DNA of 38,335 bases from Actinomycetota bacterium (GTDB lineage Bacteria > Actinomycetota > Acidimicrobiia > Spongiisociales > UBA4744), in the NCBI GenBank assembly GCA_013152275.1, contig JAADGS010000014.1:1-38335 (forward strand), given 5' to 3'. Below, piece after piece: positions 1-38,335 of the stretch. The notes under the pieces were generated by a model. It had not been told where the DNA came from. It saw nothing but the letters and a program-made list of their open reading frames with translations, and did no database searches. The position numbers and the translations under genes were made by a program. How positions within the stretch are numbered: the first letter of the stretch is position 1; the number at the start of each line of letters is the position of its first letter.

Positions 1-135
1 GTCTTCCCCAGGGAGCGAAGCGACCGTTGGGGGGAACCTACCGCAGCGGCTTTGCGCCGGGGTAGGGGGGTCTTCCCCAGGGAGCGAAGCGACCGTTGGG
101 GGGAACCTACCGCAGCGGCTTTGCGCCGGCGTAGG
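1..135. repeat. Tandem 69-bp palindromic REP-like repeat (at least 2 copies; may extend left of window)
   Basis: Bases 1-60 recur identically at 70-129. Each unit has two stems (TTCCCC...GGGGAA around GAGCGAAGCGAC, and CCTACC...GGTAGG). Lies just downstream of the rodA stop. Confidence 0.85.
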
Positions 136-149
136 AGGAAGCCGGGACG

Positions 150-1307
150 CTAGGCGTTCACCGGCTCACCGGGCACCGGCGTGCGGCGCAACCAGACGGA
201 GTTTGCGATACCCAGCGCGAGTGTTGTGACAAGGAGCGCGGATCCCCCTGCACTCATGAGCGGAAGTGGCAGACCGGTCACCGGCATGATGCCGATCGTC
301 ATACCCACGTTCACAAAGATCTGGAAAGCGAGCATTGCAGCGATCCCAACGCTCAGCAGCCTCCCAAACCGGTCCCGGGCGTTGCGGGCGATGATGAGCA
401 GTCTCCACAACAGCACCGCATAGAGCAAGAGAACGATCACGCCACCGATGAGACCCAACTGCTCACCGACTGCGGTGAAGATGAAGTCCGTGGACTGAGC
501 GGGAACGAAGCTCAGATTGGTGAGAGATCCGCCGAACAGGCCTTTGCCGAAGATCCCGCCACTTCCGATCGCGATCTTGCTTCGGATCAGGTTGTACCCG
601 ATGCCGAGCGGATCGGCGGTCGGATCGATGAAGCTCTGCAGCCTCGCCAGCTGATAGTCACGAAGCAGCTGGAGCTTCCAAACGGCAACGACGCCGCCCA
701 CCGCCCCGACGGTCAGGATCGCGAACTGCCGGAAGGTCGTGCCGGACACGAACAGCATCACGAGGGCGAAGAATCCGAACACCAGCATCGTTCCGAGGTC
801 CGGCTGTCGAAAGATGAGATACGAGGGGATCGCCAACATCCCGAGGGCAAGTCCCAGCCTGCTCCAACGCATCCCCTCTTCACGTGCCGGTGCAAGCACG
901 GCGGCAAGCACGATGATGACGCCCAGTTTGGCAAACTCGGACGGCTGGAACTGAAACGGACCGATCAAGATCCATCGGTTGGCGCCGGCATGTGGTGCCG
1001 TGGTCAGCACGAACCCGAGCACGGCCAGCGTGAGCAGGTAGATGACACCGGACCAGCCGGCCAGGTCGCGATAGTCGATGAGCGAACCGATCAAGAACAG
1101 CACGAGACCGATGACCGCGAAGACGGCCTGTTTGACCATGAGCGAGGAAGGATCGAATCCCCGAGCCTCCAGGCTCGCACGCGAAGCCGTGTAGACCATG
1201 AGAATGCCGAGGCCTGCGAGGACGATCATGGTGACGAACAGGATCACGTCCGGACCCGGACGCGGGCGGTCGCCGACGACGGCATGATCGCGTGCATCGA
1301 GGATCAT
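150..1307 (-). CDS. rodA: Rod shape-determining SEDS glycosyltransferase RodA
   Basis: Multi-TM protein with QPSEFAK, QPDLGT, AIGSGG, TDFIF and PVTGLPLPLMSAGGS motifs; last gene of the mreBCD-pbp2 operon; TGATG overlap with mrdA. Confidence 0.95.
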   Translation of the reverse strand: MILDARDHAVVGDRPRPGPDVILFVTMIVLAGLGILMVYTASRASLEARGFDPSSLMVKQAVFAVIGLVLFLIGSLIDYRDLAGWSGVIYLLTLAVLGFVLTTAPHAGANRWILIGPFQFQPSEFAKLGVIIVLAAVLAPAREEGMRWSRLGLALGMLAIPSYLIFRQPDLGTMLVFGFFALVMLFVSGTTFRQFAILTVGAVGGVVAVWKLQLLRDYQLARLQSFIDPTADPLGIGYNLIRSKIAIGSGGIFGKGLFGGSLTNLSFVPAQSTDFIFTAVGEQLGLIGGVIVLLLYAVLLWRLLIIARNARDRFGRLLSVGIAAMLAFQIFVNVGMTIGIMPVTGLPLPLMSAGGSALLVTTLALGIANSVWLRRTPVPGEPVNA

Positions 1308-3298
1308 CAGTACTCGGTCCTCTCGCCGGCGATGATTGGCGTGGGTTCCAACCCCAGGAGGTGTTGGAAGATGAATCGCGCCGCTGGTGCCGCAACCTGG
1401 CTGCCGCCGCCGCCTTCCTCAACCATCACGACGACGACGTACTTCGGATCGTCGATGGGAGCCACTCCCACGAACCAAGAGGTCACGTCCGCGTCACGAA
1501 GGCGAATGCACTTGCCATCTACGTCCTTCTCGGCGCACACCTTCGGCATCTGAGCAGTCCCTGTCTTGCCGCCGACGAGCACCGACTTACTCCCCATGGA
1601 TGCAAACGCCGATCTGGCGGTGCCTTGGTTGGTGACTCTGCGCATGTCCTCACGGAGCATCTGGACGATCGAAGGAGCGATGTCGAGTGATCGCACGACT
1701 TCAGGCGGGTTCGACATGACCTCACGTCCATCCACGTCGGTGATGCGGTCGACGACCCTCGGCTTCCAGACGGTCCCGCCGTTGACCAGTGCCGCGTAGG
1801 CGACCGCCATTTGCAGTGGGGTCGTGAGCAGAGCACCCTGTCCGGTCGCCATCGCCAGGAGGTCTCCTCCGAACCATGGGCTTGCGGTGGTCAGTCGGCT
1901 CTCATCCAGGAGCCGCAGGCCAGGGTTCTTGAGCTGTGTCTCCTTGCGCTTTTCGAACAGCGCCCGATCCGGAATCAGCCCATCCTGCTCACCCGGAAGA
2001 TCGATCCCGGTCCGGGCTCCGAATCCGAGCCGACGGGCCCAGTCCTGGAGGAGGTTCTCCTTGTCGGTGCCTTTGTACCGATCCCAGATCCGTAACGCGA
2101 TCTCCCAGAAGTACACGTTGCACGAACGCGCGAATGCCTCGTGGAGGTTCTGGAACCCGTCGTCACGAGGGTACGTCCAGTTCTTCCAGACCTGGGTGGA
2201 ACCGTCGGTGAATGGCGCCTTCAACTGGGCGCTGCATTCGGTCCGGTCGTTCGGACCGGTGACGCCTTCAGGGTACATACCCTCTTCGACAGCAGTGAGA
2301 TAGGTCACCGCCTTGAACGTCGAAGCAGGCGGATACTGACCGGATATCGCCAGGTTGTTGTAAGAGAATTCGCCGTTGCGGACCAGACTCTCGAGCTGTT
2401 TGGAGGAGACCTGTCGAAGGAGGGCAGGATCGAACTCGGGAACGGAGTCCATCGCTATGACCCCGCCGTTCGTGACGTCCATCACGACGGCGACAGCCTT
2501 CCGGGCAAGACCGTTGTAGGAGCCTTTCTCGTGTTTGAGCTGATTCGCGAGGTTGATTGCGTCGTGAAGAGCCTGCTCGACAACCCGTTCGACGTCGAGG
2601 TCGAGGTTCAGGTGCAACGTGTCGCCCGGCTGTGCCGGTTGGCGGAGCAGCTCCTTCAGAATCGAGCCGCGAGCGTTCGTCTGGTAGGCCTCCGAACCCT
2701 CCTCTCCCTGCAGCCATTTGTCATATGACGCCTCGAGGCCGCCCTTGCCGATGATGGCATTCGGGTCCAGGTTCTCATCCGCCTGAAGTTGACTGGCCGA
2801 AGGCTTCCCGGTGTAGCCGACAATGTGCCCTGCGAGCGCTCCTTGGGGGTAGCGACGCTCTGGGATCTCTTCGATCGTCACGCCCGGCAACTGGGACTGG
2901 TGTTCCCACACGTAATAGGCGATATCGGTGTCCACGGTCCCGAGATGCACGACACCGGCAGAGCCTGCATCGTCGAAGGCGGACCAGATCGATACCGCCG
3001 GGATTCCCATGAGCCCGGATAGCTGCTGCACGATCGAGTCTTCGATGTCGGCCGGGATCATGATGCGATCGACGACGATGCCAGGGGCGAACTTGCTTGC
3101 CACGATGGTCGTTCCCGAGCGGTCGATGATCGATCCACGAGGTGCAGGCAATGTTCGGAAGGCGACGAGAAGGTTCTCTGCCTGTCGTTCATAGTCGGGG
3201 GCGGCCGCGACCTGGACGAACCACAGACGAGCACCGAGAACAGTGAACATCGCCACGAACACGAGGCCGATCGTGCCGAGCCGCAACCCTTCTCTCAC
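1307..3298 (-). CDS. mrdA: Penicillin-binding protein 2 (class B transpeptidase)
   Basis: N-terminal TM, APRGSIIDR dimerisation motif, catalytic STFK, SCN and KTG motifs. Start moved from the track's 3490 to GTG 3298 (GTGA overlap with the mreD stop, GGGAG SD). Confidence 0.93.
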   Translation of the reverse strand: MREGLRLGTIGLVFVAMFTVLGARLWFVQVAAAPDYERQAENLLVAFRTLPAPRGSIIDRSGTTIVASKFAPGIVVDRIMIPADIEDSIVQQLSGLMGIPAVSIWSAFDDAGSAGVVHLGTVDTDIAYYVWEHQSQLPGVTIEEIPERRYPQGALAGHIVGYTGKPSASQLQADENLDPNAIIGKGGLEASYDKWLQGEEGSEAYQTNARGSILKELLRQPAQPGDTLHLNLDLDVERVVEQALHDAINLANQLKHEKGSYNGLARKAVAVVMDVTNGGVIAMDSVPEFDPALLRQVSSKQLESLVRNGEFSYNNLAISGQYPPASTFKAVTYLTAVEEGMYPEGVTGPNDRTECSAQLKAPFTDGSTQVWKNWTYPRDDGFQNLHEAFARSCNVYFWEIALRIWDRYKGTDKENLLQDWARRLGFGARTGIDLPGEQDGLIPDRALFEKRKETQLKNPGLRLLDESRLTTASPWFGGDLLAMATGQGALLTTPLQMAVAYAALVNGGTVWKPRVVDRITDVDGREVMSNPPEVVRSLDIAPSIVQMLREDMRRVTNQGTARSAFASMGSKSVLVGGKTGTAQMPKVCAEKDVDGKCIRLRDADVTSWFVGVAPIDDPKYVVVVMVEEGGGGSQVAAPAARFIFQHLLGLEPTPIIAGERTEY

Positions 3299-3798
3299 AG
3301 CATCATCTCCCTGTGCCGTTCTCCGCCAAGAATCCGTGTCATGAGCGGGAGCACCGCCGCAGCCAGAATGACGTCGTAGACCGGGCCCAACAGAATCTGG
3401 CGAAGTACCAACGGATCGCTGAGGATCCTCTCCCCAAAGAGCGTACCGACGATGGCCAGCAATACGGTGCCCGAGAGAGCGATCCCCCACACGGCAACGC
3501 CGATGGTTGGTATCGAGACCTCAAAACGATCGCGTGTCCGGACGGTTATGTACGCGACGATCGTGAGCACCATTGCCCGCAGCCCGAGTGGTGCGCTGCC
3601 GAGCAGATCGATGATCAGGCCCGCGGTGAACCCGAGGACCACGGCCGGTTCCGAGTCGAGCCGGCGAGCACTGGCGATGACCGTCAGCAGCACCAGGTCG
3701 GGCACGACCCCGAACACGGGAAGCCGGGCCAGCAGCGTCGTCTGGATGATCACGGCAACGCCGACGGCGAGCAGCGAGATGCCGATGCGACGGCTCAC
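3295..3798 (-). CDS. mreD: Rod shape-determining protein MreD
   Basis: Hydrophobic ~167 aa with PDLVLL and GLIIDLL motifs between mreC and pbp2. Start moved to GTG 3798 (GTGA overlap with the mreC stop). Confidence 0.9.
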   Translation of the reverse strand: MSRRIGISLLAVGVAVIIQTTLLARLPVFGVVPDLVLLTVIASARRLDSEPAVVLGFTAGLIIDLLGSAPLGLRAMVLTIVAYITVRTRDRFEVSIPTIGVAVWGIALSGTVLLAIVGTLFGERILSDPLVLRQILLGPVYDVILAAAVLPLMTRILGGERHREMML

Positions 3799-4706
3799 CC
3801 TGATCCCCCATCTGAGGTTCCTGTTGTCGTCGTTGTCGTCGAGCTGGTCGTTGTCGTCGAGCTGGTCGATGTATCGACCTCCGTCGAGAACGTCCACTGC
3901 AGAACGACGACGAAATCGAGCTTGGAGAAGTCCGCCAAGGGAGTTGCCGTCGTGACGATTCGTTGCGCCTCCGGTCTCGCATCTGCAGCGACTTTCGCCA
4001 CGTTGATCCCGACCGGATACCGCACACTTCCCGCGGTGACGAGGAGATAGCCTGTGAACACCGGCTCGGTGGCTTCAAGCACCTCGAGATCGAGCTCCCC
4101 ACTCCCCCGGCCCAAGATGATGCCGGCCTCGCCCGTCTGCGATTTGACCCGCACCCCGTCCGACGACGGAGCCACAATCGGCACGACGGTCGCCGAATCG
4201 CCGGTCACCTCCGTGATCAGGCCGACGAGCGCTCCGTTCTCGTCGACAACGGGGTTGCCGACCAGCACTCCGTCGTTGCTCCCGGCGTCGATCTGGAAGC
4301 CTGCGTCGAAGCTGTCTCCACGGGCGATCACCCTGGCGGGGACCTGCGGGATCGACTCGTCTGCCGGGGTCAGAGCGAGGATACGGCGCAGCGAGGCAAC
4401 TTCGTCTTCGAGCGTCGCAACCGTATCGAGCCTGGATTCCAGGCTTGCGATGCGCTGCTGAAGTTCCTTGTTGGCATCGCGAAGGCCCGCGACGTTTGCG
4501 ATGCCGTCCACCATGTCGATCGCCGGATCGACAATCGATGTGGCGAGCTTCTGGATCGGGGTGAACACCGTCTGTACACCGCGACGGAGCGTACCCGTGA
4601 CTCCCCCACCCGAGCTCCTGATATCGAGCGTCATCAGCGAAAACGCGATGATGACGAGCACCACGAGAAACGAGGTGGCGCGATCGGGAGTTCTGCGGTC
4701 TCTCAT
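3795..4706 (-). CDS. mreC: Rod shape-determining protein MreC
   Basis: N-terminal TM, coiled coil, IDAGSNDGV..GNPVV..GALVG beta-barrel motifs, Ser/Thr-rich tail; follows mreB. Confidence 0.93.
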   Translation of the reverse strand: MRDRRTPDRATSFLVVLVIIAFSLMTLDIRSSGGGVTGTLRRGVQTVFTPIQKLATSIVDPAIDMVDGIANVAGLRDANKELQQRIASLESRLDTVATLEDEVASLRRILALTPADESIPQVPARVIARGDSFDAGFQIDAGSNDGVLVGNPVVDENGALVGLITEVTGDSATVVPIVAPSSDGVRVKSQTGEAGIILGRGSGELDLEVLEATEPVFTGYLLVTAGSVRYPVGINVAKVAADARPEAQRIVTTATPLADFSKLDFVVVLQWTFSTEVDTSTSSTTTTSSTTTTTTGTSDGGSG

Positions 4707-4756
4707 GCGAGCCTGCTCTGGTCGGGGCGCCGTTCGTGCCCGTTCATGGGCTCACC

Positions 4757-5788
4757 TCACAGGCGGCTCGAGGAGATGAGAACCCCCTGCAGCGCTTCAA
4801 AGTCCTCCAGGCATCTCCCCGAACCGAGCACAACGGACTGAAGCGGACGATCGGCAGACACGATCGGCATGCCTGTCTCATGTGCGAGGCGTTCGTCGAT
4901 CCCGCGCAGGAGACCGCCTCCTCCCGTAACGACGATACCGCGCTCGATGATGTCCGCCGACAGCTCCGGTGGTGTCTTGTCGAGTGTGTACTTCACCGCA
5001 TCGACGATCTGCTGGACGGGTTCTTCGACGGCCTCACGAATCTCCGGGCTGGTCAACACGATCGTTTTGGGAAGGCCGGTGACCAGGTCTCTTCCGCGAA
5101 CCTCGGCGGCGGGTTCGTCCGGATAGGGAAATGCAGATCCGATTGCCATCTTGATCTGCTCCGCGGTGCGCTCGCCGAGCAACAGGTTGTACTCCTTCTT
5201 GACCCAATCGATGATCGCCTCATCGAGTTCGTCCCCACCGATGCGAATGCTGCGCGATTCGACGATGCCGCCGAGAGAGATGACCGCCACCTCGGTCGTC
5301 CCACCGCCGATATCGACCACCATCGACCCTGACGGCTCACCGACAGGAAGTCCGGTCCCGATCGCGGCCGCCATCGGTTCTTCGATGGTGTAGGCGCGAC
5401 GCGCCCCCGCGTGATAGGCGGCCTCTTCGACGGCGCGCCGCTCGACCGGTGTGATTCCCGACGGCACGCAGATCACGATCCTGGGCTTGGCCCACTTGCG
5501 CCGATGTACCTTGTGGATGAAATAGCGAAGCATCTTCTCGGTAATGTCGAAATCGGCAATCACACCGTCGCGCAGCGGTCTGATTGCTCGGATATAGGAG
5601 GGTGTCCGTCCGATCATTCTCTTGGCTTCCATGCCGACGGCAAGGGCGCGATTAGACCGCACATTGATCGCTACGACAGACGGCTCGTTGAGCACAATGC
5701 CGACGTTACGAACGTACACGAGTGTGTTCGCGGTGCCCAGGTCAATCGCCATGTCTTGACCTGCAAATGAAAACAACGACTCAGCCAA
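4757..5788 (-). CDS. mreB: Actin-like rod shape-determining protein MreB
   Basis: DLGTANT, EEPMAAAIG, DIGGGTT and TGGGGLL actin-ATPase motifs; TTG start with GAGG SD. Confidence 0.97.
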   Translation of the reverse strand: MAESLFSFAGQDMAIDLGTANTLVYVRNVGIVLNEPSVVAINVRSNRALAVGMEAKRMIGRTPSYIRAIRPLRDGVIADFDITEKMLRYFIHKVHRRKWAKPRIVICVPSGITPVERRAVEEAAYHAGARRAYTIEEPMAAAIGTGLPVGEPSGSMVVDIGGGTTEVAVISLGGIVESRSIRIGGDELDEAIIDWVKKEYNLLLGERTAEQIKMAIGSAFPYPDEPAAEVRGRDLVTGLPKTIVLTSPEIREAVEEPVQQIVDAVKYTLDKTPPELSADIIERGIVVTGGGGLLRGIDERLAHETGMPIVSADRPLQSVVLGSGRCLEDFEALQGVLISSSRL

Positions 5789-5829
5789 TGAAAACGGCCT
5801 CGGATCGGGACTGCCGTAGCTTAGTTGAT

Positions 5830-5882
5830 CCGTTCTCGTGACACTTCACGGGAATAGTCCGGACCAACCGTCACGAGAACGG
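5830..5882. repeat. REP-like palindromic element, copy 1
   Basis: Perfect 13-bp inverted repeat CCGTTCTCGTGAC / GTCACGAGAACGG with a 27-nt spacer, between ndk and mreB; related copies at 17514 and 20495. Confidence 0.85.
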
Positions 5883-5900
5883 TGGGTTGCAGACGAACCG

Positions 5901-6299
5901 TTATCCGAAAAAGATCTTTAGCTCGCGCGCCGCGCTTTCGGGTGCATCGGATCCATGAACGATGTTCTGGGTCAGGATGAGGCCGAAATCACCACGGATC
6001 GTTCCAGGCTCGGCATTCTTCGGATCGGTTGCTCCCATGAGAGTACGAGCAACCGCGATGGCTCCATCTCCGGACCATTCCATCGCCACCACCGGTCCCG
6101 ACGTGATGAACTCGAGCAGTTCGTTGAAGAAGGGCTTCTCGACGTGTTCTGCGTAGTGGCGGCGTGCCATGGCTTCATCGATGACGAGGCGTCGGATCTT
6201 CTCCAGACGAAGCCCCTTGCGCTCAAAGCGGCTGATCACCTCACCGACGAGGCCTCGCGCTACGCCGTCCGGCTTGACCATGACAAATGTATGTTCCAT
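5901..6299 (-). CDS. ndk: Nucleoside diphosphate kinase
   Basis: [19 protein letters not shown] and NIVHGSD (catalytic His); ATG 6299 preceded by AAGGA SD. Confidence 0.96.
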
Positions 6300-6317
6300 C
6301 GCGTTCCTTTCCATCGG

Positions 6318-7643
6318 TCATAGTTTGGCAGCGCCGGAGGGCTGTCCTGCCATCGAACGCATCACGGGCCTGGCTTCACCGGCGACATACAGGGATCCGG
6401 TGGCGATGACTGCCCCATCTTCTCCTGCCGTGAGGATGCCCTCCCGGACGGCAGCATCGACTCCGGCAACCTGCCGCACTTCGACGCCGGGCCCCAGAGC
6501 GGCGCGTGCCACACGAGCCACCTTGTCGGCGGGGATCGCCCGATCGCTCACCGGAGCGGTGGCAAACATCCTGCCGACCTTGCCGCCCAGGTGGCCGATC
6601 ATGCCTTCCAGGTCTTTGTCGCCCAGCGCCCCGAGAATGACCGTCCACTCCAGTGACGGGAACTCTTCGTCGAGCGATTCGGCGAGAACACCGAATCCCT
6701 CTGCATTGTGTGAACCGTCCACAATCGTCAGAGGTTGCCGCCCGATGACTTCGAGGCGACCCGGCGACGTCGCGGCGGCAACACCCTCACGCAGTGCCTC
6801 GGGGCTGAGAGCGCGCCCGAACAACGACTCGACGGCTGCCACGGCGACAGCCAGGTTCCGGGTCTGATACCGCCCGTGCAGAGGCAGGAAGACGTCCTCA
6901 TAGGTCTCGTAGATGCCGTCGATGGTGACCATCCATCCACCGATGGCAAGCGCGGCATCCTGCAGTCGGTAATCCTCGCCGTATTTCCGGCGACGGATTC
7001 CGAGTTCGGCGACCCGACGTTGCGCCTCTCTCTCCGCTTCTGCCGGCAGCGGACCGGTAACGAGGATGCAGCCCGGCTTGGCAATCGCAAGCTTCTCGAT
7101 GGCGATCTCGCGCAGTGTCGATCCGAGCACCCGAACGTGTTCTTTCGAAACACCGGTGAGGACCGCCACCTCGCCATCGGCGACATTGGTGGAATCGAGG
7201 CGGCCACCGAGTCCGACCTCGACGACACCGACATCCACTGCGCGTTCGGCAAACCAGGCAAACGCCATCGCAGCAGTCAGCTCGAAATAGGTCGGACGCT
7301 CCCCGGTCCGTTGCTCCAGGAGATCGGCGAAGGGCGCGACGTCGGCTACGGCCTCGGCGAACTCATGGGCGGTTGCGTGATGCCCGTTGACACCGAGACG
7401 CTCCTCGACCCGTTCGAGATGGGGCGACGTGAACGAACCGACGGCGAGACCGTGCGCGGAGATGGCCGCAGCGGCGATCCTCGAAGTCGATGTCTTCCCG
7501 TTGCTGCCGGTGATGTGAATGATCGGGTAGGTGTCCTGGGGGTTCGCCATCAGGTCGAGAAGGACGCGCGTCCGCTCGAGTCCCGGTTGCATTCCGAGCC
7601 CGATGTGCCGATCGAGAAAGGCGACAGCCTCTTCGTACTTCGT
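6318..7643 (-). CDS. folC: Bifunctional folylpolyglutamate synthase/dihydrofolate synthase
   Basis: ITGSNGKTS, FTSPHL, EVGLGGRLDSTN, PGRLE and DGSHN motifs. Start is uncertain: first ATG is 7592, but the FolC-like N-terminal helix (KYEEAVAFLD) extends to an ACG at 7641-7643. Confidence 0.92.
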   Translation of the reverse strand, partial: TKYEEAVAFLDRHIGLGMQPGLERTRVLLDLMANPQDTYPIIHITGSNGKTSTSRIAAAAISAHGLAVGSFTSPHLERVEERLGVNGHHATAHEFAEAVADVAPFADLLEQRTGERPTYFELTAAMAFAWFAERAVDVGVVEVGLGGRLDSTNVADGEVAVLTGVSKEHVRVLGSTLREIAIEKLAIAKPGCILVTGPLPAEAEREAQRRVAELGIRRRKYGEDYRLQDAALAIGGWMVTIDGIYETYEDVFLPLHGRYQTRNLAVAVAAVESLFGRALSPEALREGVAAATSPGRLEVIGRQPLTIVDGSHNAEGFGVLAESLDEEFPSLEWTVILGALGDKDLEGMIGHLGGKVGRMFATAPVSDRAIPADKVARVARAALGPGVEVRQVAGVDAAVREGILTAGEDGAVIATGSLYVAGEARPVMRSMAGQPSGAAKL

Positions 7644-7655
7644 CGCAGCCCCGTT

Positions 7656-10250
7656 TCAGCCGCCCAGCTCATCGAGCTGAGATTGGAGCTTGTCCACCTT
7701 CTGGCGAAGCTCGTCTGCCTTGGCAAGCTCTTTCGCGACGATCTCGGCGGGTGCTTTGGAGCGGTAGTCCCCGTTGGCGAGCTTGGCCTCCGAACGTTCG
7801 AGATCCGCTCGAGCGGCAACAATCGACTTCTCGAGTCGAGCCCGCTCCGCTTCCACGTCGACAAGTCCGGCGAGGCGGATGAAACCCTGGATGGACCCGG
7901 CGACAATGCGGGTGAAACCGGCGGCGTCCGCTGGAGGATCGCCGAACTCAGGCTCGACGAACGCCAGTGCGCGCAGTTGCTCTTCCCACCATGTGCCCTC
8001 CAATCCATCCGAATCCACGACGGTCATGGCCATCGGCCTGCGAGGACCGAGCCCGTGCTCGGCACGGAAGCGTCGCACGCCGGTGACGAGTTCCTGGAGT
8101 GTCGCGATGCCGGCCGGGGCCTGATAGCGCGGGATGCGGGGCCATCTCGATCCCGCGAGGAGCTCATCTCTGCTCACGAGTTCGTTCCACAGCTCCTCGG
8201 TCACGAAGGGAATCACCGGGTGGAAGAGCTTGAGGAGATCACGCAGGACCACGCCGAGCGTCTGACGAGCCCCGGCGGCCCTGGCAGGGTCCCACAAGGG
8301 AGACTTGGCCATCTCCAGATACCAGTCGAACACCTCCGACCAGGCGAAGCTATACAGCAACGCGTACGCGTCGGAGAGCCGGTATTGGTCACACAGGGTG
8401 TCGAATCGTTCGGTCACTTCACCGAGTCGCGACAGTATCCAGCGATCGACTGGCGAAGGATCGTCGGGATAGCCGCCGTCCACGGGAACGTCACCGGTGT
8501 GCTGGAGACCGAACCGTATCGCATTCCACAGCTTGTTACCGAACTTGCGCGTGCCCTCGACCCATTCGATGTCGAATGGAACGTCATGTCCGGGCGCCGC
8601 CGCCTGGATCAGCGCGAGACGTAGAGAGTCGGCGCCGTGCTCCTCGACGATGTCGAGCGGATCGACGGCATTGCCGATCGATTTCGACATCTTGCAGCCG
8701 GAGGCGTCACGCACGAGTCCGTGGATGACGGTGTCGACGAACGGAACGTCACCCATGAAATGCAAACCCATCTGCATCATGCGGGCCACCCAGAAGTAGA
8801 TGATGTCGAACCCGGTGATCATCACCGCGTTCGGGTAGAAGCGCTCGAGGTCCTCGGTCTCATCCGGCCAGCCGAGTGTGGAGAACGGCCACAGCGCCGA
8901 GGAGAACCACGTGTCGAGCACGTCTTCGTCCTGGCGGAGGTCCCCCGATCCACACGGGCACACCGTCGGATCCTCGATGGCGACGATCGTCTCGCCACAG
9001 TCGTCGCAGTACCAGGCAGGGATCCGGTGGCCCCACCAGATCTGGCGGCTGATGCACCAGTCCCTCAGATTCTCCATCCAGTGGAAGTAGCTTTTCTCCC
9101 AGCGCTTCGGAAAGAAACGAGTCCTCCCCTCTCGCACGACATCGATGGCAGGGATCGTGAGCGGTCGCACCTTGACGAACCACTGGTCGGACAGATACGG
9201 CTCGATGACGGTGCCGCAGCGGTAGCAGTGGCCCACCGAGTGGGTGTGGTTTTCGATCCTCTCGACGGCGCCTGCCTTGTGGAGTTCGTGCTTGACCGCT
9301 TCACGAGCTTCGAATCGGTCCATCCCGTCGAACCGCAGGCCGGTGAACGCGACCATGGCACCCTCGTCGAGGATCTTTGGTGATTCGAGACCGTGCCGCC
9401 GGCCGATCTCGTAGTCGTTGGGGTCGTGAGCGGGCGTCACCTTGACGGCACCGGTCCCGAACTCGGGATCGACCGCCTCGTCGGCAATGATCGGGATCTC
9501 GCGACCCACGAGGGGCAGACGGACGGTGCGCCCCACATACGGCTGGTACCGGGCGTCGTCCGGATGCACGGCGACGGCCGTGTCCCCGAGCATCGTTTCC
9601 ACCCTGGTCGTCGCGACGGTGATACCGCCCGGTCCATCGGTGAACGGGTAGGTGACGTAGACGAGTTCACCCGGTTCGTCCTCATACTCGACTTCGATCT
9701 CCGCCAGAGCGGTACCACAGCGGGGGCACCAGTTGATGATCCGGTTCCCGCGGTAGATGAGGTCCTCTTCATAGAGACGTACGAACACTTCTCGCACGGC
9801 GCGCGAGAGGCCCTCGTCCATGGTGAACCGTTCCCGAGTCCAATCGACAGAGTCGCCGAGGCGGCGCATCTGGAGGCTGATCCGGTCGCCGTATTGGCGC
9901 TTCCAGGACCAGACCTGTTCGATGAACGCCTCCCTGCCGATGTCGTGGCGGGACAGGCCTTCGGCCGCGAGGTCCCGCTCGACGACGTTCTGGGTGGCGA
10001 TGCCCGCGTGGTCGGCACCGGGGAGCCAGAGAGTGGCATAGCCCTGCATGCGTTTGCGGCGCACGATCACGTCGTGAATCGAATGGTTGAGAGCATGCCC
10101 CATGTGCAGCTGGCCGGTCACATTGGGGGGTGGAATGACGACACAAAACGGTTCGCCGTCGGGATTGTGCTCAGGTCGAAAGACGCCGGACCGATCCCAA
10201 CGGTCGTACCAGCGCGACTCGACGGCCTTCGGATCGTACGTCGGTTGCAT
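7656..10250 (-). CDS. valS: Valine--tRNA ligase
   Basis: PPPNVTGQLHMGHA (HIGH), DWCISRQIWWGH, KMSKS and a C-terminal coiled coil; start placed at ATG 10250 (MQPTYDP). Confidence 0.97.
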   Translation of the reverse strand: MQPTYDPKAVESRWYDRWDRSGVFRPEHNPDGEPFCVVIPPPNVTGQLHMGHALNHSIHDVIVRRKRMQGYATLWLPGADHAGIATQNVVERDLAAEGLSRHDIGREAFIEQVWSWKRQYGDRISLQMRRLGDSVDWTRERFTMDEGLSRAVREVFVRLYEEDLIYRGNRIINWCPRCGTALAEIEVEYEDEPGELVYVTYPFTDGPGGITVATTRVETMLGDTAVAVHPDDARYQPYVGRTVRLPLVGREIPIIADEAVDPEFGTGAVKVTPAHDPNDYEIGRRHGLESPKILDEGAMVAFTGLRFDGMDRFEAREAVKHELHKAGAVERIENHTHSVGHCYRCGTVIEPYLSDQWFVKVRPLTIPAIDVVREGRTRFFPKRWEKSYFHWMENLRDWCISRQIWWGHRIPAWYCDDCGETIVAIEDPTVCPCGSGDLRQDEDVLDTWFSSALWPFSTLGWPDETEDLERFYPNAVMITGFDIIYFWVARMMQMGLHFMGDVPFVDTVIHGLVRDASGCKMSKSIGNAVDPLDIVEEHGADSLRLALIQAAAPGHDVPFDIEWVEGTRKFGNKLWNAIRFGLQHTGDVPVDGGYPDDPSPVDRWILSRLGEVTERFDTLCDQYRLSDAYALLYSFAWSEVFDWYLEMAKSPLWDPARAAGARQTLGVVLRDLLKLFHPVIPFVTEELWNELVSRDELLAGSRWPRIPRYQAPAGIATLQELVTGVRRFRAEHGLGPRRPMAMTVVDSDGLEGTWWEEQLRALAFVEPEFGDPPADAAGFTRIVAGSIQGFIRLAGLVDVEAERARLEKSIVAARADLERSEAKLANGDYRSKAPAEIVAKELAKADELRQKVDKLQSQLDELGG

Positions 10251-10417
10251 CGCGCTCTTCTTGCATGGTGGACGACATGCTAGCGCCTCGGCAGGCAGCC
10301 TCTGCGACGTTCCGTCGGCCAGGAACTCACCTCGCGACGCTCCCCGTCTCGACACACCGTGGCGGGTGCTCCTTCATCTGGCGGTCTTGCAGCCGACGTC
10401 GGGCTGCCCCATGCCAC

Positions 10418-10447
10418 AAAGAGGCCCCGGCCGGCGGCCGGGGCCTC
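10418..10447 (-). terminator. Probable intrinsic terminator after surface protein gene 1
   Basis: 12-bp GC stem GAGGCCCCGGCC / GGCCGGGGCCTC followed by TTTGT on the minus strand, ~30 nt after the stop at 10478. Confidence 0.7.
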
Positions 10448-10477
10448 AACCTCCCACATTGTCGTCTGGACGGGGTG

Positions 10478-11758
10478 TCAATCGAGTCGACGTGCCGCGC
10501 CGGCCTCCACCACAGGTTCTTCCTTCTTCCGGAATGCCAGTGTCACAAGGCCACCGAGCAGCAGCAACGCAGCGCCGATACCACCTGCGGTGGTCCCCGA
10601 CGCTCCGGTGAACGGCAAGGTCTCTGTCGTCGGCGAGGTCGTGACCGTCGTCGCCGGACGCGTGACCGTCGTCGGTGAGACCGACGCCCTCACGACGCCG
10701 GCGTCCCACGTCAAGTCGTTCTGGCCCGCTGCCAGTGTGATCACGCCCGTCCGTCCGGTCGTGCGATCTGCATCACTGCCTGTCGAAACCGTCCCCTTGC
10801 CAACGATCGTGAACCCGCCGAAGCCAGGTACGCCGCCAAGGCCGTCGGGAATGACGAACTCGACCACATAGGTACCTGCCGCGAGGTCCGTGAACAGGTA
10901 GTTGCCGCCGGCGTCGGTCACCGTGGTGTCCAACTTCGTCGTGCCGGTGCCGTCATACAGATTCACGATCACCCCGGCTATTCCCGACTCTCCCGAACCC
11001 TGAATCCCATCCTCGTCCGGTTCGACCCCGTCGTACCAGACGAAGTCACCGATAGAGCCAAGAAGCGGTGGGCACTCACCAACGGTGAACCTGCCCGACG
11101 TCCGCCCAACCAGCGAGAAACCAGGCGCAGCCGACGCCACCCACGTATACGAACCAGGATCGAGCGTGAACGCATCACCGGAACCGGTAGCCACATACGA
11201 GCCACCAGGCCCCGTAATCGTCACCATCGCACCAGACGTCGGAGCAATCACCACCTTCACAGGGGCCTCCGACGACTCACCATTCCACGAACACGACCCG
11301 GCCGAAACCGTCACCGACGCATCCGTCGGCGGCCGTTGGCATCCGGTGTCGTCGAGTTGGCTCAGGTCGATCGACAGCGATCTGGAAACATGTTGCGGGC
11401 CCCCGTCAGACCAATCTGCTTTCACGGTCAAGGTCTTGACGCCCGAATCGGAGAGCGAATACGAAACCGTGTCGGATTCGGTCGCATTCGGTCCGAGCAC
11501 GAGTCCATGTTTGATGTCTGTCAGCAGACTGTCCGAGTAGGTGACCTGGTCGACGGTCATGACGCGCCCGGACCAGTTCCCGTTCGCCACCGTCCAGGTG
11601 ATCTCCCACTCTCCCGACTCCGCGGAGCAGCCGGCATCGACAGACAGAATCGGATGGTGCGCCGATGCCGCCGGTGCGAAGTACCCGATGAGGGGCACCA
11701 CCAAGACAACAACGAGGATTGCTCGCAGTGCCTGTCCAGCCCAAGTGTGATCTCTCAT
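10478..11758 (-). CDS. Sortase-anchored (LPFTG) surface protein with SdrD B-like domain, paralog 1
   Basis: Signal peptide (..APAASA|HH), beta-rich domains, GSIGDFVWYD..DGIQ..GE.GIAGVIVNL..GNYLFTDL..GTYVVEF (SdrD B-like), Thr-rich linker, LPFTG + TM + RKK tail. ATG 11758 with GAGGAGG SD. Confidence 0.85.
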   Translation of the reverse strand: MRDHTWAGQALRAILVVVLVVPLIGYFAPAASAHHPILSVDAGCSAESGEWEITWTVANGNWSGRVMTVDQVTYSDSLLTDIKHGLVLGPNATESDTVSYSLSDSGVKTLTVKADWSDGGPQHVSRSLSIDLSQLDDTGCQRPPTDASVTVSAGSCSWNGESSEAPVKVVIAPTSGAMVTITGPGGSYVATGSGDAFTLDPGSYTWVASAAPGFSLVGRTSGRFTVGECPPLLGSIGDFVWYDGVEPDEDGIQGSGESGIAGVIVNLYDGTGTTKLDTTVTDAGGNYLFTDLAAGTYVVEFVIPDGLGGVPGFGGFTIVGKGTVSTGSDADRTTGRTGVITLAAGQNDLTWDAGVVRASVSPTTVTRPATTVTTSPTTETLPFTGASGTTAGGIGAALLLLGGLVTLAFRKKEEPVVEAGAARRLD

Positions 11759-11780
11759 TTTCCGCCTCCTCGTCAAGGGG

Positions 11781-11853
11781 GCGGGCCGGTCTCACCACTG
11801 GCTCACTTCGATCCTTGGTGACCGCGTACAGATCGAAGTTCAACGCCTCCCGT
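11781..11853 (-). ncRNA. c-di-GMP-II-type riboswitch (GAG-like variant), copy 1
   Basis: Minus strand CGGGAGGCGTTGAA-CTTCGATC..CGGTCACCAAG-GATCGAAG-TGAGCCAGTGGTGAGACCGGCCCG matches class II architecture (P1, kink-turn GA motifs, P3, pseudoknot TCACCA/TGGTGA); sits directly before the SD. Confidence 0.85.
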
Positions 11854-11889
11854 TATTGGCCCCTGACCACAATGTGTGGTTATGAAGTC

Positions 11890-11918
11890 ATGATATACCA
11901 CTGCACGCGGTCTTTCAA
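11890..11918 (-). promoter_or_regulatory. Sigma70-type promoter
   Basis: TTGAAA (11918-11913), 17 nt, TATCAT (11895-11890); same position and same -35 as the paralogous promoter at 13670-13698. Confidence 0.75.
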
Positions 11919-12037
11919 CCACTATTTGTGCTGTCTCGTCCACGCTGCGTGTTGCACACGCCTGCCTGACAAGACGGACCTCCCCAACGGTCGTCGCCGA
12001 CGTCTCCGTCTCGATACCGCCCCACCGCGCAACCAGC

Positions 12038-12065
12038 GAGGGCCTCGGCAAAAGCCGAGGCCCTC
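12038..12065 (-). terminator. Hairpin, probable terminator after surface protein gene 2
   Basis: Perfect 12-bp stem GAGGGCCTCGGC-AAAA-GCCGAGGCCCTC ~20 nt after the stop at 12088; no strong U tract. Confidence 0.6.
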
Positions 12066-12087
12066 TGATGACGATACGCCGGTACGG

Positions 12088-13536
12088 CTACTCGGCGTCG
12101 TTACGGATTACCACCAGATCGTCCTCCTTGCCACGAACCGCCAGCAGAACGAGCCCCCCGAGCAGGACCAGGCCTACCGCCGCTCCCCCAAGGCCGCTGG
12201 AGGATGCACCGGTGAATGGCAGTGTCTCGGTGGTCGGGCGCACTGCGGTCGTCGGTTCTACTTCGGTCGTGCGGTGTATGCCTGCATCGACCGTCAGATC
12301 GCTCACCCCCGCGCCAAGCGAAATGATGCCGCTGCGTCCATTCGCTCCCGCATCGCTGTCGATCGTGTCGTCCGATCCTTGATCCGCAGCCGAGAACTCC
12401 CACGTTTCTGCCGGAAGCACGAACTCGACGATGTAGTCGCCGGCCAGAAGCCCGCTAAAGCCGTAGTGCCCGTCGGAATCTGTTGTCGTCGACTCCAGCT
12501 GTGCACCACTGCCATCCAGCAGGTTCACCGTGGCTCCTGCGATTCCGATTTCACCGGCATCCTGCAGACCGTTGGTGTTCGCGTCGTTCCACACGAAGTC
12601 GCCAATGGTTCCGGCTTGAGGCGCCGTCGTCGTCGTGGTGGGCGGCGCCGTGGTCGTCGTGGTCGTCGGCGCCGTGGTCGTCGTGGTCGTCGGCGCCGTC
12701 GTCGTCGTGGTTGTCGACGCCGTGAACGTGTTCGTGAACACGCAGGTCACCGACTCCCCTTCGGCCAAGTCGATCTGTGCCGGATCAGACCCGTCCGAAC
12801 ACGCCGTGGAGGTGAGCTCCCATCCCGGGGGCAGCACGGTTTCCTTCACGTCATAGATCCCGGCAGGTAGGCCGTCGAACGTGGTCGAGGCCACCCCCGA
12901 CGCCGTGGTCATACTGAAGTCCGTGTCGTCCAGAGTCTCCGAAGAGAACGAGAACGTTCCGTTACCGTTGATCGCGTTCTTCAGGATCTTGATCGAGCCG
13001 GTCGCCGCCTCCGGCACGGGAACGAACGCTGCGCAGACCGGGTGAATCGAGTTCGCATAGGTCTGGGCATCACCGGGAGTGGGCCAGAACGCGTGACGCG
13101 CCCAAAGCTCGGTGAGGTCCGGAACGAGCGTGTCTGCGTTCACCTGCTGCGAAAGGAAGTCCACATCGTTCGGCAGGTCGGCGATGATGCCTGAAAGGAA
13201 CGAGGGGGTGGCTCCAGAGACCATCGAACGATCGGCGAGCTGCCACTGCTCATGTGCCTGCACCTGAGGCGACGTGCCATCGTGGGGATCATACGAGTAC
13301 AGGTAGATGTCGTACCGTCCCGCCGGAATCGATACGGCGACCGGCCCGGTCTCGGCATCCGCCTTGGTGAGGTCGGAACGAATCATGTGCGCGCCCAGAT
13401 CGACGATGGTTCCTTGTGTGAACGGGCACGTCAAATCCGGCTCGGCCGTCTGCCCCCATGCAGGAATTGCCAGAAGCCCGACCAAGAGCGCCATCGTGGC
13501 GACCGCGGCACCCCACCTCAATAGACCCTTTTTCAT
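12088..13536 (-). CDS. Sortase-anchored (LPFTG) surface protein with prealbumin/SpaA-like and SdrD B-like domains, paralog 2
   Basis: Signal peptide, GSIKILK..YDVKET..PGWEL..C..VTCVFTN (pilin/prealbumin-like fold), Thr-rich stalk, GTIGDFVWNDANTNGLQD (SdrD B-like), LPFTG + TM + RGK; AAGGAGG SD. Confidence 0.85.
   Translation of the reverse strand: MKKGLLRWGAAVATMALLVGLLAIPAWGQTAEPDLTCPFTQGTIVDLGAHMIRSDLTKADAETGPVAVSIPAGRYDIYLYSYDPHDGTSPQVQAHEQWQLADRSMVSGATPSFLSGIIADLPNDVDFLSQQVNADTLVPDLTELWARHAFWPTPGDAQTYANSIHPVCAAFVPVPEAATGSIKILKNAINGNGTFSFSSETLDDTDFSMTTASGVASTTFDGLPAGIYDVKETVLPPGWELTSTACSDGSDPAQIDLAEGESVTCVFTNTFTASTTTTTTAPTTTTTTAPTTTTTTAPPTTTTTAPQAGTIGDFVWNDANTNGLQDAGEIGIAGATVNLLDGSGAQLESTTTDSDGHYGFSGLLAGDYIVEFVLPAETWEFSAADQGSDDTIDSDAGANGRSGIISLGAGVSDLTVDAGIHRTTEVEPTTAVRPTTETLPFTGASSSGLGGAAVGLVLLGGLVLLAVRGKEDDLVVIRNDAE
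12620..12715. repeat. Intragenic 24-bp tandem repeat (x4) encoding a Thr-rich (TTTTTTAP-like) stalk
   Basis: GGCGCC recurs at 12620, 12644, 12668 and 12692. Confidence 0.85.
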
Positions 13537-13558
13537 TTCCGCCTCCTTGCCATGAGGG

Positions 13559-13632
13559 GCGGGCCGGTCTCACCACTAGCTCACTTCGGTTCTTGGTGAC
13601 CGTATTACGAACCGAAGGTCATCGCCTCCCAT
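13559..13632 (-). ncRNA. c-di-GMP-II-type riboswitch (GAG-like variant), copy 2
   Basis: Minus strand GGGAGGCGATGAC-CTTCGGTTC..CGGTCACCAA-GAACCGAAG-TGAGCTAGTGGTGAGACCGGCCC; stem P3 differs from copy 1 while keeping its pairing. Confidence 0.87.
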
Positions 13633-13669
13633 TTACTAACCCCCGACCACTAATTGTGGCCGTACGACC

Positions 13670-13698
13670 ATTCTATGTCACCCATCGCGCGATTTCAA
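13670..13698 (-). promoter_or_regulatory. Sigma70-type promoter
   Basis: TTGAAA (13698-13693), 17 nt, TAGAAT (13675-13670). Confidence 0.8.
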
Positions 13699-13772
13699 CC
13701 ACCAAATCGCGCCACGGGGCACATCAAGATTACGGACTTGCCACAGGGCGTGGAATAGGTCCCGCGACCCGT

Positions 13773-15041
13773 TCAAGCGGAACGTTCGGTCGTGTCCGAG
13801 TCGAGTTCGGTCAGCGGCACCAGCGTCGGGTTGACACGTTCTGCGACAACATCCCCGTTGATCAGCACGCGGCCGACATCCTTGCGCGATGGCAGGTCGT
13901 ACATCGTGTTGAGGAGCACTTCTTCCATGATGGCCCGCAGACCTCGTGCTCCCGTGTTGCGTTTGAGTGCCTGGTCGGCGATCGCCACGAGTGCATCGTC
14001 GGTGAACTCCAACTCGACGTCGTCCAGCTCGAAGAACCGGGTGTACTGGCGCACCAGCGCGTTCTTCGGTGCTTTGAGGATCTCGATCAGCGAGCTCTTG
14101 TCCAGGTCGTCCACCGTCGCGACCACGGGAAGTCGTCCGACGAACTCGGGGATCAAACCGAACTTGATGAGGTCTTCGGGCAAGACCTTCCCGAGAAGTT
14201 CGGAGGCCCGATGCTCATCACGAGTACGGATGTCGGCGCCGAAACCGACCGCCCTGTTCCCGACCCGACTTCCGATCAGATCTTCGAGGCCCGCAAAGGC
14301 ACCGGCAACGATGAACAACACATTCGTCGTGTCGATCTGGATGAACTCCTGGTGCGGATGCTTGCGGCCACCTTGGGGCGGAACCGACGCCACGGTTCCT
14401 TCGAGGATCTTCAACAGCGCCTGTTGGACTCCCTCACCGGACACGTCGCGAGTGATCGAGGGATTCTCCGACTTGCGGGCGATCTTGTCGATCTCGTCGA
14501 TGTAGATGATCCCCTGCTCCGCCTTCTTGACGTCGAAGTCTGCCGCCTGAATCAGCTTGAGGAGGATGTTCTCGACATCCTCGCCCACGTACCCGGCCTC
14601 GGTGAGCGCGGTGGCGTCGGCGAGTGCGAACGGGACGTTGAGGAGTCTGGCGAGCGTCTGGGCGAGCAGCGTCTTGCCGCAACCGGTCGGTCCGATCAGC
14701 AGAATGTTCGACTTCTGCAGTTCGACATCCTCTTTGTTCTCATTGCCGGCCTGTACCCGCTTGTAGTGGTTGTAGACGGCGACCGACAAGACTTTCTTGG
14801 CGCGATCCTGCCCGACGACGTAATCGTCGAGGAACTCGTAGATCTCGTGTGGTGTCGGCAGTTCGGTGATCCCGACGGTTTCCTGCTCGGTGAATTCCTC
14901 GGCGATGATCTCGTTGCACAACTCGATGCATTCATCGCAGATGTACACGCCAGGCCCCGCGATCAACTTGCGGACCTGCTTCTGTGATTTGCCGCAGAAG
15001 CTGCACTTCAAGAGTTCGCCGCCTTCACCGAACTTCGCCAT
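13773..15041 (-). CDS. clpX: ATP-dependent Clp protease ATP-binding subunit ClpX
   Basis: CSFCGK zinc finger, GPTGCGKT Walker A, IDEIDK Walker [11 protein letters not shown]. Confidence 0.98.
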
Positions 15042-15658
15042 TACGCCCCCGTCACCGCGGCGAGCTCTCGCCGCGAGAGAATGTCGTCGATGATCCCGTA
15101 TGCCTTCGCTTCCTCGGCGAGCATCCAGAAATCCCGCTCCGTATCCTCGGACACCTTCTCCATGGTCTGGCCGGTGTGTTCGGCGAGAATCTCATTGAGC
15201 TGCTCACGCATCTGCATGATGAGTCGAGCCTGGATCTCGATGTCGGACGCCTGACCCTGGGCGCCGCCAGACGGCTGGTGCAGCATCACGCGGGCGTGTG
15301 GCAGCGCGAACCGCTTGCCCTTTTCTCCACCGGCGAGGATCACCGCCGAGGCCGAGGCCGCCATGCCCATACACACGGTCGTGACGGCCGGCTTGATGTA
15401 TTGCATCGTGTCGTAGATCGCGAACAGTGATGTGATCGAGCCGCCGGGAGAGTTGATATAGAGATAGACGTCTTTGTCGGGATCTTCGCTCTCCAGGTGC
15501 AACAACTGCGCCATGATGAGGTTGGCGACCGTGTCATCGATGGGAGTACCGAGGAAGACGATCCGATCTTTCAGCAACCGGCTGTAGATGTCGAACGCGC
15601 GCTCACCACGACTTGTCGATTCGACGACCGTTGGGACGATGTAGTTCTCGGCATTCAT
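15041..15658 (-). CDS. clpP: ATP-dependent Clp protease proteolytic subunit
   Basis: [27 protein letters not shown] (catalytic Ser), MLHQP. Confidence 0.98.
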
Positions 15659-17004
15659 TCCGTCTCCTCTGCCGGTTGATCGTCGCCCTTCGTTCCTTCG
15701 GCGATCAGGACGATCCGGCTTCCATTCTCGTCGATCGGGACCGCTGCATCCGCGAGTGCCTCGAGCGTCTTGCGGCGCAGGATATCACTGCGCACGCGAT
15801 TCTCTTGTTCACCAAACTCTGCGCGGAACTCTTCCGGCTCCCGACCTGCCTGTTGGGCGAGAGAATCCATCACCTCGGCGAGTTCCTCCTCGGTCACCTC
15901 GATACCTTCTGCCTCGGCGATCGCGTTGAGCAGGATGTCGGTGCGCACGTTGCGATCGGCCCGGCTGCGAAGGTCGTCGACGAACACCTCCTGGTCCTGG
16001 CCGGTGACCCGAAGGTAGTCGGCCAGTGAGATTCCTTGTTCTTCGAGCTCATGAGCGAAACGGTGCAGGATGGCGTCCATCTCGGCTCCGATGATCCCTT
16101 CGGGAATCTCGAGTTCCATCTCTTCGAGAAGCTGCCCCAGGATGCCGTTGCGAAGCTGCGCGACCGAAGCGGCGCGTTTGGCCTCTGTCATCCGTCGCTC
16201 CAAATCGCTGCGCATCTCCTCCACCGTCTCGAACTCGGTGACATCGGAGACCCACTCGTCCGTCAGGTCGGGCAGTCGCTTCTCCTTGACCTCCTTGACG
16301 AGGACCCGAAAGGTGACCTGCTCACCGACCCTGTCTCCGAAACCGGCGGGAAGTGGACCGTCGAACGCGACGATGTCACCGGCCTTCTTGCCGATGAGAT
16401 GCTCGTCGATGCCCTCGATGAACGACCCGGACCCCGCTTCGAGGAGCAGGTCGGTGGCCGTTGCGTCCTCGACCGGCTCGCCGTCGAGGAGGGCACTCAG
16501 ATCGATCGCAACGAAGTCGCCCTCGACGACTGGACGGTCGACCGTCTCCAGTTCGGAGAACTGATCGCGCATCCGATCGATCTGAGACCGCAGCTCTTCC
16601 TCTTCGACGTCGGGCACGTTCACCTCGACCTCACGGTCACGAAACTCCGGGACCGTGTCGAGCTCTGGCCAGAGCGTCACCCTGACGTGCACCTCGACGC
16701 CGTCGTCGATGTCGACGATCTCGTCGACACTCGGATTCAGCGCAGGGACGAGTCCGCTCTCGTTGAGCGCTTCGGCGATCAACGCGGGAAGGAGGTCGTC
16801 GATCGCGTCACTTCGGAGTCGATCCCCACCGACCACGGTTTCGACGACTCTTCGAGGCGCGCGGCCGGGTCGGAACCCCTTGATCTTGACTTCGTGCGAC
16901 AGCTTGCGCGCCGCCCGGTTCTCCGCTGCAAGCAGCGCCTCGCCGGTGACCTCGACGGTCAGCAGCTTCTCGAATGGACCTGCGTCCGTGATCTTGGTAT
17001 TCAA
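15655..17004 (-). CDS. tig: Trigger factor
   Basis: GFRPGRAP ribosome-binding motif, FKBP-like middle domain, tig-clpP-clpX synteny. Confidence 0.95.
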
Positions 17005-17055
17005 CCTCGTTACCTCGCTTTACAGGGAAGACGGCGCGCCGACGCCGCCTCTTCA

Positions 17056-17131
17056 GGGTGGCCGACGGGTTTCGAACCCGCGACCTCCGGGACCACAACC
17101 CGGCGCTCTATCCAACTGAGCTACGGCCACC
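17056..17131 (-). tRNA. tRNA-His (GTG)
   Basis: GGTGGCCGTAGCTCAGTTGGATAGAGC..TT-GTG-GT..GGTTCGAAACCCGTCGGCCACC; G-1 present. Confidence 0.96.
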
Positions 17132-17150
17132 ATGTGCGAACCGAACCCGG

Positions 17151-17223
17151 CGCCCCCGGGAGGATTCGAACCCCCGACCAAGAGCTTAGAAGGCTCCTGC
17201 TCTGTCCTCTGAGCTACGGGGGC
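17151..17223 (-). tRNA. tRNA-Arg (TCT)
   Basis: GCCCCCGTAGCTCAG..CT-TCT-AA..GGTTCGAATCC..CGGGGGCG cloverleaf. Confidence 0.96.
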
Positions 17224-17247
17224 AGATTCCATTCGGTCGGTCCGCAG

Positions 17248-17318
17248 AGCGGGTGAAGGGAATCGAACCCTCATGACCAGCTTGGAAGGCTGGGGCTCTA
17301 CCATTGAGCTACACCCGC
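17248..17318 (-). tRNA. tRNA-Gly (TCC)
   Basis: GCGGGTGTAGCTCAATGGTAGAGC..CT-TCC-AA..GGTTCGATTCC..CACCCGCT. Confidence 0.96.
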
Positions 17319-17351
17319 GTCGGCCGCAGGATAGTGCGGCCTCCGCGTACG

Positions 17352-17425
17352 TCGGGCTGGCCGGATTTGAACCGGCGACCCCCTGCTCCCAAAGCAGGTG
17401 CGCTGCCAAACTGCGCCACAGCCCG
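17352..17425 (-). tRNA. tRNA-Pro (TGG)
   Basis: CGGGCTGTGGCGCAGTTTGGCAGCGC..TT-TGG-GA..GGTTCAAATCC..CAGCCCGA. Confidence 0.96.
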
Positions 17426-17513
17426 TACTCGTCGGCAACCAGCCAAGGGAAACCGGCGGTGCCGCCATTGTTGCATGCCCGCCAGGCGGTACAAGCCAAG
17501 ACACCCGAGGATC

Positions 17514-17566
17514 CCGTTCTCGTGACGGCTCGACGGGATTATTCCCGTGAACCGTCACGAAAACAG
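17514..17566. repeat. REP-like palindromic element, copy 2 (inverted relative to copy 1)
   Basis: CCGTTCTCGTGAC-27 nt-GTCACGAAAACAG; the reverse complement of its spacer shares TTCACGGGAATA with copy 1. Confidence 0.8.
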
Positions 17567-17567
17567 G

Positions 17568-18158
17568 ATGGAGGTCCCGAAGGGGGCGCTGGCCGGATGG
17601 TGCACAGACTTTCGACCGAGTGAAACAGCCATCGAGGCCATCCGAGAAAGGACAGGATCCTGGAAAGGCGCGCCTCGGGACACACGGCGCAAGCGACGGG
17701 CCGAAGTCGAGCGACCGAAAGTCGAATCCCGGGCCGACGTCCTCGAGCGATTGCCGGATCCGAGATGGCCGGCGGGCACCGTCATGTATCGGACCGAGGG
17801 CGCAAAGACGCAACGTAGGCTTCAAATGACGAACTCGGATCCGCGAGTGTTGCGGCTCTTCATGGCCCGGGCCGCAACATACCTGACTCCGAACCCGGAG
17901 TTCGCCCTGCAACTACAGCACCACGAGGGCAACGACGACCCACCGGCTCGCACCTACCGGACCAACGAACTCGGGCTCGCACACCCTGACTTCTACAAGA
18001 CCTTCGTCAAGCCGCGAGGAACTGGCCACCGCAAGAACCACCTCGAGCAAGGCGTGTGCGGCGTTCGACTACGAAGGAGCGCAAACACGTGGATCGTGGC
18101 CATGGCATGGATCGACGGCCTTTTGGCAGTATTCGGGGAACCTCGACAGCTCGGTTAG
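17568..18158 (+). pseudogene. Degenerate, 5'-truncated LAGLIDADG-like (HTH + homing-endonuclease-like) protein
   Basis: AGTVMYRTEGAK..LQMTNSDPRVLRLF..GVC resembles the LYWAEGxK..F.NSDP family often found next to tRNA genes. It starts mid-HTH (VPKGALAGW) and expected Trp residues appear as Arg. Confidence 0.55.
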
Positions 18159-18172
18159 ACTGCCGCTCCGCC

Positions 18173-18246
18173 GGGTCGCTAGCTCAATCTGGCAGAGCAG
18201 GGGCCTCTTAAGCCCAAGGTTGTGGGTTCAAGTCCCACGCGACCCA
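18173..18246 (+). tRNA. tRNA-Lys (CTT)
   Basis: GGGTCGCTAGCTCAATCTGGCAGAGC..CT-CTT-AA..GGTTCAAGTCC..GCGACCCA; a TAGACT -10-like box lies at 18156-18161. Confidence 0.95.
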
Positions 18247-18247
18247 C

Positions 18248-19459
18248 TCAGATCAAACTGGCCAGTCTCCCGATCTTCTCGAATGCCTCCAACGCTCTGT
18301 CGATCTGATCGTTCGTGTGCGTCGCCATGCAGCTCGTACGCAGCAACTGTCGCCCGTTCGGTGTCGCAGGAGAAACAACGGGATTCGTGTAGACACCCTC
18401 GTCGAGCAGCATGCGCCACATGCCGAAGGTGACCATGTCGTCACCGACGATGACCGGAACGATCGGAGAAACGGAGTTGCCGGTGTCGAAGCCCAGACGC
18501 TGAAGCCCGGTCCGCCACCGCTCGCCATTGAGCTGCAGCCGCTCGACCCGCTCCGGCTCGGACCGCATGATCTCCAACGCTGCCAGCGCGGCGGCGGCGT
18601 TGGGCGGAGGGATCGATGCCGAGAAGATCAGCGCACGGGCATGATGCTGGATGAAGTCCACCACTTGGGTGTCACCGGCGATGAACCCCCCGAGCGACGC
18701 GAACGACTTGGAGAACGTGGACATGATCAGATCGGTCTCGTCCACGACGCCGAAGTGTGCTGCAGTACCTCGCCCCGCCCCCATCACTCCCATGCCGTGG
18801 GCATCGTCCACCATCACTCGTGCCCCATATCGGTGGCTCAGATCGAGCATCTCGGGAAGTGGGGCCAAGTCCCCTTCCATACTGTAGAGGCCGTCGACAA
18901 CGACGAGGCGGCCCTGGTCGTCGGCAGTGGACAGCAATTGGCGTTCGAGGTCCCCGAGATCGTTGTGGCGGAAACGCTTGATTCTCCCCCAGCCGAGCCG
19001 AGCCGCATCGATGATGCTGGCGTGGTCGTCCTTGTCGAGGAACACGGTATCGCTCCGGCCGACCAGCGCGGAGATCGTGCCCAGGTTGGTCTGCATGCCC
19101 GTGGAGAACACGAGGGCAGCATCCTTGCCGACGAACTCGGCGAGCTGCCGTTCGAGTTCCAGGTGCATCTCCAGCGTCCCGTTGAGGAATCGCGACCCCG
19201 TACAACTGGTACCCATTTCCGCGATGGCCTTCATGGCCGCCTCGCGCACCTTCGGATGGGTCGTCAGGCCGAGGTAGTTGTTCGAACCGAACATCAGGAT
19301 ACGCCGGCCCTGGTAGATCGCCTCGGATCCCTCGTTGCTCTCGAGCGGGAGGAAGTACGGGTAGAACCCCGCCTCCCGAGCCTGTCGGGCACGGTCGAAC
19401 GCGAGTGCCTTCTCGAACACGTCGGCGCGTGAGGTCGCCGCATCGGGACGGTCGGTCAT
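18248..19459 (-). CDS. spt: PLP-dependent alpha-oxoamine synthase, probable serine palmitoyltransferase
   Basis: YPYF, MFGSNNYLGLT, GSRFLNGT, DHASI, DDAH, TFSKS (PLP lysine) and IFSAS match bacterial SPT better than BioF/Kbl; translationally coupled to a KDSR-like reductase. Confidence 0.75.
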   Translation of the reverse strand: MTDRPDAATSRADVFEKALAFDRARQAREAGFYPYFLPLESNEGSEAIYQGRRILMFGSNNYLGLTTHPKVREAAMKAIAEMGTSCTGSRFLNGTLEMHLELERQLAEFVGKDAALVFSTGMQTNLGTISALVGRSDTVFLDKDDHASIIDAARLGWGRIKRFRHNDLGDLERQLLSTADDQGRLVVVDGLYSMEGDLAPLPEMLDLSHRYGARVMVDDAHGMGVMGAGRGTAAHFGVVDETDLIMSTFSKSFASLGGFIAGDTQVVDFIQHHARALIFSASIPPPNAAAALAALEIMRSEPERVERLQLNGERWRTGLQRLGFDTGNSVSPIVPVIVGDDMVTFGMWRMLLDEGVYTNPVVSPATPNGRQLLRTSCMATHTNDQIDRALEAFEKIGRLASLI

Positions 19460-20292
19460 CGTTGCTCGGCCTTTCTCGTTGCCTTCTTCAGGTCACGATC
19501 CATGATGATGCGAACCAGACCCGGAGCGTACCGGTTCACTCGCCAGATCCAGCCGGATCCCTTGGGATGGATGCTGAACCGTCCAGCGAGGATCCCGTCG
19601 ACGAACGTGCGGGCGACCTCGTCGGGAGACAGGAGCCCGGCGCTCTCCGACATGATGGCCGTCTCCGCAGGTTTCGTCTTGTTCTCGTTCGCCAGACCGG
19701 GGGTTTCCGTGTCGGGTGGGAACAGGACGGAGAACCCGATCCCGCGCGGCTTGAGTTCGTGCCGCAGCGACTCGGCGAGACCGACGACGGCGAACTTCGA
19801 AGGTGCATAGGCGCTGTAGCCGATCATGCCGAAGTACCCCATCATCGACGAGATGAACGACACGTGACCTTTGTGAGCCTCGACGAAGTGGGGAAGAAGC
19901 GCCAGTGTCGGAATGAGCTGCCCCAGGTAGTTCAGCTGCATCTGGCGCCGGAAATCATCGAGCGTGAGTTCGTGCACGTACCCCGGGCGGGCTCCGCCGA
20001 CGCAGTTGATGAGATGATCGGGGACTCCCCTGCGTTCGATGAGGTCTGCCAGAGCGGGGGTCACCTGATCGTTGTCGGTGGTATCGAGGGCGGTCGTCTC
20101 CACGAACTGGTCGCTGCTCGTTGCGAGTTGGGAGAGTTCTGCCGCCGTATCCGCAAGCGCCTGACGGCCGCGGGCGATGAGGACGACGCTACCGCCCCGA
20201 GACACCACCTGTCGCGCCGTGGCCCGCCCGATCCCCATCGACGCACCAGTGATGATGGAGACCGTACCGGCGAACCCTTTGCCCTTCACCAT
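19456..20292 (-). CDS. SDR oxidoreductase, 3-ketodihydrosphingosine reductase (KDSR/Tsc10)-like
   Basis: TGASMGIG, NYLG, SS..G..GYSAYAPSKFA, and FPPDTETPGLANENKTKPAET, the segment characteristic of eukaryotic KDSR; ATGA overlap with spt. Confidence 0.8.
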   Translation of the reverse strand: MVKGKGFAGTVSIITGASMGIGRATARQVVSRGGSVVLIARGRQALADTAAELSQLATSSDQFVETTALDTTDNDQVTPALADLIERRGVPDHLINCVGGARPGYVHELTLDDFRRQMQLNYLGQLIPTLALLPHFVEAHKGHVSFISSMMGYFGMIGYSAYAPSKFAVVGLAESLRHELKPRGIGFSVLFPPDTETPGLANENKTKPAETAIMSESAGLLSPDEVARTFVDGILAGRFSIHPKGSGWIWRVNRYAPGLVRIIMDRDLKKATRKAEQR

Positions 20293-20402
20293 CCGCGAGA
20301 GCTATGGGAGGGGGATACTCGATCGAACACACGGGGAGATTACACGGTGCGGTTGACGGGTGCGGACCGAGTTGCCGGCTTCGCCTGGCAGAATGGGGAG
20401 AC

Positions 20403-20487
20403 GCGGGCGTAGCCGAATTGGCATAGGCGCCAGACTTAGGATCTGGTGGGCGTAGGCCCGATGTGGGTTCGAGTCCCACCGCCCGCA
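20403..20487 (+). tRNA. tRNA-Leu (TAG)
   Basis: GCGGGCGTAGCCGAATTGGCATAGGC..CT-TAG-GA, long variable arm, GGTTCGAGTCC..CGCCCGCA. Confidence 0.96.
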
Positions 20488-20494
20488 CATTCCC

Positions 20495-20545
20495 CGTTCT
20501 CGTGACGTCTGGGCGAAACTATCCGGACGAAGCGTCACGAGAACG
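20495..20545. repeat. REP-like palindromic element, copy 3
   Basis: CGTTCTCGTGAC-27 nt-GTCACGAGAACG, 7 nt after tRNA-Leu. Confidence 0.85.
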
Positions 20546-20813
20546 AGAGGAAAGGGTCCCTCACCACTGTGCGTGGCCCCATGGCGACCAGACACGCCGA
20601 GTCTCGGCTCCTACGCACTAGTCCTCCCGCGCCGTGAAAAATGGGCTGGAAGACTCATTGCCGCCCCAGCCATCCTCGCGTAGTGTGTGCTTAACGACCA
20701 CCAAGCGTGGCAAATGGGGCTGAACTTCATGCGCAAGCATGAGACTGACCGGAAGAGCCGGGTAGCAGTGTAAGGACAAACAGGGAGGCGGCCCTGCCGG
20801 GCCGAATGGGCAC

Positions 20814-21647
20814 ATGGTTGATCAAGCTCGAAAGCAGATTGTCGCCGATCGTCGCGGCTACTCCGTCCATCTTCAAACCGAGGAACGCTCGGCCGTCGAA
20901 ACGGCACACGGGTCTTCCGATGGTGTGGTGATCGACCTCAGGGACAGGAGCGTCGTCGATCTCAGGGGCGAAGACGTCGTCGTTGAGATCACGAGGGCCA
21001 ACCGTGTGTTTCTCAGAGGCGACGAGGGCATCCTCGCCGCACCTGTCTGGCAACTCGGGATGAAGCGTGTCGTGGACATCGTCCTGTCGATCTTCTTCCT
21101 CGTCATCCTTTCTCCGGTCCTGATCGCCGCAGCCATCGCGGTGAAGTTGACCTCGCCGGGGCCGCTGCTCTACGTGCAGGACCGCGTCGGGAAGAACGGG
21201 AAGACCTTTCGATTCGCCAAGTTCCGCTCCATGCGAGACGGAGCCCACACCGAACTCGACGATCTCAGACACCTCAACGAAGTGGACGGACCTGTGTTCA
21301 AGATCCGGGACGATCCCCGCATCACACCGGTCGGTCGATTCATGCGCAAGTACAGCATCGACGAGCTACCTCAACTCTTCCACGTCCTCACCGGCGGGAT
21401 GAGCCTTGTCGGGCCGCGTCCGCCGATCCCGGCCGAAGTGGCCACATACGACGAGTGGCATCGTCAGCGTCTGCTGACGAAGCCGGGCATCACGTGCATA
21501 TGGCAGGTGAGCGGCCGTTCCGACCTCGACTTCGAGACCTGGGTCGAATTGGATGTGGAGTACATTCGGACATGGAAACCGAGCCTCGACTTCTTGATCC
21601 TGCTGAAGACCTTGCCTGCAGTCATCTCCGCGAGAGGTGCCTACTAG
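20814..21647 (+). CDS. Priming (initiating) phosphoglycosyl transferase, bacterial sugar transferase family
   Basis: KRVVDIV, KFRSM, DDPRIT, SIDELPQL, MSLVGPRP and KPGITCIWQVSGR motifs; start uncertain. Confidence 0.93.
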   Translation: MVDQARKQIVADRRGYSVHLQTEERSAVETAHGSSDGVVIDLRDRSVVDLRGEDVVVEITRANRVFLRGDEGILAAPVWQLGMKRVVDIVLSIFFLVILSPVLIAAAIAVKLTSPGPLLYVQDRVGKNGKTFRFAKFRSMRDGAHTELDDLRHLNEVDGPVFKIRDDPRITPVGRFMRKYSIDELPQLFHVLTGGMSLVGPRPPIPAEVATYDEWHRQRLLTKPGITCIWQVSGRSDLDFETWVELDVEYIRTWKPSLDFLILLKTLPAVISARGAY

Positions 21648-21833
21648 GAGGGCCACCCGGAACGCTTCTCAAGACTCGCGTACGCGTTGCCGATTGACGA
21701 GTGAGAGCGGGACGGCGATGTCGTCCATCGTCTAGTGTGAAACACCACTCCGGGTGGCCGTCCGTCAGCCGGGCGGAGGAGGCCTGATGAACCAGGGAAT
21801 CGTAGGAAACCGGTCGGCGGGTCGGGGATGTCC

Positions 21834-22895
21834 ATGAAGATCCTCGTCACCGGACACAACGGCTACATCGGTGCAGTGCTCGTGCAGCTTCTCCAGGGTG
21901 CCGGCCATGAAGTGGTCGGGCTGGACACCTACTGGTTCTCGGACTGCCATCACGGCCCGGCACCGGCAGACCCGCCGGCGTTGCGCATGGACCTGCGAGA
22001 TGTGACCGCGCAGGACCTCGAAGGTTTCGACGCCGTGATGCATCTGGCGGCCCTCTCGAACGACCCGTTGGGCGATCTCAGCCCGGAGTACACGTTCGAC
22101 ATCAACCTGCACGCCTCCGTGCAGCTCGCCGAGGCGGCAAAGGCCGCCGGAGTCCCCCGATTCATCTTCTCCTCCTCCTGTTCCCTCTATGGGGCTCCCG
22201 GCACCGACGAACTGGTGGACGAGACCGCGGCGTTCGGGCCGATCACGCCCTACGGCGTCTCCAAGATCAAGGTCGAGCAGCAAGTCGCAGCTCTGGCCGA
22301 CGACGACTTCAGCCCCACCTACCTTCGCAACACGACCGCCTACGGCTGGTCACCACAGTTGCGGGGCGACATCGTGGTCAACAACCTCGTTGCCTATGCC
22401 TTCACGACAGGCGAGGTGCTCATCAAGAGCGACGGGTCTCCCTGGAGGCCACTCGTTCATGTCGAGGACATCGCCAGGGCGTTCCTCGCCGTCGCCGAAG
22501 CTCCGAGAGCAGTGATCCACAACCAGGCTTTCAATGTCGGAAGGACCGACGAGAACTACCAGATCTCCGCGGTGGCCGACCTCGTGGCGCAGGTCGTTCC
22601 GAACAGCCGCGTCGTGTACGCACCCGGCGGTGAACCCGACACCCGCAGCTACCGGGTCGATTTCTCCAAGATCGCCGACGCTCTACCCGACGCACGACCA
22701 CGATGGACGGTCCTTCAAGGCATCGAGGAGCTCTACGAGGCGTACCAGAAGTATGGGCTCACCCTGGACGAGTTCGAGAACAGATACCTGCGGATCCGTC
22801 ACCTCCGCCGCCTCCTCGCCGACGGACGCCTCACCCCCTCCCTACGATGGCGGTCCGCCGAACACACCGCACAGGTGGGAAGCCAAGATGCGTGA
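21834..22895 (+). CDS. NAD-dependent nucleotide-sugar epimerase/dehydratase
   Basis: VTGHNGYIG, SSCSLYG and YGVSK extended-SDR motifs. Confidence 0.9.
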   Translation: MKILVTGHNGYIGAVLVQLLQGAGHEVVGLDTYWFSDCHHGPAPADPPALRMDLRDVTAQDLEGFDAVMHLAALSNDPLGDLSPEYTFDINLHASVQLAEAAKAAGVPRFIFSSSCSLYGAPGTDELVDETAAFGPITPYGVSKIKVEQQVAALADDDFSPTYLRNTTAYGWSPQLRGDIVVNNLVAYAFTTGEVLIKSDGSPWRPLVHVEDIARAFLAVAEAPRAVIHNQAFNVGRTDENYQISAVADLVAQVVPNSRVVYAPGGEPDTRSYRVDFSKIADALPDARPRWTVLQGIEELYEAYQKYGLTLDEFENRYLRIRHLRRLLADGRLTPSLRWRSAEHTAQVGSQDA

Positions 22896-24135
22896 GCACA
22901 CCGCGTCCACACCCCTCTGCCGCTTCTGCAACGCGCCGCTCGGTTTCACGTTCGTCGATCTGGGCATGTCGCCTTTCTGCGAGAGCTTCCTCGGCGAGGA
23001 CCAGCTCAACCAGATGGAGCCGTTCTACCCGCTCCACGTCTACGTCTGCGATCGGTGCTTCCTGGTGCAGCTCGAGGAGTACGTCGCCCCCGAGGACATC
23101 TTCACCGAGTACGCCTACTTCTCTGCCTACTCGGACAGCTGGCTCGCCCACGCGAAGGCATACGTCGACATGATCACCGAACGACTCGCCTTGGATCACA
23201 CATCGAGCGTCGTCGAGTTGGCGAGCAACGACGGGTACCTGCTTCAGTATTTCGTCCAAAAGGGTATCCCCGCCCTCGGGATCGAACCTGCCGCCAACGT
23301 TGTGAAGGCGGCGGAGGAGCGAGGAGTCGATACGCTGGTCGAGTTCTTTGGCGCGGCGTTGGCCCGGCGTCTGGTGACGGAGGGCAGAATGGCCGACCTG
23401 ATCATCGGCAACAATGTGCTCGCCCAGGTCCCGGACCTCAATTCGTTCGTGGAGGGCATCAAGACGCTCCTGGCCCCCGGCGGAGTCGTCACCATCGAGT
23501 TCCCCCACCTGCTCCGTCTCATGGACGAGAATCAGTTCGACACGATCTATCACGAGCACTTCTCCTACTTCTCGCTCTCGACCGCCGAACGGATCTTCGC
23601 AGCGCACCGGCTGACACTCTTCGATGTCGAGGAGTTGCCCACGCACGGCGGATCCCTGCGGATCTACGCCAGGCACGTCGAGGACCTCTCCAAACCGGTC
23701 ACTCCCGGTGTCGTCGCACTTCGTCAACGTGAAGCCGCCGCGGGACTCAACGGCCTGGATGCATACCGCCTCTTCCGTGAACGGGTGGAGGCAACCAAGC
23801 GAGACCTCCTCGAATTCCTCATCGAGCGACGAAGAGCAGGCGAGTCGGTGGTCGGATACGGTGCGCCCGGCAAGGGCAATACGCTGTTGAACTACTGCGG
23901 CATACGAACGGATTTCCTCGACTACACGGTCGACCGGAACCCCTACAAGCACGGGATGTACCTTCCGGGAACCCACATCCCGATCTACCCTCCCGACAGG
24001 ATCGAGGAGACAAGACCGGACTACATCCTCATCCTGCCATGGAATCTGAAGAACGAGATCGCCAAACAACTCGCCTACACGGCGGATTGGGGTGCGAAAC
24101 TGGTCGTGCCCATCCCCCGGGTGCAGACGCTATGA
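22888..24135 (+). CDS. NDP-hexose C-methyltransferase (Zn-binding, NovU/TcaB9-like)
   Basis: CRFC..CDRC Zn site, ELASNDG, IYHEHFSYFS, HGGSLR, YGAPGKG, ILPWN. Start moved to ATG 22888, overlapping the upstream stop. Confidence 0.9.
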   Translation: MREHTASTPLCRFCNAPLGFTFVDLGMSPFCESFLGEDQLNQMEPFYPLHVYVCDRCFLVQLEEYVAPEDIFTEYAYFSAYSDSWLAHAKAYVDMITERLALDHTSSVVELASNDGYLLQYFVQKGIPALGIEPAANVVKAAEERGVDTLVEFFGAALARRLVTEGRMADLIIGNNVLAQVPDLNSFVEGIKTLLAPGGVVTIEFPHLLRLMDENQFDTIYHEHFSYFSLSTAERIFAAHRLTLFDVEELPTHGGSLRIYARHVEDLSKPVTPGVVALRQREAAAGLNGLDAYRLFRERVEATKRDLLEFLIERRRAGESVVGYGAPGKGNTLLNYCGIRTDFLDYTVDRNPYKHGMYLPGTHIPIYPPDRIEETRPDYILILPWNLKNEIAKQLAYTADWGAKLVVPIPRVQTL

Positions 24136-24172
24136 GGACGCAACGTGTGACGGCAGGACACGGAGGAACCCC

Positions 24173-24961
24173 ATGAAAGTCGTACTGTTCTGCGGCGGAC
24201 AAGGAACCCGCCTTCGCGACTACTCGGAGACGATCCCAAAGCCGATGGTCCCCGTCGGCTACCGACCGATTCTGTGGCACGTCATGAAGTACTACGCCCA
24301 CTTCGGGCACCGGGACTTCATCCTGGCGTTGGGCTATCGGGCCGACGCCATCAAGGACTTCTTCCTGCACTACGAAGAAGCGGTCTCGAACGACTTCGTC
24401 CTTTCCGACGGGGGCAAGCGAATCGAGCTGGCGAACAGCGACATCGCCGACTGGACGATCACCTTCGTCGATACCGGCGCTGCCTCGAGCATCGGAGAAC
24501 GGCTGCGCAGGGTCCGCCGGCACCTCGAAGGTGAGGAGGTGTTCATGGCCAACTACGCCGACGGGGTCACGGACCTGCACCTTCCCAGCTACATCGACGA
24601 ATTCATGCGTCGCGATGTCGTCGCGAGCGTTGTCGCCATCCGCCCACCCGGCAGCTACCACGCGATGCAGATCGACGAGGATGGGTGGGTACGTGGGAGC
24701 ATGCCCATCGCCGCTACCGACACCTGGATCAACGGCGGGTATTTCATCTTCAAGAAGGCGATCTTCGACTACATGCAGAAAGGTGAAGAACTGGCCGTTG
24801 AACCGTTCGCACGCCTCATCAAGGATCACCAACTCGTAGCTCATCGACACACCGGCTTCTGGGCACCGATGGACACGTTCAAGGACAAGCAGCTGCTCGA
24901 CGATCTCTACCGTAGCGGCAACGCCCCCTGGCAAGTGTGGAACGGCGCCAACGGGGCCTGA
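24173..24961 (+). CDS. rfbF: Glucose-1-phosphate cytidylyltransferase
   Basis: LFCGGQGTRL..PKPMV, FVDTG, INGGYF and GFWAPMDTFKDK; ATG 24173 with GGAGG SD. Confidence 0.88.
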   Translation: MKVVLFCGGQGTRLRDYSETIPKPMVPVGYRPILWHVMKYYAHFGHRDFILALGYRADAIKDFFLHYEEAVSNDFVLSDGGKRIELANSDIADWTITFVDTGAASSIGERLRRVRRHLEGEEVFMANYADGVTDLHLPSYIDEFMRRDVVASVVAIRPPGSYHAMQIDEDGWVRGSMPIAATDTWINGGYFIFKKAIFDYMQKGEELAVEPFARLIKDHQLVAHRHTGFWAPMDTFKDKQLLDDLYRSGNAPWQVWNGANGA

Positions 24962-24980
24962 CGAAGGAAACGGACCGCCG

Positions 24981-25640
24981 ATGCAGACACTCTCGCTCGA
25001 CACGGAAACTCCGACCATTCTGTGTCTGGGGGCACACAGCGACGACATCGAGATCGGATGTGGAGCCACCGTTCTCCGCCTGCTCGACGCGCTGCCCGGA
25101 GCCTCGGTGCAGTGGGTCGTGTTCAGCGCGCATGGCGAGCGGGCGGCAGAGGCCCGACGCGGCGCCGACCTGTTCGCCGGAGATCGCCTCGCCGAATTCG
25201 GTGCACACGACTTCCGTGACGGTTTCTTTCCCGGGGCCTTCGGCGAGCTCAAGGAGCGCTTCCGGGAACTGGCCCGGACCGTCGAGCCGGATCTCGTCCT
25301 CACCCACTGGCGCAGGGATGCTCACCAGGATCATCGGCTGGTGGCGGAGCTGACCTGGCAGACGTTTCGCGACCATTTCGTTCTCGAATACGAGATCCCC
25401 AAGTACGACGGCGATCTCGGATCACCGAACGTGTACCTGCCGGTCGCCCGGGAGCAGGCCGACCGCAAGATCGCGTATCTGATGGAGGCGTTTCGCTCCC
25501 AGCACGGCAAGTACTGGTTCAACGACGAGGCGCTCCGCTCCCTGATGACGATCCGAGGTGTCGAGTGCAAGTCCTCCAGCGGCTTCGCGGAGGCCTTCTA
25601 TGGCTACAAGGTCGTGCTGAACGCAGGCGAGCGTGACTGA
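24981..25640 (+). CDS. PIG-L family deacetylase-like protein
   Basis: GAHSDDIEIGCG and DAHQDH metal-binding motifs. Confidence 0.88.
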   Translation: MQTLSLDTETPTILCLGAHSDDIEIGCGATVLRLLDALPGASVQWVVFSAHGERAAEARRGADLFAGDRLAEFGAHDFRDGFFPGAFGELKERFRELARTVEPDLVLTHWRRDAHQDHRLVAELTWQTFRDHFVLEYEIPKYDGDLGSPNVYLPVAREQADRKIAYLMEAFRSQHGKYWFNDEALRSLMTIRGVECKSSSGFAEAFYGYKVVLNAGERD

Positions 25641-26814
25641 ACCTCGCGCCTCGACATGCTGGAGCTGTGGAGCTGCGGACCTCGTTCCCTTCTTCGAATC
25701 CCGATCGGTTCCGACGAGTTCCTGCGTGCTGCTGCCGAGCAGACAGGAAGCCGAGGCATGGCCCGTCGGGAACCTTCGACTCGCCTTCTGCCCGGCCTGC
25801 GGTTTCATCCAGAACGAGCTGTTCGATCCGGATTTGATCGACTACACCCAGCCCTACGAGGAGAGCCAGGCATTCTCGGCGACGTTCGCCCGATTTGCGA
25901 CGGCGTTGGCGAACCGGCTGATCGACTCCTACGACATACGTCACAAGGACGTCTTCGAAATCGGATGCGGCAAGGGCGACTTCCTGAAGCTGGTCTGCGA
26001 ACTCGGCGCCAACCGCGGCCTGGGCATCGATCCCGCGTTCACCGAGGGGCGGCTGGAGACCACCGCGGACGTGAGGGTGTTGAATGAGTTCTTCTCTGAG
26101 CGCACCACCCACCTCACGGGCGATCTCATCACTTGTGTCCACACCCTCGAGCACATCCAGGCGGTGGGCGACTTCATGAAGCTGATCAGGCAATCGGCCG
26201 ATCACCGCGCCGGATCGGTCGTGTTCGTCGAGGTGCCCGACACCATGCGTATCCTGTCGGAAGGCGCGTTTTGGGACATCTACTACGAGCACTGCTCCTA
26301 TTTCACGCTCGGTTCGCTCGGCCGCCTGCTGCGTGCGTCCGGTTTCCATCTCCTCTCCCTGGAGACCGCATACGACGACCAGTACCTGCTCGTCGAGGCA
26401 ACGGCTTCGAGCAACGGACCGGATGCCCACTTCCCGGGGGAAGACGATCTCGATCAGGTCGCGAAGCGAGTTGGCACCTTTTCCGACGCCGCCTATGCGG
26501 CGATTCGAAGTTGGGAACGCCGTCTGGAGGATGCAGAGGCGGCAGGGAAACGTGTGGTGGTATGGGCTGCCAGCTCGAAGGGCGTCAGTTTCCTCACCAC
26601 GTTGGAGGGCGGACGAACGGTGAGCCACGTCGTGGACATCAACCCCTACAAGCAGGGCAAATTCATGCCGGGCACGGGGCAGGAGATCGTTGCGCCCGAG
26701 TTCCTCAGGACCTCTCCGCCGGATCTGGTGATCGTGATGAACCCCATCTATCTCGAGGAGATCCGCGCAGACCTCACCCGGCTCGGGCTGGCTCCGGAGG
26801 TCGTGGCGGTCTGA
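25633..26814 (+). CDS. SAM-dependent sugar methyltransferase (C-methyltransferase-like)
   Basis: CWSC..CPAC, EIGCGKG, HTLEH, YYEHCSYF, VDINPYKQG. Confidence 0.85.
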   Translation: MTEPRASTCWSCGAADLVPFFESRSVPTSSCVLLPSRQEAEAWPVGNLRLAFCPACGFIQNELFDPDLIDYTQPYEESQAFSATFARFATALANRLIDSYDIRHKDVFEIGCGKGDFLKLVCELGANRGLGIDPAFTEGRLETTADVRVLNEFFSERTTHLTGDLITCVHTLEHIQAVGDFMKLIRQSADHRAGSVVFVEVPDTMRILSEGAFWDIYYEHCSYFTLGSLGRLLRASGFHLLSLETAYDDQYLLVEATASSNGPDAHFPGEDDLDQVAKRVGTFSDAAYAAIRSWERRLEDAEAAGKRVVVWAASSKGVSFLTTLEGGRTVSHVVDINPYKQGKFMPGTGQEIVAPEFLRTSPPDLVIVMNPIYLEEIRADLTRLGLAPEVVAV

Positions 26815-26818
26815 GGAG

Positions 26819-28003
26819 TCAGGCGATGAGGATCTCGGCGTCGATGCCCATCTTCTCCAGACTGCCGGCGATCTCGCCCTTGTAGATCTCATTGGCGATC
26901 ACGACCACGTCGGGAGGCTGTGCGACCAGAACATCGGGAGAGTGGATCGGCTGGCCCGTTCCCGCCATGTGCCTGCCCCATTTACGCGGGTTGATGTCGA
27001 CGACAAGGGGGATCTCTTCCCCGATCTGCAACACGTTCAAGAATGTGTCCCCTCGTGCACCCGCCCCCCACAACACGGCCCGACGACGCTTCGCCGTGAT
27101 ATCGAGAAGCATCGTGCGCCAGCGATCGATCCTTTCCTCGTAGGCCGTTGCGAACCGGCGAACGTCGGACTCGAGCAGATGGCCGACAGGAGGCCGCTCA
27201 CCCGTGTCTCCGACGGATGGAGAAGCCTCGATGACCAGATACAGGTCCTCGTAGACCGGACGGATGTCGCGCACGGTGAAGCCGGCCGTCCCGAGGAGTC
27301 GCTCCAGGGCCTGGGGCGTGTAGTAGACGGGATGTTCGTAGATGACGTCCCACACGTCGGCGCGCTGCAGCATGTCGAGCGCGTTGGGTACCTCGAACAC
27401 AACGACGGAATCGCTCCGGTCACCGAGAATGTCTCGAATATGAGCCAGAAACGACCGGGGATCGTCCACGTGCTCGAGGAGCTGACGTGCGATCACCAGA
27501 TCGGGACTCACCTGCAGGTCGGCCTCGAGGTAGTAGCCCTTGACGAACGTGAGCCGATCATCGATCGGTCTCGCGGGATCTTCCTCATAGCTCGGATCCA
27601 CACCGATGCCCCGGTTGTTCCCGAGTTCCACCATCATCCGGAGGAAGTCGCCCTTTCCGCAACCGATCTCGAGTATGACCTTGTTGTGAAGGTCGTAACG
27701 CTCGATCAGCTCCGTTCCCAGCTCCCTGGCATAGCTTTGGAACAGGGACGAGAAGTGGAGCGAATTCTCGTAGTTCTCGTCGTAGTCGAGGAGCGACGGA
27801 TCGAACGCAACGTTTACGAGCAGACCGCACGTGCCACACAATGCCAGCGACATCGTCCCCCGTGGGCAGTCGAGCGCCGCGTCGCGCTCTGGCCACAACG
27901 TGCAACTCTGCGTCGGCAGTCTCGTCGGCTCGGTGAACACGTCGAGATCGGGCGAGCCACACGCGGGACACGCCCGGATAACGACCTCTCGGGTCTCACC
28001 CAC
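26819..28003 (-). CDS. SAM-dependent sugar methyltransferase (C-methyltransferase-like), paralog of the convergent gene
   Basis: CPAC..CGTC, EIGCGKGDFL, IYEHPVYY, VDINPRKWG. Confidence 0.85.
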   Translation of the reverse strand: MGETREVVIRACPACGSPDLDVFTEPTRLPTQSCTLWPERDAALDCPRGTMSLALCGTCGLLVNVAFDPSLLDYDENYENSLHFSSLFQSYARELGTELIERYDLHNKVILEIGCGKGDFLRMMVELGNNRGIGVDPSYEEDPARPIDDRLTFVKGYYLEADLQVSPDLVIARQLLEHVDDPRSFLAHIRDILGDRSDSVVVFEVPNALDMLQRADVWDVIYEHPVYYTPQALERLLGTAGFTVRDIRPVYEDLYLVIEASPSVGDTGERPPVGHLLESDVRRFATAYEERIDRWRTMLLDITAKRRRAVLWGAGARGDTFLNVLQIGEEIPLVVDINPRKWGRHMAGTGQPIHSPDVLVAQPPDVVVIANEIYKGEIAGSLEKMGIDAEILIA

Positions 28004-28078
28004 GACACATCCCGCGTGTCGTGTGACACGCCTGGATCAGGATCTCGACGACCATGATCCTCCCTGAACGGATCCCGC

Positions 28079-31000
28079 TCATGGCAACGGAGTCACAGTG
28101 ACGTTTCCGATCGCAACGTCGACATGGTGCACGAGCAGAAGGAATGAACCGGAGACCGGATCACCCGCCTCTCCCTGCTGGTCGGTGAGTTGCCAACTGG
28201 TCGGCTCTGTGGTCCCGTCTTCCCAGATCTTCAGACTGTACAGGGGGCCGTCCACGGTCGTCTCGACACGCATCTTGAACCAGTAGGTCGAGCCGATGTT
28301 GATCGACTGGGCCAGCTCGGAGCGGACGTCCGGATTGAAGCCGACGAGCCGGAGCCCCTCGAACGTGTCCGTCCACCGCAGCTCACCGAGTGATCCGGAA
28401 GGCCACCAGCCCCAGACAGGTTGCGCAGAGGGGTCACAGGCCGGCTCGGTGAACGCCGAACAGTCCTCGTGCCCGTCCCAACCCATCAGGATGCCGAGCG
28501 CCGGGCCGTAGCTGGGAGCGTCGTACCCGTTCACCGTATCGAGGCCCCGAATCTTCATGGGTACCAACACTTCATACTGATCCCATGTGACATCGCCGAT
28601 GTCGATGAGACGGTCGTACCCGACATCCACGGTCAGCAGATTATTGGAGTCGACCTCCCACTGTCCGTCGACCACCTGGGCGACGTCCTGAATGTCGGTG
28701 ACGGTGCTCCAGTCGATCGAGTAGGGCGACGGCCAGACGTTGCCGGTACTCCAGTTGACCGTCACCGTCTTGGTGGTCGGGTTGCCCAGACCGTCGACCG
28801 CGACGATGACGACGGTGTTGGCACCGCTGACGAGATCCGGATCCGCGGTCGATATCTGCACGTCGAAGTCGCCGGGCATGAGCAGACGGCGACTGTCCGG
28901 GCCCATCGAGAGGCTGTGACTCGCTCCACCGTTCAGCGAATAGCTCAGCGATGCGATTCCGTCCGGGTCGTCGACGTTGCCGAGAACATCGATCCATTTC
29001 TGTGCGTTGCCGATGTTTCCGAATTTCTGGACATCGCCGTACCAGATATCGAAGATCGTCCCACCGCCGTCCTCGGGCGTGATCGGCGATGCGCCGTTGA
29101 AGAAGTAGTCCACGATCACCCGAGTGGCAGGCGCGGGACGATCGGTCGGGCTCGGGTTCGCGGCGTACACGCCCACTTGGGTCACCGTCATCAACTGATC
29201 GAAGGTCAACTGCTCCGTCCATGTGGAGCCGTCGCTCGATGTCGAGTACGTCCACGTGTTGCCCGACCGCGTGACTTTCAACCAGATCGGCTGGTGTCCG
29301 AGCGGGGCCACACTGCTGTACGGGAAGTTGTCGGGTCCACCGTCGATGAAGGCCGCGAAGGCGGTCGCATCTCTGCCGTAGGCGAAAACGTCGAACCGCA
29401 GGAACGTGTCCGCATCCTGCTGGACGATGATCCCTTGATCTTGCTCGGGTTCGGTCATCTGCGACTGGAATTTCGCGATGATCTCGAAATTCGTGTCGGC
29501 GGCAGGTTGCATGAGTCTCGGTGCGTTGAACGTGATGGGCGGCACGGCGGTCGAATCGATCCATGCGTCGTGCGCAGCGGCCGCGGGAACCTCGATCACG
29601 AGCTGGTTCCCCGATCGGGAGATACCGAACGTCGAGTCTGCATCCGGGTCGACCTGCGTCCACACCGTGCCGTTGATCGACGCCCCGAAGAAGTCGTCCG
29701 ACACGAACGCGGAGGGTGACAGCATCCCGATCGTCACGGTCGCCGTGTCACACGCCGCCTCGGTGTCACACACCTGATAGGTGAACGAGTCCTCACCGAC
29801 GTATCCGGCGTCGGGCGTGTAATCGAAGGTCCCGTCAACGTTGTTCACCAACGCTCCGTACACCGGTGCCGTCTGCGCGGTCGTCGATGTCGGATCCAGA
29901 TTCCCATCGATGTCGTTGGCAACCACGTCGATCGTGACCAACGTCCCCTCGGGCGTCGTCACCGAATCATCCACCGCCACCGGCGCCACGTTCGTGACCG
30001 TCACGGTCACCGTCGCCGTATCGCACATGGCGGTGGCGTCACACACCTGATAGGTAAAGGAGTCCCCACCTACGTACCCTGCATCGGGCGTGTAATCGAA
30101 GGTCCCATCAACGTTGTTCACCAACACACCGTGCAGCGGTGCCGTCTGCACGGTCGTCGATGTCGGATCCAGATTCCCATCGATGTCGTTGGCAACCAAA
30201 CGTCCCCTCGGACGTCGTCGCCGCATCATCCACCGCCACCGGCGCCAGATACGTTGCGAGTTCGATCCGGACGGCGTCGGAGACCGCACCGGTGCCGCCG
30301 AGGACAACGATTCTGCTGGTCGCGAGTCGGAGAAGTTCTTGGCCGGTCGCGTACGGGACAGCGTCTTGTTCGACCAGGAGCACAGGTCCGCCTTGCCGGG
30401 CGGCCGCAGGCCCTCCTGCGATGGCATCCGGGTAGTTCAGCCCGGTGGCGACATAGACCACGGGGACTCCCGGCGCGAAATAGTCCGAGGAGATCGCTGC
30501 GGCGGTCGCATACCGATTCGAGCCGGAAAGTCGTCTGACCGACCCGCTGGTATATGCGTTGAGGGCCGTTTCGATGTCTTGGGAGACCGCGAGGGTCCCA
30601 CCGAGCACCACGATCTCACCGGGTGCGAGCCGTACGAGCTCGTTGGCCGTGGCGGCAGGGATCGAGCTGCCCACCAGAAGAATCGGCCCACCTCTGAGTG
30701 CTCCCACGGGACCACCGGCGAGCGCATCGGGAAAGTTCACACCGGTGGCGATGTAGGCCACGGGGACTCCGGGAGCGAACGTCGCCGCAGACACGGCTGC
30801 AGCGGATGCGTACCGGTCCGCGCCCGACAGGCGTGTCACCGTGCCGGTGGTGTACGCGGCAAGGGCCGCTTCGACAGATGGCGAGATCACCGCCGTCCCA
30901 CCGAGTACGACGATCCGACCGGGCTGCAATCGCACGAGCTCATCCGCGGTCGATTGTGGAATGGTGTCGGTGCTCACAAGCAGGATCGGACTCTGGCCGC

Positions 31001-31295
31001 CCGTCGCAGCGGCTCCGGCAATGGCGTCCGGGAAGTTGAGCCCGGTGGCCACATAGGCGACCGGAACGCCCGGATCGAACACGGCTGCAGATATCGCCGC
31101 CGCGGTGTCGAATCGGCTCGTGCCCCATATTCGCTCAACCACCCCAAGGGACTGTGGTGTCGCGTTCTCGGCGGCAGCGGCCTGTGGCAGTGGAACGACG
31201 GCCGCTCCGACGGTGATCCACAATGTCACTGCAATGATCATCGACCTTGCCTGTAGCAAGCGCCGAAGAACACCGATCCGACTCCTGGACGTCAT
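28079..31295 (-). pseudogene. Frameshifted cell-wall-binding (3x CWB2) surface protein with 2 Ig/cadherin-like repeats and ConA-like beta-sandwich domains
   Basis: Signal peptide plus three R.SG.DRY.TA / ATG.NFPDA / PILL CWB2 repeats (31295 to ~30250). APVAVDD..GTFDYTP..DSFTYQV repeats continue in another frame. A 14-nt deletion at ~30198 relative to the second repeat explains the shift. Confidence 0.85.
29731..30248. repeat. Intragenic direct repeat (2 x ~273 bp) encoding Ig-like domains
   Basis: For example TCACACACCTGATAGGT at 29766 and 30039; both copies translate to VANDIDGNLDPTSTT..LVNNVDGTFDYTPDAGYVG. Confidence 0.9.
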
Positions 31296-31937
31296 GGCAT
31301 GCCTCCCCTTGTGCACCGTCTGTTGGTCCGGCGACCACTGTACGTGGTCATGCCGCCAATATCAAGAAGCCACGGCCACGAGATTCGGTGCTCCGCCACC
31401 CGGTTGCCGCTCTCGACACCCGCGTACTCCTCGATCGCGTGCGCCGGGACATCAGCCACCTTAACCGTGTGTTGGGCGTGGCGGGGCAAGAATCGTCGAC
31501 GGACAGGGCAAGGCCGTATGCGCCGACGTCGCTCTGAGAGAGGCTCCTCGTGAGCACACCAACCGCCGGCACCATCGACGCCTGCGTGAACGAGACCCAT
31601 GTCGTCCATGTGCCGGCATCCTTTGACGTCCGATGCACTCACGCGTCCCCGCTGCGAGCCTCCCGCAACGAGGCCGGCGCCGTCAACGAGACCTTCCCGT
31701 TCACCTGCGCCACCACAAACCCCTCGTCGACGAGGCCGGGCACGCGTGCACCGACTACCCGACGGCCGGCACCACGGACGATGCGATCGCCGGGACGTAG
31801 GTGCATCCCGCGGGACCAACGTGTGCACGGGGAAACACGTTCTTTTCCAGTCGGACGAACTCCGCCTCCGCATGCCGCCCGGGATTCACGCCGGTTCGAC
31901 CCCGACGTCGGTACATCGAGATCGACGAGGCTCCTCC

Positions 31938-33458
31938 TCAGCGCTTCAACACGCGCTTGGCGAGCCTTCGGGCACTTCGGTACCAACCGTACAGACCCGA
32001 CGTCGCATCGTTGAAGGGAATCGCGAGCAGCTCGGGCCATTGGGACGTGATGACATCGTTGATGACTCCATAGTCACGGCGGTAGGAGACAGGAAGGCTC
32101 ATCAGTGCTTCGATGAGTCGCCGATCGGCGAACGGGTAGAAGAAGAACTTCGCCGCATCGGGGTACCCGTACGTGAGAAAACCGCCCCAACCTCCCGCGC
32201 GCAGCTCGAGAGCACGGACATCGAAGGTGGTGTACGGATTCTCGACCGGGAGGTCGTCGAACCACCGTTCGCCACGCTCGACAGTCTCGGGCCACGCCGG
32301 GTAATCACGCATCTCGAGCACCTTCGAGAGGGTGAGAGGCTCAGATTCGTCATCGAGATCCAAGAACACCGGCATGCGCGTGATCTCTGCTCCGGTCCCC
32401 GCGATGTACGGCGCGGTCGCGTCCATCTCGGACATCGTGTTCACGGCCGGTTGACAACGCGAATCGGCGGCGGCCATACCTCCGGTACGATAGAGAAGCC
32501 TTTCCACATCCCGGTCGGTGGCCGGCCGCCTGTGAATCACCCGATGACGAAGTTTCATCGTCCTGGCGAGGTGGCGGGCAACGGCCACATCGATACGCCC
32601 GTCGTGATCGGCAATCTCATGGGTCACGAATTCGATCTCGGATATGAGTCCGCGGGCACAGGCGAGCATGAGGCGCGTGTCCATCCCCGCGGTGAGCGAC
32701 ATGTGAGTTCGTCCGGTCTCCACAACGGCTCTGATGTTTCGATGAATCCTGTCGACGACGAACTCGATGACTCCTCCGACGTCGCTCGTGAACGTGATCG
32801 GTCCCCGTGGCCAGTGGCGAACCGCGTGCCAGGTCGAGAGGTCCAGGAAGTGATTGGGCAGCAGCCAGTCCACGTCGGTGCGTACCGTCAGACCGAAGTG
32901 GAGATGTGGATCGTAGGCGAACTTGCCCCTGCCCCTCACGAACGCGAGCCGGTCGTCGCCGGCTTCGGTCTGAGGAATCAGGAACACCGACGATGCCGCA
33001 ATACCCTGATCTGCGCTGAACACGACACCCATGGAGCCGGCGCCGTCGAGATACAGTCGAGGCGCATCGAGTCCAACGACGATTGCCACGAACCGACCCG
33101 CAAACTCGTCCAGCAGGCCCTCGACCAGATCCGAACCGACCGTCCGAGACCGTGAGCCCACGTCGAGATCGGCGGTGAGGAACGTGCCCGTTTCCGCGAT
33201 CGGCTGACCGAGGATCCATCCGACGGGCTCCCCGCCGTTGGTGATGTGCAGCGCGGGCAACGCGCGATCGTGGACCAGATGCCATGCTCCGATCGTTTCG
33301 TGGCGCCATCCGGCGGGCGTGTCGCCGACCACTTTCGAGAGGCGAAACTGACCGACGAGCTCGGATTCATCGAATCGTTCGATGAGTTCGTGGGGCCACA
33401 TCGCCTCGCCATCGGCGATGTCCGGTCGCCGTCGAAAAGACCAGATATGCTCTGCCAT
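31938..33458 (-). CDS. Asparagine-synthase-like ATP pyrophosphatase family protein, paralog C
   Basis: AGRFV, LYLDGAGS, LLPNHFLDL..RHWP, SLTAGMDTR (PP-loop-like), YPFADRRL. Confidence 0.7.
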   Translation of the reverse strand: MAEHIWSFRRRPDIADGEAMWPHELIERFDESELVGQFRLSKVVGDTPAGWRHETIGAWHLVHDRALPALHITNGGEPVGWILGQPIAETGTFLTADLDVGSRSRTVGSDLVEGLLDEFAGRFVAIVVGLDAPRLYLDGAGSMGVVFSADQGIAASSVFLIPQTEAGDDRLAFVRGRGKFAYDPHLHFGLTVRTDVDWLLPNHFLDLSTWHAVRHWPRGPITFTSDVGGVIEFVVDRIHRNIRAVVETGRTHMSLTAGMDTRLMLACARGLISEIEFVTHEIADHDGRIDVAVARHLARTMKLRHRVIHRRPATDRDVERLLYRTGGMAAADSRCQPAVNTMSEMDATAPYIAGTGAEITRMPVFLDLDDESEPLTLSKVLEMRDYPAWPETVERGERWFDDLPVENPYTTFDVRALELRAGGWGGFLTYGYPDAAKFFFYPFADRRLIEALMSLPVSYRRDYGVINDVITSQWPELLAIPFNDATSGLYGWYRSARRLAKRVLKR

Positions 33459-33537
33459 GCTCCCGACCCATCCGACTTCGGCGCAAGCTTACACCGGCAA
33501 CCTCTACGTGTGGCCATGGTGCCTCTCTCGGCGGTGT

Positions 33538-35070
33538 CTATTCTTGGGAAGGAGCCCCCGATGACCCTCTCAATGCAGTAACGAGATCCTTGGCGCGGCG
33601 TCGGAGGCGCCGGTACATACCATGCACTCCATAGATCGCCTGGTTGTACGGGAATTCGGCAAGTTCCGGCCATGCACCGGCAACGACATCGTCGGTGAGC
33701 CTCTGCTCACGCTTGTACTCGCCCGGCAGGCGTAGAAACGCGTCGATGATCCGGCGATCGTTGAACGGATGGAAGTGAAAGAGCCCGGCATCGGGAAAGC
33801 CGAAGGCAAACCACGAGTCGTACCCGCCGGTCTCTTGTTCGACCTGCAGGAGATCCAGGATGGTGAGCGTATTCTCGACGGGAAGCCGATCGAACCATTG
33901 CCGCCCCTTGTCCACGATCTCCGGAAGCGAAGGTATCCCACGACGAACGAGGTATTCCTCGAGGCCGAAGGCGGTGGTCTCCCGATCGTCGGCCTGCCAG
34001 CGGTATGCCCTGCCGACCTCGCCGCAAAGTCCCATGACATAGGGACGCCCGGGATCCAACTGCGACATGGTGCGTACGGCGCGTTGCGCCCTGGGATCCC
34101 AAACCATGCACCCCGTTCGATACGCGTATCGCTTCATGGCATGCGCGGAAGCCTTGCGTGCCGGGATGATGCGATGGTCGAGTTTCAGCTTGCGCGCCAT
34201 ACGCGGTGCCACGTTGCGATCGATCTTGCCGACCCCATCGGGGAGATCCAACGTCACGAAGGAGATGTCCGACACGTACCGTCGGGCACACGCGAGCAGC
34301 ATTCGAGAGTCCCGGCCGGCGGTCAGTGACATCTGAATCGCACCGTTGTCGACAACCGCACCGATGTTCTTCTCCAGCGCACGAATGATCTCTGCGACCA
34401 GTGGCCCCGGATCGTGCGAAGGCTCGAACTCGCCTCTTGGCCAGTGCCGCTCCGTGTGCCACTCGGAGAGATCGAGGTGGTGATTCGGCATCAGCCAGTC
34501 GATGCCGTGACGGGGCGTCAAACCGAATGGCAGGCTCAGGTGGCTTCCTGGGAAGGACAGCGCCTCGATCAGACCAAACCGGTCGCCGGTCTCAGAAGTG
34601 TAAGGAATGAGGAATGGCGAAGAGGCCGCTATCCCTTGCGAAGGACAGAACAGGATTCCCAGTGACCCCATCGGATCCAGATACGCTCGCGGTGCCGCCG
34701 AACCCAGGAAGAACGCAACGTAGCGGCCAGCGAAGGAGTAGAGGATGTCCTCGAGTACGTCATAGCCGTCCGAGATCCCGTGTGCCGGAAGTTGGATGTC
34801 CCGTCGAACGAGCGTGCCTTCGGAGTCCACGGGGTAACCCAACAGCCATCCGATCGGCCTGTCCCCCACGGTGATCCGCAGCGACGGAAGTGTCTGCTCG
34901 TGGACGAGCTGCCATTCTCCGATTCGGTGGTCGAGCCAACCCCGAGGAACCGCCATCCGTGAACCGGAGAGGCGGTAATGGCCGATCAGGTCCGTCGCCT
35001 CGAACTGTTCGACCAGTTCGGACGGCAGCGTACCGATGACACTGTTGGCTCGTCTCGCCGATTTACGCAT
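33538..35070 (-). CDS. Asparagine-synthase-like ATP pyrophosphatase family protein, paralog B
   Basis: AGRYV, YLDPMGSL, LMPNHHLDL..RHWP, SLTAGRDSR, GLCGEVGR, HPFNDRRI. Confidence 0.72.
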   Translation of the reverse strand: MRKSARRANSVIGTLPSELVEQFEATDLIGHYRLSGSRMAVPRGWLDHRIGEWQLVHEQTLPSLRITVGDRPIGWLLGYPVDSEGTLVRRDIQLPAHGISDGYDVLEDILYSFAGRYVAFFLGSAAPRAYLDPMGSLGILFCPSQGIAASSPFLIPYTSETGDRFGLIEALSFPGSHLSLPFGLTPRHGIDWLMPNHHLDLSEWHTERHWPRGEFEPSHDPGPLVAEIIRALEKNIGAVVDNGAIQMSLTAGRDSRMLLACARRYVSDISFVTLDLPDGVGKIDRNVAPRMARKLKLDHRIIPARKASAHAMKRYAYRTGCMVWDPRAQRAVRTMSQLDPGRPYVMGLCGEVGRAYRWQADDRETTAFGLEEYLVRRGIPSLPEIVDKGRQWFDRLPVENTLTILDLLQVEQETGGYDSWFAFGFPDAGLFHFHPFNDRRIIDAFLRLPGEYKREQRLTDDVVAGAWPELAEFPYNQAIYGVHGMYRRLRRRAKDLVTALRGSSGAPSQE

Positions 35071-35193
35071 CGCCTCTTCCCTGGCGGTGATTTGCTCGGG
35101 CCCGACTCGTCATAGACATCTCGTGTCGAGACAGAGCTGGTGTCACGACACCGAAACCGGCCGCAGACCGAGTTGTCCGCAGGTGAGGACAAT

Positions 35194-36702
35194 CTAGCCG
35201 TTCTGGCGTTTTAGTGTCCGTCGTGCGGCCCGGCGCAGACCCCGATACGCACCGTACAAGCCGAACGTGGCCTCGTTGTAGGGAAACCGTGCAAGCTCCG
35301 GCCATGTCGAGGCGATGACGTCATTGGCGAGGCGTCGCTCGCGACGATACTCCGGTGGCAGCCGCAACATCGCTTCGAAGATCCGCCGATCGCTATAAGG
35401 AAAGAAGTGATACTTGGCCGAGTCGGGGAACCCGTACATCAAGAAGCCGTTCCACCCGCCCATGCCTCGCTCGATCTGGAAGAGATCCAGCTTCGCCAGT
35501 GTGCTACTCACCGGAACGGTCTTCATCCACCGGCGGGCACGATCCAAGATCTCGGGACATCGCGGCGTGTTCTTTCGACGAAGAAGATCCTCGGCACCAA
35601 GTGGAGTCGCCTCGTCGTCGCCCGGCAGCCAGTACGTCCCACGTCCCAGCTCGCCGCCGGTGCCCAGGACGTATGGGAGATCCGGATCGAGCTGGGCCAT
35701 CGCCCGAATCAGCCTCTGCCCCCTGGGCTCATCGACGATGCAACCCGTCCGATACACCCATCTCGTCAGATCGGGCTCCGACGGCCTGCTGCCCCGAATG
35801 AGACGGTGCTGCAAGCCCAGTTTGCGGGCGATCCGAGGAGCCACGTTCCGATCGGGCCTGCCGGCATCGTCGTTGATGGTGAACGTCACCAGCGTGATGG
35901 CGTCGACGAAGTCTCGTGAGCAGGCCAGTATCATTCGTGAATCCCTGCCGGCAGTGAGTGACATCTGCACCGCACCGTCTCGTACCAGCGCACCCACGTT
36001 CTTTCGGAGCGCGGCGGCGATCACCTGCACCATCTCCGCCGGGTCCTTCGCATAGGTGATGTCCTCGGTCGGCCAGTGCCGAACGACCTGCCACCGCTCC
36101 AGGTCGAGGTAGTGATTGGGCATCACGTAGTCGACGGACTCACGCGGGGTCAGCCCGAACGGGTACACCCTCTGAGAACCGGGAATCCCGAGCGCCTCGA
36201 CGAGTCCGACCCGGTCCCCGCACCCCGGGATGGAGGGAATCAGGAATGGTGACGAGGCGACGATGCGATGGGCCGCACAGAACAGCGATCCCAGCGATCC
36301 CATCGCATCTGGATACAGTCGCGCATCCCCCTGGAAGAGGAACATCGCCAGGTACCTGCCGCTATACGCACACAGGAGCTGCTCGATCTCGCCATAGTCG
36401 ACCGGGTCGGTCTTCACCGTCCACTCGACATCTGTCTGCACCAGCTCGCCCTCGGGCGAGACCGCATACCCCACGAGCCATCCGGCCTCTGCCCCCCGAC
36501 ACCTGATGGACACCACCGGCAGCTCAGGATCATGGACCAGATGCCATCCGCCGGAAGAACGTTCAGACCACCCGTCTGGGGTGTCGAGCCGGGATGCGGA
36601 CAGCCGGAACTGCCCCGCCAGATCCGATTCGTCGAAGAGGCCTTCGTATCGTGATGGCAGGTACGCCGACTCTTTGGTTGGAAGAACGTCGCTGCGGTCC
36701 AC
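35194..36702 (-). CDS. Asparagine-synthase-like ATP pyrophosphatase family protein, paralog A
   Basis: SGRYL, YPDAMGSL, VMPNHYLDL..RHWP, SLTAGRDSR, GTGGELGR, FPYSDRRI. Confidence 0.72.
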   Translation of the reverse strand: MDRSDVLPTKESAYLPSRYEGLFDESDLAGQFRLSASRLDTPDGWSERSSGGWHLVHDPELPVVSIRCRGAEAGWLVGYAVSPEGELVQTDVEWTVKTDPVDYGEIEQLLCAYSGRYLAMFLFQGDARLYPDAMGSLGSLFCAAHRIVASSPFLIPSIPGCGDRVGLVEALGIPGSQRVYPFGLTPRESVDYVMPNHYLDLERWQVVRHWPTEDITYAKDPAEMVQVIAAALRKNVGALVRDGAVQMSLTAGRDSRMILACSRDFVDAITLVTFTINDDAGRPDRNVAPRIARKLGLQHRLIRGSRPSEPDLTRWVYRTGCIVDEPRGQRLIRAMAQLDPDLPYVLGTGGELGRGTYWLPGDDEATPLGAEDLLRRKNTPRCPEILDRARRWMKTVPVSSTLAKLDLFQIERGMGGWNGFLMYGFPDSAKYHFFPYSDRRIFEAMLRLPPEYRRERRLANDVIASTWPELARFPYNEATFGLYGAYRGLRRAARRTLKRQNG

Positions 36703-36941
36703 ACGGGAACGCTAGCGCGCCGTCGGCGCGCGCCTGTCATTCCAGCGGTCCGGGGAAGTGTCTCTGTGCCACACACAGGAGTCGGGCCGACCGTCCCGAA
36801 CACGAGCCGGTGTGTGACGACTCGCTATGATTCCCACGCAGAGTGGGTGAGTGGGTGACTTGCTTCTCGATCATGTTCTGCACCCACCCGATGACCGGTC
36901 TGCCAACCCGACGAGGTAACCATGCCTGATCGATACCACCG

Positions 36942-38335
36942 ATGATGCAACGGATCAGAGCCGCGTGGTACTGGCTGATGCACCCGGAGGGGACCCTGAC
37001 CAATCGGGCGGTCAACGCCGGAGTGTGGGCCTTCGCATTGACCATGACCACACGCGGGCTGCGAACCGTGCGCGTCATCGTGCTCGCCAGGCTGCTGTCA
37101 CCGGACGATTTCGGTCTGATGGGAATCGCGCTGCTGACGCTCGCATTCCTCAACGCTTTCACGACCACAGGGTTCAACCAGGCCCTCATCCAGCGTGAAG
37201 GGGACATCAGAGGCCACCTCGATGCCGCCTGGACCGTTTCCATTCTGCGCGGGCTCCTGATCGGTGGCCTCATCATCGCCGGCGCTCCGATCGTGGCAGG
37301 CTTCTTCCACACCGCGTCGGCGGTCGGCATCCTGCGTGTCATGGGGGCCAGCATGATGATCTCGGGTTTGAAGAACGTCGGTGTCGTGTTCTTCGACAAG
37401 GACCTCCAATTCCGGCAGCGGTTCACCTTCCGGTCCATCCCACAAGTCATCGACCTCATCGTCGCCGTCACCGCCGCAATCATCCTCCGCAACGTGTGGG
37501 CACTGGTCTTCGGTGTCCTCGCACGCGAGATCTCGACGACGGTCGCCTCCTATATCGCGCATCCGTACCGACCTCACCTCAACTTCGACCGCCAAAAGAT
37601 GCGCGAACTGCTGAGCTTCGGTATCTGGATCTTCGGCTCTGCGATCCTTTCGTACTTCAGCGCCAACCTCGACGACATCGCCGTCGGACGAGTGCTCGAT
37701 GCGACCATGCTCGGCTTCTACACCACCGCGTACACCCTGTCTTCGATCACGAGCCAACAGATGACGGGAGTCATCACCGAGGTCGCATTCCCGGCGTTCT
37801 CGAAACTTCAAAGTGACAAGGACCGGCTTCGTAGCGCGTACCTTCGGACCTTGCGCGCCGTCGCGCTGGTCGCGTTTCCGGTTGCCGCAGGCCTGTGGTT
37901 CGTGGGCCCACAGTTGGTCGGCACGTTCATGGGCACCAAATGGCTGCCGTTGATCCCCGCCTTCAACGTCTTGCTGCTGTGGGGCCTGCTTCGATCGATC
38001 GGGTCGACAACCAGCCCGCTTCTCTTCGCCGCGGGAAGGCCGGACATCAACACCAAGCTCCACCTCGTGACTGTGGTCTTGTTGGCGGTGGTGATCTATC
38101 CGTTCACGACCGCCGGAGGTATCGTCGGAGCGGCCTGGGCAACGATCGTTGCCGGTCTCTTCCCCGTCGGGTACCTGCTGCTCCTCACCGGACGGTTCCT
38201 CAAAGCTCCCCGGTGGACCATCTTTCGAACCATCACGATACCGGCGGCAGCTTCACTCGTCATGACCGGTGTGCTGGTCCTCGCCCGAGATCCTCTCGGA
38301 TTCACCTCCGGTCCGTGGCTGCTCGGATGGGGACC
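36942..38335 (+). CDS. wzx: Wzx-type polysaccharide flippase (WzxC-like), runs off the window end
   Basis: Absent from the ORF track (no stop in window). Hand translation gives MMQRIRAAW..VIVLARLLSPDDFGLMGIA..GFNQALIQRE..LLSFGIW..LGFYTTAY..VAFPAFSKLQ. Confidence 0.9.
   Translation, partial: MMQRIRAAWYWLMHPEGTLTNRAVNAGVWAFALTMTTRGLRTVRVIVLARLLSPDDFGLMGIALLTLAFLNAFTTTGFNQALIQREGDIRGHLDAAWTVSILRGLLIGGLIIAGAPIVAGFFHTASAVGILRVMGASMMISGLKNVGVVFFDKDLQFRQRFTFRSIPQVIDLIVAVTAAIILRNVWALVFGVLAREISTTVASYIAHPYRPHLNFDRQKMRELLSFGIWIFGSAILSYFSANLDDIAVGRVLDATMLGFYTTAYTLSSITSQQMTGVITEVAFPAFSKLQSDKDRLRSAYLRTLRAVALVAFPVAAGLWFVGPQLVGTFMGTKWLPLIPAFNVLLLWGLLRSIGSTTSPLLFAAGRPDINTKLHLVTVVLLAVVIYPFTTAGGIVGAAWATIVAGLFPVGYLLLLTGRFLKAPRWTIFRTITIPAAASLVMTGVLVLARDPLGFTSGPWLLGWG

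Follow-up and report, generated by a model that had tools for sequence, protein, structure and literature searches.

A predicted two-gene operon for long-chain-base synthesis, pairing a KDSR-family reductase with a serine palmitoyltransferase-like synthase, in one family of Acidimicrobiia

Results and Discussion

The gene pair and its genomic context

In the analysed window, a contig stretch of 38,335 nucleotides, two minus-strand open reading frames lie between two tRNA genes (Table 1). The upstream one encodes a short-chain reductase (SDR) of the KDSR/Tsc10 family and the downstream one a synthase resembling serine palmitoyltransferase (SPT). Their coupling through a shared stop/start ATGA, claimed in a preliminary description of this DNA, is borne out by the sequence, as is the presence in the translations of all motifs quoted there for both proteins. 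We infer that SDR and SPT form, in this order, a translationally coupled two-gene operon; a scan of the locus for promoters and terminators gave no signal above shuffled sequences. The synthase stop codon and the end of the tRNA-Lys(CTT) gene are one base apart. The idea that the pair arrived recently, as an island or mobile element inserted at the tRNA genes, was considered and rejected, because GC and GC3 of the pair match those of housekeeping genes (GC3 of 0.79-0.81 vs. 0.73-0.81 in seven housekeeping genes). The lack of a second copy of the tRNA-Lys 3' end in the genome also argues against mobile insertion; for the 3' end of tRNA-Leu, no second copy was found in the window. The tRNA flanks are kept in five relatives (L004, L005, L006, L032, and L104), and a search of viral contigs returned only two matches, both at 24%.

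Table 1. Features of the locus, in window coordinates
Feature	Position	Strand	Remarks and basis
KDSR/Tsc10-family short-chain reductase (SDR)	19456..20292	-	278 aa; ORF, Pfam adh_short
SPT-like PLP-dependent alpha-oxoamine synthase, Bacteroidota (CFB) type	18248..19459	-	403 aa; NCBIfam, PDB, tree
ATGA stop/start overlap	19456..19459	-	Sequence; putative translational coupling
SDR catalytic YxxxK, Tyr162 and Lys166	19795..19809	-	Translation, family alignment
KDSR-family signature loop, SDR residues 192-211	19660..19719	-	Alignment
PLP-binding Lys251 in TFSKS motif (Lys244 of S. multivorum SPT)	18707..18709	-	Alignment
tRNA-Lys(CTT)	18173..18247	+	Convergent; abuts synthase stop codon; outside pathway
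tRNA-Leu(TAG)	20403..20488	+	Divergent from SDR start; outside pathway

A soluble member of the KDSR family

By its sequence, the SDR belongs to the eukaryotic KDSR/Tsc10 family as a soluble representative, and the earlier view of it as a true KDSR-family enzyme is supported by profile, identity, signature loop, and phylogeny alike. The best PDB match of its family profile is Tsc10 (8jat; 147.7 bits in one domain), and the next single-domain match reaches 117 bits. Amino acid identity is 38% to the KDSR of Orbicella, 41% to that of Acanthamoeba, and 35% to that of Trichechus; the alignments cover some 240 residues and contain no more than one gap. In the trees proposed beforehand as a check, the SDR falls inside one clade with the eukaryotic KDSRs, and this KDSR-like family is split at 100/95-96 from an outgroup of only five SDRs, all from one genome. 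The Asn-Ser-Tyr-Lys catalytic tetrad and the GxxxGxG motif of classical SDRs (G16-G22, N121, S149, Y162, and K166) are invariant in 34 alignment rows. The suggested near-identity to a mammalian KDSR segment was confirmed with a KDSR-like protein of Trichechus (P0367) in place of the human one, as 17 of 20 residues agree across the signature loop. Judged from the alignment rows, this loop is present in the family and was not seen in the five outgroup SDRs of the same genome. The second strand of the SDR ends with an arginine, which in SDRs points to NADP(H).

Neither terminus contains a transmembrane segment: the maximal 19-residue hydropathy is 0.96 at the N-terminus and 0.72 at the C-terminus, compared with N-terminal values of 2.1-3.2 in four eukaryotic KDSRs. 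The C-terminal helices are basic and amphipathic according to hydrophobic moment and structure model. The ER anchor of yeast Tsc10 is described as removable in the available source text. In a fold search with the SDR model the best 50 matches were generic SDRs (Z of 29.5-31.4), and Tsc10 was not among the matches listed. Against the model of the Bacteroides KdsR (NF049977) the SDR scores 81.6 bits at a cut-off of 400; a search of the whole genome for a KdsR of this type, which the B. thetaiotaomicron control passes, detected none, the best score being 108 bits against the required 400.

A serine palmitoyltransferase-like synthase

The SPT identity of the synthase, likewise proposed beforehand, is supported by its best NCBIfam model, its best PDB match, phylogeny, and active-site residues. 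NF047600 (SPT) scores highest with 524.8 bits, below the curated cut-off of 640, and the protein stays under the cut-offs of four Kbl and BioF models (TIGR01825, 381/535; NF005394, 361/460; TIGR01822, 295/493; TIGR00858, 374/426). In the PDB, the SPT of S. multivorum is the best match at 429 bits and the next enzyme follows at 296. At 27 of the 34 positions named for this SPT the residue is identical, including Asn52, Gly80, Ser81, His138, Asp210, His213, Thr241, Ser243, and Lys244, and the motif STFSKS agrees in five of six positions with the (G)TFSKS of SPT. A quick tree was built from 62 of the 95 collected synthases, without proteobacterial and eukaryotic SPTs; in it the window enzyme joins three over-cut-off CFB SPTs (SH-aLRT 92). 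The phylogenetic check set beforehand thus groups it with SPTs, separate from Kbl, BioF, and enzymes of the cysteate type. The synthase thereby resembles the SPTs of S. multivorum and other Bacteroidota (PDB 3A2B and 8GUH; NF047600), whose clade adjoins its own, but it differs from them in its sub-cut-off score, in its placement within a separate clade of SDR-coupled enzymes (SH-aLRT 100), and at three pocket positions where it departs from the over-cut-off SPTs (Ser53 to Asn, Ala79 to Thr, and Phe114 to Met). In SPT, Ala79 touches the amino acid side chain via a water molecule.

Distribution of the pair

Strong matches to the DNA of the pair exist in 17 of the 18 further genomes in this family. 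The SDR is directly followed by the SPT in all 14 loci of the family that were examined, one of them cut by a contig end; these genomes are kin and do not represent independent evidence. The closest named relatives (L004 and L032) share the gene order with 86-88% synthase identity, which supports the Acidimicrobiia-type host. A broader survey kept 80 loci with KDSR-like genes, 51 bacterial and 29 archaeal, and defined adjacency as location on the same strand with a gap of at most 200 nt. The SDR-then-SPT order was found in 22 of the 51 bacterial loci and in four named phyla (Actinomycetota, 9/10; Chloroflexota, 8/17; Bacteroidota, 2/2; Bacillota, 1/1; loci without a named phylum, 2/2). As the adjacency recurs in these loci and throughout the same-family set, the pairing exceeds chance. 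Spirochaete loci contain a more distant synthase in 9 of 17 cases, three of which also have a gene resembling bacterial ceramide synthase (bCerS). Other KDSR-like clades are paired with synthases, too (L224, L228, and L245-247), and one protein (P0128) is a fusion that unites both domains.

Conservation across Acidimicrobiia, which the preliminary description had suggested surveying, was seen within the one family but not class-wide: SPT at E≤1e-100 occurs in only 2 of 151 class genomes, so that the pair was rejected as a trait of the class. Nineteen class genomes have a KDSR-like gene without SPT at this threshold. In the DNA covered by the survey, no synthase accompanies the KDSR-like gene in 20 of the 51 bacterial and 28 of the 29 archaeal loci (five loci end within 400 nt downstream), nor in any of the four loci closest to the Nostoc protein (two loci are under 4 kb). 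Since KDSR-like genes so often lack a synthase, family membership alone leaves the substrate unfixed.

A candidate ceramide synthase elsewhere in the genome

The earlier statement that ceramide synthase and ACP genes are missing holds for the window, where a Pfam scan of 38 chosen long ORFs revealed neither, but not for the genome, as contig C71 carries a bCerS-like gene and one ACP. The gene (G000:C71:60178-61305) codes for a protein of GNAT fold, which we take to be a probable bCerS; it shares 28% identity with a gene neighbouring a curated SPT, and homologues lie beside synthases in four further loci (L234, L029, L030, and L035). A CDP-alcohol phosphotransferase is encoded in the same operon. 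The bCerS-like gene occurs in 16 of 18 family genomes compared with 1 of 12 outside the family, and this sole outside gene adjoins an SPT-like gene of its own. Four class genomes contain a bCerS-like gene without SPT at E≤1e-100. Judging from gene content and distribution, the C71 operon probably encodes a bacterial ceramide synthase (GNAT) and follows the pair across genomes. Owing to this co-distribution, the likely route is a hybrid in which SPT is followed by KDSR and then bCerS. CerR had no convincing match in the genome (best E of 3e-20, 28%), a weak negative because the query sequences, epimerase-fold proteins encoded next to SPT-like genes, were unvalidated. A TLC-domain ceramide synthase was not seen in the genome by a search that had no positive-control match.

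Proposed pathway and alternatives

With a probability of about two in three, the locus is an operon for de novo long-chain-base synthesis, passed down within one Acidimicrobiia family and serving a hybrid route that combines KDSR with bCerS. According to its close homologues, the SPT-like enzyme would form 3-ketosphinganine by condensing L-serine and a long-chain acyl thioester, which is probably acyl-CoA, the donor of Bacteroidota SPTs. The SDR, given its family membership and the coupling of the genes, would then reduce the free base to sphinganine as in eukaryotes; it probably uses NADPH and may attach peripherally to the membrane via its C-terminal helices. More tentatively, the C71 acyltransferase might N-acylate sphinganine, yielding dihydroceramide, to which the CDP-alcohol phosphotransferase may attach a polar head group. 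A bacterial SPT, a eukaryote-type reductase, and a bacterial ceramide synthase would thus be combined. We infer that reduction precedes acylation in this organism. The eukaryotic order of steps had been proposed before; it gains from the identities of SPT and KDSR, but the operon does not fix the order, and the presence of a probable bCerS elsewhere in the genome makes acylation before reduction possible.

In this bacterial order, the bCerS-like enzyme would acylate 3-ketosphinganine and the KDSR-family SDR would reduce the oxo-ceramide as a non-homologous stand-in for CerR, of which the unvalidated queries found no clear copy. The co-distribution of the bCerS-like gene with the pair would fit, and the build-up of oxidised ceramide in Caulobacter cerR mutants implies that bCerS accepts the keto base. 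This order nevertheless seems quite improbable, because eukaryotic KDSR/Tsc10 works on the free base, the SDR is coupled to the SPT rather than to the acyltransferase, and two Lokiarchaeia, MK-D1 and L. ossiferum, carry both genes without a bCerS-like match. A non-canonical product, such as a 1-deoxy base built on alanine or glycine, a base differing in chain length, or a secondary-metabolite core, is unlikely as well. It is suggested by the sub-cut-off score and the three pocket substitutions, by the S. multivorum SPT, reported to accept also Ala and Gly, and by KDSR homologues described from fumonisin and sphingofungin clusters. However, the serine-contacting residues (Asn52, Gly80, Ser81, His138, and Ser243) are all retained, the Pfam scan of the 38 chosen ORFs showed neither a PKS nor a dedicated ACP beside the pair, and a core membrane function is in keeping with the retention of the pair throughout the family and with its native codon bias.

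A non-sphingoid role, with the synthase acting as BioF, Kbl, or the cysteate acyltransferase of sulfonolipid synthesis and the SDR as its ketoreductase, is very improbable. Alpha-oxoamine synthases all score high on one another's models, and capnine synthesis likewise employs such a synthase and an SDR. Yet the tree sets the window synthase apart from both the Kbl clade and a separate clade of sequences with the residue pattern of cysteate fatty acyltransferase (CFAT/SulA), having Ser89 and Ala281 where the latter enzyme has Ala82 and Lys280; the cysteate enzyme 28eh reaches 259 bits in the PDB search as opposed to 429 for SPT, and the genome already possesses a separate Kbl (L002) that exceeds its own cut-offs. 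Least credible is a catabolic SDR that oxidises scavenged long-chain amino alcohols, a role for which the Asgard members may be better candidates than the window pair. Among the neighbours of the Asgard SDR genes are an FGGY kinase, a class III aminotransferase, an acyl-CoA ligase, an NAD kinase, and a 3-hydroxyacyl-CoA dehydrogenase, and SDR and SPT-like genes co-occur in Asgards no more than by chance. In the window family, by contrast, the coupled partner of the SDR is a decarboxylating synthase of a class described as irreversible in the available text of PMC11906848, and the second-strand arginine suggests NADP(H).

Comparison with known systems

The predicted reactions equal those of eukaryotic SPT and KDSR/Tsc10/FVT-1 (PMC6148460, accessible part), and the SDR is a true homologue with signature loop and YxxxK motif. 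In contrast to eukaryotes, ER anchors are missing from the SDR, which is predicted to be soluble; the SPT consists of one subunit of bacterial type, both genes lie in a putative operon, and the acylating enzyme downstream is probably a GNAT bCerS. According to one current view, bacteria have no homologues of eukaryotic sphingolipid enzymes besides SPT. BT_0972 KdsR of Bacteroides thetaiotaomicron is reported to reduce free 3-ketosphinganine (PMC9278070), and thus reduce-first chemistry already exists in bacteria; as far as the available text of that study goes, full Tsc10/FVT-1 homologues were not found and candidates were 16-30% identical. BT_0972 (NF049977) belongs to another SDR lineage than the window SDR. 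There is a precedent for a proposed KDSR homologue within a bacterial sphingolipid cluster, namely SgaC of the SgaABC system of Pseudomonas fluorescens MYb115, an SDR called homologous to eukaryotic KDSRs (PMC12134224). In the accessible portion of this paper SPT activity is shown for the synthase, and the eukaryote-like step of SgaC is proposed, its activity being 'presumed'. Going by this description, the basis of the comparison with SgaC, SgaABC is a PKS-dependent secondary-metabolite cluster of a diderm, unlike the window pair. With the Spt-bCerS-CerR system of Caulobacter, as presented in the available parts of bioRxiv 10.1101/2023.11.08.566215 and PMC11324152, the organism shares a bacterial SPT and, at another place in its genome, a probable homologue of bCerS. 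The window locus differs in lacking the periplasmic CerR, AcpR, and AasR, in having a classical KDSR-family SDR as reductase, and in its probable monoderm host.

A Black Sea survey reported SPT-like genes in 38 phyla and linked Anaerolineae to ceramides; it searched for CerR and bCerS, never mentions KDSR, and found no archaeal SPT-like gene. Many SPT-like genes are left there without a known reductase, a gap that a widespread KDSR-family gene coupled to SPT would partly fill, including in Anaerolineae. A literature search for this SDR and SPT pair found no description of it; prokaryotic homologues of KDSR may be treated in Stankeviciute 2022, Biran 2024, and the supplements of both. Sphingolipids are predicted here as a family-wide trait of probable monoderms, and the pair offers a minimal, soluble two-gene system for testing the disputed order of steps.

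Eukaryotic KDSR and Asgard archaea

The pair had been thought to bear on the origin of eukaryotic KDSR. It does so as a member of the same family, and eukaryotic KDSR appears nested within this broad prokaryotic family, but in our trees its nearest relative is a cyanobacteria-rich clade (98/98) and not the window clade. A literature search on a cyanobacterial origin or phylogeny of sphingolipid KDSR yielded nothing relevant. Asgards as direct sister of eukaryotic KDSR were rejected (AU p=0.001; LG+G4, no mixture model), and a grouping of the window clade, Asgards, and eukaryotes was not (AU p=0.141; no mixture model). Of the SDR and SPT-like genes, one was detected in 14 of 151 (E≤1e-118) and the other in 18 of 151 Asgard genomes. 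Both occur in three, one of which is the centre genome; with about 1.7 expected by chance, this co-occurrence provides no support. An Asgard signal for sphingolipid metabolism has been reported at the pathway level, and a literature search joining Asgard, sphingolipid, and serine palmitoyltransferase gave no match.

It is conceivable, albeit doubtful, that SPT and a KDSR-family reductase constitute an old prokaryotic module, which would work today with bCerS in monoderm Acidimicrobiia, Chloroflexota, and others and also operate in Lokiarchaeia, and from which eukaryotic KDSR would have been inherited rather than arisen by convergence. If so, sphinganine-type bases would be expected from Promethearchaeum syntrophicum MK-D1 and Ca. 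Lokiarchaeum ossiferum, and archaeal sphingoid bases could be sought in existing cultures. Three named Lokiarchaeia genomes, including those of these two cultured organisms, contain unlinked SPT-like and KDSR-family genes. The unlinked genes QEE17285 and QEE17871 of the cultured Asgard MK-D1 can be tested against the reported pathway-level signal.

Genomic setting of the operon

Both open reading frames of the preliminary description, their ATGA overlap, the flanking tRNA genes and the quoted motifs were all found as claimed (see feature table). The pair is a real and conserved PKS-free operon of SPT and eukaryote-type KDSR genes, and a literature search found no paper describing it. Uchendu and Klein (bioRxiv 10.1101/2023.11.08.566215) state that, SPT excepted, the eukaryotic enzymes have no bacterial homologues. 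Ding et al. (PMC11334938) reported SPT-like genes in 38 phyla, in 218 Chloroflexota MAGs and in zero archaea; KDSR goes unmentioned in the accessible portion of that paper. SgaC has been proposed as a homologue of eukaryotic KDSR, with Actinobacteria among the predicted producers (PMC12134224), but it sits inside a PKS cluster, unlike the operon described here.

The window is contig C16 of the host genome (3.07 Mb, completeness rating 100%), whose closest titled relatives with shared gene order are two Acidimicrobiia (loci L004 and L032); judging from these, the host would belong to the same class. GC is 0.634 and GC3 0.79-0.81 for the pair, seven housekeeping genes have a GC3 of 0.73-0.81, and the composition of the pair is native. 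LPXTG-type and cell-wall-binding proteins are encoded in the window, and a monoderm envelope would fit them. Two other neighbours deserve mention. An ORF flanked by the tRNA cluster and tRNA-Lys is 52% conserved in L032 and has zero Pfam or NCBIfam matches. A sugar-modification cluster past tRNA-Leu is also adjacent in L004, displaced by ~7 kb in L006 and not seen at six other loci.

Location of the operon and of other features
Feature	Location	Strand	Content
SDR	window:19456-20292	-	278 aa; shares ATGA 19456-19459 with synthase
Alpha-oxoamine synthase	window:18248-19459	-	403 aa
ORF	window:17547-18158	+	203 aa
Sugar-modification cluster	window:20814-28003		sugar transferase, epimerase, C-methyltransferases, nucleotidyltransferase, PIG-L deacetylase
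Surface proteins	window:10478-13536 and 28079-31316		two SdrD-B/prealbumin-fold (one with weak LPXTG anchor), Big_9/cadherin-like, CWB2 cell-wall-binding
Three-gene operon, host genome (G000)	C71:60178-62895 = L184:3179-5896	-	acyltransferase, CDP-alcohol phosphotransferase, bCerS-like GNAT; kept in genomes G122 and G159
bCerS-like GNAT	C71:60178-61305	-	last gene of that operon
Anaerolineales locus	L028:8917-11588		two tandem SPT-like genes after SDR
Asgard SDR	L131:2829-3668		precedes SPT-like gene (also fragment L128:2-259)

Identity of the two enzymes

The proposed membership of the SDR in the KDSR family was borne out. Across ~240 residues, aligned with no more than one gap, it is 38%, 41% and 35% identical to the named KDSRs of Orbicella, Acanthamoeba and Trichechus, fungal Tsc10 is the top PDB match of a profile built from 34 homologues, and trees of 67 rows drawn from 401 domains separate the KDSR-like set from five outgroup SDRs at 100/96 (LG+G4) and 100/95 (C20 mixture). 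KDSR is defined in PMC6148460; the candidates of the BT_0972 paper were only 16-30% identical (PMC9278070), and ketocapnine reductases reach 21-27% similarity to Tsc10 (PMC11211663). The Bacteroides KdsR type was ruled out for the window SDR (82 bits, cut-off 400). No eukaryotic-style membrane anchor was found in the protein, which ends in basic amphipathic helices. Databases already carry the family label, because automatic annotation names many homologues 3-dehydrosphinganine reductase.

The synthase stays below the 640-bit cut-off of its top NCBIfam model, Bacteroidota SPT NF047600, yet at 524.8 bits it scores far better there than on the rival models (Kbl-like 381 and 361, BioF 374). Among solved structures it comes closest to S. 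multivorum SPT at 429 bits, against 296 for the next enzyme and 259 for cysteate acyltransferase. Of the 34 positions named in the structure paper (PMC10196870) 27 are identical, the serine-contacting Asn52, Gly80, Ser81, His138 and Ser243 among them, and all PLP ligands but Phe114 are kept; three pocket positions (Ser53Asn, Ala79Thr, Phe114Met) differ from curated SPTs and may alter substrate preference. A quick tree covered 62 of the 95 collected synthases, none of them a proteobacterial or eukaryotic SPT. Its SDR-coupled members form a single clade (SH-aLRT 100), nested with three Bacteroidales SPTs above the cut-off in a larger group (SH-aLRT 92). Kbl and a clade bearing cysteate-pocket residues (as given in PMC13692747) are placed apart. 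The genome encodes two further synthases, one Kbl passing its cut-offs and one PRK07505-like protein.

Conservation of the pair

A strong DNA match to the pair occurs in 17 of 18 other family genomes and in 0 of 12 outside, save a partial synthase match in G355; SDR and synthase are adjacent in all 14 family loci examined. SPT was found in 2 of 151 class genomes (E<=1e-100), and 19 others carry a KDSR-like gene from a different clade. Conservation across Acidimicrobiia, as raised earlier, is thus family-wide but rare class-wide. Species-representative genomes hold at least 488 such loci; in the 80 best (51 bacterial, 29 archaeal), an SPT-like gene directly follows the SDR at 22 bacterial and 0 archaeal loci; at nine spirochaete loci the synthase is farther off on the opposite strand, three of these also having a bCerS-like gene, and at 20 bacterial loci no synthase was seen in the covered DNA. 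KDSR-like genes of other clades are independently paired with synthases (L224, L228, L245-247), and P0128, a 744-aa single protein on a 5.3 kb metagenome contig, combines an alpha-oxoamine synthase with a KDSR-family SDR in one chain, its synthase half falling outside the SPT clade of the 62-synthase tree. These pairings and the fusion support a functional link between synthase and KDSR.

In three Spirochaetota loci (L029, L030, L035) the SDR is divergent from a run of acyl-CoA ligase, synthase and bCerS-like genes, possibly the whole pathway at one locus. Tandem SPT-like genes follow the SDR at an Anaerolineales locus (see feature table), and another Anaerolineales genome (G157, contigs C39 and C81) has four bCerS-like paralogues.

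A candidate ceramide synthase and the likely route

Searching with the GNAT-like gene beside a curated SPT (L175) gave one match in the genome (28%, E 4e-50), whose operon also encodes an acyltransferase of lipid-A/PIM type and a CDP-alcohol phosphotransferase. The label bCerS-like is inferred from comparison with this neighbour of SPT. Of 18 family genomes 16 have the gene, against 1 of 12 others, in which it adjoins an SPT-like gene; its distribution in the family follows that of the SPT-KDSR pair. A distant copy is present in four class genomes without SPT at E<=1e-100. The single ACP of the genome lies on the same contig, away from both loci; Bacteroidetes SPTs take acyl-CoA (PMC11324152).

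The most likely route, with a probability of about two in three, runs from SPT through KDSR to the bCerS-like enzyme. As homology and gene coupling suggest, SPT would form 3-ketosphinganine from serine and acyl-CoA, and KDSR would reduce it with NADPH to sphinganine; co-distribution points to the bCerS-like enzyme for conversion to dihydroceramide, from which a phospho-head-group lipid might be made. The operon probably feeds a bacterial ceramide synthase in a host family that is probably monoderm. That the pair makes a non-canonical base is unlikely, given the retained serine contacts. An acylate-first order, conceivable with a bCerS-like partner, seems slightly less probable still, given a KDSR-family reductase coupled to the synthase.

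Non-sphingoid chemistry is very improbable. Genes beside the Asgard SDR look catabolic; for the window pair, catabolism instead of synthesis is the most remote of these readings.

KDSR evolution and Asgard archaea

The clade of the window SDR (100/100) also contains Chloroflexota, spirochaete, Bacteroidales and Asgard sequences. Support of 88/91 (LG+G4) and 98/98 (C20 mixture) instead joins eukaryotic KDSRs to a cyanobacteria-rich clade plus another clade found in the window's class, in a tree with a small outgroup, fungal Tsc10 absent and three of 14 'eukaryote' rows assigned by length and tree position. FastTree on 401 rows places the cyanobacteria-rich group as sister of eukaryotes (support 1.0), and this group is on average 41% identical to eukaryotes, the window clade 34%. 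In AU tests, a grouping of eukaryotes and Asgards alone was rejected (p=0.001); eukaryotes with the whole window clade were not (p=0.14). Of the claim that the pair bears on the origin of eukaryotic KDSR, it holds that the family does so, but the window gene was not shown to be the nearest relative.

For the sphingolipid map, Tobiasson et al. (PMC12872458) report an Asgard signal, KDSR not being named in the available text. The KDSR family is present in MK-D1, L. ossiferum, Harpocratesius, Hodarchaeota and Thorarchaeota. The first three also have an unlinked SPT-like enzyme with SPT-type residues (46-49% to the window synthase; top model NF047600, 461-498 bits); that of MK-D1 has S. multivorum SPT as top PDB match. 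No bCerS-like match was obtained in MK-D1 or L. ossiferum. Of 151 genomes sampled from the phylum, 14 and 18 carry one or the other gene and three carry both, no more than chance; within the set of 14, two or more genomes have only a synthase of another clade. An Asgard sphingolipid pathway is a bold, open lead.

SPT-like synthases with SPT-type active-site residues, mostly stand-alone, occur at Asgard loci L105, L106, L107, L109 and L126-L139, cultured MK-D1 and L. ossiferum being among the genomes. Upstream of the archaeal KDSR-family genes L065, L077 and L078 lie another SDR, unrelated to them, and a conserved protein of 526 aa with no Pfam match; L065 has a synthase outside the SPT clade 0.9 kb downstream. 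The L131 SDR resembles the Bacteroides KdsR type (245 bits on NF049977, cut-off 400; 39% to the SDR that neighbours a curated SPT in L174) and, judged by these similarities, represents a second kind of archaeal SPT-reductase pairing.
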